Source: a virus. From it: a stretch of DNA of 64,000 nucleotides. The DNA lies in the IMG/VR virus record IMGVR_UViG_3300027784_000005, positions 1,121 through 65,120 of that record. One strand, written 5' to 3'. Below the pieces are notes generated by a model, which saw nothing but the letters and a program-made list of their open reading frames with translations, had not been told where the DNA came from and did not search any database. Both the position numbers and the translations under genes were made by a program. Numbering within the stretch: position 1 is the first letter of the stretch; every line of letters begins with the position of its first letter. Positions 1 to 64,000 of this stretch are shown piece by piece.

Positions 1-2
1 AA

Positions 3-353
3 AATCGTCTATGGCAAAAATTAGATGTCAGGGCAATGTTTTTAGTGTTCGGGGCTCATATGTGGAATTTTATAGGCTCTTGGGAAGCAGCTCTAATGAT
101 AGGCTTAGCAGTAATTTTAACTTGGGTTCGTGAATCAGATTTTTCAACCGAGGTAACTATCCCGTATATGTTTTTAATAACTGCAGCTTTGGCTTTATCT
201 TCGGGGGTAAGCTGGTTTTTCTTGATCGTTTTTATTATAGCCCTGGTTTGTAATATCCCTTTCTTATATTTAAACTTAAATAAGGGGGTAACAGACGTCC
301 TCCACGGCTTATGGCATATTTTAACAGCTTACGGTTTTTACTTATTAATGTAG
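3..353 (+). CDS. CREST-superfamily (alkaline-ceramidase-like) membrane hydrolase, 5'-truncated by the window edge
   Basis: Frame is open from base 3 (NRLWQKLDVRAMF...). QKLDVRAM and HGLWHILTAYG match the QxLDExxM and HxxWH motifs of alkaline ceramidase/CREST proteins; several hydrophobic helices. Confidence 0.6.
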   Translation, partial: NRLWQKLDVRAMFLVFGAHMWNFIGSWEAALMIGLAVILTWVRESDFSTEVTIPYMFLITAALALSSGVSWFFLIVFIIALVCNIPFLYLNLNKGVTDVLHGLWHILTAYGFYLLM

Positions 354-430
354 AATGTTTCAACGATATCGATTTTTTTCTAATTTATCTTAAATATTTA
401 TAACCAAATAAAAAAATAAGAGGTTAAATC

Positions 431-823
431 ATGGCAAAGAAAAAACAGAATAAACAAAAAGAAGAATCGGCTTTAAATATAGGCCTTGATGTATATACAA
501 GATTAATGTTAACCAGTATTTTTCCAGAACGTTGTTCTATCGAAGAGTATTTGACTTTTGATGATATTAAGAAGAAAATCACTATTGATGAGAAGGAACA
601 GAAAGAATTGGGTCTTAAGGTTTTAAATGACGGTAAAACCACCACTTGGAATCGTAAGGGAAATGAGGATAGAGAATTCACTTTTAGTAAAAAAGAAGTT
701 AGTACTATCTTAAATGTTTGTGAGTTAGCTTCTAGAAATAAAGACTTCCCTAATAACACAAGATTTTTTAAGTTTTATAAAGAGATAAAAGAGTTTAACG
801 AAGAAAACCCACAAGATAAATAA
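431..823 (+). CDS. hypothetical protein
   Basis: 130-aa ORF with AGAGG RBS, co-oriented with neighbours. Confidence 0.7.
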   Translation: MAKKKQNKQKEESALNIGLDVYTRLMLTSIFPERCSIEEYLTFDDIKKKITIDEKEQKELGLKVLNDGKTTTWNRKGNEDREFTFSKKEVSTILNVCELASRNKDFPNNTRFFKFYKEIKEFNEENPQDK

Positions 824-831
824 AGATTATT

Positions 832-1251
832 ATGCTCTATTCAGGATTAATCGTGTTTTTACAGAATGGGTCTGGTTTATCCAGTGGAGACTCCTTGTCT
901 TTATATATTATAGTTTCATTATTTTTAGTAATGGTTGTTGGTTTATTTTCTTGGATAATTAAAGAGTTATCTAATTTAAATACTAGACTTATTCAAAATC
1001 AAAATAAGATAATGGATAAACTGGAGGATTCAAATAAACAGGTTAGTGAACGTAAAAACGATATTGATGTACTTTTTGTGAAGATTGATCATTTAACTAA
1101 TCAACTTCCGGATTATCAATTAGTTTTTAGGAAGTTTACTGAATTGGATGAAAGAGTTAATAATGTAAGTAAAGAAAGTAAGAGAAATCAACTAGAGATA
1201 AATAGGATTAATCAGGGTTCTTTCCAGGACTCTGGAGATAGCTTTAAATAA
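832..1251 (+). CDS. membrane-anchored coiled-coil protein (holin-like architecture possible)
   Basis: N-terminal TM segment (LYIIVSLFLVMVVGLFSWII) followed by a heptad-rich region. Confidence 0.5.
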   Translation: MLYSGLIVFLQNGSGLSSGDSLSLYIIVSLFLVMVVGLFSWIIKELSNLNTRLIQNQNKIMDKLEDSNKQVSERKNDIDVLFVKIDHLTNQLPDYQLVFRKFTELDERVNNVSKESKRNQLEINRINQGSFQDSGDSFK

Positions 1252-1270
1252 CCTAATAAAAGGTGTTTAT

Positions 1271-2044
1271 ATGCCTAAGTATGGCCCCAAACCAGATATA
1301 GAAAAAGTATCTAATTATGAAGTCTATCAATTAGATAGAGATAAGAAAAGAATTAAACAGATTTGTGGGGTTCAAAGAAATAATGCTCCCGAGGGTTATG
1401 TTTGTTTAAAACCAGCTGGACACGGTACAAACCACCCCGGAACCGGTCCCTGTAAAGCCCATGACCGCCAGCTTATGAACCCTAATAATACCTCTCTCTG
1501 GCATAAGATGAATCGTTCTCAGAACTTACCGTCTACTTTAATGGAGTTTATGGAGAACGCAACAGAGATTGAGGAGACTCAATTGGCTATGGTTGATGAG
1601 GACATAAGGATGCTTTACGCTCTTCAATCCTATTTTTTAGAGAGTAAGTCAAAACCAGATAAGGATGGGAAAGAGAAAGAGTTGAGTTATGATGATATCG
1701 AATTATCTCTAAAGATTATAAATTCTATTATTTCTGCTAAAGAGAAAAGGGTTAAATTGAAGAAAGAGGTTGTATTAGATGCCTCAACAGTTAAAGTATT
1801 TGTAGATCAAGTTTTCAAGATAATTGTAGGTAATACAAATCAAGCACATTCTCGCAGGATATTAACGGAGATCCTTGATAATGTGATTATGCCATTCAAG
1901 CACTCCGGCCGTATTGCGGGACAAATTGATCTCACTAATGCCACTAAGAATATTGCAGAAGAGGTAGGGGTCAAGTCAAAAAAAGAAGATGACTCAGATT
2001 TTTGGGAAAATCTTGAGGATATAAAAGAGGATTACAATGGCTAG
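1271..2044 (+). CDS. terS: terminase small subunit
   Basis: CG...C...AGHGTNHPGTGPCKAH motif seen in phage TerS-like proteins; helical C-terminus; overlaps the TerL start. Confidence 0.65.
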   Translation: MPKYGPKPDIEKVSNYEVYQLDRDKKRIKQICGVQRNNAPEGYVCLKPAGHGTNHPGTGPCKAHDRQLMNPNNTSLWHKMNRSQNLPSTLMEFMENATEIEETQLAMVDEDIRMLYALQSYFLESKSKPDKDGKEKELSYDDIELSLKIINSIISAKEKRVKLKKEVVLDASTVKVFVDQVFKIIVGNTNQAHSRRILTEILDNVIMPFKHSGRIAGQIDLTNATKNIAEEVGVKSKKEDDSDFWENLEDIKEDYNG

Positions 2045-3308
2045 AACCCGTAAAAGAGATAAAGACTCAAATGTTGTAGATCAATGGGGTGCTATTAATC
2101 AACCCAATTCACATGAAGACCTAATTGCTGAACTGGGTGAGAAATGGATTGAAGATTATAAAAGCCAAGACACTGGTAGTCTTTATGATTGGAATGATTC
2201 AACTATCGAGGAGTTTAACAATATTCCGGTAGAGACTCTATTAATGGATCCATACTTTTTGAATCTTAAAGATATGGTATTTCCGGGAGTGTTAGATGAT
2301 ATATTAGAACTATGGGAGGAAAGAAGTAAGAGACAGGTTAATTTAACCTTATTTCTTCATGGAATAGGGGCGGGGAAGTCCATGGCTGCTAGCATCATAT
2401 CTTGGCTTTTAGTATATGAGTTATGTATGTATAAAAACCCGCAACAACATTTTGGATTAGCTGATAATTCAGTGATTGCGGTAATGCTTCTTTCAAGAAC
2501 CGAGACTCAAACCAGGAGGGTTATTTATAGTTATATGTGGGATAGGTTTCAATCTCAATTTAATAAAGATTACTTCCCCGTTAATCCAAAATTCTCTAGA
2601 GAGCTCAGGATTGATAGAAATAGGGTATGTGTTTATGCCGGTACAAGTTCAGCTTTAAGTGCTTTGGGATATAATGTTTATTGTTTAACAGGTGATACTG
2701 AGATTCAATTAGCTGATGGAAGTAATATTAGTTTACAAGAATTAGAAGGTTGTGGGAAATTAGATGTAAAAGGTTTTGATTTAAAATCTCAACAATTTGT
2801 AGGTACACAAGTTGAAGGGGTTGTTTGTAGTGGGGAGAAGGAAGTCTTTAAGTTAGAATTAGAAGATGGGTCTATTATAAAAGCTACTGAAGATCATCCT
2901 ATTTTAACTTATAAAAAAGTTAGAAGTAGAGAAAGACGTAGAGGGATTAAAGGGGGTTATATATTTAAATATAAGAAATTAAAAGATTTAACAGAGAAGG
3001 ACGAGATTGTTACTAAAAAGGATTTTATAAAATGTAGAATAACTGGGACTTTATTAACTCAAATTACTTATAAACACTTAAAAAATATAGGTTATACCTT
3101 TGATGGATATAAAAAGAAATTTCCAGATGCAGAGTTAGTTAGTCCTTTAATAAAAATGAGAATCGGTAAATTTTTAGAAGTTAAAGGTTATTTTAGAACT
3201 CCTAAGGCTAAGGAGAAATTTGAAACTGCTAATACTATAGCTGATGTTATGTTAGTAAGTAAAGAACAAATGAAAAACTTAGATTGTATAAGGGAGTATA
3301 TATCATGA
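2037..3308 (+). CDS. terL: terminase large subunit, ATPase N-part fused to N-intein (piece 1 of 3)
   Basis: Walker A GIGAGKS; at residue 216 the sequence switches to intein block A (CLTGDTEIQLADGS) and block B (IIKATEDHPIL). Confidence 0.9.
   Translation: MARTRKRDKDSNVVDQWGAINQPNSHEDLIAELGEKWIEDYKSQDTGSLYDWNDSTIEEFNNIPVETLLMDPYFLNLKDMVFPGVLDDILELWEERSKRQVNLTLFLHGIGAGKSMAASIISWLLVYELCMYKNPQQHFGLADNSVIAVMLLSRTETQTRRVIYSYMWDRFQSQFNKDYFPVNPKFSRELRIDRNRVCVYAGTSSALSALGYNVYCLTGDTEIQLADGSNISLQELEGCGKLDVKGFDLKSQQFVGTQVEGVVCSGEKEVFKLELEDGSIIKATEDHPILTYKKVRSRERRRGIKGGYIFKYKKLKDLTEKDEIVTKKDFIKCRITGTLLTQITYKHLKNIGYTFDGYKKKFPDAELVSPLIKMRIGKFLEVKGYFRTPKAKEKFETANTIADVMLVSKEQMKNLDCIREYIS
2682..3305 (+). other. 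N-terminal half of a split intein (IntN, 208 aa including a ~98-aa C-terminal extension)
   Basis: Cys1 at 2682 (TGT); block B TxxH (TEDH); ORF stops without the HN/S splice junction. Confidence 0.9.
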
Positions 3309-3409
3309 AGATAATATCGAAAAAAAGTTTAGGAAAACAGAAGGTTTATGATGCTATTAACTCCCAGACTAAAAATTTTATGCTTAATAATGGGGTTATT
3401 GTTCACAAT
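3305..3409 (+). other. C-terminal half of a split intein (IntC, 35 aa)
   Basis: Block F (KVYD) and block G (HN) followed by +1 Ser (TCG 3410-3412); length and basic charge resemble DnaE-type IntC. Confidence 0.9.
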
Positions 3410-3790
3410 TCGGGCGTCGTAGATGAAGCTAATTTTTTAGAAGTTATAGAGGATTCTAAAAAGAAAGGTTCTGGAGAAGTTTATGATGCGGCAGAGGAGA
3501 TGGAGAACGCTATTATGAATAGGATGACCTCAAGGTTTATGAGGGACGGAGTAATTCCTGGATTACTTTGTATGATATCTTCCCCACTATATCCCGATTC
3601 TTATATGGAAAGAAAAATTAAGCAAATAAAAGAAAAAGGGGAGGGTGTAATGAAGGCTTTTTATAGATCACGCTCTACTTGGGAGGCTAAGGGGGCCAGA
3701 TTCTTCCCCGATTTTTATGAGAGAGATGAATATATTGAGGTAGACTTAGAATCATTACAAATCATAAAAGAAAATATTAGGAGGGGATAA
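3305..3790 (+). CDS. terL: C-intein fused to the remainder of the terminase ATPase (piece 2 of 3)
   Basis: ATG at 3305 overlaps the upstream TGA (ATGA), AGGGAG RBS at 3291-3296; MKIISKKSLGKQKVYD...VIVHN/S then Walker B VVDEANF. The ORF-track start at 3284 (TTG) is probably too early. Confidence 0.9.
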   Translation: MKIISKKSLGKQKVYDAINSQTKNFMLNNGVIVHNSGVVDEANFLEVIEDSKKKGSGEVYDAAEEMENAIMNRMTSRFMRDGVIPGLLCMISSPLYPDSYMERKIKQIKEKGEGVMKAFYRSRSTWEAKGARFFPDFYERDEYIEVDLESLQIIKENIRRG

Positions 3791-3793
3791 GAT

Positions 3794-4288
3794 ATGAAGA
3801 AAAAGAGTTTTTGTGTATTAGATATTGAAACAATTGATTTTAAACCTCGAAGAGATCATATTTGGTCTATATCTATACTAAAGATTTCGGATATGGAAGT
3901 ATTTGAGGTTTTTGATTCTTTAGTTAGACCCCCCGCTGGCTTAGAGCAAAATTTTTATAGAGCTTCTGGTAAAGGACCCGTAGATTTTGAATATACTTAT
4001 AATATTGATAAGGTAGCTTCCAAAGCATATAACTTTATTAATAATGATATTGTCTATGCTTATAATGCTCCTTTTGATCACCGGTTCTTAGTCCTGGCCG
4101 ATACTAGATTTAAAAACTTACATTATAGAGATTATTTGAAGGTACTTAAAGATCGATATTCTAATTTAAGTAGTTATAAACTTAAAGAGGTAGCCAAAAT
4201 TTTTAATATTGATTATAAGAAAAATGGTTTTGTTAGTGTTGATGATTGTTATGCTTTATTTGAATTAATAAAAAAGGTGGGGTTATGA
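3794..4288 (+). CDS. DEDD-family 3'-5' exonuclease (DnaQ/epsilon-like)
   Basis: ExoI VLDIET, ExoII YNAPFD, ExoIII SVDD; the catalytic His is not evident. Confidence 0.8.
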   Translation: MKKKSFCVLDIETIDFKPRRDHIWSISILKISDMEVFEVFDSLVRPPAGLEQNFYRASGKGPVDFEYTYNIDKVASKAYNFINNDIVYAYNAPFDHRFLVLADTRFKNLHYRDYLKVLKDRYSNLSSYKLKEVAKIFNIDYKKNGFVSVDDCYALFELIKKVGL

Positions 4289-4833
4289 AATTCACATCAT
4301 TAATAAATTATCTCTTTTCTAAAAATTATATATCTATTGATAAGGAGTCAGAAGATAAAAAACAGACCCCTAGTGAGTTTGAATTAAGTAGACAAAGAGG
4401 TTTGCCTTTTAATATGTCAGAATTCATAAGGAGGCCAGATTTACCAGTTCCTGTTGAAGTTCAAGATAAAATCTTAGAATTTCATTTATATCCTTTGTCT
4501 TTTTTGAGGTGGGATATTGATTGCCCCATAATTATATCCCTTAGGTCAGCTTTTAGGCCCGTTGAACATGAGATAGAGAAGGGGAGGTCAGGTAATTCAG
4601 AGCATTGTTTTAAAGGATTAGGGGCCTCAGATATAACCTCTCCTCAGTTTAAAAAAATGGTCAAGAGGCTTCTAGATTTAGAGATATATGATCGTTTAAT
4701 ACTATATCCAGATAATAATTTTGTTCACGGGGATTATTCTGACGTAGGGGATAAATATGGTTTGAATTATGAAAGACAAGGTATTTCTTGGGTTAGTAAG
4801 GGGAGGTTTATTGAGGCTATAGATAGATTATGA
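4285..4833 (+). CDS. peptidase M15A-family zinc peptidase, probable endolysin
   Basis: SAFR...SEH...GLGASD...FVHGD matches the M15A pattern SxYR/SxH/AxD/HxD. Confidence 0.75.
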   Translation: MKFTSLINYLFSKNYISIDKESEDKKQTPSEFELSRQRGLPFNMSEFIRRPDLPVPVEVQDKILEFHLYPLSFLRWDIDCPIIISLRSAFRPVEHEIEKGRSGNSEHCFKGLGASDITSPQFKKMVKRLLDLEIYDRLILYPDNNFVHGDYSDVGDKYGLNYERQGISWVSKGRFIEAIDRL

Positions 4834-4834
4834 T

Positions 4835-5848
4835 ATGAGTGAACGTAAAACTATAAAAATCCCTTTATCTCTAAAGGCCAGGTTTTTATCTGATCCTGAG
4901 AATTTTATTCGTGATATTGCCGCGATTAGTACGGAAAGTATATCTCCTTTCTTCCGAAGAAAAGATAAATTAACTGAGTTATTAGAGAAATCCAAAGATC
5001 GATATAACCCTTTTGATGAAGATTCCCTTGTATTTGATGAAGATTTTGTTTGTAGAGATAATTTTACTCGTTATATGCACATTGACTTGGGTTTAAATAA
5101 AGATGCTGTTGGTATCAGTATGTGTCATATTCCCTTTTTCATGGATAGAGAAGATTGGATAACTGGGCCCGAGGGGTTGGAGAGGAATATCGATAGAGTT
5201 CCTTTTGTGAATTTTGATTTCATAGGGCGTATAAAAGCAGATAAGGGAGAGGAGATTATATTATCCGAAGTTAGACAGGTTATCTATGAGCTAACGAACT
5301 TGGGTTTTTATATTGATTTAATTACTTATGATGGATTTCAATCTGTAGAATCAATTCAAACTTTAAGAGCACAAGGGTATAGAGCTGCAAGGTTATCTGT
5401 AGATAGAACCTCTACAAAAGTATTATCTGTTAAATTGAAAGAAGATAAAACAGGTAAAAGTAATTATGGAATAAGAAGAGAGTCCACTGATGGTAATATC
5501 ATTGCTGCTTGGCAATCATTAAAAGAAGTGGTTTATGAGGATCGTATAGGGATGCCTTATTATGAGTGGGTTATTGAAGAAGCTAGGGGTCTTCAAGAAG
5601 ATCGTGTTAAACAAAAAATTGATCATAGGCCCAAAGGAACCTCTGATGTTATTCAATCTGTGTCAGGGTCTACTTTTAATGCAGTGGTTAATGAACAGGA
5701 GGGTCCCTATCATGATGTACAAGTTTATGCCCAAAAGACGGGGGATAATTTCTATAATCAATTAAATCCTTCTAAACCGGGTAATGATTTAATTAACGAG
5801 GATTGGGAGGATGATTTTGATCCGCAGGACAGAGAATATTTATATTGA
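4835..5848 (+). CDS. terL: terminase large subunit, RNase H-like nuclease domain (piece 3 of 3)
   Basis: FLSDPENFIRD linker, HIDLGLNKDAVGISMCH, ITYDGFQS, KIDH..KGTSD; lies directly before the portal gene. Confidence 0.85.
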   Translation: MSERKTIKIPLSLKARFLSDPENFIRDIAAISTESISPFFRRKDKLTELLEKSKDRYNPFDEDSLVFDEDFVCRDNFTRYMHIDLGLNKDAVGISMCHIPFFMDREDWITGPEGLERNIDRVPFVNFDFIGRIKADKGEEIILSEVRQVIYELTNLGFYIDLITYDGFQSVESIQTLRAQGYRAARLSVDRTSTKVLSVKLKEDKTGKSNYGIRRESTDGNIIAAWQSLKEVVYEDRIGMPYYEWVIEEARGLQEDRVKQKIDHRPKGTSDVIQSVSGSTFNAVVNEQEGPYHDVQVYAQKTGDNFYNQLNPSKPGNDLINEDWEDDFDPQDREYLY

Positions 5849-5868
5849 CATAAATCTATAAGGATATT

Positions 5869-7713
5869 ATGAATAAAATTTTCAAAAATATAAGAAGAAG
5901 GCTGGGATATTTCTCCTCTAAAGAGTTAGAGAAGACAGTAGATATTGCTGTCGATAAAGTTATCAACGAACACCGTATGTGGAAACAAAACGTTGATAAA
6001 GAATATGATTATTCTAATAGAAGAGAATCAGTGGCTGAGTCCCACGATGATAGGTTCTCCCTTTATGAGAGTCGCTATGAAACTAAGAAAAAAGGAAAAG
6101 ATGAAGAGGGTAAAGATTTTAGTATTATAGAATCTTTTACTGGCGGGTGGCACCCACAATTTGATACAGCCTATGATCAGTCGGTTGAGCAACTCCATAG
6201 GATGCAACAAGTTACCCTATCTAAATATTTCTCGGATCCACACTGTAGATCTATCATTGAGAATTGGCTTAACTATACTATCGGCGGAGGTATTCAGTTT
6301 AATATTGATAATGAGAAAGTTAAGAAAGTTGTTGATGATTTCCGTCGAAATAATGGTATGGAGAGTAGGGAGAAAGATATTGTTAAGATGTCTTTTATTG
6401 AAGGGGAGGTTTTCTTAGTTTATTATGTTTCAGCACGAGACGGAGACACAAAGATAAGGAGGATTCGTCCACAAGAGATAGCCGATATTGAAACTCACCC
6501 AGAAGATGTAGAAACTATATTCTCATATCATTGGTATTATACCGATTCTCGCCCCGGCACAACTCAATCATATTCAGTTGATTTAAGATTGGCTGATATA
6601 GAGTATGATAATTATAAACAAGAGTCTCAATCTAAAGGAGTTTTAAAAAGAAAAAATTCCCAGTATGAGCCCAGGTTAAAACGTAATACTGAGATTCAGT
6701 TTATTAAAATGGGTTTGGATAATGAATTAAGAGGTCGGGTTCCTTTACAACCGGTATTACGGTTTTTGAAATATTATGAAGATTGGTTAGTTGATAGAAT
6801 CATCCTTAATCATGAAAGATCAAAGGTTGTATGGATTAAATCAGTTAAAGGCCGAGGTCAAGGAGAGTGGGGTAAGAATTCAGGTGTTAGGGCTAGTAAG
6901 TCTCCGAAAGGTGGAGTCATGTTAGTTGAATCAGATAATGAAACCTATAGGATTGAGTCCCCCGAGCTAAATGCTAACGAGGCAAAAGAAGATGGGATGG
7001 CTATCCTCCATACTATTGGGGCTGGTTCTAATATGCCATTACATGTTCTTAATCAACGAGCAGACATGACCTCTTATGCTAGTATAAGAAAGTCTGATAC
7101 ACCATTCAGTCAGTTTATACGAGGTTCTCAACAATTCTTTAAACCAGAGTTTGAAAGAATGTATAGAGAGGTTATTGAAAATAAAGTTAAGGCTGGGAAA
7201 TTACCTAAGACTATTAGCGTATATGATTATTCTCAGGAAGATCTTAAAGTAGCCTTTGATATTATTAATGAGGGGTATTTAGAGAATAGACACATTGATA
7301 CTATTAAAGAAGAAGTTGATAAAGTATTAGACAGTAAACCAAAGAAGAGAAAGATAAAAACAGTTGATGTTCCACTTGGTATTGAATTCCCCGAAGTCCT
7401 CAGGGAAGACCTAAAAGCCCAGGCAGATGTCCTCAAGATCCATAAGGATATAGGTATTGCAAGTTTAGCCACTCTTGCAGCTAAGGCTGGTTATAATTGG
7501 AAAGAGGAATTACATAACAAAATGGTTGAAAAGGATTTCTTTAAACAGAATGATCCAGTAGATCCTAAGAAAGGTGATGAAGAGGATAATGGGGGAGATA
7601 AAAATGATGGCGAACCCAGTGGATCACAAGGAGATAAGGGGGATGATAAATCTCCCGGTCAAGGCGAGGACGGTGGAGAAGATAAAGGTTCTAAAAACGA
7701 TAAAAACGAATAG
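5869..7713 (+). CDS. portal protein
   Basis: 614 aa, follows TerL; portal-like segments (EGEVF, RGRVPLQPVL, YASIR); acidic Gly-rich C-tail. Confidence 0.8.
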   Translation: MNKIFKNIRRRLGYFSSKELEKTVDIAVDKVINEHRMWKQNVDKEYDYSNRRESVAESHDDRFSLYESRYETKKKGKDEEGKDFSIIESFTGGWHPQFDTAYDQSVEQLHRMQQVTLSKYFSDPHCRSIIENWLNYTIGGGIQFNIDNEKVKKVVDDFRRNNGMESREKDIVKMSFIEGEVFLVYYVSARDGDTKIRRIRPQEIADIETHPEDVETIFSYHWYYTDSRPGTTQSYSVDLRLADIEYDNYKQESQSKGVLKRKNSQYEPRLKRNTEIQFIKMGLDNELRGRVPLQPVLRFLKYYEDWLVDRIILNHERSKVVWIKSVKGRGQGEWGKNSGVRASKSPKGGVMLVESDNETYRIESPELNANEAKEDGMAILHTIGAGSNMPLHVLNQRADMTSYASIRKSDTPFSQFIRGSQQFFKPEFERMYREVIENKVKAGKLPKTISVYDYSQEDLKVAFDIINEGYLENRHIDTIKEEVDKVLDSKPKKRKIKTVDVPLGIEFPEVLREDLKAQADVLKIHKDIGIASLATLAAKAGYNWKEELHNKMVEKDFFKQNDPVDPKKGDEEDNGGDKNDGEPSGSQGDKGDDKSPGQGEDGGEDKGSKNDKNE

Positions 7714-7721
7714 GACTCTAT

Positions 7722-7928
7722 ATGTCAGATAAAGAAAGAAAACTCGGTGAAATTGAAGGTATTATTGAAGACTCTGAAGAGTCTGAAGAACAACAAATAG
7801 AGGCCCTCTATCTAGTGATAAAATTAGAGGGAGAGGAGAATCCCGTAACAATTAATGTAAAGGACGAAGATTTAAGACAGTGGATAGAAAACCTTATTAA
7901 TCAAGAACCTCAAAATAATATATCATGA
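7722..7928 (+). CDS. hypothetical acidic protein
   Basis: 68-aa ORF, ATGA-coupled to the next gene. Confidence 0.6.
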   Translation: MSDKERKLGEIEGIIEDSEESEEQQIEALYLVIKLEGEENPVTINVKDEDLRQWIENLINQEPQNNIS

Positions 7929-8197
7929 GCTTCTCAAATCCTGATGATGGAATTAATGATGGTCACATTGAAGAATTAGATAAATCTAAGCAACGTACCG
8001 GTAAAAGTAATGGACGTTGGAAAGGAGGCCGTTCAAAGTCTTTTCGTAGGAGGGCTACTAATGCTAAGAAAGGAGAGGTTGTACATCATAAGAATCGTAA
8101 AAAAAGTGATAATCGCCCAAGTAATTTCCAGAAGATGAGTCCTGCTCAACACAACAAAGCTCACCCAGAGAAGGGGAGGAAATCTAATAAAAAATAA
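7925..8197 (+). CDS. small HNH endonuclease-like protein
   Basis: NGRWKGG...VVHHKNRKKSDNRPSN...QHNKAH beta-beta-alpha-metal motif. Confidence 0.75.
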   Translation: MSFSNPDDGINDGHIEELDKSKQRTGKSNGRWKGGRSKSFRRRATNAKKGEVVHHKNRKKSDNRPSNFQKMSPAQHNKAHPEKGRKSNKK

Positions 8198-8199
8198 TT

Positions 8200-8466
8200 A
8201 TGAATAATAACTCTCTTGAATATACTGACAAGCAAAAGGCTGAAATCAGAGAAAAAGTTATTAAAGCTCTAGACGAGTCTTTCGAGATTAATAAATTCGG
8301 TTCAGGTTGTCCTATGTGGATGAATATCCTCTTTGTATTAAATAATTTCAATCAGGGTAAGTATTATGGAACCATAGAGATTAAAGTACTCGGAACCTCT
8401 GTAAACGATGCTAGGGAAAAAGAAAAAACTTATAAGATGAGAGAGATCTTTGAGGATGTTAAATAA
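8200..8466 (+). CDS. hypothetical protein
   Basis: 88-aa ORF in the head operon. Confidence 0.6.
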   Translation: MNNNSLEYTDKQKAEIREKVIKALDESFEINKFGSGCPMWMNILFVLNNFNQGKYYGTIEIKVLGTSVNDAREKEKTYKMREIFEDVK

Positions 8467-8560
8467 AATTTTAAGTGATCATTAAAGATTATGGGTTTTA
8501 ATCCTTGATAGACACTTAGTTGTTAATTAATTTCATAATAACACAAAGAAGAGGTAAAAA

Positions 8561-9889
8561 ATGTCGAAAAAACAAAAAACAAAAGAGGAGGAAGTCTTGG
8601 AAGGTTTTAGAAACCTCATTGAGTCTTTCCGGGAGAAGGAAAATCCTCCCAAACCCTCTAACGAAGATACCTTAAAAGAGATGGAAAATTTTTCGGTGTC
8701 TCAAGGGCCAGGGTCTATTAAGGTTTTAGAGGCAGATGATGAGAAAGGGGTTAAAAGATTAGAAGTTAAACTTATCGAACATGGCTGGTCTAAAAATGGG
8801 TACTTCTATTCAAAAGAGGTTGCTGAATCTGTTGCCCACCTTGTTAATAACCAGAGTCGTCGTAAGATGTATATGGATCACGACTCTATGTTCTTTTCTA
8901 GGCCCAGTAGAGACTTAAAAGAATTTGCAGCTATTATTGTAGAGGCTTATGCCCGGGACGGCGCTAGCTATGCAATTGTTGAATCCACCGGTAATCCTAC
9001 TACAGATTGGATCTTTGATCTCGCTAAACGTCACCCAAAAGAGATCGGGGCTTCTATTGATGCAAGAGCAAAAGTAGAAGAAGTTGATGAGCCTGATGAT
9101 GATGAAGAAAAGAACAGAAACAGGTGGTTAGTTAAGGAGTTAGTGTTTGTTAACTCTGTTGATTTTGTATCTTATGCTTCCGCAGGAGGGGAGGTTGTAA
9201 CTTCTCTTGCTCAGGAAGCTCTTCAGATAATGGAGTCTTATATTAAAAAAGAAGAAAAAGACTTAGTTGATACGGTAGAAAGCTTTAGAGAAGAAATTAA
9301 GGCTCTATCCAAAGATACTAAAGAAGAACAAAAAGAAGAAGAAGAAAAACCGAAACAAAACCAAAAAACAGAGGAATCAATTATGGCTGAAAACACAAAA
9401 GAGCAAATCACTCTTGAATCTCTTCGGGCTAGTAACCCAGAGGTGATTAACCAAATCCGTAAAGATATTAAGGAGGAAGTTAAACAAGAGTTTGATGCTG
9501 AAAAAGAAGTTAAAGATTTGACCGCTGCTAAAAAGTCTGCTGAGGAAAAAGTAAGCACACTTGAATCAGAAAAAGACGGACTTCAACAGGAACTGGATTC
9601 CTATAAAGTAAAGGAAGCTGCAATGGAACGGAGACAGAGGGTTCTTGATTTGATTAAGGAACACGACCTCCCTGAGCATGCAGCTACTAAGGTCTTCAAA
9701 GAAGATTTGGAAAAGCTTGATAAAGACGAGGATGTTATTGAACGCATCAAGGATCGTAAGGAGCTTTTGAATAGTATTGAAGAGGGAGAAGTTCAAGGGA
9801 ATGGTCCCCGTAAAGATACTCATAACACCAAAGAAGGTCAGAAAGATAAACTTACCGACGATGATTTGGTAGCAAATCTTAAAGCTTAA
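8561..9889 (+). CDS. prohead protease-scaffold fusion
   Basis: YMDH...IGASI...SVDFVSYASAGG protease-like N-half and coiled-coil C-half; GAGGT RBS. Confidence 0.75.
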   Translation: MSKKQKTKEEEVLEGFRNLIESFREKENPPKPSNEDTLKEMENFSVSQGPGSIKVLEADDEKGVKRLEVKLIEHGWSKNGYFYSKEVAESVAHLVNNQSRRKMYMDHDSMFFSRPSRDLKEFAAIIVEAYARDGASYAIVESTGNPTTDWIFDLAKRHPKEIGASIDARAKVEEVDEPDDDEEKNRNRWLVKELVFVNSVDFVSYASAGGEVVTSLAQEALQIMESYIKKEEKDLVDTVESFREEIKALSKDTKEEQKEEEEKPKQNQKTEESIMAENTKEQITLESLRASNPEVINQIRKDIKEEVKQEFDAEKEVKDLTAAKKSAEEKVSTLESEKDGLQQELDSYKVKEAAMERRQRVLDLIKEHDLPEHAATKVFKEDLEKLDKDEDVIERIKDRKELLNSIEEGEVQGNGPRKDTHNTKEGQKDKLTDDDLVANLKA

Positions 9890-9926
9890 TATAACTAACA
9901 ATACATAATAAAATAGGAAAACAATT

Positions 9927-10385
9927 ATGGCTGAACTTAAAGCTAAGTCAATTCGACAAACGGGGGATGTTATCTACGGAAGACTGACCCTTGATAAGAA
10001 AACCGATTCTGAAGAGATTCAGAAAGGTCATTTTCTTGTAAAAGACTCTAACGCTGTCACCAAGATGACAAATGGCGATCAATGGAATACCTTTGTTGGT
10101 GTTAGTGGGATGTTGTCTATGGATGATAAGGGGCCACAAAAGATACTTGTTTATCTTCAAGCAGTCGTTGTTGTACCTGCCGCTAGTGCTCGATACACTT
10201 TTGGTCAAGCAGTTGCTTTTGAGCATGGGGAAGATAGAGTCAAAGCTTGTAACAATGATAACGAAGAAGCAATCGGTTGGGTTTGGGAAGCTAATACTGG
10301 GTCAGACGCTACTGAAGTAAAGATTATGGTAGACGTTACCAAATTAGATGGTTTATTCCCGAAAGCAACCGCTTTTACCTCATAA
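9927..10385 (+). CDS. head decoration/cement protein
   Basis: 152-aa beta-rich ORF between scaffold and capsid genes. Confidence 0.6.
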   Translation: MAELKAKSIRQTGDVIYGRLTLDKKTDSEEIQKGHFLVKDSNAVTKMTNGDQWNTFVGVSGMLSMDDKGPQKILVYLQAVVVVPAASARYTFGQAVAFEHGEDRVKACNNDNEEAIGWVWEANTGSDATEVKIMVDVTKLDGLFPKATAFTS

Positions 10386-10430
10386 CCAGCTAGGATCTAA
10401 TAATTAATAACTAAAAAACGGAGATATATT

Positions 10431-11606
10431 GTGAAGAAAGGAATCCTAAAACAACTTGTTGGGCAGTTTGAAGATCAAGCTGGAGATAATGTTCAAGAAG
10501 CTCATAGTCTTGCTGCCAACAAAGTCGGACAATTAATGGATCAAGGTAAGATCAATACTAATGATGTTACTTTGCGCCAAATGTATGAAGAACTGGTAGA
10601 TGTTCCACTTTCGGCAAGCGCTACCCAAGTAGCAGAGGCTATTAATACCTCAGCTTTCCCAACATTTGCATCTACAGTTTTGCATCGAGATATTATCAGA
10701 GAATATGAGGCTCAAACTCAAAGTTATGACTCTCTTGTTTCTGAATCAGATGCTCGATTGACTACCCGAGAAAAGATCGGTGGGTTTGAAGCTATGGATA
10801 ATGAACCTCAAATGAGGGAAGAGGCCATGGCTTACGAAGAGACATCTTTTGGGGAAAAGTATTGGGAAGTTAAAATGGCTGATTTCGGCCGTATGCTTTC
10901 TATCACTCGAGAGACTATTTATGAAGATCATACTTCTGAAGTTATGAGGAGAGCTCGTAATATTGGTAGGGCTGCTGGTCAACATAAAGCTCGGATGATT
11001 GTTCAAACCATTGAATGCCTTCCACGTACTGCTTTTAAAGAATCTTCTTTCGAAGGAGCTATTTATAAAGGCACTTCTTTGAGTCAAGGTGAGATGTACT
11101 CTACAGATCATAGCGCTATTGATGGGGTTGAAAATGATAATATTGCTACCTCAAATGCATTATCAGATTACACTAATATTGATAATGCCATGCAACTCTT
11201 CTCTAGTATGGTAGATGAGGGAGGTAATAAGATTAATATTGTACCGAATGTTCTTTTGGTACCTAGAGATCTTGCAATTACTGCTTATAACATCATGAAT
11301 ACCACTACTTATATGGTAGGCGGATCCGATAGTACAGACGGGCTTCAACCCACTCTTAATCCTATCCGGGCTTTGGGTAATTTCAATGTTATAGATAGTA
11401 TTTATCTTGATACTTCTACAGATTGGTATCTAGGTAAATTTGATGATCAGCTCAAATGGCTGAATGTATTCGCTCCTGCTACTGCTTCTCAAGGGGCTAC
11501 CTCGGACCTGGCTTTTACTAACCAGATTGTTGCTCGGTTCCGTTTCTCTTATCATGGTGGAGTTGGGCATAGTGATTATCGTCACATTGTTCGAAATACT
11601 GCTTAA
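10431..11606 (+). CDS. major capsid protein (HK97 fold, Mu gpT-like)
   Basis: FGRMLSITRETIYED, PNVLLVP, DWYLG motifs; GTG start; followed by a terminator. Confidence 0.85.
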   Translation: MKKGILKQLVGQFEDQAGDNVQEAHSLAANKVGQLMDQGKINTNDVTLRQMYEELVDVPLSASATQVAEAINTSAFPTFASTVLHRDIIREYEAQTQSYDSLVSESDARLTTREKIGGFEAMDNEPQMREEAMAYEETSFGEKYWEVKMADFGRMLSITRETIYEDHTSEVMRRARNIGRAAGQHKARMIVQTIECLPRTAFKESSFEGAIYKGTSLSQGEMYSTDHSAIDGVENDNIATSNALSDYTNIDNAMQLFSSMVDEGGNKINIVPNVLLVPRDLAITAYNIMNTTTYMVGGSDSTDGLQPTLNPIRALGNFNVIDSIYLDTSTDWYLGKFDDQLKWLNVFAPATASQGATSDLAFTNQIVARFRFSYHGGVGHSDYRHIVRNTA

Positions 11607-11611
11607 TGAAT

Positions 11612-11641
11612 AAAACAAGGGCCTTTGGCCCTTGTTTTTTA
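11612..11641 (+). terminator. intrinsic terminator after the capsid gene (possibly bidirectional)
   Basis: AAAACAAGGGCC-TTT-GGCCCTTGTTTT hairpin with a T-tract. Confidence 0.9.
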
Positions 11642-11669
11642 TTTCAAACTAAAAAAATAAAGGAATAAC

Positions 11670-11933
11670 ATGGCAGATTTTTCAAAAAAGAATGAAGAAA
11701 AGAAGGCTTCAAAAGGTAAAACTTCTAGTTTAGATTATAAGCAAGTTAAAAGCCTTATTGATGATATGGGGAAACAAGTTAATGAACCTCTTCAAAAACA
11801 AATTAAGGAGTTGGAAGGACAATTAAAAGATCTTTCTGATAAATTTGAGTCTTTGGAATTTGAAGAGGAATTAGTAGAACCCCAGGTAAGTTCTAGTAAA
11901 GAATCTAAATCTTCTAAATCTAAGAAGAAATAA
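11670..11933 (+). CDS. hypothetical coiled-coil protein
   Basis: 87-aa ORF with AAGGA RBS. Confidence 0.6.
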   Translation: MADFSKKNEEKKASKGKTSSLDYKQVKSLIDDMGKQVNEPLQKQIKELEGQLKDLSDKFESLEFEEELVEPQVSSSKESKSSKSKKK

Positions 11934-12673
11934 TGGATAGGATAACTACCATATCAAACTTAGTTAATAAGATTCCTCAATTAATGAAACAAGACGGAGA
12001 TATGGCGGGTGGTACTTTGAACTACCCGCTATCTCGTCTTAATAATATCATTATAGAAGCCGAGGCTGAACTAACTAATTTGATAGAACCCTTTTTTAAT
12101 ATAGAGGGTTCTAAGATCCAGTCTTGGGCTTCCCACCCAGAACCCTTGTCTGATAGTTCTACTAAATCAGGGGACATTTTAAAATCGAATATTGAGATAA
12201 AAAAAGATAGCCCGACTCAATTTATAACAATAGAGTTCTTCGAAGACGGTGGAGATATAAAGTTTAGGGTTATTTCGGATTTTTATGGGACATTGGGTCA
12301 AGGAACCCCTGGTAACGAATTTGACTCTTTAAGTGTTGCAGGATTTAAGATTAAAGCAGAGGCTTTTTCTGGAGAATTTTCAAAAGAAGATATATTTAGT
12401 TTCTCTATTTATCAACATCATTTAAGTTTAATTTCAATATATAGCTTAAAAGCTGCAGTAGCAGTTCTCAAAAAGATTTTTACTCAGGATATGCCAGAAT
12501 CACCTGGTACTGCTGAGGAATATGAAAAAAGATTAAATCAATTTCTATCCCAAATGAGAAATGGCCGGGCTTATTTAAAAGCCTCCGAAGTTGTATTGGA
12601 TACTACCCCAATAGGGATGGATTATGAAATAGACGAAACAGGAACCGATATAACAGATTATCTAACAGATTAA
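11933..12673 (+). CDS. head-tail adaptor (gp15/gp36-like) with a beta-rich insertion
   Basis: Position after MCP; helical N- and C-terminal parts (IIEAEAEL...EYEKRLNQFL) flank a beta-rich insert. Confidence 0.55.
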   Translation: MDRITTISNLVNKIPQLMKQDGDMAGGTLNYPLSRLNNIIIEAEAELTNLIEPFFNIEGSKIQSWASHPEPLSDSSTKSGDILKSNIEIKKDSPTQFITIEFFEDGGDIKFRVISDFYGTLGQGTPGNEFDSLSVAGFKIKAEAFSGEFSKEDIFSFSIYQHHLSLISIYSLKAAVAVLKKIFTQDMPESPGTAEEYEKRLNQFLSQMRNGRAYLKASEVVLDTTPIGMDYEIDETGTDITDYLTD

Positions 12674-12701
12674 TAAACAGTGTTATTTAAAACACTAAAT
12701 A

Positions 12702-13652
12702 ATGTCACCGAATGTTTCAACTTCATTTAAGGAGTTATTAAACGGGATCCAATCCTTGTTTAGTCAGCAATATGCTGATAACTCAGACTTCCGTAGTATT
12801 AAAGGAAATTATAAAGGAGCTCCTCGCAACCCTAGTAAATTTCCTTATACGGCTATAGTCCCTATTCAAGAAACTCACGACGGTATTTATAATGGGGTTA
12901 TTGATACAGTCAGGAGAGTAAGGATATTTGCTTATACTCATCACTCTAAGTCTCGTTCTGCTATGAGACAGTCAATGGGTATAATCGATAACATTAAAGA
13001 TAAGATTTTTTTACCTTACGAAGATCATGCTTATATCAAAAATAAAGAAGGTGAATTGACCACCTTTGAGTTTGATTTTCCCAATATCCAATATAGTCAA
13101 CAACCCTATCCTTGGAAAAATGGATTCCTTCAGTTTAGTACTTTAGATATAGATTTTTATTCTAGAGAACGTTTGGTATCTAATATCCTTAACGAAACCC
13201 CCATTGAAACCGGTCAAGTTAATTCAAAAACTATCACCGATGCTATTTATAATACGTATAAATCGTATTCTATGGAGTTTTTATCAGAGGTTATCTCTTT
13301 TAAAGATATGAGCCTTACTCCTCAAACAAACTTCCCGGTTTTGTTTTTAAGTTTAGAGGATGCAAACTACGGGAGGAGGTTTGCTGGGATAGATACCGTT
13401 AATCTATTGTTTTATATCAATGTCTTAAGTAGAGCTAGTAAAGCACCTGAAGCTTTAGATCAAAATATTGATATCGTAGAAAAGGCAAAAGAGGTTTTAT
13501 TTGCTAATTGTGATTTTGGAGGAAAAGCAATAGATTATAATTATCAAAAGATAGAATATGGGCAACTAATGGGACCCGGAGGATTATTGTACGGTAGTTC
13601 TCTTCAGTTCTTTGTTCAAACTTATAATCACTTAATACCAACTACTAATTAA
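12702..13652 (+). CDS. tail terminator/completion-like protein with an internal domain duplication
   Basis: Two similar ~150-aa halves (PSKFPY...GVIDTV and QTNFPV...AGIDTV). Confidence 0.5.
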   Translation: MSPNVSTSFKELLNGIQSLFSQQYADNSDFRSIKGNYKGAPRNPSKFPYTAIVPIQETHDGIYNGVIDTVRRVRIFAYTHHSKSRSAMRQSMGIIDNIKDKIFLPYEDHAYIKNKEGELTTFEFDFPNIQYSQQPYPWKNGFLQFSTLDIDFYSRERLVSNILNETPIETGQVNSKTITDAIYNTYKSYSMEFLSEVISFKDMSLTPQTNFPVLFLSLEDANYGRRFAGIDTVNLLFYINVLSRASKAPEALDQNIDIVEKAKEVLFANCDFGGKAIDYNYQKIEYGQLMGPGGLLYGSSLQFFVQTYNHLIPTTN

Positions 13653-13663
13653 ATTTTAAGGAC

Positions 13664-13918
13664 ATGGCTAATATAAAATTGAAAAAAGGCGAAGGTTTCT
13701 CTGGATTACCTGGTTATGCAGGAGTTATATCTAGAGATAAGAGGAAGGATTTAAAAAGAGGTTTGCCGGTGGAATTGTCCGTGAAAGAAACTTCTTTTCT
13801 AAGGCCTGGTTCTTACGAAGAGGTACAACCTCCAAAAAAAGAGAAATCTTATAGTGGAGAGGTTGAAGAAGAGTCTTTAGGATTTAAAAAAACTACTTTT
13901 AAAAAATCAAATAAATAA
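13664..13918 (+). CDS. hypothetical protein
   Basis: 84-aa ORF with AAGGA RBS. Confidence 0.6.
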   Translation: MANIKLKKGEGFSGLPGYAGVISRDKRKDLKRGLPVELSVKETSFLRPGSYEEVQPPKKEKSYSGEVEEESLGFKKTTFKKSNK

Positions 13919-13983
13919 TCGATATTAAGAAGATAGTACCACTAAGGACGCTTTGAGTATCATAAACATAGGAGATAATAATC

Positions 13984-15144
13984 ATGGCTAATACAAGAAC
14001 TCGTTGGCAAGATCTTTACGCGATTCAACAAGATAATACATCTGCTAATCTTAGGGCTCACGTAGCTGAGGACCCAACTTTTACTAGTGCTGATATTGGG
14101 GTTCAAGGTGATGGAACAGAGGGGGGAGTATTTGGACTTCCTTTTACGGATCATCCAAATATCCCTGCACCTAGTTCTACAATTGAAGATGATCAGGCTA
14201 GGGGTATTGCTCAGGTATCACTTCCTGAAAGAAATACTGCTCAAACAGCTGACCCTCCAGAACAAACTTTCCCTCTATTAGCGGATGCTTATACTGCTAG
14301 TCTCTATGGGTATTCTTTTTTCCAATCCGGAGTAACTGAGACTACAAGAGATGCTTCTGGGGAGAATGATACAAATCTTCTAAAATGTATCCCATATACT
14401 GATGCTGATCCGGTTGTTTATCTTCAACTTCTTAGAGCTATGCAACCCGGATCCTCTAGTGATGATGTTGACCAGATGTTTAAAGGAGCAATTTGTAGTA
14501 ACCTTAATTTTAGTGGAGAAACCGGATCTATATTTTCACTTGAAGCTACTCTTAAGGCGGCTAAATGGGAACAGGATGATAAATCCGGTTTGGCATCTAA
14601 TATTGATTTTGTAAAGGATGTTCTTCCTTTTAAATATCAAGACATGACAGCTGCTATGTATGATCCGGAAGCTGAAACCTGGGTTGAGATGTTTATCCCC
14701 TCCTTTAATGTTGATTTGGAGAATAATGTCCAATTCAGTTTCTATAACGATCAAGCCGCAGCTTCAGCTATTATGGATAGAATCTTGGCTAGTGGGTCTG
14801 TTACAATGCCCTGGAGTCAAGCAGATGTTGGAAAAAACTATCTGATTAAGCAATTTCTTGAGGGACAACCTCGTAAAATGGTATTTTATTGGGGTCAATC
14901 AGGTGATGATGGATTTGACGGTGAAGATTATGAATTACCGGCTACAATTGATCGTTTGAAAAACGGAACCACTAACACTAAAAACTATATGAGTATAATG
15001 GTTAATGCTCGTATAAGTGAATATGATGTTGTTGGTGATAATGAGCACATGGTTGAAGCTAGTTTTGAAGGAGTAAAAGATGAAAATAATAACTCTGTTG
15101 AGCTTCGATTTGCTTATGATAACACTAAACTTGAAAGACTCTAA
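13984..15144 (+). CDS. major tail (tube) protein
   Basis: Acidic beta-rich 386 aa with AGGAG RBS, just upstream of the chaperone pair and tape measure gene. Confidence 0.75.
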   Translation: MANTRTRWQDLYAIQQDNTSANLRAHVAEDPTFTSADIGVQGDGTEGGVFGLPFTDHPNIPAPSSTIEDDQARGIAQVSLPERNTAQTADPPEQTFPLLADAYTASLYGYSFFQSGVTETTRDASGENDTNLLKCIPYTDADPVVYLQLLRAMQPGSSSDDVDQMFKGAICSNLNFSGETGSIFSLEATLKAAKWEQDDKSGLASNIDFVKDVLPFKYQDMTAAMYDPEAETWVEMFIPSFNVDLENNVQFSFYNDQAAASAIMDRILASGSVTMPWSQADVGKNYLIKQFLEGQPRKMVFYWGQSGDDGFDGEDYELPATIDRLKNGTTNTKNYMSIMVNARISEYDVVGDNEHMVEASFEGVKDENNNSVELRFAYDNTKLERL

Positions 15145-15215
15145 TATTGAGTTTTTCATTAATCCACCACAAAAAAGGTACCTTATCAAAGGACAACTAA
15201 ACAAGGAGAAATAAC

Positions 15216-15683
15216 ATGGCAATTAAAGGCGTATCAAAAAAACCTATTCCCTATGTTCCAGAAGCAGAAAGGGATAACACTATTGACCCCACAGTTCTTT
15301 GGATAAAACCAAAGACTGGAAAAGATGCTAACGAATCTATGAGACGTTATGCTGCTGCTTCAAAAGAGGGAAGAAAAGGTTATCGTGATTTAGATTCAAG
15401 GAAGCTTAATAATGCAGATTTGGAGGAATTTATATCAGTAGTTTCTTCAGTAGAGAATTATGAGTTTTCTGACAATTTCCCAGAGTTGGAAGAACAAGGG
15501 GTTATGGGTAATATTGAAGATGAGGCTACCCTTATAAAGGTATGTCAAGATCTTCCGGCCGATATTTTGATTGAGATATTCGATGCATCTAATAACCTTA
15601 GTCAATTAAAAGCTGGTGAAAAAAAAAGCTCCAAATCCTCACCTACTTCAGCCTCTGGAAACAAGAAAACAGGGAAAGGATGA
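15216..15683 (+). CDS. tail assembly chaperone (lambda gpG-like)
   Basis: Lies between tube and tape measure genes; slippery A-run near the 3' end. Confidence 0.75.
   Translation: MAIKGVSKKPIPYVPEAERDNTIDPTVLWIKPKTGKDANESMRRYAAASKEGRKGYRDLDSRKLNNADLEEFISVVSSVENYEFSDNFPELEEQGVMGNIEDEATLIKVCQDLPADILIEIFDASNNLSQLKAGEKKSSKSSPTSASGNKKTGKG
15620..15628 (+). promoter_or_regulatory. -1 programmed ribosomal frameshift site
   Basis: In-frame A AAA AAA (run GAAAAAAAAAG); the -1 frame is open (KKLQILTYFSLWKQENRER) into the ORF at 15680. Confidence 0.75.
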
Positions 15684-16231
15684 ACACCTATGACTGTGAT
15701 TTCTGCATAGCAAATAAGCTGTATGAATCACGTCATTGTTTTTTAGATGAATATCCGGGTCAGGAAGAGAATAGGGTTACATTCCCTATTTTTGACCCGG
15801 ATGATTCTAGTTATAATTCAAATCCTATTGCAGAAGAAGATAGGACAGTTGACAAGAAAGGGATATTTGAGGAACTCGAGACAATAGAAGCCGTATTCCC
15901 TCATCTTTCACCCTTTGAAATACTTAGAACATATTTTGCGTTTCCGAAGGAAGTTTGTCCCACTGGTTTGGTAGATATACATCACAATTTTATACTAGAG
16001 ATGGAATCCTCTTGTAGAGAATATAGTTGTCTACCTTATGAAGGTGGGTTACTTGATCAGCCTCTTGTTTTAAACGAGGTTTTTCATGTAATTCAATCAG
16101 AAAAAGCTTCTTACGAAAGAACAAGGATGTCTAAGTTACAAAAAGAAACGAAAAACAAACAGAGTTCCTCTAATAAACCAAAAAGACCTCAATTGCCTGG
16201 GCAACAAGGGTCTTTTGAAAACCATGGCTAG
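15680..16231 (+). CDS. tail assembly chaperone extension (gpT-like), Cys-rich
   Basis: In the -1 frame relative to the upstream chaperone; LPYEGGLLDQP motif typical of pre-TMP genes. Confidence 0.7.
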   Translation: MNTYDCDFCIANKLYESRHCFLDEYPGQEENRVTFPIFDPDDSSYNSNPIAEEDRTVDKKGIFEELETIEAVFPHLSPFEILRTYFAFPKEVCPTGLVDIHHNFILEMESSCREYSCLPYEGGLLDQPLVLNEVFHVIQSEKASYERTRMSKLQKETKNKQSSSNKPKRPQLPGQQGSFENHG

Positions 16232-16898
16232 AAAGAAGGCTTCTATAAAATTTACTATCGGTGGAGTTACTACCGGCAATCCTTTTGAAGCAATGGAGCA
16301 ATTTCAAAAGCCTGCAATGTCAGTGAAAAAAAATATTGGGGAACTAACAAGAGTTTATGATCGAATTGCTCCTGTGATAATTGATACTATCAAAAATAGG
16401 TTTAATCAAGACACCTTTGGTAGGTCTCCTTTCCCGATTTTGGGCTCCCTTGCTCCTAAAGTAAAACAAGCAAGAGGATATGGTAAAGATAACCCAGCTT
16501 TAGTAGGATCTGGGGCTCTTAGGGATAGTATCGGAAGGAGACCTGGCCCCACCAAAACTGCTGAAGGGGGTAATAGGGAAGTTTATACTCTTAGGGTTGG
16601 TAGTACCGGGGTTCCTTATGCTAGGGATGTAATTGAAGGTTCAACATGGCAAGTACCTGTTTTTACCTCTCCCGAAGGATTTTTCTTGATAGATTATGAT
16701 CAACTAGAAGACTCCGTCGAAACAAACGAATCTATGTATACCGAGAATACCTTAAGATCAATTAATAATCAATATAGTTCGGAGACATTTGATATACCGG
16801 TTCCCGCTAGAAACATTTTTTATATGTCTCCATCCGATGAAGATTTTATTTTCAATCAGGTTGAAGATTTTTTAATGAGATTACCTCTTAATCAATAA
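16224..16898 (+). CDS. putative tail completion/virion morphogenesis protein (Mu gpG/HK97 gp10-like)
   Basis: LVGSGALRDSI...VGSTGVPYA...IPVPARNIF pattern. Confidence 0.55.
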   Translation: MARKKASIKFTIGGVTTGNPFEAMEQFQKPAMSVKKNIGELTRVYDRIAPVIIDTIKNRFNQDTFGRSPFPILGSLAPKVKQARGYGKDNPALVGSGALRDSIGRRPGPTKTAEGGNREVYTLRVGSTGVPYARDVIEGSTWQVPVFTSPEGFFLIDYDQLEDSVETNESMYTENTLRSINNQYSSETFDIPVPARNIFYMSPSDEDFIFNQVEDFLMRLPLNQ

Positions 16899-16901
16899 GT
16901 T

Positions 16902-19900
16902 ATGCCACAAGGTGATAAAATGGGAAGAAGACTAGAGATGCTCTTAAACGTGAGTGTTTCTGGTATGCAAAACGTTGATAAGCTTTCCAGTAATCTTAAG
17001 AATAACGCTACAAGCTTAAGGGAGGTTACTAAGGGTCTTGTTGATGTAGAGGGTGGAGCAGATAGAGCCGCTACTAATTATGCTAAGTTTCAAAGATCTG
17101 CTGAAAGGGTTGAGAAATCACAGAAGGAGTTATCTAGTATTAATCAACAGATTGCTAAAGAACAATCCACCTTATCTAGAGCAGCTCAAGAACGTTCTTC
17201 TATAGATACATCAGTTTATCAGAAAGCTATAGAGAATAATCGTAGTTTGATGGAAACATTCAAATCTTTAAAGAGCGTATATTCTAGAGTAAGTGAACAA
17301 TCATCCCAAACTTTTGAACCATTAGGGAAATCAGCTTTAGACGCTAAGGTAGATGTTCAAAAGCTAAAAGATGAATTACAGAGATTAGAGAAGTCATATA
17401 CAGGTAGAGAACAAGCCTTTAAACAACCCCGCGACCCTCGTACAGGTCAGTTTGCTAAAAAAGATCAACCTGGGGGAATTGATAAGGGTCAGGAACCTCA
17501 GGAGTTTGCTAAAGAACAAGAAAGTCTCAAACAACGGATACGTCTAATGGATGAGACCATTGAGCGTACTGAAAGTCTCCAGCAGGCACAACAACGTTAT
17601 GCTAAGGATCGGCAGGCTGTAATTCAAACCAATGAGGCTATGGCTAGAAATGCTGAGAAAGTGGGGAAATCTGAGGCCAGAGTGAAGGCTCTAACTGATA
17701 CTAAAAGGAGGTTAATAGGAGAGCTAAGGGCTGAGGGTAATGTATTGAATGAACTATCTGGCCAACAACTCGTTAAATATAATCAACAGACGGGTCAAGC
17801 AGCTATTAAGTCTCGAGATATTGCTTCTATTAAAAAGATGACTACCAAGGCTTCTAGAGATTTATCTAGGCAACTTGATGATACTTCTAGAGCTACAAGA
17901 GATAGTGGAAGGTCTCAAAGTGAAGCTAGTGGAGATACAAGGGCTTTAAAACAACAACTTGAAGCCCAGAATCAAGAGTGGACGGTTATGAGACAAAGGA
18001 TATCTCGTAATAACGAAGCTCTTTGGGGGTTAAGGAGACAACTTGGGGCTTTAAGGAACCAAATACTTGTTGTATTGTTTGCTACTCGAGGTTTGAGAAA
18101 TATGATGACTTCAGCTCGAGACACCATTATTGAAGTAGACCAAGGGATGTTAGGTCTTCGTAGAACAGCCGTTTCTATGGGAGAGGATTTTCAACACCTT
18201 GAAAGAATTACTAGGAGTTTTGAAGAAAGAGGTCTTCAAAATGCTGATGAGGCTGCTTTAGCTCTAAGGAACATTCTTCAGACTGGGATGGGAGTTGAAG
18301 AGGCTACCAACTTACTTTATGTATTTACAGATGCTGCTTCTTTTAACGCAAGATCTCAAAGAGACTTGACAGACTCTGTTGTTAGGGCTTCCGAGGCTTT
18401 CCGGGATCAAAGGGCTCAAGGCTTACAAGCAATTGGTATTAGTCAGCGAATGACTGATATGGTTCGAGAACATGCTATGGCTACCGGTCAACAAACGGCC
18501 GAAGTTACTGGGGCTGAGAGACATATGGCTATATATAATGCTATTATGAGTGATAGTGCTAAATTCACTGATAACGCTAATGAGCTTCTTGAAACCTATG
18601 AAGGTAGATTGATATCCCTTGGTGGAGCTTCTAAATCTACATCAGAGGCTATGGGGGAATTATTGAGACCGGCATTTATGCAATTTACTAAGACCTTAAC
18701 CGAGGGTCATGGTAGAATTCAAGAATTCATAGGAGAATTAAAGGATGCTAATAGAGAAGATATTGACCGTTGGGTATTAAGGCTTAATAAAACTTTTGAG
18801 ATCATCATGACTACCATCGGGTCTGTATCTGGAACAATAGTTAGATTAATTGTCAGTTATGGAGATTTAATCGGTATTATAACTCAGATGATAGTAGCTA
18901 AAACTCTATATAACAAAATTTTAGCAAGATCAGCTCTAAAATTAGATGAAGCTAGAAAGGCTGTTGAAGGTTATAACATTGTTGGTATGGAACAAGCTTC
19001 TACAGCTACTGTAACGAATAAGGTAACGGGAGAGCAAGTTACGGGAATGCAAAGGATTAAGTTAATTTATAAGAAAGCTAGAGTTGATTCTGTAAATTAT
19101 GTTGCATCCCTTAAAGCAGAGAACGCCGAGAAAGGTATAAATACTACCATGATAGGTAATAATAAAGCATCAATGGCTAAAGCCTCTGTTATTAAGAAAG
19201 CTTATCTAGCTACTACACAAAAAGTTTCTGCTGCTTGGGGTATAATGACAGCGAAAGGGAGAGCTCTTATAACTTCAATTCAAGGTCTTAACGCTGCTGT
19301 CATAAAGAAATCAGCTACTACTACTTTTTATAATATTAAAGCAAAAGCTACTTCAGGATTATGGGCCACCCTTTCTATCCAGGGTATAAAACTAAAAGCG
19401 GTATTCTCTGCACTCACTGTAACCGTCAAAGCAGCGGGAGGGGCTTTTGCTATATTAACTAAAGCAGTTGGGGCCTTGATGATGATGTTTGGTAAGTTAT
19501 TAATTTTATTTGCTGCTGTTCATTTAATAACTCGATTAATAACCTGGTTAACTAGGACCAAAGAAACTACGGATGAATTAACCATGGCAAATGAGAGATT
19601 AAGTGATTCTTATGAAAAAATAACCCAGTCAGTAGACAGAGCTCAAAAAAGATTAAGGGATATAGCTCCAGAGGCAAATGTATTCGGAGTTGATACTGCA
19701 GAATTAAAACAAACAGAGGTTATAATTGAACAACACTATTCCCGGTTAAGAGCTTTAAAAGAAGTTCATAACCGAGAAGAGGATGAAGATATAAGGGCTG
19801 CTTTAAAAGATAATATAGAACACTACAGAGAAAGCCTTCAAGATCAAATTGATCTTTTAGAGCAATATTCTAGTCAAGTTAATGAAAAGCTTGATAATAT

Positions 19901-22529
19901 AAGGTCTTTTCGCTTAGATATTGAGGAAAGATATCAAGATCAAGTAACTAGCTTAATGAATGAATTTGGGGTTAAGCAGTTACATGAGGCTAAAGAAAAT
20001 CAAAGACAATATGAAGATACATTAAAAGAGCACCACCAAGAGTTAGAATCTCTTATGCAATCTTCTGCTTTATCCCGTTTAAGGATAGAACGTCAAATTG
20101 CTTTTACTAGACGAAATCTTCAACGCCAGGTTCAAAAAGAGGAACTAGAGTTATTAAAATCTTGGAATAATGATATTAATAACCTAAGGATACAAACTAG
20201 AAAACAAGAACTTGATGATCAAAAACAGACAACTGAGGTCATTAGGCAACAGTATGAGCTAAGACGTCTAGAGGAAAGAAGAGAACATCGGAGTAGGGTT
20301 AACGATGTAAAGGATCAAGTTCGAGGTCAAAGAGAAATGTTAGAAAAAGAACTTGACGGGACTATAAACACTATATTAGGCGTTGGGGCTCAAGTAGACA
20401 GAGAGATACAGAAGGTATTATTAGGGATAGCCGATGATAGTAATAGAGAGAGATTTAAAGGTTTTTTTGAATCTATACAAGGCCATATCGAGGATGTTTC
20501 TAGGGGTATTATGGAGTCCAATACTGTTGAAGAATTGGATAGATGGAAAGATAAATGGAAGGACATAGACGAGGCTATAGAAGGAGTTAAAGATAAAAGA
20601 GGGTTATTAGAGGCTTTTCAACCTATTATAGATGAATTAGATGATCCTACTAGAAACTTTATTGAAAACTTAGAAGAAGGAGAAAGGGCTTCGGAGTTAA
20701 TGCAGATGACCCTTAGAAACTTAAGGTCCTCTTATGATAGATATAATGAAAGTGTTTTGGATGGAATCGATTTCATGTCAAAGAATATTAAAGAACAAGA
20801 AACTTTAGTTGAAACATATAGAAGCACACTTGACACATTAGATGATATTAACGATAGAAATGAAAAACTAACATTAAATCAAAAGCTCAGGGAAATATCT
20901 ACCCATAACCTTAATAAAGCTTTAGAGGAGGTAGAAAAAACTGAACAGAGATTACAGAAAATAAAAGATACAGAGACAGAAGTAAGGTCAATTAAACATC
21001 AGATAGAACTTAATAGACTTATCGATAACTCTAATACAAAATTAGCTAACTCTGGGTCTGCTCATAACGAATTGACTAGAGCAATTCAGGAATCTACTCA
21101 AGCTCAGCTTGAGTTTAAACAAAATAAAGAAGAAACTTTAAGTGAATTTAATAGAGAGATTAATATTAATCAACGATTAGTTCAAGAACTTGAAGACCAA
21201 CTTAGAACGAGGGAGGAACTTTTAGATGATGATCACAAAGATGAAATACAAGAACGTATAAACACCATATTACAAGAAATTGAAGTATTGGAGAACCTCC
21301 ATGGTTTAACTAAAGAAAATTTTAAACTGGAGAAATTAATCCATGATCATAATAGGGAGAGAGCTGAGTCACAAGCTGCTCTTGCTGATCTTAATAAATT
21401 GTTGAGTGATAGTCAACAAGAATATAACGAAAAAATTCAACACCACCAGGAGTTAGTAGATATCCAACTTGAAATGGATAAAGTCAGGGCTACTAGAGAG
21501 GAACTAACCCTTAACCAACGATTTATCCCGGTTCTTGGCGGAATATTCCAAGCTCGTACTAAGGTTATAAACGCTCAGAGAATACAACAAAGAGAACATG
21601 AAAATGAATTAAATAATTTAAGACTCCAAAGGACAGCAGTTAAACGTCAACTTGAATTAGCTGAAGAACAATTAGAAAGTCTTGACAAATTAAAAGGGGT
21701 AGAAAAAGAACAAGCACAAGAAAGGGTACAACAACTTGAAACCCAGGTCCTTAGGATGAATGAGTTGATAGGTGCTACTAAAGACTTAATGTCGGAAGAG
21801 GAAAAAAGATTTGAGGTTCAAAAGAATCAAGATATGACTTCTGCTTTGGTTGATAATTTACAACCCAGTATTGATATGGCCCATGATTATGCTAATAGTC
21901 TAAGAGATGTAAGGCAAGAGATTCTTCTTGATGAGCATAAATTTCAATTAGAATATGCCGATCAGCTTAGGTATGGAGAGATAAATAGATCAGAGCATAA
22001 TCAATTAATGATAGCCTCTGAACGGCATCTCCAGGCTAAAGAAGACCATTTACGTCAACAAAGGTTGGCCTCATTAGTAAGAGATATAGGTAGAGAAATT
22101 TCTCTATATGCTGCAAGACAAGCTGCAAGTTCGGGTAATATAAAGGCAGCAGTTGGTTTATTAATGGGTGGGGCTGGGATTATGGTAGCCACAAATGCTA
22201 TTGCCTCTAGGATTGAGCGTCAATCAACCATGAGATTTCAGCAAGCAGAAATTGAGTTCCAGCGGGCTCAGAGTCAAATTCAACAAACAGAGTCTGGTAC
22301 CTCGGGGGATGATAGCCGGTCAAGGAAATTCGGGGGTACTATTAGGGCTGACAATCTTGTGGTTAATATCTCTCCAACACTTATTGTTGATGGAGAACAG
22401 ATATTTATTGGTTCTGGTAGTGCTTTAGAATTTTCTAGAGAAGTATCAGAACTTATGTTAGATTCAATACAACAAGCAGTTGATGATCGAAGGCTTGATT
22501 TAAGTAACGTTCCAAGAAATGAGGGTTAA
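16902..22529 (+). CDS. tape measure protein
   Basis: 1875 aa, long helical/coiled-coil with a central hydrophobic stretch; follows the chaperones. Confidence 0.9.
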   Translation: MPQGDKMGRRLEMLLNVSVSGMQNVDKLSSNLKNNATSLREVTKGLVDVEGGADRAATNYAKFQRSAERVEKSQKELSSINQQIAKEQSTLSRAAQERSSIDTSVYQKAIENNRSLMETFKSLKSVYSRVSEQSSQTFEPLGKSALDAKVDVQKLKDELQRLEKSYTGREQAFKQPRDPRTGQFAKKDQPGGIDKGQEPQEFAKEQESLKQRIRLMDETIERTESLQQAQQRYAKDRQAVIQTNEAMARNAEKVGKSEARVKALTDTKRRLIGELRAEGNVLNELSGQQLVKYNQQTGQAAIKSRDIASIKKMTTKASRDLSRQLDDTSRATRDSGRSQSEASGDTRALKQQLEAQNQEWTVMRQRISRNNEALWGLRRQLGALRNQILVVLFATRGLRNMMTSARDTIIEVDQGMLGLRRTAVSMGEDFQHLERITRSFEERGLQNADEAALALRNILQTGMGVEEATNLLYVFTDAASFNARSQRDLTDSVVRASEAFRDQRAQGLQAIGISQRMTDMVREHAMATGQQTAEVTGAERHMAIYNAIMSDSAKFTDNANELLETYEGRLISLGGASKSTSEAMGELLRPAFMQFTKTLTEGHGRIQEFIGELKDANREDIDRWVLRLNKTFEIIMTTIGSVSGTIVRLIVSYGDLIGIITQMIVAKTLYNKILARSALKLDEARKAVEGYNIVGMEQASTATVTNKVTGEQVTGMQRIKLIYKKARVDSVNYVASLKAENAEKGINTTMIGNNKASMAKASVIKKAYLATTQKVSAAWGIMTAKGRALITSIQGLNAAVIKKSATTTFYNIKAKATSGLWATLSIQGIKLKAVFSALTVTVKAAGGAFAILTKAVGALMMMFGKLLILFAAVHLITRLITWLTRTKETTDELTMANERLSDSYEKITQSVDRAQKRLRDIAPEANVFGVDTAELKQTEVIIEQHYSRLRALKEVHNREEDEDIRAALKDNIEHYRESLQDQIDLLEQYSSQVNEKLDNIRSFRLDIEERYQDQVTSLMNEFGVKQLHEAKENQRQYEDTLKEHHQELESLMQSSALSRLRIERQIAFTRRNLQRQVQKEELELLKSWNNDINNLRIQTRKQELDDQKQTTEVIRQQYELRRLEERREHRSRVNDVKDQVRGQREMLEKELDGTINTILGVGAQVDREIQKVLLGIADDSNRERFKGFFESIQGHIEDVSRGIMESNTVEELDRWKDKWKDIDEAIEGVKDKRGLLEAFQPIIDELDDPTRNFIENLEEGERASELMQMTLRNLRSSYDRYNESVLDGIDFMSKNIKEQETLVETYRSTLDTLDDINDRNEKLTLNQKLREISTHNLNKALEEVEKTEQRLQKIKDTETEVRSIKHQIELNRLIDNSNTKLANSGSAHNELTRAIQESTQAQLEFKQNKEETLSEFNREININQRLVQELEDQLRTREELLDDDHKDEIQERINTILQEIEVLENLHGLTKENFKLEKLIHDHNRERAESQAALADLNKLLSDSQQEYNEKIQHHQELVDIQLEMDKVRATREELTLNQRFIPVLGGIFQARTKVINAQRIQQREHENELNNLRLQRTAVKRQLELAEEQLESLDKLKGVEKEQAQERVQQLETQVLRMNELIGATKDLMSEEEKRFEVQKNQDMTSALVDNLQPSIDMAHDYANSLRDVRQEILLDEHKFQLEYADQLRYGEINRSEHNQLMIASERHLQAKEDHLRQQRLASLVRDIGREISLYAARQAASSGNIKAAVGLLMGGAGIMVATNAIASRIERQSTMRFQQAEIEFQRAQSQIQQTESGTSGDDSRSRKFGGTIRADNLVVNISPTLIVDGEQIFIGSGSALEFSREVSELMLDSIQQAVDDRRLDLSNVPRNEG

Positions 22530-22531
22530 TA

Positions 22532-24745
22532 ATGGCTCAAGTTCCAAAAAATACTCCCCTTTTTGATATTGATAAAATAGGTAAACCTAGTGTAGGTCAA
22601 TCAGAGGAAACTAAGGACATCGGATCATATTGGGAAATGGGGATTGAGGTTCCTATTAAGAATAGAAAATTTGAGAGAGGTACTGTTTTAGAATATAAAG
22701 TAGCCCCCGATCCTTTTAATAGAAACAATGTTGATGTATATGATACCCAATTTGGTATTAGCGCTGTAAACAAAGGTTCTCATAATATACCAAGCAATTT
22801 TGTTCAATATGGGGATATAGCTTTATTGGGTCCTTCCAATGAACCTCGTTTTCCAAATCATTCTGAGCATATAAAGATTGCCTCATCAGGTGAGGTTTTA
22901 GAATCGGTCAGTCATTGGAGAAGAGGGGTTTTATATACTTTAAATAGGGATAATAAATTCTCTTATTCAATGGGAGATGTTATTACTATTTATGGTACGG
23001 GTTGTGGAGATAACTGGACCCCAGTAGATAATATTTCAACTTTAGGTATACAAAAAGGGGTTTCTTCTCTTAATAGGCACGGTAAATATTTTCCGTTAAT
23101 AGATCAAGTTTCTTCTTTTGAATCTAATATGTCTAGTTCTCATCTAGCATTTTCTATTCAACTTCCTACCAATAACAATTTCACAAGCCACGTTAATCAA
23201 GGTTTATATAGTAGGGCTTGGGGTCAATTGGGTTTAATTCCTTGGAGATCCCCAGATAAATTCAATAAAGATACCCATGATTGGTTTTATGAGACCGGGG
23301 ATTATTCAGGGATCTTTAGGTTTCTATTATCTAAAAACACAGATGATGAAGCTAGGGCGGTTTATACTACTGACACTAATATCACCGAAGAACCCTATGA
23401 AATAAGGATAGAAGAGGGGTATAACACTTTTTTAGTTAGAAGTATAGATCATGGGTATGCCTCTATCGGGGATGTTGTCAGTCAAGGGACCCTATCTAGT
23501 AAACTTTATATTAAAAACCCAAAATATCGAGCTCACAGTATTTACTCCCCTGATGTAGAAGATATCACCATAGGGGACGGAATTAATTTAGTAACTATAG
23601 ACCCTGCCAATACAGATGCTGATTATTGGGACGAGAACCCTACAGAATTAGCTGAAATTATAGTAAATGCTATTAATTCATCAAATCCTTTTAAAGTCTC
23701 AGCTGAGATAATTGAAGCTGATGAATATATGATTTCCATTAAACTATCTAATAAGAACGTAACTCTTGATCCGGATATTAATTTTAATAATCAGGTAGAT
23801 GCCCCTTTAATCTTAGGATTTAATCATCCCGGAGGCTATGATTCTCATTTTGCTCAATGTCTATTCTCTTTAGCTAATGTTAACAGCCCATTAATTTCTG
23901 GTTACCGTCAAAATGTTGGTTTATTCTCTCAAACTATTAGGCCTTTGAGTGATAAATATCCTGCTATAATTGGTGATACCCATTATAGGACTGGTATCAA
24001 TTGGAAAGGATCTATTGAGCCGGGCGAGGTCAATGATAATGATTTAGATGGTACTGAAATGTTTGCTGCTTTTAAATGGAATCCTCTTGTCGGGGAAGCA
24101 GATATTAATCATTATCAAAACAGTATGATGTCGACCCCACCTCTCTTAAATAAAGATAAACGCTATCAAACTGATTGGAGAACCGATTTAGTAACATCTT
24201 ATGTAGATCAGGTCAATTTAGATAGCCTTGGGGACAATAGGACCCATAAATTTGATATAGTACTTAAAACAAAGGCATCGGCTGGCTATATCGACAATAG
24301 CAACGGCCAGGGGATTGAATTGATGGCTTTCATTAATCAAGTATGGGTTGAACATCAAGGCGATATCCCTGGAGCTAATAACGGATATGTTAAAATTCAA
24401 CATTATCCCTCTCAGGATACTCTAGCTATTAATAGGAGAGATTTAAGAGAACCCGAGACTATGACTTTAGCTAATGGCCAACAATTCCAAGTTCAATCCA
24501 TATCAACAGGTGAGAAAAAGCGTTATGAAATTGATGCTGATTTCTTGAATGTACCTTTAAACATTTACGATCAATTCAGGGCCCTATTGAGATGGCAAGA
24601 TAAAGGTTATAAATTAACACTACACCCTTATTTACCAGGAGTCCCGCATTGTTTAGTTGGGAGAATGGAGATATCAAACGAGCAGAAAAATCATTGGGAT
24701 CTGCAAAGATATACTTTCCATTTTAAGTTCTTCGAACAAGACTAA
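22532..24745 (+). CDS. distal tail (Dit)-like protein with a large N-terminal extension
   Basis: Directly after TMP; C-terminal ~120 aa is Dit-like and ends FKFFEQD. Confidence 0.5.
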   Translation: MAQVPKNTPLFDIDKIGKPSVGQSEETKDIGSYWEMGIEVPIKNRKFERGTVLEYKVAPDPFNRNNVDVYDTQFGISAVNKGSHNIPSNFVQYGDIALLGPSNEPRFPNHSEHIKIASSGEVLESVSHWRRGVLYTLNRDNKFSYSMGDVITIYGTGCGDNWTPVDNISTLGIQKGVSSLNRHGKYFPLIDQVSSFESNMSSSHLAFSIQLPTNNNFTSHVNQGLYSRAWGQLGLIPWRSPDKFNKDTHDWFYETGDYSGIFRFLLSKNTDDEARAVYTTDTNITEEPYEIRIEEGYNTFLVRSIDHGYASIGDVVSQGTLSSKLYIKNPKYRAHSIYSPDVEDITIGDGINLVTIDPANTDADYWDENPTELAEIIVNAINSSNPFKVSAEIIEADEYMISIKLSNKNVTLDPDINFNNQVDAPLILGFNHPGGYDSHFAQCLFSLANVNSPLISGYRQNVGLFSQTIRPLSDKYPAIIGDTHYRTGINWKGSIEPGEVNDNDLDGTEMFAAFKWNPLVGEADINHYQNSMMSTPPLLNKDKRYQTDWRTDLVTSYVDQVNLDSLGDNRTHKFDIVLKTKASAGYIDNSNGQGIELMAFINQVWVEHQGDIPGANNGYVKIQHYPSQDTLAINRRDLREPETMTLANGQQFQVQSISTGEKKRYEIDADFLNVPLNIYDQFRALLRWQDKGYKLTLHPYLPGVPHCLVGRMEISNEQKNHWDLQRYTFHFKFFEQD

Positions 24746-24785
24746 AAGACTAAGATAATTGAGACTTTTAAAATAAGATAAAAAG

Positions 24786-25997
24786 ATGAAAGCTCGAGAC
24801 ATACAATCACTTACTCCAAAGATTTTTATTAAAGACGATGGCACTGATTATGATAGTGGCGAAGAATTCAATGGCCTTTGGCCTGGCTTTGCAAATATAG
24901 GACATTGGAGGCTTAATGAAAGAAAAGGAGTAATTGGTTTTAATAATAAAGACCGGAGGACAAGGAATCTATATCTTTCAAACACTCGATGGTTAGTAGA
25001 TTCCCAAGGAAGTTATATCCGTTATAAACTACCCGGAGATTTACCCTTAGAGAATCCAGGGGTAAATCAATATATAATGGTAGGCTCTGGGGGCAATTTT
25101 AATGAACAAAGAAGTTTTAGTAGGTTTTTGAAATCCCATGGGATGGGCCCCCATACCTTCAATTATCAATTCGATGCTTGGGTAGGTATTGAAAGATTAC
25201 CGGATATTGGAAAGGAAGAGGTATTGTTATATATACATGACACTAAAGCAGAGACAGGTTTTGATAGAGTTTTAAAGTTTACTATAGAGAATGTAGGCGG
25301 TGATATAAGATTAGCTATGAGTATGGTTAATCAAAATAGGACAAATTGGACTAAGCTTTATAGTGAGAAAGCAGCTGATCCAATAAAAGATAATCTCCCT
25401 GGATTTCATCATATTGGCTTTGTTTATAGAGCAGGTTTACCCAGTTATCATCAATTTATAACGACTGATCAACAATTATATCTCTCTAAAGATAGTCCAT
25501 ATCCGAGTGAATTTATGACCCCAAACCCCCAGTTAGCTGAATTAATTTCTTCAGCTGATAGGGAATTTTATTTTTATATTGATGGTCAGTTTCAAGAAGC
25601 TGACAACTCTAATAATTTATCAGATTGGTATGTAGGGACTATTGCCATTGATGTTAACCCTTTTATTGGATGTCAGATATCTACTGACTCCCCAGTATTT
25701 TCTGATATTAAAAACTCAGAAAACCAACAAGTAGCTTTTAATAACCATTTTACTGGTAAAATTTATTCTATCCAATGGAATAATAGTATAGAGAACCCTA
25801 CTATAGATAGGATGTCTAACCTCTACAACCTTAAATTTAATGTTCCGAGGGGACCTCAATGGGTTGATTTTTCTGATTTTGAAGAAACAAGAGGGAAGAA
25901 TCTACTTAAAGATGTTGGTAGAATATCCCAGGCTATTGAAAATAAACAAGGAAATTTCTATGTTACTCTTAATAGAGTAAGAATGAAAAATGATTAA
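24786..25997 (+). CDS. LamG/concanavalin A-like tail protein
   Basis: GHWRLNE...FDAWV...FHHIGFVY...YIDGQ...FTGKI LamG pattern. Confidence 0.7.
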   Translation: MKARDIQSLTPKIFIKDDGTDYDSGEEFNGLWPGFANIGHWRLNERKGVIGFNNKDRRTRNLYLSNTRWLVDSQGSYIRYKLPGDLPLENPGVNQYIMVGSGGNFNEQRSFSRFLKSHGMGPHTFNYQFDAWVGIERLPDIGKEEVLLYIHDTKAETGFDRVLKFTIENVGGDIRLAMSMVNQNRTNWTKLYSEKAADPIKDNLPGFHHIGFVYRAGLPSYHQFITTDQQLYLSKDSPYPSEFMTPNPQLAELISSADREFYFYIDGQFQEADNSNNLSDWYVGTIAIDVNPFIGCQISTDSPVFSDIKNSENQQVAFNNHFTGKIYSIQWNNSIENPTIDRMSNLYNLKFNVPRGPQWVDFSDFEETRGKNLLKDVGRISQAIENKQGNFYVTLNRVRMKND

Positions 25998-25999
25998 TT

Positions 26000-28900
26000 A
26001 TGAGCATACCTAAAGATAACCCCTCTCAAGCTAGATTCTGGGATAGATTTGTTACCGAAGAATTTAAGACAGTAGATAACTTTAAGGCTAAGTTTGGTCC
26101 TACTGAGGGAGGAGGTAGTAACTCTTGGCCTAATAGGAGAGTGAAAATATCTGCTCAAATAACAGATAGAGAGGATAAGGTTTTTATAAAAGATATTGCG
26201 GTTTTTTATATATCCAAAGTTCTTACCAGTAGTGATGATAATAATGCAACCCTCCAATTACATGCTCTCCATAAACCGCTTCAAAAAGCTAATGCTGAAA
26301 AGATAAAAAATTCTGGTCAATGGTGGGAAAATGTACCAATATCTTTCTTAATTAATAAATTATTAGAGTTTGTGTATAAAGGGCCTGATGGGATGCTTCC
26401 CGAAGAGTATATGGTAAGTCGCCAAGACTTAAGTTCTGAGTTAGCCCAAGAAGACCTCCGTTATTGGAATTTGGGAGTACCCCCGAACTGGGATGGTCAA
26501 ACATTTACCCCCTCTATTAATGCTAACCCCATCACTTCAATGATTGATATTCCTGAATCTGATAATATTGTTGTTGGGTTAGGGGGTTTTAATGGGTATA
26601 AGGCAGAACTTTGGATTTATAATACCACGGAGGATACTTGGTCTTTTATAGCTTCTAACGAAGATTTTGAAGGTCCAATTCAAAGTTTAACCTATAATCC
26701 TCATGATGGTTTGGTTTACGGGGTTTGTTGGCAAGATAAGGCCTCAGATGTTAGTTCTATTGAAGCTAGTAACCTAGAGTGGATTGCCCCCGAAGCTAAG
26801 TTATTTTGGAGAAATCCTCTATTGATAGAAGCTGAGTACTTAGACGATAACTCTAAATCTACTACTATCCCTAACTTATTCCCTGGTCAATGGGAGATTA
26901 GGGAGATGTTTCCTTTAGATTCTGATAGTTCTTTACCTTACAATACTAAAACCCCGGGGGAAAGCCAAAGTTTTGATAAAAGTGACTTTAAAGCCTCAGT
27001 CGGTAATTTCGAGGGTATAGAGCATATAAGAGCTTCATTACCTTTACCTTATTTCGGAGATGTAGACAGATTCCCTTTAGTTAAAAATAAAAACTTTGAT
27101 TATGAAAAAGAGACATATGGCGGGGAATTATTCCCTAGAGGAGATTATAAGTTAACTGAGCAAGCTGTTACAACTTGGCTAGAACCTGCTGAAGATAATG
27201 TTAGCTATTTTAATGATGATATAATTTTAACTTCAACTGGTTGGTCAAATCCTGATGTAACTAATAATATTTTTTCTATAAGTATGGGGGCTTCTCTTGT
27301 TATTAAATCTAAAGATGTTGATCCCACTTTTAATTATAGAATCTATGTAGAAGGCTTTGGGTGTTCTAGCACAGATGAAGTAGAGTTTTATATAGTGGGT
27401 CACTATGTTGACACTCAAGGTACTATTATTGATAATACTCAATTAACACCTAGTATATCTATCAATGAAGCTGATGGGTTTCATTTTGTTCAATGTCCGG
27501 TAATTGACGGTCACCAGGGTACTTTTAATTTAGCCATAATGATATTTAACGGAACAGGAGATTACCCTACTGTGACCATAGGAGACATCTCTTTTACTAC
27601 TTGTACCCATTGGAAATTAGATGAATACGTAGATCTTCAAGCTGGAGAGAATATTCCTATCACCCATTACTCTAAGATAGTAGCGGGAGTTTATAATAAT
27701 AAGGCTACTAATGCTGGGGATACCGGGCCTAAATATAATTTCTTTAATGATAGAATAGGTAGCCCTTTCCAAGTAAGGGACTTAAAGTTAGAAAGTGTTT
27801 TTTTCTTAAGTGGTCAAAGTTCTGACGTGGGTTGGGTAACTGATGATAACGGCCATATTTATCGTACTACTGATGGCGGTGAATCTTGGAACGATAGCGG
27901 CAATACCGTTCAGTCTCGTAAAATATTCTCTTCTCATTTCTTTAATGCTAATGTAGGTTTTATTGTAGGAGAGAGTAAAGATGGAGATAGTTCACTCCAT
28001 AAATCTGAGAATGCTTCTTCTGCTAACCCTAGTTGGATACAAAAAAGTATTGATGGGTTAAGCAGGGATGTTTATAAAATAAGATTTTTAGACTCAAATA
28101 ACGGTTGGTTAGTCGGAGCTAAAGGGAATGTATTTCAAACTCAAGACGGAGGAACAAGTTGGTTTCCTAGACTATCAGATTCCAAGGAGTCTATGAGGGA
28201 TTTACATATCTTTAACTCTACTTCAGTTATTGTTTGTAGGGATGCAAGAAATCATGCTTTAGTGACATATAAAACAACAGACTCTGGTGGGAGTTGGGAT
28301 AAAGTAGAAGTCCCAGTATTCTATCCCGTATCGGGTGAGAGTTTAATAGGCATTAGTTTTATAGACGATGATACTGGTTATCTGGGGGGTAATCTTTTAA
28401 CTTATACTACTTATAATCAAAGAATCGGTACCAGATTTGAGATATGGAAAACTACCAACGGTGGAGATAGCTGGGTAAAGTTTTCTGAGGTTGCTACTAT
28501 TAGTAATAATTATCGGATGACAGATTTTAGATTTTTAAACTCTACCTTAGGTTTATTTTGTACTTCTCACGGCCATATTTACCTTTATAATCCATCCAAT
28601 GATGAGTTTGATTTGGTCTATAATGATACTCAAGATAGGGCTTTTAGAGAGATCTTCATAAAAGATAGTAATAATATCATTATAGTTGGACACGGTTCTT
28701 TGATGGCTGTTAGTGAAGATGGAGGAAATAATTGGGAAGTTACAGGAGAAGGTTGGAGAGCCGAAGAAGTATCTCTTGATTTTAATTTAATTGCTCAAAA
28801 TCGTAAAAAACTATCTAAAGATAAACTAGGGGCTTTCAATCCCTTGTATGGCCCAAGTGGCGGTGAGAAAGGGATTAGTTCTGATAACTCTATCCGTAAT

Positions 28901-31900
28901 TTAATAGCCCACTCCTTTGATTTTGACCTTCCAGTTAACGACGTGGTTATAAAAGATTTAGCCCCCTCTTTCAATTACGTAGAGAAGAAGTCTCAAGCAT
29001 GGGTAGGTAACTCTTCCTTATTTGCTAATGATGAAGATTTTAGAACAGGGGAAGCGGGTAATGGGTATCTGTCAGTTATTGCTCGGGCAATAGGAAATAG
29101 AGCTGGGGATCCGGATAATTCACTAAGACCTTTAAAGGGTATTGTGAGGTATACTAACGGTCAAGAGGGTTTCTTTGAATTAGCCAAAACGGCTAATCAA
29201 GGTAAGGGCGTTATTTTATTTTGTCAAGATAAAAGCGATAACCCAGGGGTAAACAGTAGATATAGGTGGGGCCCCGGTGGAGATAATAATCGGTTTAAAA
29301 CAAAATTAGTAGCATTTGATTGTGAAACTAAAGCCACTCATGATATTATGGATTTGGAGACTAATTACTCTCCTAACCCTAATACCCTTTATGACGAATC
29401 TACTCAAACACTAACTCCTATTGCTGGAGCAGTCAATGGGGCTAAAGTTTATATTTCCTTAGTAGCTAATCCCACCTATACTAAAAAATTCAACGGAGGT
29501 AACGAACATGAGATAACTGGTCCTAATTTTATTTATGAAGTAGATTTAAAAGAGGGTTCCTTTAGTGTTAATAATATTGATACTAAAACAATTTATGATT
29601 CTAGAAAAGATCAATCTCTTTATAACACTAGAAATAACGAAGAAGGAGAGCTTATTTTTTCTGGTAATGTCAATAATACTTATGCCTCTTTAAATCAGAC
29701 AGATGAGCCTGGTCCTCAAAACAGATCAAGAAAGATAACTCATCTTTTCTATAGTCAATACTACGGAAAGCTTTTCGGTTCTGGTTTCCGTAAAGACAGT
29801 TTATTGTCAACTTCAAACGAACAAGGATTGACTGTTCCTTGTCACGAGGTATTTTATCTTAACCCAGATTATGATAACCAATTAATAATCGTTGATCATG
29901 ATGTTCAGGATGGGATAAATGCTGACTCAATTAAGTTTACGGGTTTTAGTGAACATCAAGATCGTTTATGGTATTTTAGGTTATCTTGCCCGACCATTAA
30001 CCCCCATCGTTATTATAATCTCGGAAAAGGAGTTAGGGTTAATTATTATACAGAAGAGAACGGTATACGTGAGGGAGGATTGTTTTGGGATGAGAAATCA
30101 ATTGCTAATAGTCGTACTCTAAAAGAAGATCAGAGGTTTATATCTCATAACCAATCTATTACTTCTTTAGTATCTCCGAATCAAGAGATAGAGAGGAACA
30201 CTATATTCTCATCTTTTGATTATTATTTCCGAAGAGGTGATTTATCTCAACAAACATTAGATGAAATTGTCGGTAGGCCTAGATTATTCTTTAAACTTGA
30301 TTCTTATGGCTTAGATAGAAGAATTGAATTAGCTGATTTTTCTGATCTAAAAGTTTGGGATGCTATACAAAAATTAGCTAATGCTCATAATTTAGTATTT
30401 GGTTTTAATAGAGATAAATTTTTTGTAACCCCGAGGGATAAGACTTTAAAAACAATTTCTTTAAATAGTTTAAAAGGGGATATTAAATCTATTAATAAAG
30501 AAGTCAGCGATGATATTCATAATATTGTTAGTGCTTCAGCTTATAGTCCTCAGTTAAAAGAGGTTGAATGGGAAGTATCTCATGTAGGTTCAGATGATAG
30601 GAACAGAGCTCATGATTTGGAAGATGATCGTTTATTTAACGGAGAACTCTCTGTTAATATCAACACCGATGAGGTTAGTAAAATAACGATGATTTGTACT
30701 AAAAGGGGTAGATTATTAACAGCTGGCTTTGATGAAGAATCATCTGAGATAGGGGATGCTAACGATGATATTTGGGATAGCGCTTTTCGTAATCCTCCAT
30801 TATTTAAATGGCTTACTCATTTACCCTCTGTCGAGGTTGTATTGATGCAAACACTTTCATCTGACGAAAGACAATTATTATTAAATACTACATACCAGGG
30901 TTCTCCTCGGGCTATTCAACGTGGGGATATTTTAATATTTACTGACCAAGAAACTTTAGAGCCAGTAGGTAAATTAATAGAAGAAATTGATTTTGTTCAA
31001 AATCGTATTATTTTAGAAGAGCCATTAGGGTTTAGTGTTGAGAAATTTTCTAACCTCAGTATAATAAGGGCTAATACGGGTTCAGATACAAGTGGACCCC
31101 CAAATTTCAATTCTACAGTCACTGAGTGGGGTAAAAAATATAGTGACGAAGGATTAGCAGTAATTAAAGATATCAGGCGAGGAAGGATAGCTGGGGGTAA
31201 ACCATCGAATAAAGTAATACAAATTAAATCTTTTACTTATTTACCTAGTTCCAGGTTAGTTTCTTTTATTTTTGAGAAAAATCATGAGTTAAGTAAAGGT
31301 GATAGTTTTACTATAACAAAGACGGGGGATCCAGATTTTGATTGGGCGGGAGAATATACGGTATCTGAGGCTAGTGATAGGTCGGTCAGGTCTTTAGTTA
31401 ACATAGAAGATACACATGGATCATTCTCTAATTTTAATAAGAAGGTTGAAGTCTATTTAAGGACAGATACTTTTGAAACTCCAATGTCTGGGACAATAAT
31501 AAGACTTAATAACCTAAACTCTTTTAGGGGAGTAAGGATAAAACCTTATGGCCAAGATTATAAACACTTTAATTTCTTAATAACTACTTTACAGAGCGAA
31601 TCATTAAGTAGAACGAGTTTACCTAATACTAACAAAGAGGTGGACGAGATAGTTAATGTCCCCATTGCTTATATTCACGGTATTGATTTTAACTCTATGG
31701 AAATTGACTTGGGGCCAGGGGATTATTCTGATGTATTTCAAAAAGGGGATGTTATTAATGGACACTATATTATGAGCCCTACAGCAGATAAACATGATAT
31801 CCCACCTTATATGGGGCTTTCACAGACTCTTCCCGGCGGCTTAGGTAATTGGAGGTGGATTGCTGAGGCTGATACTGATTTATTTAATGTTGGAGATATT

Positions 31901-32293
31901 ATAAAACTCAATTTCCCTGGTAAGAAATTATCAAAAGATTCTTCTTCAATGTACACCCTATCTAATACCAAATCAATTCGAAGATGGGGTGAACATGAAC
32001 ATACAATCCCAGATAACCGATTTATAGAACATGAAGATGCAATGGAGATTGTTAGGAGAGTTATTAAGGATTTTGCTGAGCCCGGATTAGATTTAACCAT
32101 TAGTCTTCCTTATAGACCTGATATTGGTTTTGTTACTTTGAATGACCAAGATCTTCAAGAAATAGAGGTAATTGATCCTCAGATGTTCGGGTCTATGCCT
32201 GGCTTCAAGGTAAGTGGGGTAGTTAAGTCTCACGAATTAGACTTGGGCCGTAAGATAATGGAAATAAAAATTACTTCGAAACAAAAATACTGA
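26000..32293 (+). CDS. large tail hub/adhesion protein (Tal-like) with BNR/Asp-box beta-propeller inserts
   Basis: Repeats YRTTDGGESW, FQTQDGGTSW, YKTTDSGGSW, WKTTNGGDSW, VSEDGGNNW; hub-like segments ADFSDLKVWDAIQKLA and SIRRWG. Confidence 0.7.
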   Translation: MSIPKDNPSQARFWDRFVTEEFKTVDNFKAKFGPTEGGGSNSWPNRRVKISAQITDREDKVFIKDIAVFYISKVLTSSDDNNATLQLHALHKPLQKANAEKIKNSGQWWENVPISFLINKLLEFVYKGPDGMLPEEYMVSRQDLSSELAQEDLRYWNLGVPPNWDGQTFTPSINANPITSMIDIPESDNIVVGLGGFNGYKAELWIYNTTEDTWSFIASNEDFEGPIQSLTYNPHDGLVYGVCWQDKASDVSSIEASNLEWIAPEAKLFWRNPLLIEAEYLDDNSKSTTIPNLFPGQWEIREMFPLDSDSSLPYNTKTPGESQSFDKSDFKASVGNFEGIEHIRASLPLPYFGDVDRFPLVKNKNFDYEKETYGGELFPRGDYKLTEQAVTTWLEPAEDNVSYFNDDIILTSTGWSNPDVTNNIFSISMGASLVIKSKDVDPTFNYRIYVEGFGCSSTDEVEFYIVGHYVDTQGTIIDNTQLTPSISINEADGFHFVQCPVIDGHQGTFNLAIMIFNGTGDYPTVTIGDISFTTCTHWKLDEYVDLQAGENIPITHYSKIVAGVYNNKATNAGDTGPKYNFFNDRIGSPFQVRDLKLESVFFLSGQSSDVGWVTDDNGHIYRTTDGGESWNDSGNTVQSRKIFSSHFFNANVGFIVGESKDGDSSLHKSENASSANPSWIQKSIDGLSRDVYKIRFLDSNNGWLVGAKGNVFQTQDGGTSWFPRLSDSKESMRDLHIFNSTSVIVCRDARNHALVTYKTTDSGGSWDKVEVPVFYPVSGESLIGISFIDDDTGYLGGNLLTYTTYNQRIGTRFEIWKTTNGGDSWVKFSEVATISNNYRMTDFRFLNSTLGLFCTSHGHIYLYNPSNDEFDLVYNDTQDRAFREIFIKDSNNIIIVGHGSLMAVSEDGGNNWEVTGEGWRAEEVSLDFNLIAQNRKKLSKDKLGAFNPLYGPSGGEKGISSDNSIRNLIAHSFDFDLPVNDVVIKDLAPSFNYVEKKSQAWVGNSSLFANDEDFRTGEAGNGYLSVIARAIGNRAGDPDNSLRPLKGIVRYTNGQEGFFELAKTANQGKGVILFCQDKSDNPGVNSRYRWGPGGDNNRFKTKLVAFDCETKATHDIMDLETNYSPNPNTLYDESTQTLTPIAGAVNGAKVYISLVANPTYTKKFNGGNEHEITGPNFIYEVDLKEGSFSVNNIDTKTIYDSRKDQSLYNTRNNEEGELIFSGNVNNTYASLNQTDEPGPQNRSRKITHLFYSQYYGKLFGSGFRKDSLLSTSNEQGLTVPCHEVFYLNPDYDNQLIIVDHDVQDGINADSIKFTGFSEHQDRLWYFRLSCPTINPHRYYNLGKGVRVNYYTEENGIREGGLFWDEKSIANSRTLKEDQRFISHNQSITSLVSPNQEIERNTIFSSFDYYFRRGDLSQQTLDEIVGRPRLFFKLDSYGLDRRIELADFSDLKVWDAIQKLANAHNLVFGFNRDKFFVTPRDKTLKTISLNSLKGDIKSINKEVSDDIHNIVSASAYSPQLKEVEWEVSHVGSDDRNRAHDLEDDRLFNGELSVNINTDEVSKITMICTKRGRLLTAGFDEESSEIGDANDDIWDSAFRNPPLFKWLTHLPSVEVVLMQTLSSDERQLLLNTTYQGSPRAIQRGDILIFTDQETLEPVGKLIEEIDFVQNRIILEEPLGFSVEKFSNLSIIRANTGSDTSGPPNFNSTVTEWGKKYSDEGLAVIKDIRRGRIAGGKPSNKVIQIKSFTYLPSSRLVSFIFEKNHELSKGDSFTITKTGDPDFDWAGEYTVSEASDRSVRSLVNIEDTHGSFSNFNKKVEVYLRTDTFETPMSGTIIRLNNLNSFRGVRIKPYGQDYKHFNFLITTLQSESLSRTSLPNTNKEVDEIVNVPIAYIHGIDFNSMEIDLGPGDYSDVFQKGDVINGHYIMSPTADKHDIPPYMGLSQTLPGGLGNWRWIAEADTDLFNVGDIIKLNFPGKKLSKDSSSMYTLSNTKSIRRWGEHEHTIPDNRFIEHEDAMEIVRRVIKDFAEPGLDLTISLPYRPDIGFVTLNDQDLQEIEVIDPQMFGSMPGFKVSGVVKSHELDLGRKIMEIKITSKQKY

Positions 32294-32297
32294 TATT

Positions 32298-32813
32298 ATG
32301 AAAAGCAGAACTTGGGATCATTTTGTACCAAATAAATCTAGGGTAGTACCCGATGCCTTTTTTGGTTGTGCTCACCCATATTTTAACCGCCTAGAGCCGA
32401 ATAAAACCTTTACCGGAGTAACTTATGCTATTGATGTAAGTGGGAGTAGTCCAGATCATACTGGTTGGGATCATTTTTTAGGTATATATTATAAAAGAGA
32501 CTTTCAAGGGGAGATAAAATTCACGGAAACAAAAGCTTTAGTTAAACGAAATATAGCCCCCGGAAGGTATCAATTCTTATTCCACTTCTACCATTTCTTT
32601 GAACCAATCAGTGAGAGTGACTTTGAGGCGACGTTATTTAATCACCCAGATGAAAATGATATTTATTTTTATATACGGCCCTATTTAATTAATCCAGACG
32701 ACCGTAGGATATTTTATTTATGGGATAGGGATACTGCCGAGGTTGGCTCAAAAGGTTTTCCGATAGGCGACCCGAGTCTTTTAACTGGCCTTAAACCTTT
32801 TATTAAAGATTAA
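32298..32813 (+). CDS. hypothetical protein (last gene of the tail operon)
   Basis: 171-aa ORF converging on the - strand lysis genes. Confidence 0.6.
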   Translation: MKSRTWDHFVPNKSRVVPDAFFGCAHPYFNRLEPNKTFTGVTYAIDVSGSSPDHTGWDHFLGIYYKRDFQGEIKFTETKALVKRNIAPGRYQFLFHFYHFFEPISESDFEATLFNHPDENDIYFYIRPYLINPDDRRIFYLWDRDTAEVGSKGFPIGDPSLLTGLKPFIKD

Positions 32814-33184
32814 TTAAAAAATACTACCCCTATTATGATACCAATTAATACTCCAGTACCTGTGCGTCTAATATTTTGAGTATTAAAAAAACCCCCTCTA
32901 TTATCAATTTCCTCATAAAGGCCGTCAATTTCAGTCTCTAAAATATCTATTCTATGCTCATATAGAGTATTTAAAGAATCACATAATTGTAATTGATAAG
33001 AGACATGTTTTAATGTGTCACTATCTTGTTTCCAATAGATAACTTGTTGGGCCTGGGCAGGAGTAAATATAAATACGTTTGTCGTATCATTTTGATATAC
33101 ATGTCCTTGAGGTAAAAGATCTTGGGCTTCACAAGGAATAATATTAATCAAACATATCACGCAGAGCACTAAGGATTTCTTCAT
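32810..33184 (-). CDS. secreted protein with a C-terminal TM segment, putative outer spanin-like component
   Basis: Signal-peptide-like N-terminus, coiled coil and hydrophobic C-terminus; overlaps the upstream gene. Confidence 0.45.
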   Translation of the reverse strand: MKKSLVLCVICLINIIPCEAQDLLPQGHVYQNDTTNVFIFTPAQAQQVIYWKQDSDTLKHVSYQLQLCDSLNTLYEHRIDILETEIDGLYEEIDNRGGFFNTQNIRRTGTGVLIGIIIGVVFFN

Positions 33185-33488
33185 CTCTTTTGATATCGGG
33201 GTTTTTGTTGATTTTATTAAGATTCTTCTGCCTCTCCTTAATCTTATCGTTGTATTGATTATTTATCTTTATTTGATCTTCTTGATCTAAAGCTAAATAA
33301 GAATAATTTTCTCTTTTTTCTTTAATTCTTTTAATATCTTTATCATTAGTATCTAACTTCTCTTTGAGAAGCTCCCTCCTTTTCTCCATAAGTTTTTTAA
33401 GATTCCTTCTATTACCAAACTTATAGGATATAAAAATAAGGGCTGCTATAAACAGCCCTTTAATGAAAAATTTAATTTTATCCTTCAT
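33144..33488 (-). CDS. putative inner-membrane spanin (Rz-like)
   Basis: N-terminal TM plus a long coiled coil, immediately after the holin. Confidence 0.5.
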   Translation of the reverse strand: MKDKIKFFIKGLFIAALIFISYKFGNRRNLKKLMEKRRELLKEKLDTNDKDIKRIKEKRENYSYLALDQEDQIKINNQYNDKIKERQKNLNKINKNPDIKRDEEILSALRDMFD

Positions 33489-33709
33489 TGTTTTACTTTT
33501 TCATTTGGTAAACTGAATTTATCTTTAAAAATATCTACCAAAGATTGGTCAGTGATATATGCAACAGCTATTATTACAATACTGTAAGTAATCCGCGTTG
33601 CTGCGTCAGGGTCTAGTCCAAAAGTGTTAGTTAATACAACGGCTACACTACTTACTATTGCTACCCAGAACTTACGAGAAGTTAATCTATCTTTTATATT
33701 ATCCCACAT
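33485..33709 (-). CDS. holin
   Basis: 74 aa, LTSRKFWVAIV motif, two TM helices, charged C-tail. Confidence 0.7.
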   Translation of the reverse strand: MWDNIKDRLTSRKFWVAIVSSVAVVLTNTFGLDPDAATRITYSIVIIAVAYITDQSLVDIFKDKFSLPNEKVKQ

Positions 33710-33721
33710 ATTGAGCTCTAT

Positions 33722-34009
33722 TTAAGTGAAGTGTTTTCTTGTTGATGGGTACGACTTTAGAAGTTTCTCTAAAGAAGATCTATAGATAAAATAATCCCCT
33801 TTGTTATTAATACGTGCCCATACATTAGCCTTTAATCCTTGATAAATTATAAGGCTCTGGGAGTTATTTATCTTAGCTACTTTACAACAGAGTCTTTTTC
33901 CTTTCTCTGAAGTTAATGCTTTTTGAATGTCTTTAATCAGCTCTTGAAAATCTACCGTAGCATCTTTTTGTTTGACTCCGGTGGGTTCGCTGTTTTCAAA
34001 TGTATCCAT
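33722..34009 (-). CDS. hypothetical protein
   Basis: 95-aa ORF in the operon. Confidence 0.6.
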   Translation of the reverse strand: MDTFENSEPTGVKQKDATVDFQELIKDIQKALTSEKGKRLCCKVAKINNSQSLIIYQGLKANVWARINNKGDYFIYRSSLEKLLKSYPSTRKHFT

Positions 34010-34021
34010 TTTTATTATGCT

Positions 34022-36133
34022 TTAAGTTTGCTTTACTGTTGTAATACCGTCCTCTTTTATAAAATTAATAACGTTTGAAAATCTATTCTTTAGTGAACTG
34101 TCGTGACTTATAATTAATTTAAGTCCTGAGATCTCATTTAGCAAACTAAAAAACTCGTTGATCCCTGTCTCATCTAAGCTATCAACTATCTCATCTATTA
34201 ATAGAAAATCAAAAGCATTATAGCCTTTGTTAAGAGTTAGCTCCCTTAAAGCAAAGCCTGTACAGATACCAATCCTTTTTGATTCTCCTTGAGAGAAGGT
34301 TTCAAAATCCCGTTTATAATTATTCTCATCCATAATAGAGATATCAAAAGCCTCTCTAAACTCTCCTTTCTTAGATTTCTTGGCTTTTAGAGTATCGAAA
34401 TATACTCTGAGACCCACTTCTAATTTAGATAAGAAATGATTTGTTTGTTCTTCAAAAGAGGGGAGGAAACTATTAATCATCCACCTCTTAATTTCAGGAA
34501 ACCCATTTTTCCAGAAATTATATTTCTCAATTTGTTTCGATAGTTTTTCAATCTCTGACTTTATCTCTTTTTCTTTCTTTTGATCTTTTTTAATGCTATC
34601 AATGATATACTCATTCCGTGATATATTATCCCTTTTCTCTTTAATCTTTTTATCTTTAACATCGATAGAACTTTCAATGTCTCCCCTTAGGGATATATCG
34701 ACTTCAGGTAATTTTTTGAGTTTAAATTCTAATTGAGTTTTCTTACTTTTTAGTTTTTTGACTCTTTCTTGGTTTTTCTCTTCTTGAGCCGATAATCTTT
34801 CTTCTTTCTCCTCAATTTTTTTGGGAATATTTGATAATTCTTTCTCACGGGATTTTAGATTTTTTAATTCAATTGATACCTTGTTAATATTACTTATCTC
34901 TTCTTCAAGGATTTTATTTTTATCCTCAAGCTCTTCTATCTTTGTTTCAACCTCTTTAATTTCTTTTGATAATTTCTTAATAGATTTTTTAATTTCTGTT
35001 TTATCTAAGGGAAGGAGTTCATCATCCTTTATCATCAAAGAAGCCCCACAATCAGGACAATTAATTTCTTTTTCTAATTGATCAGATAAAGAGTTTTCTT
35101 TAGAATTAAGGGTGTTTAGTTTTTTATACCCCTTTTTAATGATTTCACCTAATTTATATTTATTATCCTTAAGTTTCTGTTCTTCTTTATCATCAATTTT
35201 TTCTTCTAACTCCTTAATCTTTTCTGATATCTTTGATTTCTTATGTTTTTGATTTTTAAGGTCTTCTATAGACTCTTCAATCTGTTCTTTATAATCTTCG
35301 AATTGGGATTCTGTTTGTTTAATAAGGGCTTCTACATCTTCAATATTAGTAATAACCTCTTCTCTTTCTATAATAGAAGTTAGCTTATTTTTTAAACTGT
35401 CAATGTCTGCTTCAAACTCAATAATATCGGAACGGTCTTGAGAGATTTGGCCTTTTAATGTATTCTCATCATTATCAGATTGAAGCCTCTCTTGAATCTG
35501 CTCTAATTGACCTTCAGATATTGATTTTTCTCCCTCCAGGTTAGATATTTTAGTTTTACAATAAGAGGTGGCTCTATCCAATACCTCTCCTCTTAAAAAC
35601 CTATTGATAAGGTCCATTCTATCTTTAGAAGAACTTTTTTTCCCAGCAAAAGCTTTTAGAGCATCAATACTAAAATAAGTAGTATTTAAGAAATCATTAT
35701 AATAATCCTTATTATTTTCTAATATCCCAAAATGATTAAGAATGGCCATCTGGGTTTGAGAATAAGTCCTTTTAGTAAAATCTTCCTCTCCTATCTTAAA
35801 TATAGCTTCTGAACTATTCCCTCTATTTCTACTTTTTTGAATGAACAATTCATTGCCATCTCTATCATCAAATATACCAGCAACTTTTGTAAAATCTGTT
35901 CCTTCCCTGATGACTTCGTCAGTCGGTCGTCCATTGGGGGTATGATCTAATAATAACCAAGATAAAGCATTAAACATTTGAGTTTTACCCGACCCATTAG
36001 AATCAGCCCCCGCGGTATCTTTATTATCTCCTATAATTAATACATGATCATTAGACTCATATCTAGTGAAGTCAACTTTTTGTTTTTCACCAAAGGGTCC
36101 GAAGTTAGTAAGGCTAAGTGATTTTAATCTCAT
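34022..36133 (-). CDS. sbcC: SbcC/Rad50/T4 gp46-like ATPase
   Basis: Walker A NGSGKT, CPDC hook, signature FSQGE, Walker B LLIDE, coiled coils. Confidence 0.9.
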   Translation of the reverse strand: MRLKSLSLTNFGPFGEKQKVDFTRYESNDHVLIIGDNKDTAGADSNGSGKTQMFNALSWLLLDHTPNGRPTDEVIREGTDFTKVAGIFDDRDGNELFIQKSRNRGNSSEAIFKIGEEDFTKRTYSQTQMAILNHFGILENNKDYYNDFLNTTYFSIDALKAFAGKKSSSKDRMDLINRFLRGEVLDRATSYCKTKISNLEGEKSISEGQLEQIQERLQSDNDENTLKGQISQDRSDIIEFEADIDSLKNKLTSIIEREEVITNIEDVEALIKQTESQFEDYKEQIEESIEDLKNQKHKKSKISEKIKELEEKIDDKEEQKLKDNKYKLGEIIKKGYKKLNTLNSKENSLSDQLEKEINCPDCGASLMIKDDELLPLDKTEIKKSIKKLSKEIKEVETKIEELEDKNKILEEEISNINKVSIELKNLKSREKELSNIPKKIEEKEERLSAQEEKNQERVKKLKSKKTQLEFKLKKLPEVDISLRGDIESSIDVKDKKIKEKRDNISRNEYIIDSIKKDQKKEKEIKSEIEKLSKQIEKYNFWKNGFPEIKRWMINSFLPSFEEQTNHFLSKLEVGLRVYFDTLKAKKSKKGEFREAFDISIMDENNYKRDFETFSQGESKRIGICTGFALRELTLNKGYNAFDFLLIDEIVDSLDETGINEFFSLLNEISGLKLIISHDSSLKNRFSNVINFIKEDGITTVKQT

Positions 36134-36187
36134 TTTTATCTGTTAAATTCTTTGTAATTAAGGCTTCCTACTTACTAAATTATTTGT

Positions 36188-37252
36188 TTATAGAACCTCG
36201 TTTATTATTTCTTCCCCAAGCTTTAACATACTCTTCTTATTCTTCTCTTCCGTATAATACTCAAGGCCCTCTTTCCAATTGGAAGAGATATCAACTTCCA
36301 TAGAATTATCTTTTGTTATTCCCGGCCTTTTATGATCAATAAAAATCCGATTAGCTTTTAATACATCTAATACTTTATGTCGAATCTCGGTGATATTAAA
36401 AGATAAATACCAATCTTCGGATCCATGGAAAATAATCTTAACTATATTACCTTCTAGACTATCCCATTTATATAGCTCATCAAAAGAGGGATCATCCTGT
36501 TCACTGACTGTATATTGAAAAAAAGTTCTATCCGATATATCAATGAATTTTGATTTAACTTTCTTATCCTTTACTTTGATGTGTAAAAACCCCTTTGGAT
36601 CATTTCTTTCCCCAAAATCAGCCCTGGCTATACTTCCGAGATACATAAATTTATTAGTATGTTGATAGCGGTGATAATGTCCTAAGAATGTATATGCATG
36701 ATTATCAAAGAGTTTTTGAGAAACTCCTTTGTCAAGAATAAATTCAGACCCAGAGGCTAGAGCACCCTGTACCCCAAAATGACCTAATACAATCTTACCT
36801 GTAGTCTTATTTAATTCTTTTGAAATGTTTTCACTTTTATCCCAAGGTAGAATAAGAAACTCAACCCCTTTCATCTCTAATTCCGATGCTTTTTCAAAAA
36901 TCATTAAATCATCTGACCTAAGAGTTTGAAGTAATATATCATCAGCCATTAAGCTATATACATTCCCATCCGTATCATGGTTTCCGATAATAATTACGAT
37001 GGGGATTTTTCCAATCAAGGGTTTAATAACCCCTAAGAATTTATCTCTTAAATATTCAGACGGATTGATTTTATCATATACGTCTCCGAAATGGACAAAT
37101 AAATCAACATCATTTTTTAAAGCATATTTAACTGCTTTATCAATAGCAGCTATCTTATCTTTAAGACGGGAATTAATTCCCTCTGGCAATGATTTACCAT
37201 ATTTTTCTGTAGCCTTTAAGTGGGTATCGGCTATCCCTACGATATCTAACAT
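36188..37252 (-). CDS. sbcD: SbcD/Mre11/T4 gp47-like nuclease
   Basis: DTH, GDVYD, GNHD, GHF, GHYH metallophosphoesterase motifs. Confidence 0.9.
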   Translation of the reverse strand: MLDIVGIADTHLKATEKYGKSLPEGINSRLKDKIAAIDKAVKYALKNDVDLFVHFGDVYDKINPSEYLRDKFLGVIKPLIGKIPIVIIIGNHDTDGNVYSLMADDILLQTLRSDDLMIFEKASELEMKGVEFLILPWDKSENISKELNKTTGKIVLGHFGVQGALASGSEFILDKGVSQKLFDNHAYTFLGHYHRYQHTNKFMYLGSIARADFGERNDPKGFLHIKVKDKKVKSKFIDISDRTFFQYTVSEQDDPSFDELYKWDSLEGNIVKIIFHGSEDWYLSFNITEIRHKVLDVLKANRIFIDHKRPGITKDNSMEVDISSNWKEGLEYYTEEKNKKSMLKLGEEIINEVL

Positions 37253-37548
37253 TAAAAATCTTCCTCTGGATATAATTCATTCATAATTTCTTGTACCTTC
37301 TTTTCAGATGCCTCCATTAAACTATCAATATATTCACTATCAAAAGGATTCTCGAATTTTTCATAATTTGGATATATATAATAAGGATCTGAGGCTCTAC
37401 TAAACCAATAACTACTCCAGGTATAAGGAGTCTCTGTGGTAATAATAAACTGGGACCTAATACCCGTTGAACTACCATAATGTGTAGTTTGAGGCTGGGC
37501 CCCAGTTAAAATAAAAAGAAGTATAATATATAGAGGAATCTTTTTCAT
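37252..37548 (-). CDS. hypothetical exported protein
   Basis: N-terminal signal-like segment MKKIPLYIILLFILTG. Confidence 0.55.
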   Translation of the reverse strand: MKKIPLYIILLFILTGAQPQTTHYGSSTGIRSQFIITTETPYTWSSYWFSRASDPYYIYPNYEKFENPFDSEYIDSLMEASEKKVQEIMNELYPEEDF

Positions 37549-37672
37549 GGTTTTAATATTCTTATTGTTAATTCAATATTAATATAAATCAAAGAGATTC
37601 TATTTTTTATACTTCTTATCAAAGGTTTAATTATATTAATAAGAGTTATTTGTTATTATTTTGGCTATATCT

Positions 37673-38611
37673 TTATCCATCTTCCTCTTCTTCGTATTCA
37701 ACTTCAATGTCGTTACCTTCAACTTTAACTCCTCCGTCCCTCATCATCTTAATTTTACATTTACCATAAGGGGGAGCTAATTTATTTTTAGCAGCCTGTA
37801 CCCTGCTTATTATAAAATCATGGATACCGTCTTCATCTTTATTTTTTGATTTAGATGATTCTTCCATCCCAATCCTTATAGAACTAGCAAAATGTAATCC
37901 CTTGCCTCCGGGGGTAGTTGTGGGATTACCAAACATCACCCCAATCTTATCTTTAGCATGATTGATAAATATAAGACAGGTTTTTTTGTTTCGAAGTTTA
38001 TGGATTTTTTCCCCTGTGTTAGGGCATTCTATGAATTTTTTAGAACCTTTACTAGTTCTCATAGAAAAACCTCCCCCGATATCAGAAAAGAATTGAGACA
38101 TCATGTTTGCTCTCTCTAATTTTTCTCTCATATTTGGATCTTTATCTTCTTTTGTTTCTGAGCCCATTTCTGGTTGAAGATTAGGAACTGAATCCACAAC
38201 AATAAGGTCTAAGATATCAGAGGCTAATAATTTCTTTATTTGGAATAGGGCTTCATTACCTAAAGAAAACTCTGGGGTGATAAGTTGTTCATTATTAATA
38301 CCACAACCTTGGCCGTAATCAGCTAAATAAGTACCTTCTGCATCAAACAAAGCACAATGCCCACCCTGTCTTTGAACTTCTCCTATCAACCAATAACATA
38401 AAGTTGATTTACCGACCGAGGGGGGAGCATAAATTTCAACTACCCTTCCCCTGGGAAGACCTCCACAACCCATAACAACATGATTTAAAACATTTATGCT
38501 GGTAGGTATTACCCCTATATCAGGGGTTTGATCTGCTGTTCGGCCCCTGTCCCCAAGTAAGGACAGGGCCGATTTAATTGCTTTAGAATTATCGCTTTTC
38601 TTTTTTGCCAT
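37673..38611 (-). CDS. recA: RecA/UvsX recombinase
   Basis: GGLPRGRVVEIY, Walker A PSVGKST, LIVVDSV, TPGGKGLHFASSIR, KNKLAPP. Confidence 0.95.
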   Translation of the reverse strand: MAKKKSDNSKAIKSALSLLGDRGRTADQTPDIGVIPTSINVLNHVVMGCGGLPRGRVVEIYAPPSVGKSTLCYWLIGEVQRQGGHCALFDAEGTYLADYGQGCGINNEQLITPEFSLGNEALFQIKKLLASDILDLIVVDSVPNLQPEMGSETKEDKDPNMREKLERANMMSQFFSDIGGGFSMRTSKGSKKFIECPNTGEKIHKLRNKKTCLIFINHAKDKIGVMFGNPTTTPGGKGLHFASSIRIGMEESSKSKNKDEDGIHDFIISRVQAAKNKLAPPYGKCKIKMMRDGGVKVEGNDIEVEYEEEEDG

Positions 38612-38627
38612 AGTAGTTAATTAAAGA

Positions 38628-39773
38628 TTACCAATCAGGGAATTCTTCTTCCTCTTCTTCCTCTTCTTCTACTTCTTTTTTAGGTTTCTTCTTAGGTTTC
38701 TTCTTTGGTTTTTCTTCTTCCTCTTCTTCCTCTTCTTCCTCTTCTTCTACTTCTTTTTTAGGTTTCTTCTTAGGTTTCTTCTTTGGTTTTTCTTCTTCCT
38801 CTTCTTCCTCTTCTTCAAACTCAATATCCTCTGCATCATCGGATTCTTCTTCTTCCTTTTCATCCAATTCAACTTCAGAGTTAAGTTCTCCAAATGTCTT
38901 ATCACTTCCACTACCTAAAGCTTTAGTAGCAGGCTTCTTTTTATTATCGGTATAATCAATGCCTACCTCATCCATATATTCTTTAAAATCTTCAATAGCC
39001 GGGAATACATAACTCCCATCTGGATTAGTAGCAGTTAACATAATTGGGTTTTCTTTAAGCCTTTCAGCAATAGCCTCAGGACTATCTGGTTCTCCTTCCT
39101 TCTCCAGATCAACATCCATGTTTTCTATTAATTCCCAATCTTTTTCAGAGAAAAATTTCTCAAATCCACCTAATCTTTCTTCTAACTCATCAGCTGGCAT
39201 CCCAAGAGCTGATACAGGTACTTTACCCGAGTTTTCATTCTCTGGGTCTACCTCTACTTGATATGAAGTACCAAATTGACGGGATTTACCTTTCTCTATA
39301 GTCTTGGTAATAATCAAGTCATACATAAAAATAAGCCCATGCCTTAATTTATTAGGCTTTTTATTTGACTTTGCTGCTTCCAAATCAAGTATCTGTTTAA
39401 ATACCGTCCATGGATATTCAGCAATCTGGATAGAAGGTTCTTCTGCATTCCTATCAATTACTAAATATAACCAGCGGTTTCTAGGAGTTAAACCAGATTT
39501 CGGGTTTTGTTCCCCTTTCTGAGTTCTTACTCTCTTTTCAAATGAGGCAAGTGAATCAAGGATACATCCTTCAGGAGGCCTTTTAATCATCCTTACAGAT
39601 TGTTTAAGTTGACCTGATTCATTATCATGTACTAAAGTTGGGTAGAAGATATTCTGGGTCTTCACCGGGCCGTAAATGACCCGGTGAATGTTTTCCCCAT
39701 CTTCCAACCTAACCTTATCAGTGAAATCGCCTTTTGCTCTTTCTTTTAAATGGGAAGGTTGACCTATTTTCAT
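38628..39773 (-). CDS. single-stranded DNA-binding protein-like, with a repetitive acidic tail
   Basis: Next to recA; aromatic-rich N-domain; E/K block tail ending FPDW. Confidence 0.55.
   Translation of the reverse strand: MKIGQPSHLKERAKGDFTDKVRLEDGENIHRVIYGPVKTQNIFYPTLVHDNESGQLKQSVRMIKRPPEGCILDSLASFEKRVRTQKGEQNPKSGLTPRNRWLYLVIDRNAEEPSIQIAEYPWTVFKQILDLEAAKSNKKPNKLRHGLIFMYDLIITKTIEKGKSRQFGTSYQVEVDPENENSGKVPVSALGMPADELEERLGGFEKFFSEKDWELIENMDVDLEKEGEPDSPEAIAERLKENPIMLTATNPDGSYVFPAIEDFKEYMDEVGIDYTDNKKKPATKALGSGSDKTFGELNSEVELDEKEEEESDDAEDIEFEEEEEEEEEKPKKKPKKKPKKEVEEEEEEEEEEEEKPKKKPKKKPKKEVEEEEEEEEEFPDW
38643..38816. repeat. 78-bp tandem duplication with internal (TTCTTCCTC)n
   Basis: ACTTCTTTTTTAGGTTTC occurs at 38671 and 38749; encodes KPKKKPKKKPKKEV(E)n twice. 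Confidence 0.9.
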
Positions 39774-39777
39774 AATA

Positions 39778-40029
39778 TTATTCTTCTTTTGATTTGCGGG
39801 TGAGAGAAATACTAACTTTACGGAGTTCTTTAGTTAGATTCCTTATTTCCATAATATTGCCTCGGAAACGGCGTCCAGCTTTTGCAACGCCTTTGGTTAT
39901 TTTTTCAATATCATCTTTAGCAGCATAATAAGCTTTATCAAGTTGTTCCATCAACTCAACAAAGGCTTCTTTTCCATCAACTTCTGGTTTAACTTCTTCT
40001 TTTTTGACTTTCTTTTTAGTTTTAGCCAT
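39778..40029 (-). CDS. histone H1-like (Hc1-type) small basic protein, paralog 1
   Basis: IEKITKGVAKAGRRFRGNIMEIRNLTKELR resembles KFxxKGNKAAGTRxRK. Confidence 0.55.
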   Translation of the reverse strand: MAKTKKKVKKEEVKPEVDGKEAFVELMEQLDKAYYAAKDDIEKITKGVAKAGRRFRGNIMEIRNLTKELRKVSISLTRKSKEE

Positions 40030-40031
40030 AC

Positions 40032-40325
40032 TTATTTACCTTTTTTGTTTTTTGATTTAAATACCGGGAATTTCTCTTTTCCCGATACCATTTTTTGAGC
40101 GAAAGCCCAAGTATCTTCCATATCAATTCTATTACTAGAATTGTACAGTTGATTATATAGATGCATATTCCACAATTTTTTAACTTCTCTATATTTTTCT
40201 TGATAAAATTCTTTAATATCAGCTTCTTCAGGGACTTCGTAAGTCATTGAAATACTGGGTTTTATAACTTCATAAGGAGCTAACCGGATAGTCTCTGAGA
40301 TTTCTATATTAATTTGTCTATCCAT
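40032..40325 (-). CDS. hypothetical protein
   Basis: 97-aa ORF. Confidence 0.6.
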   Translation of the reverse strand: MDRQINIEISETIRLAPYEVIKPSISMTYEVPEEADIKEFYQEKYREVKKLWNMHLYNQLYNSSNRIDMEDTWAFAQKMVSGKEKFPVFKSKNKKGK

Positions 40326-40361
40326 TTTATTTTTAATATAAGCTTAAAATTCAAAGCTCTT

Positions 40362-40652
40362 TTATTTTCTATAATAAGGGCATTCATGGCAAGTTATTAG
40401 CCGAGTAGAGTTTCTGACATATTCATCCTTATGGATTGGGTGAGTACAATAAGGGTATTTACCATTTAAAGGTCCTTGAAAATTTGCTTTCCTTAAATCC
40501 TTAAGAAACATAAATCTACAATCTTTCTTAATGTTACTAGCTTTAAAGGTTTGAATAAAAGGCCTACCCTCTATTTCTTCTCTTTGTTTAGCTATAGATT
40601 TTAATCTATTAAGTTTATATGCTAAATTTTCAAATTTATCGACTGTATCCAT
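40362..40652 (-). CDS. hypothetical protein, possible Zn-binding (C..CxH..CxxC)
   Basis: DCRF...YCTHP...CHECPYY. Confidence 0.55.
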   Translation of the reverse strand: MDTVDKFENLAYKLNRLKSIAKQREEIEGRPFIQTFKASNIKKDCRFMFLKDLRKANFQGPLNGKYPYCTHPIHKDEYVRNSTRLITCHECPYYRK

Positions 40653-40654
40653 GA

Positions 40655-41239
40655 TTATACATTAAAACGTGATTTATTTAATTCAAGTCTTCTTCTAGAG
40701 ATAGTTTGAAGTAGACCTCCCCTATCATGAATAGTATCTCTTAGAGAGAAAAGTAAACTCATGTTTTTCTTTAGGTCTGATAGTTTCTTTTGGTAATTTG
40801 AGTAAATCGGACCCCAATCTGGGTTTAAAAGAACCTGATCCTCTATCTCTTGCTTTGTAACAGAGCCGAACCAATTGTTAGGTACCTTATCTCTGTCTTT
40901 TATTTTTTTCCTTTTTTCAAATAAATTCTGACGGGCTTTTTCAGATACATCAGCATACCAAGCCCTGAATTCTCTTTCTATTTCATTCACCTTATGTTCT
41001 AATTCAGAGGCTGCAGCCATAAAAGTAAACCTCCAATAACTCACCCTATCTAAGGCACGATCTAGTTCTTTATCACTGATCTCATCAAGATTTTCTTTAT
41101 CAAAACTTAAAAGATCATCTACTGATTTCTTAAAGACTTTTCCGTTAATCTTAAATTTAATCTCAAAGAATGAGGGATCTATATCATGAGACCCCTCATC
41201 CAATGCTTTCTTTGAGTTTTTATTTCCTATCTTAGCCAT
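40655..41239 (-). CDS. UvsY-like recombination mediator (putative)
   Basis: Helical protein in the recombination cluster with UvsY-like size and pattern. Confidence 0.45.
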   Translation of the reverse strand: MAKIGNKNSKKALDEGSHDIDPSFFEIKFKINGKVFKKSVDDLLSFDKENLDEISDKELDRALDRVSYWRFTFMAAASELEHKVNEIEREFRAWYADVSEKARQNLFEKRKKIKDRDKVPNNWFGSVTKQEIEDQVLLNPDWGPIYSNYQKKLSDLKKNMSLLFSLRDTIHDRGGLLQTISRRRLELNKSRFNV

Positions 41240-41246
41240 CTTCTAC

Positions 41247-42281
41247 TTAATTTAATAGCAATTTACCTGCAAAAGATTCCATTTTGTATTTCTCTTCTTG
41301 TTCAAAGTCTTTTGCTTTTTCAGTGATATTATTAAACACTTTATATAAAGATACATCCGGCTCTGGGAGTTCTTCTAATTCCCCTTGAGTAAATTTCTTA
41401 AGATCAGTAAGAGTTGATTTCCTATAATCTGTATCTATTTCTAGTAGATACTCATCAACAAAATCAGGGTCTTGAGTAATTTTCTTCATAGAATTAAATA
41501 TTGACTTTAATTCTTTTGCAGAAAGTTTACGGTCTAATCCTTTTACTTTAGATTCCAACATCTGGGAATCTATGTGCATTTCTTTTATCCTTTTAATAAA
41601 CCCGTTGATAACTGACTCGAGTTTTCTATTAGGTTTAGGTCTACATTTTACAGAAGCTAGATTTGAAGGAGTTAGGATTTGATTCAAACATACAAGCCGG
41701 TTCAAAAGGATATTAGCGATTGTGGTTTTATGCCCAGAGGGAGAGTTGAGTATTGATACTCCCACGTCATATTTATCATTATCATCAAATTTAATCTCGG
41801 AGAATGGGCCTTCATCCCCTTGATTAATAATAATAGCTGCCCAAGAGTCACTTATTAATCCTCCCAATCTATCGTCCATATTATATTCTTCCCTAAAAGG
41901 TTCAAACAACTGACCGTGAGGTAAACCTACAAAATCATCTTTTACAAAATTAACAATAGCACCGTCATTACGGTATATAACTTTAGCTCTACTCGAAGCC
42001 TCTTCCGCTAAACGATCAATATTACGTTGTAAAAGATCTATTGGTATTCTAGAAGCAAAAGGATTTGGGATACGTAGAGTTTTACAAAGTCCTTTAAGTG
42101 CTCCAGCTGTACTTCTTTTGGATTCTCCTTGTACTTGAAAAGACCCATCTTCATTTAAAGATATATCTGAGAAATCCATCTCATCTGTTATAGAATACTC
42201 ATACTTTTCATATAACTTTGATAATTCATCAAAGTTTTTAAAAGTATCTCTATTTTCAGGTTCAAAAGTTAAATTTTTCAT
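41247..42281 (-). CDS. DUF932-family protein
   Basis: SILNSPSG...RLVCLNQ matches the DUF932 NSxDG...RxVCxNG motif. Confidence 0.65.
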   Translation of the reverse strand: MKNLTFEPENRDTFKNFDELSKLYEKYEYSITDEMDFSDISLNEDGSFQVQGESKRSTAGALKGLCKTLRIPNPFASRIPIDLLQRNIDRLAEEASSRAKVIYRNDGAIVNFVKDDFVGLPHGQLFEPFREEYNMDDRLGGLISDSWAAIIINQGDEGPFSEIKFDDNDKYDVGVSILNSPSGHKTTIANILLNRLVCLNQILTPSNLASVKCRPKPNRKLESVINGFIKRIKEMHIDSQMLESKVKGLDRKLSAKELKSIFNSMKKITQDPDFVDEYLLEIDTDYRKSTLTDLKKFTQGELEELPEPDVSLYKVFNNITEKAKDFEQEEKYKMESFAGKLLLN

Positions 42282-42348
42282 AATTTTTTATATTAATTGA
42301 GGGGTGTATTATTAATATAAATTTTAAGTAAAAATTCTTTAGATATCC

Positions 42349-43311
42349 TTATCTTAATTCCATGAAATACTTAAGATTTAGGTTTTTATATAGACTTCTG
42401 AACTCATTCTTTTTTAATAATGAATCTATCTTATCAGGATTAGCTTTTTCTTTGTTTTTAATATGGTTATCAACAAACTCTTTTATCTCTGGAGTTAAAG
42501 GGGCTTCTCTATAATCAACCAATTTGATATTCTGGTGGAGTTGTTTTTGAACCGACTCTTCTTTAAGCTCAGATTTTTTTGAACCGGGTTTTTGTTTCTC
42601 TGCCCATTTAATAATTCCTTTAGGGTTAAATTCATCTAACTCATTGAGCATTTTAATTATACTCTTTTCACCAAACCCATTTAAAGGTTTTTTAATATTA
42701 TCATGCCCCCCGATCAAAGCTTGATAGAGATTTATACCCTCTAAAGGGAAACCAAATTGAGTCTTAAAAGAGTTTTTACTTACATACTCATCTTTAATAG
42801 CTCTATAAACTGTACAATCTATATGGTCACATAATTGTATCCAATCAAAATCATCACTAATAGCTAAAACTTCTCTATTGATCTGTTTCAATCTATATCC
42901 GAAAAAATAAGCTATCTCATCAGCTTCATAATTAGGATATTCAATATATTTTACACCTAGCGCGGGGAGAGTTTCTTTTAATATTTTACGGGAAGCATTT
43001 AATATATCACTACTAGAGAATTGTTCTCCAGATTGAACTTCTTTAAATTTTTGGCGAGATTCTTCATCTTTAAATTTATATTCTGGATATATCTCTCTTC
43101 TCCATTTACAAGACCCCCCACCCATAACAAAATAGATTGACTGAATGGGTTCTACAGTGGAGTAGAATAAAGTATTTAGTTGATCTAATACCCCCATTGA
43201 GAGACCAGTCGGTACTCCTTTTGAGTTCTGTAAGGTTCTTAGTCCTGGTTGATAAAGATGACGGTGGCACAAATGATCTCCGTCAATAAGTAGGTTTACT
43301 TTTTTACTCAT
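42349..43311 (-). CDS. 5'-3' exonuclease/flap endonuclease (T4 RNase H-like)
   Basis: LLIDGD, YEADE, SDDFD, ALIGGHDNI. Confidence 0.85.
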   Translation of the reverse strand: MSKKVNLLIDGDHLCHRHLYQPGLRTLQNSKGVPTGLSMGVLDQLNTLFYSTVEPIQSIYFVMGGGSCKWRREIYPEYKFKDEESRQKFKEVQSGEQFSSSDILNASRKILKETLPALGVKYIEYPNYEADEIAYFFGYRLKQINREVLAISDDFDWIQLCDHIDCTVYRAIKDEYVSKNSFKTQFGFPLEGINLYQALIGGHDNIKKPLNGFGEKSIIKMLNELDEFNPKGIIKWAEKQKPGSKKSELKEESVQKQLHQNIKLVDYREAPLTPEIKEFVDNHIKNKEKANPDKIDSLLKKNEFRSLYKNLNLKYFMELR

Positions 43312-43364
43312 ACCTTCTTTGTTTTTCTTAACATAATTATCTTGTCTTTTTCTTCATCGTTCAT
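43308..43364 (-). CDS. micro-ORF B (18 aa, MNDEEKDKIIMLRKTKKV)
   Basis: ATGA overlaps at both ends. Confidence 0.4.
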   Translation of the reverse strand: MNDEEKDKIIMLRKTKKV

Positions 43365-43408
43365 TTATGTTGTTTGAGTGTTATATTTTGAATTTTCTGT
43401 GACATCAT
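43361..43408 (-). CDS. micro-ORF A (15 aa, MMSQKIQNITLKQHK)
   Basis: ATGA overlaps at both ends. Confidence 0.35.
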   Translation of the reverse strand: MMSQKIQNITLKQHK

Positions 43409-43680
43409 TTCTCTATTGTTATTTCGGGGATTAGTACTTTATCATAAAATTCATTAATATGTTTTCTTAGAATTTCAATCAATAAATCTTTATGGGTTTG
43501 AGGGGTACTCACTATACCAAAAGCTATTTGTTTTTTAAGCCTTACTTCGGTTTTAAATCCGTCAGTTATTCTAGGTATTTCAATTCTAACCCCAGCAAAA
43601 TTATCATCTTCAGTAAATGAAGGATTATAAGTAATATAAACCCCTTTTAGACATGTAGTAAATTCCAAAGAATATTTCAT
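43405..43680 (-). CDS. hypothetical protein
   Basis: 91-aa ORF. Confidence 0.6.
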   Translation of the reverse strand: MKYSLEFTTCLKGVYITYNPSFTEDDNFAGVRIEIPRITDGFKTEVRLKKQIAFGIVSTPQTHKDLLIEILRKHINEFYDKVLIPEITIEK

Positions 43681-43702
43681 AAGATTTTATTTTTAATATA
43701 AA

Positions 43703-46700
43703 TTAAATAGTTTCTTTTGTTTGTTTTTCTCTTAGAATTTTGAGTCTATAATTAATTGTTTTTGGATGAACGTTATATTCAATATTATCCCAACCCCATC
43801 TTTTTAAGAATACTTCCGGCTCTGCAATCAATGGGAGATTAAAGGGCTTAGGAGTTAATTCCATTAATTCTTTAACCTCTCCTACTAAATGTATTTCATC
43901 TTTATGAAATTCAAAAATCAAAGCATCATGTACATTCAATAAGAAATGTGATTTAGCTTTTTTCTTTCTCAACATTTTATGTGCTTTGATTGCCCCTAAT
44001 TGAGTGATATCTGAGGCTGTACTCTGAATAATAGCATTAAGGCCTTCCCTTAAAGCCTCGGCTTGTTTATCCTCATCAGGAGATAAAATTTGAGGTAACC
44101 TCCTTATTCTACCAAAACAATTTTCTACGTAGCCATATTGTTGTATAAATCTATGAATCTTTTTGATAAATTGATCTACTCCTTTATATAATTTGAAAAA
44201 CTCTCTACGAAAATGTTGCATTTCTTCAATAGTGGGTATGTCGTCTTCATCCCCCGATTTTTCCTTAATACCAGCTAAAGCGCGTTTTGCTGAATTATGT
44301 ACTGAGAAGTGATTTACTGTATAATAGGGTTCTTCATTTACTGTTAAATCATATACTTTTTTAACTCCTATCTCTTTAGATTCAACTAGCCTAGTCATAT
44401 AATGATTATCATTAATGATTGATAAATTATACTCCTTAGTTTTTCCATTTTTTGCTGTATGTTTCTTTTTATATAAAAACCCTATATCTAGTAAGAATTT
44501 ATCAATGTGATAAGTTATGATTTGTAATCTGTTTTTCTTTATTTTACTAACTATACCCCAATTAGTTAACATCTCTTGAAGGTCCTTTAATAATCGGGGG
44601 GACATTGATTTATAAGAAATCCCCCCTCTAGTACTAATAGAGCCATCCCCCTCAAAAATAGCTTGTAAAAAGGTTTTTTGAAATTCTTTTGGACTATTTT
44701 TTATCCAATCGGGGATATATTTATTATGTGACCTATCATTACCTTTTTCCATTAATTCCATAAACCATTCACACATGATTATGGAGGTTATATATAATGT
44801 TCTACTACGAGGTATTGGGTTACCCTGTAGATCCTTTTTAATTACCTTTTTACCCTCAGTATTTTTTCTGCGTATGTATTTATCTTTATCTGATAATGTA
44901 ATATGGTCTTCTGGGAATATGTTTTTACTTACTTCAACTATTTTATCCCAAAATTTATCACTTTTATTTGTGTAACCTTGACATATATTTAAACCATGGT
45001 AGAAATTTCTACGGAGTGGTTGTGGTAATCTAACCGACCCCTCAGATAACCAAGCTCCCATAAATGTAGCTAAATCTTGAGTCATGTATTTTGGAGGTTG
45101 CCAATCAACCTTTTTATATTTCATATTCCCCAAATCAACCTTAGGTAATTTATTATCTTCCCCAAAAACTTGGGTGTTATATACTTTTATAACGGGCTCA
45201 CCGATTTTTATATCCCCAATAGATTTAAACCCTAATACAGATTGAATTTCATGATTAGGCGTACAAGTAAGAGTAGACCCATCAGAGAATGTATATTCTT
45301 TAACTAATCTTTCCCCGTTTTTATGCAATTGTTCAACTTCGAATTCCCCTTTATAGTTTATAACCTTATCCCCTTTTTTAATGTCTTGGATATATTTATA
45401 TCCTTTATTGGTTAATACTTTAGAAAATTCAGGAAAACACCCCCCATAGATAAAGCCGAAGTTTACTAACTTAGCTCTCTTTCTTTCCCATTTTGTAACT
45501 TCATGAGGTTTCTTTTTAAAGATAAAACAAGCTGTAGTAAGGTGGACATCCCCTCCTTCTTGATATACTTTTAATAAAACTGGGTCCTGAGAGTAATAAC
45601 TCATCACTCTAAGTTCAACCTGTGAAAAGTCTATCTCTACTGGGTAATAATTTGGATCAGCTGTAAACATCCCTTTTATTTTCTTTTCCCTGGGGATATT
45701 TTGAAGATTGGGATTTTTTGAAGAGGTTCTACCTGTTACAGTACCATGTAACAGGAAATCATTGTGGATACGATCATTATAATCTACTTTATCAATAAAA
45801 GGACGGAGATAGGTTGTTAAAGCTTTATTAAAACCCCTGTATTCAAGTATATGATTTACAATCTTAATATTCTCTGAATTTTTGGGTATCTCTTTTAATA
45901 CCCCTTCAGAGGTAGATGGTTGACTGGTTTCAGTATAACCCATTACAGGTAGTTTTAATTCTTTATATAAAACCTGTTGAAGTTGAGGGGTAGAGTTGAG
46001 ATTGAATTCTTTACCTGCAACTTTAAATACCTCTTTTAAATGCTTAGCTTCTTCAATTTCATATTCTTTGATTGTATTTTTAACGTAAGGTACATCAATC
46101 TTTGTTCCCCTCATTTCAGCATCAGCATATACTCTTGTTAAAGGCATATAGAAATGAAATAATAATCTCTTTAGATTGGGAGTTAATTCTTTATAAAAAT
46201 CTCTAGCTAATCTTAATGTTAGATCACAGTCTATACAACAGTATCTACCTAATACGGGTAGAGGGATATCTCCGAAGGTTGATTCTTCTTCTTTTTTCTT
46301 AGTTAAATATTTATCTAATTCTTCATCGTAACCCCTGTATTCTGGGTATTTTTGATTAATTACAACTTTTAATCCATGCTTCTTATTCTCATCTAGGATA
46401 TAATGGGCTAACATAGTATCCATCCAAAGATTGGGAATTCTAATATTAAAATGATACTCACACATTTTTGTATCAAATTTGATATTATGGGCTATCTTCT
46501 TGGGTTTTTTAGCTAATAACACCATCTTAATTAATCTAAAAACCTCTTCATCTTCATCTCCCCAATAACTATAATAATCATCATCAAAACTTGAAACATT
46601 TGGTTCTTCATATAAAGAATCATCTTTTTTAACCATGAGGGGGATATAAACCCCCGTTTTTGGTTTCAAAGAAAAACCAATACCCAATAAGTGATGTTTC

Positions 46701-47419
46701 CAAAAAACATTACCCGTAGTTTCAACGTCAAAAGAATAATGTTTAGCTTCTATAGCTTTTTCAGCAAAAGATCTAACATCAGCTAAGTTGTCTAATACTG
46801 TATAATTACCTTTTATCTTTTTTGTTTTATAGCTCCCTGATAAAATCCCTTTCAGAGTCTTAAAGTCATAATCAAATTCTTCTTTATACTGAGGTGTTCT
46901 TATAATATAAGCTGGATGATACATGGGGAGTAATTTTACTCCATACGTTTCATCATTGATTACCCTACCGTGGTTTTTTGTAATACCGCCTTTTAATTTA
47001 AATCTTTCACAAGAGCCCGTGCCTAAAAGGACAATAGCCTTTGGTTTAGTGTGCTGTATTATAGCATCTAAGTTTTCAGCACAATGTTTTTGTTCTTTCT
47101 TTTTGGGCTTTCTATCTTTGACTTGACCCGATATGGGGTCAATATTCTCTGGCCTACAAGCTACGGTATTACATAAGGCAAAATTTGTAATCCCAAACTC
47201 ATGGATTGTTTTTTGTAATAATTTCCCGGCTCTTCCTTGAAATACCTTCCCTATTCTCTTTTCTTGACCACCAGGTGCTTCCCCAACAAATAATACCTCA
47301 CAATTGTCTAGGTCTCCCCAATAGTTATGGGGATTATAGCTTTGTTCACAATACAAGGGGCAATCATCGCAATTTGATAAAGGTAACGATATCTCACCTT
47401 TTTTTATTTTCTTCGACAT
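43703..47419 (-). CDS. polA: family A DNA polymerase with an N-terminal uracil-DNA glycosylase domain, 3'-5' exonuclease and an intein
   Basis: UDG family 4 motifs (CxxC, VGEAPG, GRAG, YHPA); exonuclease FDVET, HNIKFD, YCCIDCD; motifs A DFSQVELR, B RKRAKLVNFGFIYG, C VHDA. Confidence 0.95.
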   Translation of the reverse strand: MSKKIKKGEISLPLSNCDDCPLYCEQSYNPHNYWGDLDNCEVLFVGEAPGGQEKRIGKVFQGRAGKLLQKTIHEFGITNFALCNTVACRPENIDPISGQVKDRKPKKKEQKHCAENLDAIIQHTKPKAIVLLGTGSCERFKLKGGITKNHGRVINDETYGVKLLPMYHPAYIIRTPQYKEEFDYDFKTLKGILSGSYKTKKIKGNYTVLDNLADVRSFAEKAIEAKHYSFDVETTGNVFWKHHLLGIGFSLKPKTGVYIPLMVKKDDSLYEEPNVSSFDDDYYSYWGDEDEEVFRLIKMVLLAKKPKKIAHNIKFDTKMCEYHFNIRIPNLWMDTMLAHYILDENKKHGLKVVINQKYPEYRGYDEELDKYLTKKKEEESTFGDIPLPVLGRYCCIDCDLTLRLARDFYKELTPNLKRLLFHFYMPLTRVYADAEMRGTKIDVPYVKNTIKEYEIEEAKHLKEVFKVAGKEFNLNSTPQLQQVLYKELKLPVMGYTETSQPSTSEGVLKEIPKNSENIKIVNHILEYRGFNKALTTYLRPFIDKVDYNDRIHNDFLLHGTVTGRTSSKNPNLQNIPREKKIKGMFTADPNYYPVEIDFSQVELRVMSYYSQDPVLLKVYQEGGDVHLTTACFIFKKKPHEVTKWERKRAKLVNFGFIYGGCFPEFSKVLTNKGYKYIQDIKKGDKVINYKGEFEVEQLHKNGERLVKEYTFSDGSTLTCTPNHEIQSVLGFKSIGDIKIGEPVIKVYNTQVFGEDNKLPKVDLGNMKYKKVDWQPPKYMTQDLATFMGAWLSEGSVRLPQPLRRNFYHGLNICQGYTNKSDKFWDKIVEVSKNIFPEDHITLSDKDKYIRRKNTEGKKVIKKDLQGNPIPRSRTLYITSIIMCEWFMELMEKGNDRSHNKYIPDWIKNSPKEFQKTFLQAIFEGDGSISTRGGISYKSMSPRLLKDLQEMLTNWGIVSKIKKNRLQIITYHIDKFLLDIGFLYKKKHTAKNGKTKEYNLSIINDNHYMTRLVESKEIGVKKVYDLTVNEEPYYTVNHFSVHNSAKRALAGIKEKSGDEDDIPTIEEMQHFRREFFKLYKGVDQFIKKIHRFIQQYGYVENCFGRIRRLPQILSPDEDKQAEALREGLNAIIQSTASDITQLGAIKAHKMLRKKKAKSHFLLNVHDALIFEFHKDEIHLVGEVKELMELTPKPFNLPLIAEPEVFLKRWGWDNIEYNVHPKTINYRLKILREKQTKETI
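44294..45439 (-). mobile_element. contiguous intein with a LAGLIDADG homing endonuclease in polA (382 aa)
   Basis: YGG/CFPEFSKVLT ... FSVHN/SAKR; block B TPNH; LAGLIDADG blocks FMGAWLSEGS and LQAIFEGDGS. Confidence 0.95.
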
Positions 47420-47612
47420 ATATATAGAGCTTTTTATCTTCTATTATTGAACCTACTATAGAGAAGGTTTTTTCTTTTCCTAAAATTTCAGCAGGTATTT
47501 CTATAGGTAATTTTTCTTTAATGTCTTCATGTAGGTTTTTCAAAGCTTCTAAATATATTATATCGCCGGTATTATCTACGACACCGGCTTCTCTTAGTAA
47601 TATTTTATCCAT
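47394..47612 (-). CDS. hypothetical protein
   Basis: 72-aa ORF overlapping both neighbours. Confidence 0.55.
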   Translation of the reverse strand: MDKILLREAGVVDNTGDIIYLEALKNLHEDIKEKLPIEIPAEILGKEKTFSIVGSIIEDKKLYIYVEENKKR

Positions 47613-47886
47613 TAGCTTTTCTCTTTGATTTTCTATAACCTTTAAAAGACTCGGTGTCTTTAAACAAATCCATTTCTTTTCTATGTCTTAATATATCTTT
47701 CCTTATAAGATTAGCCTCATCTCTTACATCTTTTAATAGGGCTCTGACTCTAGTACCGGGAGCTTTTATTCCTTTTTTATAAAACCTCCTTAAATCTGTC
47801 TGGTCTGTTTCTTCTAAAGTCTTTATCCACTCATCAATTAAATCTCTAGTGGTTTTTAATTTCTGTATTAGTTTATGGAGAGTCAT
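47605..47886 (-). CDS. histone H1-like (Hc1-type) small basic protein, paralog 2
   Basis: RRFYKKGIKAPGTRVRALLKDVRDEANLIRKDI. Confidence 0.6.
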   Translation of the reverse strand: MTLHKLIQKLKTTRDLIDEWIKTLEETDQTDLRRFYKKGIKAPGTRVRALLKDVRDEANLIRKDILRHRKEMDLFKDTESFKGYRKSKRKANG

Positions 47887-48401
47887 ATGTTCAAGGTTAT
47901 TTTATCATTTGATAATACTGCTTGAGTAGGAACCACCCCGATCTCCCGGATCAATCTATTTAGTATCTCATTCTCATCATCATTGGGGTAATAAGGGGGG
48001 TGTCTGTAAACGATCCTATTACAACCTGCTCCACATAAAACTTGATAACAATGACTACAAGGGTGATGAGTTATATAAGCAGTGAAGCCTTTATCTTTAT
48101 AGTTATCTTTTAACTCTAGTACAGCTGAGACCTCAGAATGTAAGGTCTTTCTACACCTTCCATCTTTATTTAAGATACACCCATCCTGATCAAATGTGCA
48201 ATGAGGAGTATTGGGGTGTGAGGAGTTATAACCCATTGATATTGTTCTCCCTTTATTAACTAATACACAACCAACCTTTTGTTTTTTACAGGTCCCCCTC
48301 ATTGATACCAACCCAGCCATTATTATATAATAAGAGTCTCTATCTAATCTTCCACTATAAAAAGAAGTATCAAGTTCTAATATCTGTGAGGTATCACTCA
48401 T
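47883..48401 (-). CDS. dCMP deaminase
   Basis: KVGCVLV, SMGYN, HSE, PCSHC zinc-deaminase motifs. Confidence 0.9.
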   Translation of the reverse strand: MSDTSQILELDTSFYSGRLDRDSYYIIMAGLVSMRGTCKKQKVGCVLVNKGRTISMGYNSSHPNTPHCTFDQDGCILNKDGRCRKTLHSEVSAVLELKDNYKDKGFTAYITHHPCSHCYQVLCGAGCNRIVYRHPPYYPNDDENEILNRLIREIGVVPTQAVLSNDKITLNI

Positions 48402-50031
48402 CGTCTTGTAATTTAGTTATCATATTATCCACTTTATTTAATTTATCTATCAACTCAGAACTAGCTTGATCTTTTAATTCTATCTTAATCTCATCTTTCA
48501 ATTGATTTAACAATTTTATTTTATATTTATTAAATAAGTCAAAAGATAATTTTTCTTTATCTTTCTTTGAATATTTACTATAGTTAGATACTAATTGTAT
48601 AAAGCTATCATCGTTGATTAGATTATCATCCTCAGATATTAAAAAGGGATTAATTAGTTTCTCTCTAAAGCTTTTAGGGGACCTAGATATTAAGAATTTA
48701 TCATGTTTAATCTCTGTTATTTCAACCTTAGATACTAAAAGAGAAGCTAAGAGTTTGTCTTCGATTGTTACCTCCTTGGTTTCTTGAGGTCGATTAAATG
48801 TATAAGGATTAACTTGAAATCGATTTAAAAGATGGTAAAGTTCCTCTAAGGGGATATTTGATAATTTACTGAGTTGGTTGATTTGATCAGTTTTAGTAAA
48901 CTTATCTTGTATAGTTGAAAGTCTTTTTATGGCTTCTTTTAAATTATCCTTAGAAGAGGATTTTGAGAATTTATAGAGGAAAGATAGATAGTTATAAGTC
49001 CTTTTCTTTATAGCTTTACTAAAACTCCCGTGTTCTTTTAATAAATCATCAGGGTCTTTCTTCATCTCAAAAACAATCTTAGTTTTTACTCCATGGGATA
49101 AAAACATCTGACCCACATTTAAACCAAATTTAAACCCTGCTTTGTCACCATCACAAAAAATAAGTGCTTGATTTATACTTTTTGAAATTTGGTAGGCTTG
49201 AAATGAATTAAAGTAAGACCCAGATACCGCTATTCCGAGGTTTATTTCTCTCTCAATTAATTGTGCCACATCAAACTGACCCTCAACAACAACAACCTTG
49301 GCTTTCTTTCTTATGCGAGATTTATTTAAATCCCATCCATAAATAACCTCTTTCTTTTTAAACCAATCTCCCTCTTTACTATTTAGGTATTTAGGTACTT
49401 TAGGATTATCTGATAGGGTCCTGCCCATAAATCCAACGATATCCTCTGCTTTAGAGATAGGGAAGATGATTCTATCTTTAAAAAAACTTACATCCTTATT
49501 ATTTTTAGTAACAAGGATGTTTGCTTTTTTCAATAGAGTGGAATCAAAGTCATATTTATTTAAGTGAAAGGGGTTTTTAGGGGCATAGCCTATACCTAGT
49601 TTTTTAGCTGTTTCTTTAGAAATCTCTCTTTTTTTAAGGAAATCCCTAGCATCCTTAGCTTCTGGGGATTCGAATAGGATTTTTTGATAAATATAAGACA
49701 GCCTTTTATTGATATTGATGATGTCGGTATAGTATTCGTCTTTTTTATCAATATTTTTTATTAAACGAGGTTTATTAAATCTTTTCGCTAATTTCTCTAA
49801 AGCTTTTGTATAAGTGATATTTTCTATTAGAGAAACAAATTTAATAGCATTACCTCCCACCCCACAGCCCGCTCCAAAACATTTAAAAATCCCGAGGTCT
49901 TCATTAATGGATAAAGAAGCGGTGTCTTCTTTATGGAATGGACAAACAGCCTTATTATTCTTTACTTCTATGTAATCTTTTACTACTTTTAGTATATCAA
50001 ATTCTTTAGTTAGATTTTCTTCTCTGGTCAT
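48394..50031 (-). CDS. dnaG: DNA primase (DnaG-type)
   Basis: CPFH...CFGAGC Zn finger, KYLNS, Toprim VVEGQFD and DGDKAG. Confidence 0.95.
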   Translation of the reverse strand: MTREENLTKEFDILKVVKDYIEVKNNKAVCPFHKEDTASLSINEDLGIFKCFGAGCGVGGNAIKFVSLIENITYTKALEKLAKRFNKPRLIKNIDKKDEYYTDIININKRLSYIYQKILFESPEAKDARDFLKKREISKETAKKLGIGYAPKNPFHLNKYDFDSTLLKKANILVTKNNKDVSFFKDRIIFPISKAEDIVGFMGRTLSDNPKVPKYLNSKEGDWFKKKEVIYGWDLNKSRIRKKAKVVVVEGQFDVAQLIEREINLGIAVSGSYFNSFQAYQISKSINQALIFCDGDKAGFKFGLNVGQMFLSHGVKTKIVFEMKKDPDDLLKEHGSFSKAIKKRTYNYLSFLYKFSKSSSKDNLKEAIKRLSTIQDKFTKTDQINQLSKLSNIPLEELYHLLNRFQVNPYTFNRPQETKEVTIEDKLLASLLVSKVEITEIKHDKFLISRSPKSFREKLINPFLISEDDNLINDDSFIQLVSNYSKYSKKDKEKLSFDLFNKYKIKLLNQLKDEIKIELKDQASSELIDKLNKVDNMITKLQDDE

Positions 50032-51034
50032 TATTATAAATTTGTTCTTTTAAGAAAAAACTAATAGCTGTTATTATTTGAGGAACAATAGATTTCCCCA
50101 CCTGATCTAGTTGTTGAGTGGAAGTACCATAGAACTTAAAGGTATCTGGCCATCCCATTAATCGGGCTGTTTCTCTTACTGATAGAGTACGAGGTTCATA
50201 TGGGTGTACAAACCTAGAGCAACTTGATGCTACGGTCCAAGAGGGTTTATCATAATAAAGTCTTCTGTTATTTTGAGTATTATAATAAGATTTCCCTGGC
50301 TTTAAGTTTTTAAAACCTTTTTCTCTTATTGAGGAGTGCTTTGGTTTTTCATTATTAAAATCACCCTCTGGTATATCATCAAAAGCTTCGCCTACCGTAC
50401 TCCCATGTCTCATTTGCTCTAAGGCTATCATAGTATCATTAGATAACGAGGATGGATTAAAAGGTAATATTGGTAACTGGGACCCAATCAAAAAGAATCT
50501 TTTCCTCTTTTGTGCTACATTAAAATCATAGGAGTTTAGTATAATTGTTTGAATATAATAACCTTTAAAAGATTGTGATATTTCTCCTGTTTTTACTCCT
50601 TCAATTTTGAAATAACGTTCTCCATTATAATTATAGCTATGGAAATCTAAGTGATTTGTGATATTAGGCACATTCTCCAGAATAAAACCATTAGGTTTAA
50701 TTAGATTACACATAATATCTATAAATCTACAAAAATCATTATTAAACGTTTTAGAGGTTATTTCCCTATTCTCTTTTACTTTTTTAGTACTAAGATTAGA
50801 GAATGTTTTACAATCAGGAGATCCTATAATTAAGTTAGCAGATAATAGGTTTAAAGGGACCTTTGATATATCATTAAAAAACTTAATATCTTTAAAGTTT
50901 CTCTCTATAGTATCTGTGTGTACGAAATTCCTATCATCATAATTAAAAATGGGGCGGAAACCAGCTTCCTGAGCCCCTAATAACCCAGCTCCAGCTCCGC
51001 CCCAAATTCCTCCTACTGTTAGTTGACTATCCAT
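50006..51034 (-). CDS. C5-cytosine DNA methyltransferase-fold protein with atypical motifs
   Basis: Motif IV GSPDC, VI ENV, VIII QKRKR, IX RTLSVRETARLMGWP, X QVGKSIVP; motif I is IWGGAG. Confidence 0.8.
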   Translation of the reverse strand: MDSQLTVGGIWGGAGAGLLGAQEAGFRPIFNYDDRNFVHTDTIERNFKDIKFFNDISKVPLNLLSANLIIGSPDCKTFSNLSTKKVKENREITSKTFNNDFCRFIDIMCNLIKPNGFILENVPNITNHLDFHSYNYNGERYFKIEGVKTGEISQSFKGYYIQTIILNSYDFNVAQKRKRFFLIGSQLPILPFNPSSLSNDTMIALEQMRHGSTVGEAFDDIPEGDFNNEKPKHSSIREKGFKNLKPGKSYYNTQNNRRLYYDKPSWTVASSCSRFVHPYEPRTLSVRETARLMGWPDTFKFYGTSTQQLDQVGKSIVPQIITAISFFLKEQIYNNDQRRKSN

Positions 51035-51744
51035 TAGAATATTCCTCTGGTTTTCATATCCTTATAATAAGCATGGAGTGATGTAGAGAAATAAGTATAA
51101 TTACCGACAGGAACTCCGATTTGAGAAGATATGTATTTCTGTAACTGAATAGCATGCCAGTTATCAAAAGGGAAATGAGTTAAAAAGTCACAAGACCTCA
51201 TGGTATAGACGCAATTTAGTTTATCACCCCTTATCATAAAATTATAAAACATGCTACAAGGTATACGCCCTTTACCTCCAATGTTTTGAAGATCAATTGT
51301 GTTATTATGGATGCTAATGATTGCTTGACGGGTAGGAGAATTTTTCTTGAGCTCTTCTATTATCCTTGTTAATTGGGTTCTTATCCTCTCATTGTAAGTA
51401 TAATGAAAACGCCCATCGTGGATAAACTCTTCCCATACTTCTGATCTTAGTTTCCAAGCCTCTCCCGGGTTTATTAATCTAGCGCTAGTTCTTTCTTTAA
51501 AATCAGCTAAAGCCCATTCTAACATTCTTTGATAATCATCTTCAAATAAATAACTTAAAAAAGAATTTTCATCATCGGGGTTAGTTACCATAAAACTATA
51601 AGATTGCATTTCTTTAGTATAATAATCTTCGTCCCCTTTTACATATTTATCTTGCATGGTGTGAGGTTTAACGGTAGTACCCAATTCCCACAAATCCCTT
51701 TCTACTTCCCTTACTGCTTCTGAACATTTACTAAATATCCTCAT
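51034..51744 (-). CDS. thymidylate synthase-fold enzyme A (dCMP-type specificity residue)
   Basis: RQAIISI, IPC, RSCDFLTHFPFD, SLHAY. Confidence 0.85.
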   Translation of the reverse strand: MRIFSKCSEAVREVERDLWELGTTVKPHTMQDKYVKGDEDYYTKEMQSYSFMVTNPDDENSFLSYLFEDDYQRMLEWALADFKERTSARLINPGEAWKLRSEVWEEFIHDGRFHYTYNERIRTQLTRIIEELKKNSPTRQAIISIHNNTIDLQNIGGKGRIPCSMFYNFMIRGDKLNCVYTMRSCDFLTHFPFDNWHAIQLQKYISSQIGVPVGNYTYFSTSLHAYYKDMKTRGIF

Positions 51745-51781
51745 TATATTATCCTCTTTTTTAAAGTTATATTTTATCTTC

Positions 51782-51955
51782 CTATTTCATTTTTTCAGTG
51801 AAGAAATCTTTAGCTTTCTTGGCTGCTTCTAATGAACTATCTGCTTCAATAGGTCCATATACATTATCCCCTTCGAAAACAGAAGTTTCAGTTTTCTTTT
51901 CTCTGACAGAAATTCTTAAAGTATCGGGGTAAAATTTAGCATAAAACTCAGTCAT
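51782..51955 (-). CDS. hypothetical protein (57 aa, absent from the ORF track)
   Basis: MTEFYAKFYPDTLRISVREKK...; fills the gap between two TS-fold genes. Confidence 0.55.
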   Translation of the reverse strand: MTEFYAKFYPDTLRISVREKKTETSVFEGDNVYGPIEADSSLEAAKKAKDFFTEKMK

Positions 51956-51968
51956 AATTTTTATCTTT

Positions 51969-52739
51969 TTAGTTTTTTAATAATATAGGAACATCTACTC
52001 CGTCTTCTTCCATGATCCTATGAGTTCTTTTTACAATCCTCTTAATGAAAGTCATAGTGATGCTATCAATAGATTTAGGGTCACCGAATTTATCATCCCA
52101 TATTTTTAGAGAATCTTTAAAAGCTTTATTCCAAGAACCACAAGATATCCCATATTTCCTTAAGAACATAGCACACAAGGGGGCATTAAACATATTGATA
52201 AAACCTGATGTTATGAATATAGAGAAATTAGTACAATAAACCTTTTCTTTAGCAAAACGATTAAGTATTTCCTCTAAGAAGACTAAATCCATAAACATCT
52301 TTGGATATATCTCAGTAGCTCTAAAGATGATCAAAGCCTCATACTTAGTCATAGATTCCTTTTGTATATATAATGAATCTAAGCATTTTAACCTAGAGGA
52401 ATCATCAAAAGCTGGTTCAGAAAAAGAAATTAACCCCCTTGACTGACGGGGTTGTAATTTTCTTATAATGGAAGTTAAAACATCATGTTGTTTTTTAACT
52501 TTATCTGAATAATAAGAAGTCCTTAGGGAAGCCAACTTCATATCCTTATCATAACCAGAGTACCTATAAAAATCTTGTTCCATGATCTTATTTTCGAAAT
52601 GTACTCCGTGAGTGTAACCAAAGACTTTTCGACAATAAACAGAGGGGTTATAATATACTGATCTTTCAGATGTAGCTAGGTGAGCAAGGCTATTAAACCA
52701 TAACTCTACTAGATTATCTCCGTCTATTTGTAAAAACAT
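51969..52739 (-). CDS. highly divergent thymidylate synthase-fold protein C
   Basis: SRGLISF, LKCLDSL, FRATEIYPKMFMD in TS motif order and spacing. Confidence 0.55.
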   Translation of the reverse strand: MFLQIDGDNLVELWFNSLAHLATSERSVYYNPSVYCRKVFGYTHGVHFENKIMEQDFYRYSGYDKDMKLASLRTSYYSDKVKKQHDVLTSIIRKLQPRQSRGLISFSEPAFDDSSRLKCLDSLYIQKESMTKYEALIIFRATEIYPKMFMDLVFLEEILNRFAKEKVYCTNFSIFITSGFINMFNAPLCAMFLRKYGISCGSWNKAFKDSLKIWDDKFGDPKSIDSITMTFIKRIVKRTHRIMEEDGVDVPILLKN

Positions 52740-52740
52740 T

Positions 52741-52989
52741 TTAATTTCTCCTGTTTAGTAGGTTATGGTGTACTGCCTTCGAGAAGGTTTCTAGCTCATG
52801 CCATAAAAGATTGCCAACTACCGACTTTAATATATTATCAGAGATTAATTCAGCATGAGGTTTTGTTAATCTATTTAAGATAATTTGTTTTTTAACGTTG
52901 ACAGTGAAAGGCTCTATGATTTCCTTTTTATCTTTAATGATTAATTGTTCTTCGAAACTTAAAACCCAATCTTTTATTTTTTCTTCCAT
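52741..52989 (-). CDS. hypothetical protein
   Basis: 82-aa ORF. Confidence 0.55.
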   Translation of the reverse strand: MEEKIKDWVLSFEEQLIIKDKKEIIEPFTVNVKKQIILNRLTKPHAELISDNILKSVVGNLLWHELETFSKAVHHNLLNRRN

Positions 52990-52990
52990 C

Positions 52991-53464
52991 TCATAGCTTT
53001 GGTTTATTATAATAACAAACGGTAGAGTGTGATCTATTTAAGGCCTGTCCTATTTTATTGGTAGAAAAACCTTGTCTTTTAGCATGTTGATAAAACTGTT
53101 TTCTTAGTTCAACCAATTTTTCATCTCTCTTTTTAGACTTCATCTCTTCTTCAGATATACCCACCTCCTTACAAAACATATTAAGGGTTTTTTCTATATT
53201 ACTAGATTTATAAAAAAGCTCTGCAGTTGAATCTAGCTCTATTTTTTCTACATCTCTTGTGGGGCCGATATAGGCTCGATTACCTTTATTATTAAAGACC
53301 CCTAAAGCATTTTTAAGATTTTCATTATTCTCTATCCTTTCGTTATTTATCTTTTTTAATTCATCCCAACCACATATTCTACTGGATGTTTTTACCCACT
53401 CTAAACAGTTAAATTTGAATAGATCTCCAACCTCTAAATATAAGAATTTAACTTTTTTATTCAT
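52991..53464 (-). CDS. protein with a C-terminal DnaA domain IV-like HTH
   Basis: MKSKKR...LVELRK...KIGQALNRSHSTV. Confidence 0.65.
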   Translation of the reverse strand: MNKKVKFLYLEVGDLFKFNCLEWVKTSSRICGWDELKKINNERIENNENLKNALGVFNNKGNRAYIGPTRDVEKIELDSTAELFYKSSNIEKTLNMFCKEVGISEEEMKSKKRDEKLVELRKQFYQHAKRQGFSTNKIGQALNRSHSTVCYYNKPKL

Positions 53465-53705
53465 AGTCTATCAAGTTTTTAATGGCGGCTTTAGTCATAC
53501 TTATAGTTATAGAGATAATTATAACAAACCAAAATATAGAAAATACAAAGAAAACTGTTTTAGAGGCCTTAGGGTAACCCATTAAAAACTTAGTATCTTT
53601 AACGATTGAAGGCCTAATGGACATAAAGATAGGTAAGAAATATACAAACCCTCCCAGATATAAAAACCCTAGAATCAATATCCAAATATTAGGAAAATTT
53701 TCCAT
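53457..53705 (-). CDS. small membrane protein
   Basis: Two hydrophobic helices. Confidence 0.6.
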   Translation of the reverse strand: MENFPNIWILILGFLYLGGFVYFLPIFMSIRPSIVKDTKFLMGYPKASKTVFFVFSIFWFVIIISITISMTKAAIKNLIDYE

Positions 53706-53706
53706 A

Positions 53707-54327
53707 TTAATAGTTCGTATTTTGACGGAATTTATTTACTTGAGATTTTTTATAGTATAGTTCATATATATCCTTAGCTTCACATCCAGATATTACAAAA
53801 AGAACAATTAGTTTTGTGAAAGACTTATTAGCAATATGTTCGAATTTATTATAATCGGTTAAGACCTGGGTTTTCTTCCATTTCTTATTCTTGAGGGTGT
53901 TACCTACTAACCCCAGGTGTTTAATGTAATCTAAACTACCTTCGTTAATAGAATGGTCAGTAGACTTTTCAGTTATAGTACCTTTTATGTTATTAACCAT
54001 TTCTTCTAAATTTGAAAAGCGGTGTTTAGAATCTACCCCAGCTAAGATTAAAGCCTCAACAATAAAATGTAGAGCATCAGATAATTCTTCTAGGTAATGC
54101 TCTTTATGTCCCAGTTCTAAAGCCTCTAAAGCCTCAGCAACTTCTTCAGTAGACCTCCAAAGAAAATCTTTTATCCAAGCTTGGTGCTCATAGTTATTAA
54201 TATCAAAGGGCCAATCTGGTATACCTTCAATATCTTTATACTTAATTGCTAGATCCTCTTGAGTTTTAAAAATATCTCTAAGGAATTGCATTGAATCTGG
54301 TACATCTACTACATCTTGGATATTCAT
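53707..54327 (-). CDS. dimeric all-alpha dUTPase/dCTPase (T4 gp56-like superfamily)
   Basis: EEVAEA, EELSDALHF, KNKKWK, KSQVNKFRQ. Confidence 0.8.
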   Translation of the reverse strand: MNIQDVVDVPDSMQFLRDIFKTQEDLAIKYKDIEGIPDWPFDINNYEHQAWIKDFLWRSTEEVAEALEALELGHKEHYLEELSDALHFIVEALILAGVDSKHRFSNLEEMVNNIKGTITEKSTDHSINEGSLDYIKHLGLVGNTLKNKKWKKTQVLTDYNKFEHIANKSFTKLIVLFVISGCEAKDIYELYYKKSQVNKFRQNTNY

Positions 54328-54330
54328 ATA

Positions 54331-54879
54331 TTAAGCCTCATTTATTTTTAGTTTTATAAAATTGATTGCATTGTTAAAATATTTATCATCCCCATTAACC
54401 GAAAAAACATTTACTTTAGTATTTTCTAGGAACTTTAAATACCTTTGATTTAGATAAAAAATATCTTCTTTATTTATATAATCATCGCCTCTAGAAGATA
54501 GACGCTCATTTAAAGTATGATTGTCTGAAAAGACATAGATTATTAAAACTTCTTCACCAAGTTCTTCTACTATCTCATTTTCAAAAGACTCATAAAATCG
54601 ATCTTCAAATCCTTCATAATTCCTTTTTACTAAAGAATACACCATCTCTGAGGGATAAAACCTCTCTACGATTAAGTGAGACCTATTAAGTCTTATTGTT
54701 TTTTTATAAAGATCATATACTGTTTTGTATGATCTCTTTAATCTACCTATCTCAGATTGATCAGAAGACCGCGGGATATCACCTCTACGAATTAAAAACG
54801 AATTATTTAATTCTCTTAAAAGTTTATTAGCAAAAGTCGTTTTACCTGAACAATCGACCCCTTCTATGATTATCATCAT
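54331..54879 (-). CDS. deoxynucleoside monophosphate kinase
   Basis: IIIEGVDCSGKTT P-loop; ERFYPSE. Confidence 0.85.
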   Translation of the reverse strand: MMIIIEGVDCSGKTTFANKLLRELNNSFLIRRGDIPRSSDQSEIGRLKRSYKTVYDLYKKTIRLNRSHLIVERFYPSEMVYSLVKRNYEGFEDRFYESFENEIVEELGEEVLIIYVFSDNHTLNERLSSRGDDYINKEDIFYLNQRYLKFLENTKVNVFSVNGDDKYFNNAINFIKLKINEA

Positions 54880-54892
54880 ATTTTTTACCAGT

Positions 54893-55381
54893 TTATTGTT
54901 TTATTGATAAGACCCCATCAGCTGATTGGTGTAAGTAATTATTATCTTTTAGTTCTTTTATTACTTTAGAGATTCTAGTGTTGGGGGTTTTACCTTCTTG
55001 TGCATAATTATACTCATCCGATACTATACGAATGATTTGTTCTTTGTTATACTTACCTTCCCTTATCAACCCGATTATAAATTGTTTTCTGGATTGTTTA
55101 CCTCCTTTAGACGAAGATTTTGATTTATTATTTCTCTTAATCAACTTTTCATCTTGTATGTGTTTTTTCTTTTCTTGATTATATGCTGTTAAAGCTTCTT
55201 GAAATTTATTCCATACTTGATCTAATATCTCATCTCGTTCTAAGTCTTGGTTGATCTCTATACCCACTTCTTTTTCTAATATGTTTGTTAGCTCCTCAGT
55301 TTCTATGTGTGGGCTTTTTATTAAAAACTCAAAATCTTCATAAGTAATATTACTCGGGTTACTTAAACTCTTATTAGCCAT
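54893..55381 (-). CDS. hypothetical protein with a possible C-terminal winged HTH
   Basis: SRKQFIIGLI...RISKVIKELKDNNYL. Confidence 0.45.
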   Translation of the reverse strand: MANKSLSNPSNITYEDFEFLIKSPHIETEELTNILEKEVGIEINQDLERDEILDQVWNKFQEALTAYNQEKKKHIQDEKLIKRNNKSKSSSKGGKQSRKQFIIGLIREGKYNKEQIIRIVSDEYNYAQEGKTPNTRISKVIKELKDNNYLHQSADGVLSIKQ

Positions 55382-55386
55382 AGTAT

Positions 55387-55689
55387 TTATTTTTTAGGGT
55401 TATCTTTTAAAAACTTTTCTACATAGTTAGAGGTAGAAGGACTATTGATTTTTGATAATTTAAGAGCACATTCTTCAAAAGTTTTTTTATCTTCTTTTGA
55501 TAAATTATTAATATACTCTTTAGCACAAAAACGTAAAAACTCAGAAAGATTAAAATTTCCGTATTGAGTTTTCCATAAAACTTCTATAATCCTAAACAAG
55601 TTAATTTCTCTAGCAGGAATATAAACCGTCTTGATAATATGTTTTTTATTATCAGTAAACGGGAATGTTTTGGGTTTTTCTATTTCCAT
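55387..55689 (-). CDS. putative ribbon-helix-helix regulator
   Basis: KTVYIP...NLSEFLRFCAKEYI. Confidence 0.45.
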   Translation of the reverse strand: MEIEKPKTFPFTDNKKHIIKTVYIPAREINLFRIIEVLWKTQYGNFNLSEFLRFCAKEYINNLSKEDKKTFEECALKLSKINSPSTSNYVEKFLKDNPKK

Positions 55690-55690
55690 A

Positions 55691-57157
55691 TTATTCCTCG
55701 ATCTTCTTTATTATTTCTCTTAAAAAATCAAAACCTTGTTCTTCTATATTAACAATACCCATGAACTCAAATTCCTCTTCGGACTCATAAACCTTTTTTC
55801 TCTTCCTAGAATGTTTAATTAACATCCCTCTTTCGTCATCATCAAAAAAATCAATCATGATAGCTACCTTTTTACCATCACTTACTCTTAAAACTCTACC
55901 AGTCTGTTGAATAGATTTTTTATCAGATTTACCCCCCGCTCCATATATTAGTACGTCCATGGTGGGGATATTAACTCCTTCTTTTACTAAAGTAGTGAAT
56001 AGTATGTTAAACTCTTTGTTTTTAAATTGATCTAATATCTCTACTCTGTTAGGAGTTTCCCCGGTTAATAACTTTGAACCCTCAGTCATATCATTTAAAG
56101 GAACTCCGTGTTTTTTAACAAGATTAATAGATACAAGGACACTCAATCCTTTACTAGCTAGATACATAGAAAGTCTACTAATAACCTCATTCCTATAATT
56201 ATTTTCAATAATGTTATGGTCATAAGTAGTTTTCCAGTCAGATATTTTTTTAGCCGGTGATCTGACCATCCATATATAAGGTTTGGTTAAATAACCATTC
56301 TTAATTAAGAAAGAACTACTAACTATATCAATAACCCTTCCAGTTGCTCCTTCTAGCGTATTTCTATCTAAAGAGTCTTTGCTACCCGGTGTAGCTGTTA
56401 AACCAAATCGATAAAAAGCATCTACTGCCATAGATATAAAAAAGTAACTATTTTTCGGCCGGCCTTTATTATCCATTTTGATATGATGAGCCTCATCAAA
56501 AAACAAAACATCAATACTATCTAAAAATTCTTTGAATATTAGGTTATTTTGTTTAATTAATGACCAAGCACTTTGAACCGTGCATACCGTGATCTGTTTA
56601 GGATCATAGACCTTATCCCCAATTTTACCTATGTATTGGGGGTCAATACCTACATCATTTATGAAATCCCCTATGGCTTGATTTAATAGTGTGATGTCTG
56701 GGACAATATATAAAGAATTATAACCAAGTTTAGCTAAGATATACCCTGCTAAAGGGGTTTTACCAGAACCCGTAGCATGATTTAAGATACCTCTTTTCTT
56801 TTTAACAGCTTTTTCAAAAGCCTCTTTTTGATAACCCCTTAATTCGAAGTCATCTTTTATGGACAAAATATTGGCTTCAGAAGTCTTTGGACTATTTCTT
56901 TTGTCTTTAATATTTACTTCAATACCCAAGCTATTAGATATAATATGATAAAACTTCCCGGTCCATCCGCTAGGAAATTTATTATCCTGTGTAAAATATG
57001 TAACATATCCTTTTTGAATTTTTCTACGAGGAGGTCTGGTGGACCAATCCATGCCATAAAACTCATACTCTAGTACACACCACTCCCTAATCATATCTAA
57101 AATTTCTTCAGAGGCTTTTACTTCTGTATAAGCATTATGTATTTCAAAGGTTATCAT
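55691..57157 (-). CDS. superfamily 2 helicase (UvsW-like)
   Basis: LRGYQ, ATGSGKT, DEAHH, GLTATP, QQTGRVLR. Confidence 0.9.
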   Translation of the reverse strand: MITFEIHNAYTEVKASEEILDMIREWCVLEYEFYGMDWSTRPPRRKIQKGYVTYFTQDNKFPSGWTGKFYHIISNSLGIEVNIKDKRNSPKTSEANILSIKDDFELRGYQKEAFEKAVKKKRGILNHATGSGKTPLAGYILAKLGYNSLYIVPDITLLNQAIGDFINDVGIDPQYIGKIGDKVYDPKQITVCTVQSAWSLIKQNNLIFKEFLDSIDVLFFDEAHHIKMDNKGRPKNSYFFISMAVDAFYRFGLTATPGSKDSLDRNTLEGATGRVIDIVSSSFLIKNGYLTKPYIWMVRSPAKKISDWKTTYDHNIIENNYRNEVISRLSMYLASKGLSVLVSINLVKKHGVPLNDMTEGSKLLTGETPNRVEILDQFKNKEFNILFTTLVKEGVNIPTMDVLIYGAGGKSDKKSIQQTGRVLRVSDGKKVAIMIDFFDDDERGMLIKHSRKRKKVYESEEEFEFMGIVNIEEQGFDFLREIIKKIEE

Positions 57158-57788
57158 AGTAAGGACTATATTTTTTAGAGACCTCCCTTATAGCTTTATT
57201 TATTATATCAAAATAGATGGAGATACTTGGCTTAGAATACCCAGTGATTTTAGATATAGTACTTCTTGTCATTTCTGGGAATGCCATTTTTAATTCAAAA
57301 ACTCTATTAACTCTTCTTCTGTTCTTAATTCTTTCTTGTACTTCAACACAAATTTTTGTATATAAATCCTGATCAAACTCTTGTTGATAAATACCTGAGT
57401 CTAAGAACTCTTGATAATAAACCTCTTCTATTGTATATTTTGTTTCTTCCCCATCGAAGGTAGAGGGCCCATCAATACTCATCGGAGTACCCATCTTAGT
57501 ATGAGAAGATCTTTGGATAGATTTTATTTCTCTTATCAAATATTGAGTCATTTGATTCCTTATCCAGGATATAAGAGTAGAACCTTTATCTTTTTCCCAA
57601 GTACCCAGAGCTTTATATAACCCAATTCGAGTAGCTTGAATAAAATCCTCTTTAGTTCTTGCCCCCGTAGGATCATAGTATTTATTTACTTTAACCATAC
57701 CAACGGTTTTATTAAACAAAATATCAAAGGCTTGAGAATCACCGTTGTGATATCTGTGAGCTAAGTCTTGAGCTGATTTTTCATCCAT
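57144..57788 (-). CDS. sigma-70 family RNA polymerase sigma factor
   Basis: GDSQAFDIL...EDFIQATRIGLYKA..TWEKDKG region 2 pattern; C-terminal HTH. Confidence 0.75.
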   Translation of the reverse strand: MDEKSAQDLAHRYHNGDSQAFDILFNKTVGMVKVNKYYDPTGARTKEDFIQATRIGLYKALGTWEKDKGSTLISWIRNQMTQYLIREIKSIQRSSHTKMGTPMSIDGPSTFDGEETKYTIEEVYYQEFLDSGIYQQEFDQDLYTKICVEVQERIKNRRRVNRVFELKMAFPEMTRSTISKITGYSKPSISIYFDIINKAIREVSKKYSPYYDNL

Positions 57789-57894
57789 AATCTTTATTAG
57801 TTTAGTTTATATGGAATTGATACAAATATAATATATAATTATATTATAATATACAAATAAAATTTTTCATATTACATTAACTAATCCAGCACTC

Positions 57895-64000: not shown

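Follow-up and report, generated by a model that had tools for sequence, protein, structure and literature searches.

A probable naturally split class-1 intein in the Walker B strand of a salt-lake phage terminase ATPase, with an apparent homing-endonuclease remnant

Introduction

Split inteins encoded by fractured phage genes (gp41-1, NrdJ-1, IMPDH-1 and others) were described in 2009 by Dassa, London, Stoddard, Schueler-Furman and Pietrokovski, whose model foresees that the endonuclease is lost later on (PMC2677866). Here we analysed a window of 64,000 nucleotides from the virus record IMGVR_UViG_3300027784_000005, a complete 67.6-kb viral genome (CheckV) of a phage from a salt lake (saline or alkaline), in which the ATPase part of the large terminase (TerL) is divided between two ORFs that carry the intein halves IntN and IntC. 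As in the fractured genes of Dassa et al., a phage gene is broken within an intein at the point of endonuclease insertion, the endonuclease-coding end overlaps the start of IntC, and the two halves have complementary charges. Whereas those genes are accompanied by a free-standing endonuclease gene, the window has no ORF between the halves, and its endonuclease forms an in-frame fusion with IntN and is largely deleted; a relative (L024), with a free-standing endonuclease between the intein halves, has the classic form.

Terminase inteins are also known in split form. GOS-TerL and AceL-TerL are natural, atypically split terminase inteins, and Cat-TerL is an engineered one (PMC2677866, PMC11766414). 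The first two resemble the present locus in residing in a phage large terminase, in being naturally split and in coming from aquatic or saline metagenomes. However, they are broken near the N-terminus, with an IntN of 25-37 and an IntC of 104-122 aa (PMC2677866, PMC11766414), whereas the window has the typical break, an IntN core of 115 aa and an IntC of 35 aa. The Npu and Ssp DnaE inteins share with it the canonical break, a basic IntC of 35-36 aa and the pattern K.LGKQ.VYD...NF...NG.I..N, but their host is DnaE rather than TerL, their halves lie at distant loci rather than in adjacent overlapping ORFs, and their +1 residue is Cys rather than Ser. The likeness of IntN to DnaE is confined to block B.

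Closer to the site itself, the TerL of Bacillus phage vB_BceM-HSE3 (gp054/gp056) is split near the same position with an ORF in between, TerL-N and IntN meeting at ...DVF/CLTG... and IntC ending HN/CAMLDEIEF, directly before Walker B. Listeria phage LIS04 is apparently similar by annotation ('intein splicing region protein', endonuclease and Hint-domain protein upstream of TerL). In both phages the C-part retains the nuclease domain in one polypeptide, while the nuclease of the window is encoded by a separate gene; a literature search, limited to one library, found no paper that discusses these two TerL splits. Cis mini-inteins in three metagenomic relatives (P0002, P0005, P0027) occupy the same TerL site, GYN.Y/(C) ... 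HN/(S/C).V(I/V)DE, and are 30-41% identical to the window over the intein region and 49-55% over the whole of ORF1. They differ in being contiguous, without endonuclease, stop codon or internal start.

Results

Organization of the locus

The initial annotation had placed the two ORFs, Cys1, the ATGA overlap and an AGGGAG motif 8 nt upstream of the second start codon, and all of these were confirmed on the sequence (Table 1). On the plus strand of the window, ATGA junctions between ORFs of at least 80 aa occur three times, including the one between ORF1 and ORF2. The RNA around AGGGAG and the ATG is predicted to be unstructured, and AAGG or GGAG is found at the equivalent position in the relatives L005, L006 and L009. 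Across the genome, Shine-Dalgarno (SD) usage is no more than moderate, at 21 of 73 crude ORFs versus a background of 12%.

Table 1 Features of the split terminase locus in the window
Feature	Position	Strand	Basis
ORF1, 423 aa: TerL ATPase N-part (215 aa), IntN and tail	2037-3308	+	
N-extein, TerL ATPase residues 1-215, ending ...SALGYNVY	2037-2681	+	tblastn to phage terminases
IntN Hint core, 115 aa, ending ...EIVTKKDF	2682-3026	+	Pfam, PDB sequence matches, cis mini-intein alignment
Homing-endonuclease remnant, 93 aa, in frame with IntN	3027-3305	+	alignment to intact homing endonucleases, Pfam
AGGGAG, Shine-Dalgarno-like, 8 nt before the IntC ATG	3291-3296	+	sequence
ATGA: ORF2 start (ATG 3305-3307) over ORF1 stop (TGA 3306-3308)	3305-3308	+	sequence
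IntC, 35 aa, ending VHN, followed by SGVVDEANF	3305-3409	+	Pfam, Npu DnaE IntC match
C-extein, 126 aa of ATPase from Ser+1, plus stop codon	3410-3790	+	tblastn, collinearity with P0003
RNase T-like exonuclease, passenger gene	3794-4288	+	Pfam
M15-like, passenger gene	4285-4833	+	Pfam
TerL nuclease domain, own gene, downstream of both passenger genes	4835-5848	+	BLASTP

Intein halves

The set of class-1 splicing residues (Cys1, TxxH, block F Asp, His-Asn and Ser+1) is complete. Cys1 is Cys216 of ORF1 (TGT 2682-2684) and directly follows the conserved GYNVY; the TxxH of block B is T284-E-D-H287 (2886-2897), where all relatives have TEDH, TQDH or TEYH; and blocks F and G read ...VYD...NF...NGVIVHN/S (3329-3412), with the penultimate His, terminal Asn and +1 Ser. 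IntC, noted previously as a basic 35-residue segment ending HN/S, is exactly 35 aa long with a net charge of +5, opposite to the -8 of IntN residues 1-78; IntN also has a basic 14-aa loop (2916-2957). The Pfam profile PF14890 (Intein_splicing) was matched at complementary positions, 3-78 by ORF1 and 123-155 of 155 by ORF2, with scores of 24.1 and 15.3 bits, which are under the cut-off of 35.8 set for a whole intein (E 3.4e-5 for IntN, below gathering). In the PDB sequence search, IntN retrieved PolC, DnaB and DnaE inteins. The best match of IntC was Npu DnaE IntC (4lx3_B, E 1.7e-4), in keeping with the DnaE likeness originally proposed; residues 2-35 are identical to Npu residues 3-36 at 17 of 34 positions (50%), and IntC shares 24-25 of 35 residues with the IntC of P0079 and P0080.

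The cis alleles place the break where ...DF meets (I/M)(R/K)I..., the canonical endonuclease-insertion point. The whole of ORF1 after the N-extein had been taken as IntN; its start at Cys1 stands, but only about 115 of these 208 residues are Hint, the other 93 representing the endonuclease remnant. The motifs, together with comparison to the intein-less homologue, the cis alleles and the split relatives, support the interpretation that ORF1 and ORF2 encode a class-1 intein, naturally split at the canonical break and seated in the Walker B strand.

Terminase ATPase exteins

Pfam and PHROGs gave weak terminase signals on the raw ORFs. Using tblastn, the N-extein matched annotated phage terminases (E 4e-16 to 2e-12) and the C-extein matched phage TerL (E 8e-17), with Walker A (GIGAGKS, 2361-2381) in the former and Walker B (VVDE, 3416-3427) in the latter. 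The N-extein is about 72% identical to the intein-less P0003 and P0004. Ligation of the 215 and 126 residues would give, as first suggested, a 341-aa ATPase with the junction NVY/SGVVDE and a restored Walker B strand. When the joined exteins were aligned with the intein-less P0003 (338 aa), 256 of 341 residues were identical and the junction was gap-free, P0003 reading ...GYNAY/SGVVDEANF across that point; the +1 Ser is already native in intein-less homologues.

Searching PDB sequences with the intein-less ATPase yielded nothing useful, and a fold search of its model was used instead. The P0003 model (pLDDT 86.7) had its best fold matches among the TerL ATPases of T4 gp17, D6E, P74-26, HK97 and Sf6, and places the junction (Y212/S213) inside the Walker B strand, residues 210-217. 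By homology and modelled fold, the joined exteins of ORF1 and ORF2 are the ATPase domain of a large terminase. The product of the downstream nuclease gene matched residues 168-423 of the Bacillus phage HSE3 TerL (BLASTP, E 5e-19). The gene order is ATPase, then nuclease domain and portal. ATPase and nuclease are encoded by separate genes in the relatives, too.

Endonuclease remnant

The last 93 residues of ORF1, which were unremarked in the initial annotation, are by alignment a decayed homing endonuclease. They begin with a Ros/MucR-like C2H2 finger (3027-3092) that has lost two of its four ligands. Alignment to the intact endonucleases of P0006, L006 and L009 indicates that about 190 aa were deleted after ...LIKMRIGK. 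The surviving nuclease piece (3171-3305) corresponds only to the C-terminal FLEVKGYFR...MKNLDCIREYIS of a T7 endonuclease I-like PD-(D/E)xK nuclease. On L006, Pfam Phage_endo_I gave E 1e-6 and 28.9 bits versus a cut-off of 29.1, and ROS_MUCR gave E 3e-4; on the tail in the window, ROS_MUCR gave E 0.16. Relatives hold the endonuclease intact and fused to IntN.

Conservation of the split

The split is also present in L005, L006-L008 (three samples), L009, L020-L023, L024, L027 and L028/L029. In L005, L006-L008, L009, L027 and L028/L029 the endonuclease ORF stops 20-32 nt past the IntC ATG, an overlap with a different frame relation (+1) from the ATGA of the window, and their IntC opens M(K/R)I..SKK.LGK.... 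The order in L020-L023 is IntN-HNH, methylase gene and IntC-TerL-C. An exhaustive search counted in representatives of 50%-identity clusters gave 9 with IntC at residue 1 versus about 15 with an internal IntC. From these comparisons, the split is kept across diverged relatives and is no one-off lesion.

In L005 and L024 an intein at site A is followed by a C-extein, SALGYNL., that is broken by a frame-disrupting 10-nt insert. The 'HN SALG*' of these two relatives had been read as a 34-nt insert, which was dropped for the site-A intein plus the 10-nt insert, and a pattern scan for further copies of this arrangement returned two chance matches only. A permissive Rfam scan of positions 1-9000 for an intron behind the TerL breaks found nothing relevant.

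Discussion

We consider it highly probable that this locus encodes a genuine split class-1 intein whose coupled ORFs serve trans-splicing of a 341-aa ATPase and which has a history of endonuclease decay. ORF1 and ORF2 would be co-transcribed and translationally coupled via the ATGA overlap, giving roughly equal amounts of the N-extein-IntN precursor, with its dead endonuclease tail, and of the IntC-C-extein precursor. The Hint fold would then form by association of the acidic IntN core with the basic IntC, the N-extein would be moved from the Cys1 thioester to Ser+1, and cyclization of IntC Asn35 followed by an O-to-N shift would release the ATPase joined at ...GYNVY-SGVVDE..., which may partner the nuclease subunit from the separate gene. 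As to the origin, a homing endonuclease of the ZnF-NUMOD3-endonuclease I-like type probably entered a mini-intein and became fused to IntN, supplying both a stop codon and the start codon of IntC; later, in the phage of the window, about 190 aa of the endonuclease would have been lost and the split retained.

Alternatively, the true gene could be contiguous, a cis intein with an endonuclease remnant from which an assembly or sequencing error removed one base. ORF2 lies in the -1 frame of ORF1, one base added within 3263-3304 would join both, and an A5 run occupies 3273-3277. In addition, the assembly has modest coverage, and the junction is not bridged by any independent contig: the exact junction 24-mer was absent from independent contigs in IMG/VR and JGI metagenome contigs, and the only spanning contig is probably from the same sample as the window assembly. 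This contig, from an independent Logan assembly of what is probably the source run, nevertheless has the same sequence (identical over 2600-3900, word depth 11.7). Moreover, the frame-0 ...QMKNLDCIREYI is homologous to the endonuclease tails of relatives (...QMKDLNCILEYI...) up to codon 3300-3302 and the frame-2 homology starts at ATG 3305, which leaves no room for a hidden indel; removal of the one base that the window has in excess of its relatives still gives two ORFs. A second alternative is a programmed -1 frameshift at G AAA AAC (3272-3278), which would yield mainly a contiguous cis-splicing intein and imply a trans-frame peptide ...EQMKKLRLYKGVYIMK.... The near-slippery heptamer and a -1 frame open from 3263 (after TAA 3260-3262) are present as previously reported, but the heptamer departs from X XXY YYZ at its first base, no stimulatory structure is predicted downstream (MFE -3.9 kcal/mol, z +0.4), and ORF2 begins with a conserved ATG of its own, preceded by an SD-like motif. 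The heptamer is absent in the relatives, which are divided at the same place with a 20-32-nt overlap in the +1 frame and in which a +1 shift would be required. Because relatives keep the stop/ATG split and nine clusters open with IntC, an assembly error is extremely improbable, and we give the frameshift just as slight a chance.

It is also conceivable, if very unlikely, that the halves are present without splicing, either as the decaying TerL of a defective phage or as ATPase fragments that the intein halves keep in non-covalent association. The attached endonuclease is plainly decaying, and the C-exteins of L005 and L024 carry frame-breaking inserts. However, the window retains every catalytic residue of the intein, its two exteins are intact, with about 75% identity to the intein-less homologue, and activity would be unlikely for a Walker B strand with a 243-aa Hint complex inside. 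Nor does a defective phage fit well with a complete genome whose lineage is seen again in samples of 2012, 2019 and 2022; in soda-lake metagenomes of 2019 and 2022, both halves recur as fragments that are identical or nearly so.

Within the trans-splicing interpretation, the 93 dead residues on IntN might make association slower or cause aggregation. A bolder idea, which we regard as unlikely, is that the retained tail has been domesticated for binding DNA or a partner, or as a brake on association, and would make ATPase assembly conditional on infection stage or salt; on a wider view, the TerL clade would hold undescribed, abundant canonical split inteins at four positions at most 15 residues from Walker B, all derived from mini-inteins via a single endonuclease module whose target is the intein gene itself.

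The pair had been announced as a new split-intein pair. The pair itself holds, but its novelty was overstated, since both fractured phage genes and TerL inteins in split form are already well documented (PMC2677866, PMC11766414); split inteins in phage terminases have been known since 2009, and this locus is a further example. With it, the natural terminase split inteins gain a pair of the canonical-break type (Cys1/Ser+1, 35-aa IntC) whose source is a saline or alkaline lake. Pairs of this kind are a routine source of orthogonal, and possibly salt-tolerant, tools for protein ligation.

In conclusion, current understanding is not overturned by this locus. Together with its relatives, it illustrates the route proposed in 2009 by which fractured genes become split inteins free of an endonuclease, in a series comprising a cis mini-intein, a free-standing endonuclease, an IntN-fused endonuclease, a frameshifted one and one that is largely deleted with the split retained. 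For the phage, the implied essential steps would be trans-splicing of its ATPase and assembly of the product with a separately encoded nuclease.

Results

The source record is a 67.6-kb viral genome, complete according to CheckV, and the window, from a salt-lake metagenome, covers 64 kb of it with a G+C content of 34%. The initial annotation had proposed a naturally split intein in the ATPase of the large terminase (TerL), and all its coordinates were correct when the sequence was read again. Cys is ORF1 residue 216, immediately past ...SALGYNVY, and ORF2 opens with 35 residues to ...NGVIVHN, followed by SGVVDEANF...

Features of the TerL locus and of a second intein gene in the window
Feature	Position	Strand	Remark
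ORF1	2037-3308	+	ATPase N-extein and IntN; 423 aa
Cys1 codon (TGT)	2682-2684		
Basic loop in IntN	2916-2957		14 residues, after block B
Endonuclease remnant	3027-3305		ORF1 residues 331-423
AGGGAG	8 nt 5' of ORF2 ATG	+	read from sequence
ORF2	start ATG 3305	+	IntC and C-extein; ATGA overlap of ORF1 stop and ORF2 start
RNase T-like exonuclease gene	3794-4288	+	upstream of nuclease-domain gene
M15-like gene	4285-4833	+	between exonuclease and nuclease-domain genes
TerL nuclease domain, own gene	4835-5848	+	BLASTP E 5e-19 to C-part of Bacillus phage HSE3 TerL
Family-A DNA polymerase	43703-47419	-	1238 aa; contiguous intein

Both extein parts match annotated phage large terminases (tblastn, E down to 4e-16 for the N-part and 8e-17 for the C-part), and intein-less metagenomic homologues are stand-alone proteins of 311-343 aa. 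The closest of these, P0003 (338 aa), reads ...GYNAY/SGVVDEANF... at the junction (slash, splice point). Joining 215 and 126 aa in silico reproduced the claimed 341-aa ATPase, which has 256 identities to P0003 in an alignment that is ungapped at the junction. P0003 was modelled with AlphaFold (50 homologues as input, pLDDT 86.7), and the best PDB fold matches of the model are the ATPase domains of the T4 gp17, D6E, P74-26, HK97 and Sf6 terminases. In this model the junction (Y212/S213) sits inside beta-strand 210-217, at whose end lies the Walker B Asp-Glu, and an active ATPase would therefore not be expected from the unspliced halves. The separation of ATPase and nuclease genes is a trait of the clade and not a local accident, since relatives also encode both separately, adjacent in locus L006 and with the same exonuclease gene between them in L005, L027 and L028.

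The N- and C-terminal intein halves (IntN and IntC) are, by profile comparison, complementary ends of one Pfam model, because, of the 155 positions of Intein_splicing, 3-78 are matched by ORF1 residues 225-295 and 123-155 by ORF2 residues 3-35, each half scoring below the whole-intein cut-off. All splicing residues are kept (Cys1, block B TEDH, block F Asp, terminal His-Asn and Ser+1). IntN matches PolC, DnaB and DnaE inteins among PDB sequences, and the claimed DnaE likeness of the 35-aa IntC was confirmed, its best PDB match being Npu DnaE IntC (E 1.7e-4, 17/34 identical). IntN residues 1-78 carry a net charge of -8 and IntC of +5, a pattern of complementary charges described for split inteins (PMC2677866). 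The intein is broken at the canonical endonuclease-insertion point, because cis (contiguous) mini-inteins at exactly the same site (P0002, P0005 and P0027) run on through ...EIVTKDDF-IRIKSIRSLG... The basic loop, within intein residues 79-104 (net charge +9), is common to endonuclease-bearing relatives and missing from the cis mini-inteins; possibly it contacts DNA and either arrived together with the endonuclease or evolved alongside it.

The Hint domain of the proposed IntN takes up no more than about 115 of the 208 residues of intein that ORF1 encodes; the remainder, overlooked in the initial annotation, aligns with a homing endonuclease fused in frame to the IntN of relatives (P0006/L005, L006, L009, L027 and L028). 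Their endonuclease consists of a Ros/MucR-like C2H2 finger (C..C...H....H), NUMOD3 repeats and a PD-(D/E)xK nuclease, which among Pfam families comes closest to T7 endonuclease I (E 1e-6, slightly below cut-off). The copy in the window retains two of the four finger ligands (CRIT...HLKNIG) and, through the loss of about 190 residues, has neither the NUMOD3 repeats nor the ...SSWE...YTPDF... half of the nuclease, of which only ...FLEVKGYFR...MKNLDCIREYIS survives. The endonuclease is dead, leaving the intein without a way to home by itself.

The split itself was weighed against a sequencing error and a programmed frameshift, and several observations indicate that it is real. The endonuclease ORF extends past the IntC ATG, which opens M(K/R)I..SKK.LGK..., by 32 nt in L005, L006-L008 (from three different samples), L009 and L028/L029 and by 20 nt in L027; in all these loci IntC lies in the +1 frame. 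Compared with them, the window has one extra base immediately 5' of this ATG, and therefore ORF1 stops at ATGA and IntC lies in the -1 frame. Frame-0 homology (...QMKNLDCIREYI in the window versus ...QMKDLNCILEYI in relatives) reaches codon 3300-3302 and frame-2 homology begins at 3305, so that no interval is left for a hidden indel; taking out the extra base restores the overlapping arrangement of the relatives, still with two ORFs. Over 2600-3900, an independent Logan assembly of the probable source run gives the identical sequence (18.9-kb contig, word depth 11.7). Two fragments occur in soda-lake metagenomes of 2019 and 2022, one of 229 nt from IntN with a single difference and one of 303 nt from IntC/C-extein that is identical; no independent contig crossing the junction was found in IMG/VR or among JGI metagenome contigs. 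As for a -1 frameshift yielding a cis intein, the -1 frame is indeed open from 3263 and G AAA AAC is present at 3272-3278, but the heptamer is non-canonical, the site is missing in relatives, and no structure was predicted 3' of it (MFE -3.9 kcal/mol, z +0.4).

An exhaustive HMMER search with ORF2 gave 581 relatives. Of the 150 top-ranking 50%-identity cluster representatives, 9 have an IntC starting at residue 1 and about 15 an internal one. Four insertion positions are used by the inteins, none more than 15 residues from Walker B: site A (SS.L/SALGYN; L005, L024, P0096), site B1 (GYN.Y/S or C; window, L006-8, L027, cis alleles), site B2 (Y-G-G/C or S; L009, L028, L020-23) and site C (IDEA/C or S; P0045 in cis, P0104 split). 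The same endonuclease is a free-standing gene between the intein halves in L024, and L020-L023 have the order IntN-NUMOD3-HNH fusion, methylase gene, IntC-TerL-C. In L028 (1235-3032; MAG contig GCA_033813855.1), the IntN-fused endonuclease is frameshifted within its nuclease domain, with the IntC ORF and the 32-nt overlap intact. This locus shows a second stage of endonuclease decay, reached independently, in which the split persists. A 10-nt insert, TGA(A/C)TAAGAT, occurs in both L005 (2223-2232) and L024 (2882-2891), which come from different sequencing runs. It lies directly after ...HN/SALG within the C-extein codons for SALG-YNL., so that TGA and TAA interrupt the reading path and the remaining ATPase falls in the +1 frame. 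P0096 reads SALGYNLY uninterrupted without it, and a pattern scan gave no further true copies; conceivable causes of the insert are a lesion common to both loci, a quirk of assembly, or a recoding/bypass site. The same ATPase family has additional inteins at other sites, such as a LAGLIDADG-type intein ending ...INHN/TEIQ (L006, 2-1060), and 735-780-aa ATPase ORFs without intein at Walker B (L013-L016). The DNA polymerase of the window, with a uracil-DNA-glycosylase-like N-terminal region, is interrupted by an intein in cis (...FGFIYGG/CFPEF...SVHN/SAKR...) that includes a LAGLIDADG-type endonuclease, and this phage therefore has one cis and one split intein.

Discussion

The comparisons demonstrate how the locus is built, what its parts are homologous to and that its split is conserved. 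From the established behaviour of canonical split inteins, we infer that coupled translation of one mRNA would supply both precursors, and that the IntN core and IntC would associate, electrostatically assisted, into a Hint fold. Class-1 chemistry (Cys1 thioester, transesterification to Ser+1, Asn cyclisation and O-to-N shift) would then ligate the Walker B strand and set free both IntC and the tailed IntN. The likely evolutionary order is a mini-intein, invasion by an endonuclease that made the stop and the Met, and endonuclease decay with the split kept, which agrees with the gene-breaking model of Dassa et al. 2009, also in that the endonuclease overlaps the start of the downstream gene.

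Split inteins in phage genes, including one in a terminase, were already described in 2009 (PMC2677866), so a split-intein TerL as such is known and the window adds one more case. The characterised GOS-TerL, AceL-TerL and engineered Cat-TerL (PMC2677866, PMC11766414) have an atypical break with an IntN of 25-37 aa, whereas the window pair has a typical break and a DnaE-like IntC. TerL is also split near this site in GenBank phages: Bacillus phage vB_BceM-HSE3 has an IntN at the end of gp054 and, at the start of gp056, an IntC ending HN/CAMLDEIEF, and the annotation of Listeria phage LIS04 suggests a similar arrangement. A literature search, incomplete in coverage, found no paper describing either the HSE3 split or, at Walker B, TerL split inteins with a canonical break. 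The window pair is plausibly a new orthogonal split-intein pair, and its locus offers a clear snapshot of endonuclease decay following gene fracture.

Follow-up and report, generated by a model that had tools for sequence, protein, structure and literature searches.

The locus analysed here raises the question of whether a phage large terminase (TerL), whose ATPase and nuclease share one chain in the solved examples, can be natively encoded by separate genes and, if so, how the parts would be brought together. The window (the whole stretch of DNA that was analysed, 64,000 nucleotides) comes from a soda-lake phage whose relatives form a large uncultured group. We regard it as likely that the only large terminase of this phage is natively produced from separate genes, as an ATPase in two parts joined by a split intein and a separately translated nuclease, the two docked through an arm into a heterodimer.

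Features of the terminase block and the adjoining portal gene (window coordinates)
Feature	Position	Strand	Evidence
TerL ATPase N-part, aa 1-214, Walker A GIGAGKS, fused to split-intein N-part (CLTGDTEI from aa 215)	2037..3308	+	ORF; Pfam Intein_splicing at 225-295; matches one-chain TerL P0055 20-213, HJ05 108-169
Intein C-part (35 aa, end VHN/S, the slash marking the junction), then TerL ATPase C-part, Walker B VVDEANF, TAA 3788-3790	3305..3790	+	Pfam Intein_splicing profile positions 123-155; HJ05 209-313, P0061 204-325
DEDD (DnaQ/RNase T-type) 3'-5' exonuclease, 164 aa	3794..4288	+	PF00929 2.4e-13; phrog_192 3.3e-16; PDB 2p1j PolC exo 2.6e-10
Peptidase_M15_3-like (LAS-type) protein, 182 aa, probable endolysin	4285..4833	+	PF08291 0.022; phrog_894 endolysin 1.3e-7; Atlas neighbours
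Nuclease gene, 337 aa, own ATG	4835..5848	+	ORF and fold match to TerL nucleases
N-terminal arm of nuclease subunit (aa 1-34), predicted docking element on ATPase	4835..4936	+	Structural alignments start at model residue 32-38
RNase H-like TerL nuclease fold (aa 35-290); D84 5084-5086, D166 5330-5332, D271 5645-5647	4937..5704	+	AF2 model pLDDT 81 and structure matches
Acidic/aromatic C-terminal tail of nuclease (aa 291-337) and stop codon	5705..5848	+	pLDDT <50 for 291-337
Portal protein, directly downstream of nuclease gene	5869..7713	+	PF05133 2.2e-9; phrog_10963 2.3e-16

The ORF layout agreed with that described in the original prediction, in which a second TerL piece stopping at 3790 (...ENIRRG) is followed by an exonuclease, an M15 peptidase and then the nuclease at 4835-5848. 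Intergenic gaps across the block are 3, -4 and 1 nt; the gene at 3305..3790 overlaps the preceding stop codon as ATGA, with an AGGGAG site upstream, the 1044-nt gap between the ATPase and nuclease genes is fully coding (two ORFs with ribosome-binding sites), and the nuclease ATG lies one base past the TGA of the M15-like gene. Since the nuclease start lacks a good ribosome-binding site nearby, its translation is probably coupled to the upstream gene. The four genes form one tightly packed, co-directional, translationally coupled block. Such packing argues against separate transcriptional control, and no evidence supported the original suggestion that cutting and translocation could be regulated separately. 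The portal gene also adjoins the nuclease gene in the relatives L003 and L005.

The first two TerL pieces together carry the Walker A and Walker B/catalytic Glu motifs of an ASCE P-loop enzyme and are, by these motifs, assigned as the TerL ATPase; both Walker motifs are invariant in 16 ATPases, with G-x-G-K and D-E kept throughout. Intein features were detected by Pfam at the first junction (2680-3409), and the split intein would be expected to ligate the two ATPase parts by trans-splicing. The genome (67,622 bp) is rated 100% complete, and a search of it recovered only the three TerL pieces and no second terminase. These pieces lie in the head-morphogenesis module, beside the portal, and are the only such gene in the genome; by their reading frames, the ATPase and nuclease domains do not share one polypeptide.

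Comparison with intact homologues, a check suggested along with the original prediction of a divided TerL, showed the pieces to be collinear with one-chain proteins. All three align in order to an unannotated TerL homologue of Aeromonas phage HJ05 (652 aa; residues 108-169, 209-313 and 354-607), and, in the metagenomic one-chain protein P0061 (662 aa), residues 36-156 of piece 2 correspond to 204-325 and residues 1-307 of piece 3 to 331-630. The ATPase/nuclease junction is clean: P0061 326-330 correspond to the 5 final residues of piece 2, P0061 331 is where piece 3 begins, and no residues are lost or added relative to the fused form. Two annotated terminases, those of Gordonia phage Sombrero and of Maribacter phage Molly, can be aligned to the pieces as well, and in each of the three inspected phages (Sombrero, HJ05 and Molly) TerL is one chain. 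Among 50,697 phage records, the best match was ~31% identical, and no cultured representative was found.

The nuclease protein carries the motif IPLSLKARFLSDPENFIRD, and D84, D166 and D271 do not vary among 28 nuclease sequences. Its model superimposed on T4 gp17 353-561 with Z 15.6 (rmsd 2.8 over 189 residues), on the G20c nuclease with Z 15.5, and on those of HK97 and D6E with Z ~15; the P74-26 nuclease was also matched, and a Foldseek search agreed with the identity of piece 3 as a TerL nuclease. Based on this model, the product of 4835-5848 is an RNase H-like TerL nuclease with three metal-binding acidic residues, in line with the RNase H-like motifs noticed earlier. Pfam and PHROGs returned no match for piece 3, and the terminase models PF03237 and PF17289 none on the whole genome, since the family is too divergent for them. 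The cut precedes the canonical ATPase/nuclease boundary by ~34 residues, so that the nuclease subunit carries an N-terminal arm (aa 1-34), placed outside the canonical nuclease domain by structural alignments to solved TerLs and conserved among relatives as IP.ELK..FLRDPENF. At the other end, aa 291-337 are, by analogy with other TerLs, a candidate portal-binding tail.

The extent of the split was assessed in 24 distinct loci whose nuclease is 34% identical or more, found using a 13-row alignment. In 24 of 24, the ATPase and nuclease ORFs are separate, on the same strand and 499-2572 nt apart, and a check of 22 loci showed, with few exceptions, a nuclease ATG of its own preceded at 15-110 nt by an in-frame stop. 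The content of the gap varies between relatives while its ends stay fixed. In both halves dN is 0.14-0.25 and synonymous sites are saturated, which limits the comparison to the statement that dN is far below dS. Among 196 homologues, ~120 were stand-alone nucleases and 51 were fused; in the tree, the window nuclease falls within a clade of 18 rows, all stand-alone, and fused forms (39-45% identity) are nested among split ones, requiring at least 4 fusion/fission changes (14 by parsimony). On this topology, fused and split states interconvert, and the split common to all 24 related loci is old and clade-wide.

This age is at odds with the original view that the nuclease gene was displaced by two passenger genes, as is the content of the gap, which holds the exonuclease in 20 of 24 loci and a second gene in the position of a peptidoglycan hydrolase. 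Such a hydrolase (Amidase_2, GH108 or M15) occupies the gap in at least 16 of the 24 loci, the second position being Amidase_2 in the closest relatives, GH108 in others and M15-like in the window. Pfam matches of the gap genes were limited to RNase_T/RNase_H_2 and Peptidase_M15_3 in the window, and relatives' gap genes comprised the exonuclease, Amidase_2, GH108, GT11, radical SAM and DnaG. The gap is best explained as a conserved cargo slot of the late operon, taken by a DEDD exonuclease nearly always and then by an exchangeable peptidoglycan hydrolase; as a fixed site where lysins of different families swap, it would aid endolysin discovery in uncultured phages.

In the exonuclease, all four acidic residues are present (ExoI D-x-E, ExoII D, ExoIII D), D10, E12 and D151 being invariant and D95 nearly so, and the His of the ExoIII H-x4-D motif that marks DEDDh enzymes is found in most relatives (HRAxxD), the window and L007 having Phe there and L003 and L008 having Tyr. 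In the M15-like protein, SEHCFKGLGASD and VHGD are visible, against an expected SxHxxGxAxD and downstream His zinc site, and its Pfam Peptidase_M15_3 score of 15.3 bits is below the 23.2-bit cut-off (E 0.022). A search of the ESM Atlas placed it with Peptidase_M15_3 clusters (feature score 0.95, TM 0.83); no PDB sequence match was obtained, a word-indexed search returned the protein itself and no homologue, and its single-sequence AF2 model was too poor for use (pLDDT 48.6). A further reading, to which we give a minor share of the probability, is that the exonuclease is not cargo and instead serves as a third working part of packaging and maturation, in an ATPase-exonuclease-nuclease module in which it would trim the DNA ends produced by the terminase nuclease. 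It draws on the presence of the exonuclease in those 20 gaps, on L031, where it is the sole gap gene, and on the lack of need for a proofreader, as the family A polymerase of the phage has its own 3'-5' exonuclease domain.

In the architecture that we favour, the ATPase motor is encoded in two parts that the split intein would ligate, and the nuclease is a separately translated 337-aa subunit. Its arm (a strand and two helices) belongs structurally to the ATPase module and most likely packs against the C-terminal strands of the ATPase, rebuilding a TerL-like heterodimer whose flexible hinge would stay on one chain with the nuclease fold. Complex prediction, another step suggested along with the original prediction, was performed on the intein-free ATPase and the nuclease of L007, a relative 75% identical, giving a score of 0.65 for the pair and 0.00 for the best of 3 controls. 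Of 80 solved complexes, 58 attain a mark of 0.65, as do 2 of 110 mismatched pairs; these counts are only roughly valid here, the alignments being unpaired. Prediction runs shared at least 71% of contacts, with partner pLDDT of at least 78, and the predicted interface brings ATPase residues 104-109, 269-278 and 298-334 together with nuclease residues 4-35. The score may reflect the memory that the model has of solved one-chain TerL structures. Of the originally proposed tripartite terminase, the separate nuclease gene thus stands, one split-intein and one non-covalent junction fit the sequence, and the physical association of ATPase and nuclease through the arm is a prediction of the model.

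The main alternative is a free nuclease, forming no stable complex with the ATPase and transiently recruited via portal, small terminase or DNA to cut at the start and end of packaging, while an ATPase-only ring translocates as in phi29. Phi29-type motors do translocate with no active nuclease, >100 homologues have the two proteins on separate chains, and the long, low-confidence C-terminal tail could bind the portal by itself; the conserved arm, however, has no role inside the nuclease fold and, in a low-error prediction, pairs with the C-terminal strands of the ATPase, and the cut loses no residue relative to fused homologues, which rebuilding of the one-chain architecture would lead one to expect. 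We consider the free nuclease improbable on these grounds.

A second alternative is that the halves are rejoined by RNA or translation (group I/II intron, trans-splicing or ribosomal bypass) into one TerL chain. It has a precedent in the Jug phages, in which terL is interrupted by an intron with splicing confirmed by RNA reads (PMC12880540), and the TerL of Mic1 carries two inteins (PMC7156551). The window likewise interrupts terL coding and has a split intein in its ATPase part; unlike in those phages, there is no ribozyme or Hint motif at the nuclease junction, and so nothing that would restore one chain. A scan of 1500-6500 against Rfam at E<=1 gave no intron family and no match besides two chance snoRNA hits, the 1044 nt between the halves are coding throughout, the nuclease ATG and upstream in-frame stop are conserved in relatives, gap content varies between fixed ends, and a ~1 kb gap is far beyond known bypassing. 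Rejoining is therefore very improbable, and an intron, as the original prediction had argued, was rejected for the junction (no ribozyme match, a fully coding gap and a downstream part with its own conserved ATG), as were ribosomal bypass and a pseudogene. An intein at the ATPase/nuclease junction, also doubted earlier, was rejected as well, given the absence of an Intein_splicing match at either end and the ...IRRG end of piece 2 and MSERK start of piece 3, with no extra residues compared with fused homologues. A homing-endonuclease cassette was rejected since neither Pfam nor the gap genes of relatives revealed an HNH, GIY-YIG, LAGLIDADG or similar gene in the gap.

That the split is an artefact or decay (chimeric assembly, sequencing frameshift or defective phage) has next to no probability: the window is a metagenomic contig, which IMG/VR classes as linear and in which no end repeats were found, but many samples contribute to the 24 distinct loci that share this architecture, an 18,909-nt Logan contig (probably the same sample, other assembler) covers 3000-6000 without difference, dN is low in both halves despite saturated synonymous sites, catalytic residues are intact, and the genome is rated complete without another terminase, so that the chimeric assembly considered as a risk in the original prediction is not borne out. 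Two other soda-lake runs yielded only short pieces (229-303 nt).

A native separation of the two domains matters for models of packaging motors in tailed phages and herpesviruses, which differ on whether the ATPase and nuclease domains must move against each other on one chain to generate force and on which domain holds the portal. A natural clade with two chains, cut at a defined point and carrying a short docking arm, would be a ready-made test system, the intein-free L007 pair being one example, and the position of the cut suggests where model terminases could be split. Marker-gene pipelines expecting one TerL protein will miss or mis-measure such phages.

A literature search, incomplete in coverage and so no proof of absence, found no paper describing a natural ATPase/nuclease two-gene terminase; its nearest matches were the intron-split terL of Jug, the intein-bearing TerL of Mic1, a bypassing proposal for Streptomyces Hau3 and the P2 subunit names. 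One-chain TerLs (T4 gp17, G20c/P74-26, D6E, HK97 and Sf6 gp2) share with the window the ASCE ATPase, the RNase H-like nuclease, their order and an adjoining portal, and family members of 650-680 aa are collinear in sequence with the window pieces; the window differs in having the domains on separate polypeptides encoded ~1 kb apart. Of the P2 proteins, gpP carries both TerL domains and gpM is the small-subunit partner, so the pair would not be a TerL fission, although the names suggest a separate ATPase and nuclease. The wording in question, 'terminase ATPase subunit' (gpP) and 'endonuclease subunit' (gpM), occurs in PMC3091744.

Among phage genes in pieces, the likeness lies in an essential enzyme made as two separately translated parts, with presumed non-covalent assembly and foreign genes between them. 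The nrdA of Aeromonas phage Aeh1 is reportedly split by mobE, and T4 topoisomerase genes 39 and 60 are said to owe their division likewise to mobile elements. The window gap, in contrast, has no homing endonuclease by Pfam, its occupants being a DEDD exonuclease and a lysin, and the split is old and present in a very large clade, not a few strains. Phi29 gp16-type ATPases resemble the window in having a motor chain without a working nuclease. In phi29 that chain retains a vestigial nuclease-like domain and there is no subunit for cutting, whereas the window keeps an intact, separate nuclease gene.

Pfam and PHROG searches gave no match for the 337-aa ORF, and it was identified as a TerL nuclease, as the original prediction had it, by homology and structure. 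A tblastn search of 50,697 phage records gave 341 matches, nearly all of those listed lying under terminase-annotated genes, and the three phage genes inspected are one-chain: Gordonia phage Sombrero (657 aa, nuclease match at about residues 308-616), Aeromonas phage HJ05 (652 aa, match at 354-607) and Maribacter phage Molly (669 aa). An AlphaFold model from 28 homologues (pLDDT 81) aligned with T4 gp17 residues 353-561 (Z 15.6, rmsd 2.8, 189 aligned residues), the G20c nuclease (Z 15.5), D6E (Z 15.3), HK97 TerL (Z 14.9) and P74-26 (Z 14.3), with RuvC and Cas9 RuvC domains far lower (Z about 7.9 or less), and D84, D166 and D271 were invariant across the 28 sequences. Residues 291-337, an acidic/aromatic tail of low model confidence, are by analogy a candidate portal-binding element.

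Features of the terminase region, and other coordinates cited (window unless a locus is named)
Feature	Position	Strand	Basis
257-aa ORF	1271-2044
TerL ATPase N-part and intein N-part	2037-3308	+	ORF
Apparent naturally split intein	2680-3409
35-aa intein C-part and ATPase C-part	3305-3790	+	ORF
164-aa RNase_T/DnaQ-type exonuclease	3794-4288	+	PF00929, 2.4e-13
182-aa M15_3-like peptidase	4285-4833	+	weak Pfam, PHROG, Atlas neighbours
337-aa terminase nuclease	4835-5848	+	homology and AlphaFold model
Portal	5869-7713	+	ORF
1238-aa polymerase ORF	43703-47419	-
Exonuclease of L031	L031:1971-2531
75-79-aa ORF of L026	L026:5531-5758
Nuclease gene with insertion, L036	L036:1329-3335
DnaG-type primase of L040	L040:7343-8989

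In the ORF listing, the terminase-to-portal genes form one co-directional block. The predicted stop of the second ATPase piece was located (TAA at 3788-3790, C-terminus ...ENIRRG), and the exonuclease ATG, with an AGGAGG site upstream, follows after 3 nt; an ATGA overlap joins the exonuclease and M15_3-like genes, and the nuclease ORF starts 1 base past the TGA of the latter. Both genes proposed for the gap were recovered, the exonuclease also matching PolC-exo 2p1j (2.6e-10, PDB), and the M15_3-like protein, weak in Pfam (0.022), matching PHROG endolysin (1.3e-7) and having Atlas neighbours (features 0.95, structure TM 0.83) that are nearly all Peptidase_M15_3. Upstream, the 257-aa ORF shares its last 8 nt with the start of the ATPase gene and occupies the position expected of a small terminase subunit; Pfam and PHROG searches with it gave no significant match.

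The two ATPase ORFs and the nuclease (pieces 1, 2 and 3) proved collinear with intact TerLs, matching, in order, residues 108-169, 209-313 and 354-607 of HJ05, and 20-213, 212-337 and 340-669 of the fused metagenomic TerL P0055. In a second fused TerL, P0061 (662 aa), residues 204-325 are matched by residues 36-156 of the 161 in piece 2, and 331-630 by nuclease residues 1-307, with 5 residues unmatched on either side, so that no residues are lost or doubled at the junction. Structural alignments with solved TerLs begin at nuclease model residue 32-38, which places the cut about 34 residues upstream of the crystallised nuclease-domain boundary (G20c 255, T4 gp17 353).

A complex prediction, a check of the kind proposed originally, was run on the intein-free ATPase and the nuclease (75% identical) of the related locus L007, using unpaired, self-made alignments, and scored 0.65, while the highest of three controls scored 0.00. 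Of solved complexes, 58 of 80 attain this mark, as do 2 of 110 mismatched pairs; the score may in part reflect solved one-chain TerLs already familiar to the model. At least 71% of contacts agreed between runs (partner pLDDT at least 78), with confident contacts between nuclease 4-35 and ATPase 298-334, 269-278 and 104-109. The prediction supports ATPase-nuclease binding, and its contact pattern is as expected if the N-terminal nuclease arm completes the ATPase module via strand pairing; the hinge and nuclease fold would stay together on the nuclease chain. The suggestion that cutting and translocation could be regulated separately found no support.

Decay of the terminase and a chimeric assembly were ruled out. 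The phage genome is 67,622 bp, rated 100% complete by CheckV, and a search of it found no other terminase. An 18,909 nt Logan contig, probably from the same source sample and made with a different assembler, covers 3000-6000 with zero differences; short near-identical pieces were found in two soda-lake runs dating to other years. An intron or intein at the ATPase/nuclease junction, already rejected in the original prediction, was ruled out by an Rfam scan of 1500-6500 (no family at E<=1 except two chance snoRNA matches) and a Pfam search of the junction for Hint motifs, which found none.

A word-indexed search with the nuclease gave 52 clusters (185-590 aa, mostly 311-362 aa, 32-75% identity), and an exhaustive HMMER search 2124 matches at E<=0.001 (72 at E<=1e-30), the best mostly 300-380 aa and aligned from their own residue 3-20; among 196 homologues collected, 120 were stand-alone and 51 fused. 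Across the DNA examined (48 IMG/VR loci and contigs from other collections), a separate same-strand ATPase ORF lies upstream in every locus with a nuclease at least 34% identical, and split loci number 24 distinct, with ATPase-nuclease gaps of 499-2572 nt. In nearly all of 22 loci checked, the nuclease ATG stands 2-8 codons ahead of a conserved IP.ELK..FLRDPENF motif, with an in-frame stop shortly 5' of it; in most ATPase ORFs the stop comes 1-6 residues past a conserved D.D.LEI.KE motif, and Walker A and B are invariant across the ATPases compared. Against 69-75% identical relatives, dN was 0.14-0.25 with synonymous sites saturated. The design with two separate genes is thus old and conserved: the core reading of a separate nuclease gene was right, and its local displacement by two passenger genes was not, all 24 distinct loci being split.

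In a quick ML tree built from 129 nuclease domains, 70 stand-alone versus 11 fused rows fell on one side and 38 fused versus 10 stand-alone on the other, where some short stand-alone rows may be gene-call fragments; the window sits inside an 18-row clade, all stand-alone. The tree requires a minimum of 4 state changes (14 by parsimony), and fusion and fission are therefore recurrent. In the fused relatives P0055 and P0061, TerL is followed by portal with no exonuclease or lysin in between.

Among known systems, the canonical one-chain TerL comes closest. In the interrupted terL genes already known, RNA or protein splicing restores the product (Jug phages, PMC12880540; Mic1, PMC7156551). The literature searched, whose coverage was incomplete, yielded no account of a natural terminase with ATPase and nuclease in two genes. 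Homing endonucleases feature in the known phage 'genes in pieces', whereas the window's gap has none.

By clustering and an HMM built from the window exonuclease, an exonuclease was found in the gap of 20 of the 24 distinct loci. The position after it is taken by a peptidoglycan hydrolase of varying family: Amidase_2 in the three closest relatives (L003, L007, L008), GH108 with PG_binding_3 in 12 loci, the M15_3-like protein in the window, a weak M15_4 match in L005 and DUF5675 in L025. The gap is thus a near-constant gene plus an exchangeable lysis slot in a late operon. In locus L031 (499-nt gap), the exonuclease is sole occupant and overlaps the nuclease start, a minimal ATPase-exonuclease-nuclease arrangement. 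Rarer gap genes encode a GT11 glycosyltransferase, a radical-SAM protein and DnaG primase, the last complete (CHC2 zinc finger and Toprim) between the terminase genes of L040, whose nuclease is 34% identical. Eight loci (L026, L013, L018, L022, L027-L029, L041) have a conserved 75-79-aa ORF, without a Pfam match, directly behind the GH108 lysin; it could encode a holin-like partner.

The window exonuclease holds its ExoIII site at about aa 144-151, with all four acidic residues kept; where most relatives have the histidine (HRAxxD), the window and L007 have Phe, and L003 and L008 have Tyr, a substitution that may alter activity. The 1238-aa ORF joins a UDG-like domain, a 3'-5' exonuclease domain and a family A DNA polymerase; since the polymerase has its own exonuclease, the gap exonuclease is dispensable as its proofreader. 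A LAGLIDADG intein splits the polymerase domain (about residues 676-1042).

The apparent split intein interrupting the ATPase gene has an N-part that starts CLTGDTEI, includes about 100 extra residues and ends at TGA 3306-3308, and a C-part that starts at ATG 3305 (ATGA overlap) and ends VHN/S just before Walker B. Contiguous inteins lie near the P-loop, at a site unlike the window's, in L003 (LAGLIDADG-type in this one at least), L008, L030 and L038, and the ATPases of L007 and L005 are without one. An insertion of about 340 aa occurs inside the stand-alone nuclease gene of L036 and in the proteins P0053 and P0031; that of P0031 carries Hint/Intein_splicing domains and is therefore probably an intein, so that inteins would target both terminase halves.

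Follow-up and report, generated by a model that had tools for sequence, protein, structure and literature searches.

A family of C5-methyltransferase-fold proteins from uncultured phages with lysines around the transferable group: possible carboxymethyltransferases in a neighbourhood of TS-fold genes

The window analyzed here, a stretch of 64,000 nucleotides (positions 1,121 to 65,120 of the IMG/VR virus record IMGVR_UViG_3300027784_000005), encodes a protein of the C5-methyltransferase (MTase) fold within a replication operon in which genes of the thymidylate synthase (TS) fold are prominent. The phage that carries this gene is a salt-lake phage. The genes that matter for the argument are the following:

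47883..48401, minus strand: dCMP deaminase
48394..50031, minus strand: DnaG-type primase, starting 26 nt within the 3' end of the MTase gene
50006..51034, minus strand: C5-MTase-fold gene P0001, 342 aa (PF00145, AF2, Foldseek)
51034..51744, minus strand: TS paralog A (TS-A), 236 aa, with Asp at the ThyA N177 position and Arg at the L143 position (PF00303, alignments)
51969..52739, minus strand: third TS-fold paralog, 256 aa, no Pfam match (AF2 pLDDT 75, structure search)
53707..54327, minus strand: PF08761 NTP pyrophosphatase, of the Pfam family of the T4 gp56 dCTPase (family profile)
54331..54879, minus strand: dNMP kinase-like gene
57895..58776, minus strand: TS paralog B (TS-B), 293 aa, Asp-type (PF00303)

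The MTase ORF is a real, well-folding C5-MTase-fold gene of the PF00145 family. The profile search yields 112.5 bits (cut-off 22), the profile E-values against M.HhaI and M.HaeIII are 1e-24 and 5e-24, the AF2 model has a pLDDT of 90.4 and a pTM of 0.91, and all top Foldseek matches of this model are C5-MTases (3g7u, DNMT1, HaeIII, 8yf3 and HhaI, with E-values from 1e-13 to 1e-16). The carboxymethyltransferase CmoX (8YF3) occupies rank 11 in this list, and Foldseek with the MTase model does not separate it from ordinary MTases. Two other assignments, a DNMT2-like tRNA methylase and an enzyme acting on free nucleotides, were dropped as unsupported: like DNA MTases, the protein has an extended, strongly conserved region between motifs VIII and IX, and its gene lies in a replication operon. 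In di- and tetranucleotide counts, CpG is depleted in the window and TpG/CpA are not in excess, which is uninformative on the target site. Alignment to M.HhaI places the motifs as follows:

50990..51007, minus strand: motif I, IWGGAG, residues 10-15; W11 = HhaI F18 (alignment, relatives)
50930..50938, minus strand: motif II, D33-D34-R35; D33 = HhaI E40 (alignment)
50807..50821, minus strand: motif IV, SPDCK; D74 = HhaI P80, C75 = catalytic C81, K76 = Q82 (alignment)
50669..50677, minus strand: motif VI, ENV, residues 120-122; E120 = HhaI E119 (alignment)
50498..50512, minus strand: motif VIII, QKRKR, residues 175-179; R177/R179 = HhaI R163/R165 (alignment)
50090..50098, minus strand: motif X, GKS, residues 313-315; K314 = HhaI N304 = SpCmoX R350 (alignment; PMC12783734)

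The catalytic Cys of SPDC (residues 72-75), the ENV motif and the QxRxR motif are all retained, as an earlier note on this DNA had claimed, and C75, E120, R177 and R179 are invariant among 24 relatives of 41-58% identity; the catalytic machinery made up of these four residues is intact. The earlier note also took IWGGAG in motif I and YDDRNFVHT (residues 32-40) in motif II for anomalies indicative of an altered cofactor pocket, and here it cannot be followed. IWGGAG is a normal aromatic-x-G-x-G motif, with F, Y or W at the aromatic position in relatives, and the acid of motif II is kept as D33, a residue that is Asp in 59 and Glu in 32 of 106 ordinary C5-MTases. Both W11-G-G-A-G and D33 conform to canonical 5mC MTases, and the relatives conserve the glycines of motif I as well as the acid of motif II. 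Because neither motif I nor motif II is degenerate, loss of the adenosyl cofactor is not indicated.

The real anomalies are SPDCK in place of PPCQ in motif IV and GKS in place of GN in motif X. On M.HhaI these changes amount, by alignment, to P80D, Q82K and N304K, three residues that adjoin the transferable group. The replacement of GN by GK had been noticed before; K76, the Lys that stands for Gln directly after the catalytic Cys, had not. The suspicion of an altered pocket accordingly holds for the surroundings of the transferable group, which are rebuilt (D74, K76, K314), but not for motifs I and II, which are ordinary. The changes in the pocket are not due to chance: the 24 relatives all have K76 and K314, and nearly all have D74. 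The earlier remark that SPDC also recurs in ordinary phage MTases finds no support in the sample compared here: among the 106 other matches that constitute the comparison set outside the superclade of the MTase, none has Asp before the Cys and 103 have Pro, with Gln82 present in 85 and Asn304 in 92. M.HhaI and M.HaeIII share the fold and the order of motifs I-X with the MTase but have PPCQ and GN, whereas the MTase has lysines at both pocket-widening positions. When M.HhaI is modelled with a cofactor analogue, Gln82 and Asn304 come close to the extended transferable side chains, and the Q82A/Y254S/N304A variant was engineered to widen the cofactor pocket (PMC3526304).

The MTase belongs to a superclade from uncultured phages, with 52 representatives. 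Asn is found at position 304 in none of them (Lys in 40, Cys in 5, Arg in 4, Ala in 2 and Ser in 1), Gln82 is lost in all, and in each at least one of positions 82 and 304 is Lys or Arg. Subclades without the Asp retain unpaired Lys or Arg in the pocket, and tandem MTase paralogs with differing pocket residues are present. In a quick FastTree with SH-like supports, not bootstrapped, SpCmoX falls among MTases with N304, across a branch of 99% SH-like support from the superclade, and so does not share common descent with the MTase to the exclusion of these enzymes. A megablast search with 10 kb for related cultured phages gave no match, and the tblastn matches of the MTase and of two further members of the superclade among 50,697 phage records do not exceed 33% identity. 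A search of sequencing runs listed only the probable source sample, a salt lake metagenome, and one run with a share of 5%, none of them RNA. The contig search of genomes returned a single match, a viral contig that is binned in a Pacearchaeota MAG and identical to an IMG/VR record and says nothing about the host, and the tblastn search with the primase gave a weak hint of phages of Bacteroidota or Campylobacterota, at less than 32% identity and too weak for naming a host. Next to CmoX, this is a second, independently evolved and entirely uncultured phage family in which the Asn of motif X is lost throughout.

So what could such a pocket accommodate? The replacement of the equivalent of HhaI Asn304 by Arg or Lys is the published carboxy-SAM (Cx-SAM) switch (PMC12783734, PMC12015181). 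In SpCmoX, the DNA cytosine C5-carboxymethyltransferase of Synechococcus phage S-B43 (PDB 8YF3; Yang et al., Nat Commun 2025, PMC12783734), R350 contacts the Cx-SAM carboxylate, the R350N mutant is dead and the wild type takes only Cx-SAM, and M.MpeI N374K and M.MedI N377K gained carboxymethyltransferase activity by engineering (PMC12015181). Fold, motif mapping, conservation, phylogenetic separation and gene contexts are established by the analysis itself. On these grounds, we infer as to cofactor, product and host supply that the MTase could be a Lys-type carboxymethyl (or other anionic alkyl) transferase fed by host carboxy-SAM, our favoured though tentative reading, to which we assign a probability of roughly 0.35. 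As in C5-methyltransferases, the enzyme would react covalently through Cys and C6 and bind an adenosyl cofactor, with the pocket around the transferable group rebuilt by the lysines K76 and K314 and the aspartate D74. Host CmoA would make the carboxy-SAM donor, from which the MTase would move a carboxymethyl or other anionic alkyl group to cytosine C5 once the phage DNA has been replicated, and the product, 5-carboxymethylcytosine, might shield this DNA from restriction. Given that the family is unrelated to CmoX in the tree, the function is argued here from convergence at a single residue, and the MTase would be a Lys-type, CmoA-less, independently evolved functional analogue of phage CmoX.

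SpCmoX and the MTase are alike in being phage proteins of the C5-MTase fold with a G-S-P-x-C motif IV, with Cys, ENV and RxR intact in both and the equivalent of HhaI N304 replaced by a basic residue (R350 and K314, respectively). They differ in motif IV (SPPC-S in SpCmoX, SPDC-K in the MTase) and are only 24% identical; furthermore, the SpCmoX gene adjoins cmoA, whereas the MTase gene sits among TS-fold genes with neither CmoA nor CmoY. Of the features by which Yang et al. recognize CmoX, the MTase has Lys314 in place of the Arg, SPDC in place of SPPC and no phage CmoA, such that this family would have escaped the filter of the published search, which asked for SPPC and R350. The laboratory variants M.MpeI N374K, M.MpeI E45D/N374K and M.MedI N377K (PMC12015181) share the Asn-to-Lys change in motif X, and E45D/N374K also the Asp at the motif II acid, which has no diagnostic weight because it is common in ordinary MTases. 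Unlike the MTase, in which Q82 to Lys and P80 to Asp are naturally fixed, these are point mutants of CpG methylases that keep PCQ.

Several findings count against carboxymethylation. The CmoA profile (TIGR00740) matched nothing in 17 virus records (the complete genome of the window and 16 related ones, four of them at least 94% complete), while the same search finds SpCmoA beside SpCmoX in S-B43 with an E-value of 2.5e-34. A true CmoA above the family cut-off was found in only one of 14 control genomes. The contigs with the 5,615 published Arg-type CmoX sequences carry 4,257 CmoA genes; nevertheless, host CmoA alone sufficed for DNA carboxymethylation by SpCmoX in E. coli (PMC12783734). A CmoY-like, Asn-synthetase-like amide ligase (PF00733), as found in the CmoX-CmoY hypermodification system, had no match in the genome of the window, and this reading does not account for D74 beside the lysines. 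The third TS-fold paralog was considered as a non-homologous Cx-SAM synthase and dropped in view of its fold: the top 7 VIA-align matches are all of the TS family, with 9iqc at Z 10.2, and it was this fold search that settled the matter, given that hhalign between TS-A and the 256-aa family aligned no more than 15 columns locally. Also to be counted is that M.MedI N377K still methylates with SAM, with more than 99% protection (PMC12015181). Finally, if the replacement of dC in the phage DNA is complete, no free C5-H would be left to alkylate.

This last point leads to a close rival, a broader form of the idea proposed in the earlier note, namely that the MTase acts on a 5-substituted cytosine (5hmC or another 5-X-C) placed in the DNA via the TS-fold enzymes. 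Cys75 would attack C6, whereupon the 5-substituent would be exchanged (the hydroxyl leaving and a nucleophile adding) or alkylated, with D74, K76 and K314 providing acid/base function and binding either the substituent or the incoming group. Taken by itself, this is somewhat unlikely. Much in the gene neighbourhood speaks for it. The window has a T4-like dC-replacement toolkit that consists of three TS-fold genes of the Asp type, a pyrophosphatase of the gp56 family and a dNMP kinase, and CmoA occurs in none of the 17 records. Members of the families of the T4 enzymes (gp56, gp42 dCMP hydroxymethylase, gp1 dNMP kinase and the cd deaminase) are all there, although the T4 pathway includes no C5-MTase-fold gene and the window has three TS-fold paralogs; the link of the PF08761 protein to gp56 is via the family profile only, with no match in a comparison with T4 proteins. 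The best PDB match of TS-B is the MilA CMP hydroxymethylase. Arg occupies position 143 in both TS-A and TS-B, and the L143D/E and D169N signatures (PMC13326640) occur in none of the three paralogs.

The coupling of the MTase to TS-A and the co-occurrence with TS genes, both raised earlier, hold well beyond the genome of the window. The two genes overlap by one base: in TAATG, base 51034 ends the TAA stop of TS-A and opens the ATG of the MTase, in front of which lies a GAGG-like site. The same 1-nt overlap is found in marine relatives whose MTases share only about 42% identity with that of the window. In most loci, the ORF directly upstream of the MTase is TS-A-like, and TS-fold genes are present in 15 of the 17 records, among them the four of at least 94% completeness, as well as in further MTase contigs with enough upstream sequence. 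The third TS-fold paralog accompanies all 12 loci with a D/K/K pocket and none of the 5 with other pocket types, and is missing even from the P/A/K variant nested inside the D/K/K clade. In some relatives, NDP-sugar or sulfotransferase genes lie beside the TS genes, a hint that the base carries a hydroxyl. C5-MTases reportedly add aldehydes and derivatize 5hmC in vitro, although we know of no natural enzyme on this fold that tailors a 5-substituted cytosine. It is conceivable, but similarly doubtful, that the entire superclade consists of post-replicative tailoring enzymes of TS-made 5-substituted cytosine rather than alkylators of plain C, with positions 80, 82 and 304 tuned to the TS paralogs.

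Against action on a TS-made base, the conserved glycine loop and ribose-binding acid suggest continued binding of an adenosyl cofactor. In the closest relative (56-57% identity), the MTase is retained in the absence of TS-A, and one 42-kb superclade fragment has no TS gene. The gene order, which extends to the primase that follows the MTase in relatives as well, could simply have been inherited with a single replication module and need not reflect functional coupling, and a complete replacement of dC is itself putative. Complex prediction for the MTase with TS-A gave a score of 0.00, which is neither support for nor evidence against binding.

Less likely than either carboxymethylation or action on a TS-made base, and on the whole improbable, is an ordinary SAM-dependent, sequence-specific 5mC methyltransferase in which a D74-lysine salt bridge substitutes for the Pro/Gln/Asn packing as a quirk of the lineage. 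All catalytic and SAM-anchoring motifs are present, as this would require, D74 and the two lysines could partly neutralize each other, and both the lack of CmoA and the persistent SAM-dependent methylation by the engineered Asn-to-Lys variants fit. However, Asn304 and Gln82 are both lost throughout the superclade, even though Q82A alone costs M.HhaI about 16-fold in methylation; the subclades without the Asp keep their Lys or Arg unpaired; SpCmoX, with a basic residue at the same site, refuses SAM; and the differing pockets of the tandem paralogs look like diversification, not drift. We give still less credence to the use of another adenosyl cofactor, be it an anionic SAM derivative that some unrecognised enzyme of phage or host would supply or SAM bound in another orientation and donating aminocarboxypropyl, a pure inference that would suit the net positive pocket, the lack of CmoA, the invariance of R35 of motif II in the superclade, the loss of the aromatic residue found in both HhaI and SpCmoX after the acid of motif II and the non-conservation of the motif III Asp in the MTase clade, but for which there is no candidate synthase, the unknown ORFs of the replication module having no family matches.

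Natural 5-carboxymethylcytosine and CmoX were described only in December 2025, with the family defined by the arginine and a companion CmoA (PMC12783734). Most members of the present superclade, the MTase of the window included, carry instead the lysine that was chosen by protein engineers. If the MTase is indeed a carboxymethyltransferase, DNA carboxymethylation may be more widespread than this definition implies and able to run on host carboxy-SAM. If, instead, it acts on a base made by the TS-fold enzymes, the C5-MTase fold would have been recruited for pre-modified cytosine, which would constitute a new class of hypermodification enzymes. Either way, the superclade provides natural variants at the very residues that are used to engineer enzymes for DNA labelling and 5mC sequencing.

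The C5-MTase-fold gene lies inside a densely packed minus-strand operon, in the order DnaB, TS paralog B (TS-B), a sigma-like protein, a helicase, a dNMP kinase, a PF08761 pyrophosphatase, a DnaA-C HTH protein, a 256-aa protein, TS paralog A (TS-A), the C5-MTase-fold gene itself, a primase, a dCMP deaminase and an intein-bearing PolA. The window is 64 kb out of a 67.6-kb virus record, complete according to CheckV and probably derived from a salt lake metagenome. The genes that matter here are:

57895-58776, minus strand, TS-B
54331-54879, minus strand, dNMP kinase
53707-54327, minus strand, PF08761 pyrophosphatase
51969-52739, minus strand, 256-aa protein of the TS fold (AF2 model and structure matches)
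51034-51744, minus strand, TS-A
50006-51034, minus strand, C5-MTase-fold gene, 342 aa, PF00145
43703-47419, minus strand, intein-bearing PolA gene

The PolA of relatives has an N-terminal UDG-like domain (PF03167), that of the window an intein; in related loci, too, genes are broken up by inteins or homing-endonuclease domains, namely TS-A, DnaB and RecA in L004 and a TS gene in L106. CpG is strongly under-represented in the window and in the related loci L002-L036 (rho 0.24-0.72), with no excess of TpG/CpA; in the window, GCGC and CGCG stand at about 0.2 of the zero-order expectation, and CCGG (1.8) and GGCC (1.7) are over-represented.

The one-base overlap between the TS-A stop and the start of the C5-MTase-fold gene, pointed out in the earlier note, is genuine (TAATG, with a GAGG-like site upstream), and the primase starts 26 nt within the 3' end of this gene. 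The protein matches PF00145 with 112.5 bits, and the matches of its structure model (pLDDT 90.4, pTM 0.91) in the PDB are C5-MTases only. Alignment of a profile from 24 relatives to M.HhaI, with coordinates checked, equates F18 of M.HhaI with W11, E40 with D33, P80 with D74, C81 with C75, Q82 with K76, E119 with E120, R163 and R165 with R177 and R179, and N304 with K314. Of the three cofactor motifs that the earlier note considered altered, only motif X is so (K314): motif I has the usual form, aromatic-x-G-x-G, with F, Y or W as the aromatic residue in relatives, and motif II retains its acid (D33), ordinary C5-MTases mostly having Asp there (59 D vs 32 E). Judged from this alignment, what truly departs is motif IV, with D74 and K76, and motif X, with K314; all of the 24 homologues (41-58% identity) share both lysines, and nearly all share D74.

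An exhaustive profile search combined with residue tabulation delimits a superclade of proteins of about 260-430 aa with the hallmark [E/D]-x-R following strand 2. Among 52 representatives, position 304 (M.HhaI numbering) is K in 40, R in 4, C in 5, A in 2 and S in 1, never Asn; position 82 is K in 37, A in 10 and otherwise varied, never Gln; position 80 is D in 29, P in 10, S in 9 and another residue in the rest. Three pocket types (positions 80/82/304) recur, namely D/K/K, to which our protein belongs, [P/S]/A/[K/R] and P/K/[C/A/S], and in every member tabulated, position 82, position 304 or both carry Lys or Arg. The 106 matches outside the superclade show Pro80 in 103, Gln82 in 85 and Asn304 in 92 cases, and Asp80 in none. 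No cultured member was found among 50,697 phage records. Several relatives carry two tandem transferase paralogs of this superclade with differing pocket residues (1106-3795 of locus L027, 1827-3868 of L028, 7923-10347 of L032, and a JGI 3300010883 contig), such as P/K/C with P/S/K in L028, or S/A/R beside S/G/K.

What could such a pocket accommodate? Modeling of M.HhaI with an extended cofactor analogue places Gln82, Tyr254 and Asn304 near the transferable side chain, and Q82A by itself lowers methylation about 16-fold (PMC3526304). The Asn304 position is a known cofactor switch (PMC12783734, PMC12015181): CmoX of Synechococcus phage S-B43 (SpCmoX) has Arg350 there, touching the carboxylate of carboxy-SAM (Cx-SAM), and the wild type takes Cx-SAM only, R350N being dead (PMC12783734); the engineered M.MpeI N374K and M.MedI N377K gain carboxymethyltransferase activity, raised about 9-fold in the former by E45D (PMC12015181). 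The pocket chemistry argues for an anionic transferable group and, because carboxy-SAM is the sole precedent for one, we tentatively favor, over any other single explanation, a Lys-type carboxymethyltransferase that uses host Cx-SAM (probability roughly 0.35).

SpCmoX (sequence from MN018232) is 24% identical to our protein, its GSPPCS and VGRMVPP aligning to GSPDCK and VGKSIVP. In a FastTree tree, a branch with 99% SH-like support separates the superclade (58 rows, none with N304) from the canonical MTases, among which SpCmoX is placed; thus, the basic residue would be shared with CmoX by convergence rather than descent. A separate phage/prophage C5-MTase group (IMG/VR records L072, L095 and L096), with CAPCQ and G-R-[L/M] in motifs IV and X, also has Arg at the N304 position, in records that lack CmoA and TS genes.

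Four points count against carboxymethylation. The NCBIfam CmoA model, which as a control recovers SpCmoA beside SpCmoX (E 2.5e-34), finds no CmoA in any of 17 records (the window genome, 10 of the D/K/K clade and 6 further superclade records; 4 have a completeness of 94% or more); by comparison, the contigs with the 5,615 published sequences of Arg-type CmoX yield 4,257 CmoA genes (PMC12783734). Moreover, true CmoA is narrowly distributed among control genomes, the reading offers no explanation for Asp74, and the phage has a dC-replacement toolkit: the PF08761 match in T4 is the gp56 dCTPase, so that family-level equivalents of the T4 set are present. The same points favor a close but somewhat less probable alternative, that the protein tailors a TS-made 5-substituted cytosine in DNA, as do its TS linkage and the covariation of pocket type with TS-paralog content.

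A co-occurrence check bears out the linkage to TS genes: TS-fold genes are present in 15 of 17 virus records carrying a superclade transferase and in all further contigs with enough upstream sequence. Most loci have a TS-A-like ORF directly upstream of the transferase, and marine relatives share the 1-nt overlap even at a transferase identity of only about 42%; TS-A is missing from the closest relative (L005/L006), where TS-B and the 256-aa gene are retained. Neither Pfam nor PHROG gave a match for the 256-aa protein, but the seven best structure matches of its AF2 model (pLDDT 75) all belong to the TS family, among them the flavin-dependent dCMP monooxygenase 9iqc (Z 10.2), T4 dCMP hydroxymethylase (Z 8.4) and MilA (Z 8.3). 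It is more conserved than its neighbors (78% mean column identity), and its gene lies upstream in 12/12 D/K/K-type loci with enough sequence and in 0/5 loci of the remaining pocket types, one of these loci having a P/A/K variant nested in the D/K/K clade. The signatures L143D/E (hydroxymethylase) and D169N (5-hydroxy-dCMP synthase) (PMC13326640) are absent from both TS-A and TS-B, which have Arg at 143 and Asp at 169 and at 177 (N177 in ThyA); Arg143 sits in R-[IV/R]-P-C, invariant in the TS-A family, and none of the published methylase, hydroxymethylase and 5-hydroxylase signatures fits either paralog. Against tailoring speak the purely in vitro precedent for its chemistry, the conserved adenosyl-binding motifs and the possibility that the synteny is inherited.

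That the protein is an ordinary methylase seems unlikely: the absence of CmoA would fit, as would the SAM activity that N-to-K mutants retain, but that both Gln82 and Asn304 are gone from all 52 representatives does not. Use of another adenosyl cofactor appears less likely still.

The Lys-type carboxymethyltransferase stays our preferred reading. No Asn-synthetase-like ligase was found in the window's genome. On the JGI 3300010883 contig, a DUF1937 (PF09152) gene is flanked by two TS genes shortly upstream of the tandem transferases (genes at 60-2641). In L004 (352-984), a Sulfotransfer_2 gene adjoins TS-B, and in L026, another related locus, the TS pair and the transferase are surrounded by an NDP-sugar set (epimerases, UDP-glucose dehydrogenase, nucleotidyltransferase and sugar C-methyltransferase) at 22-7670. 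The NDP-sugar and sulfotransferase genes suggest that a hydroxyl-bearing base is decorated further in these two phages.
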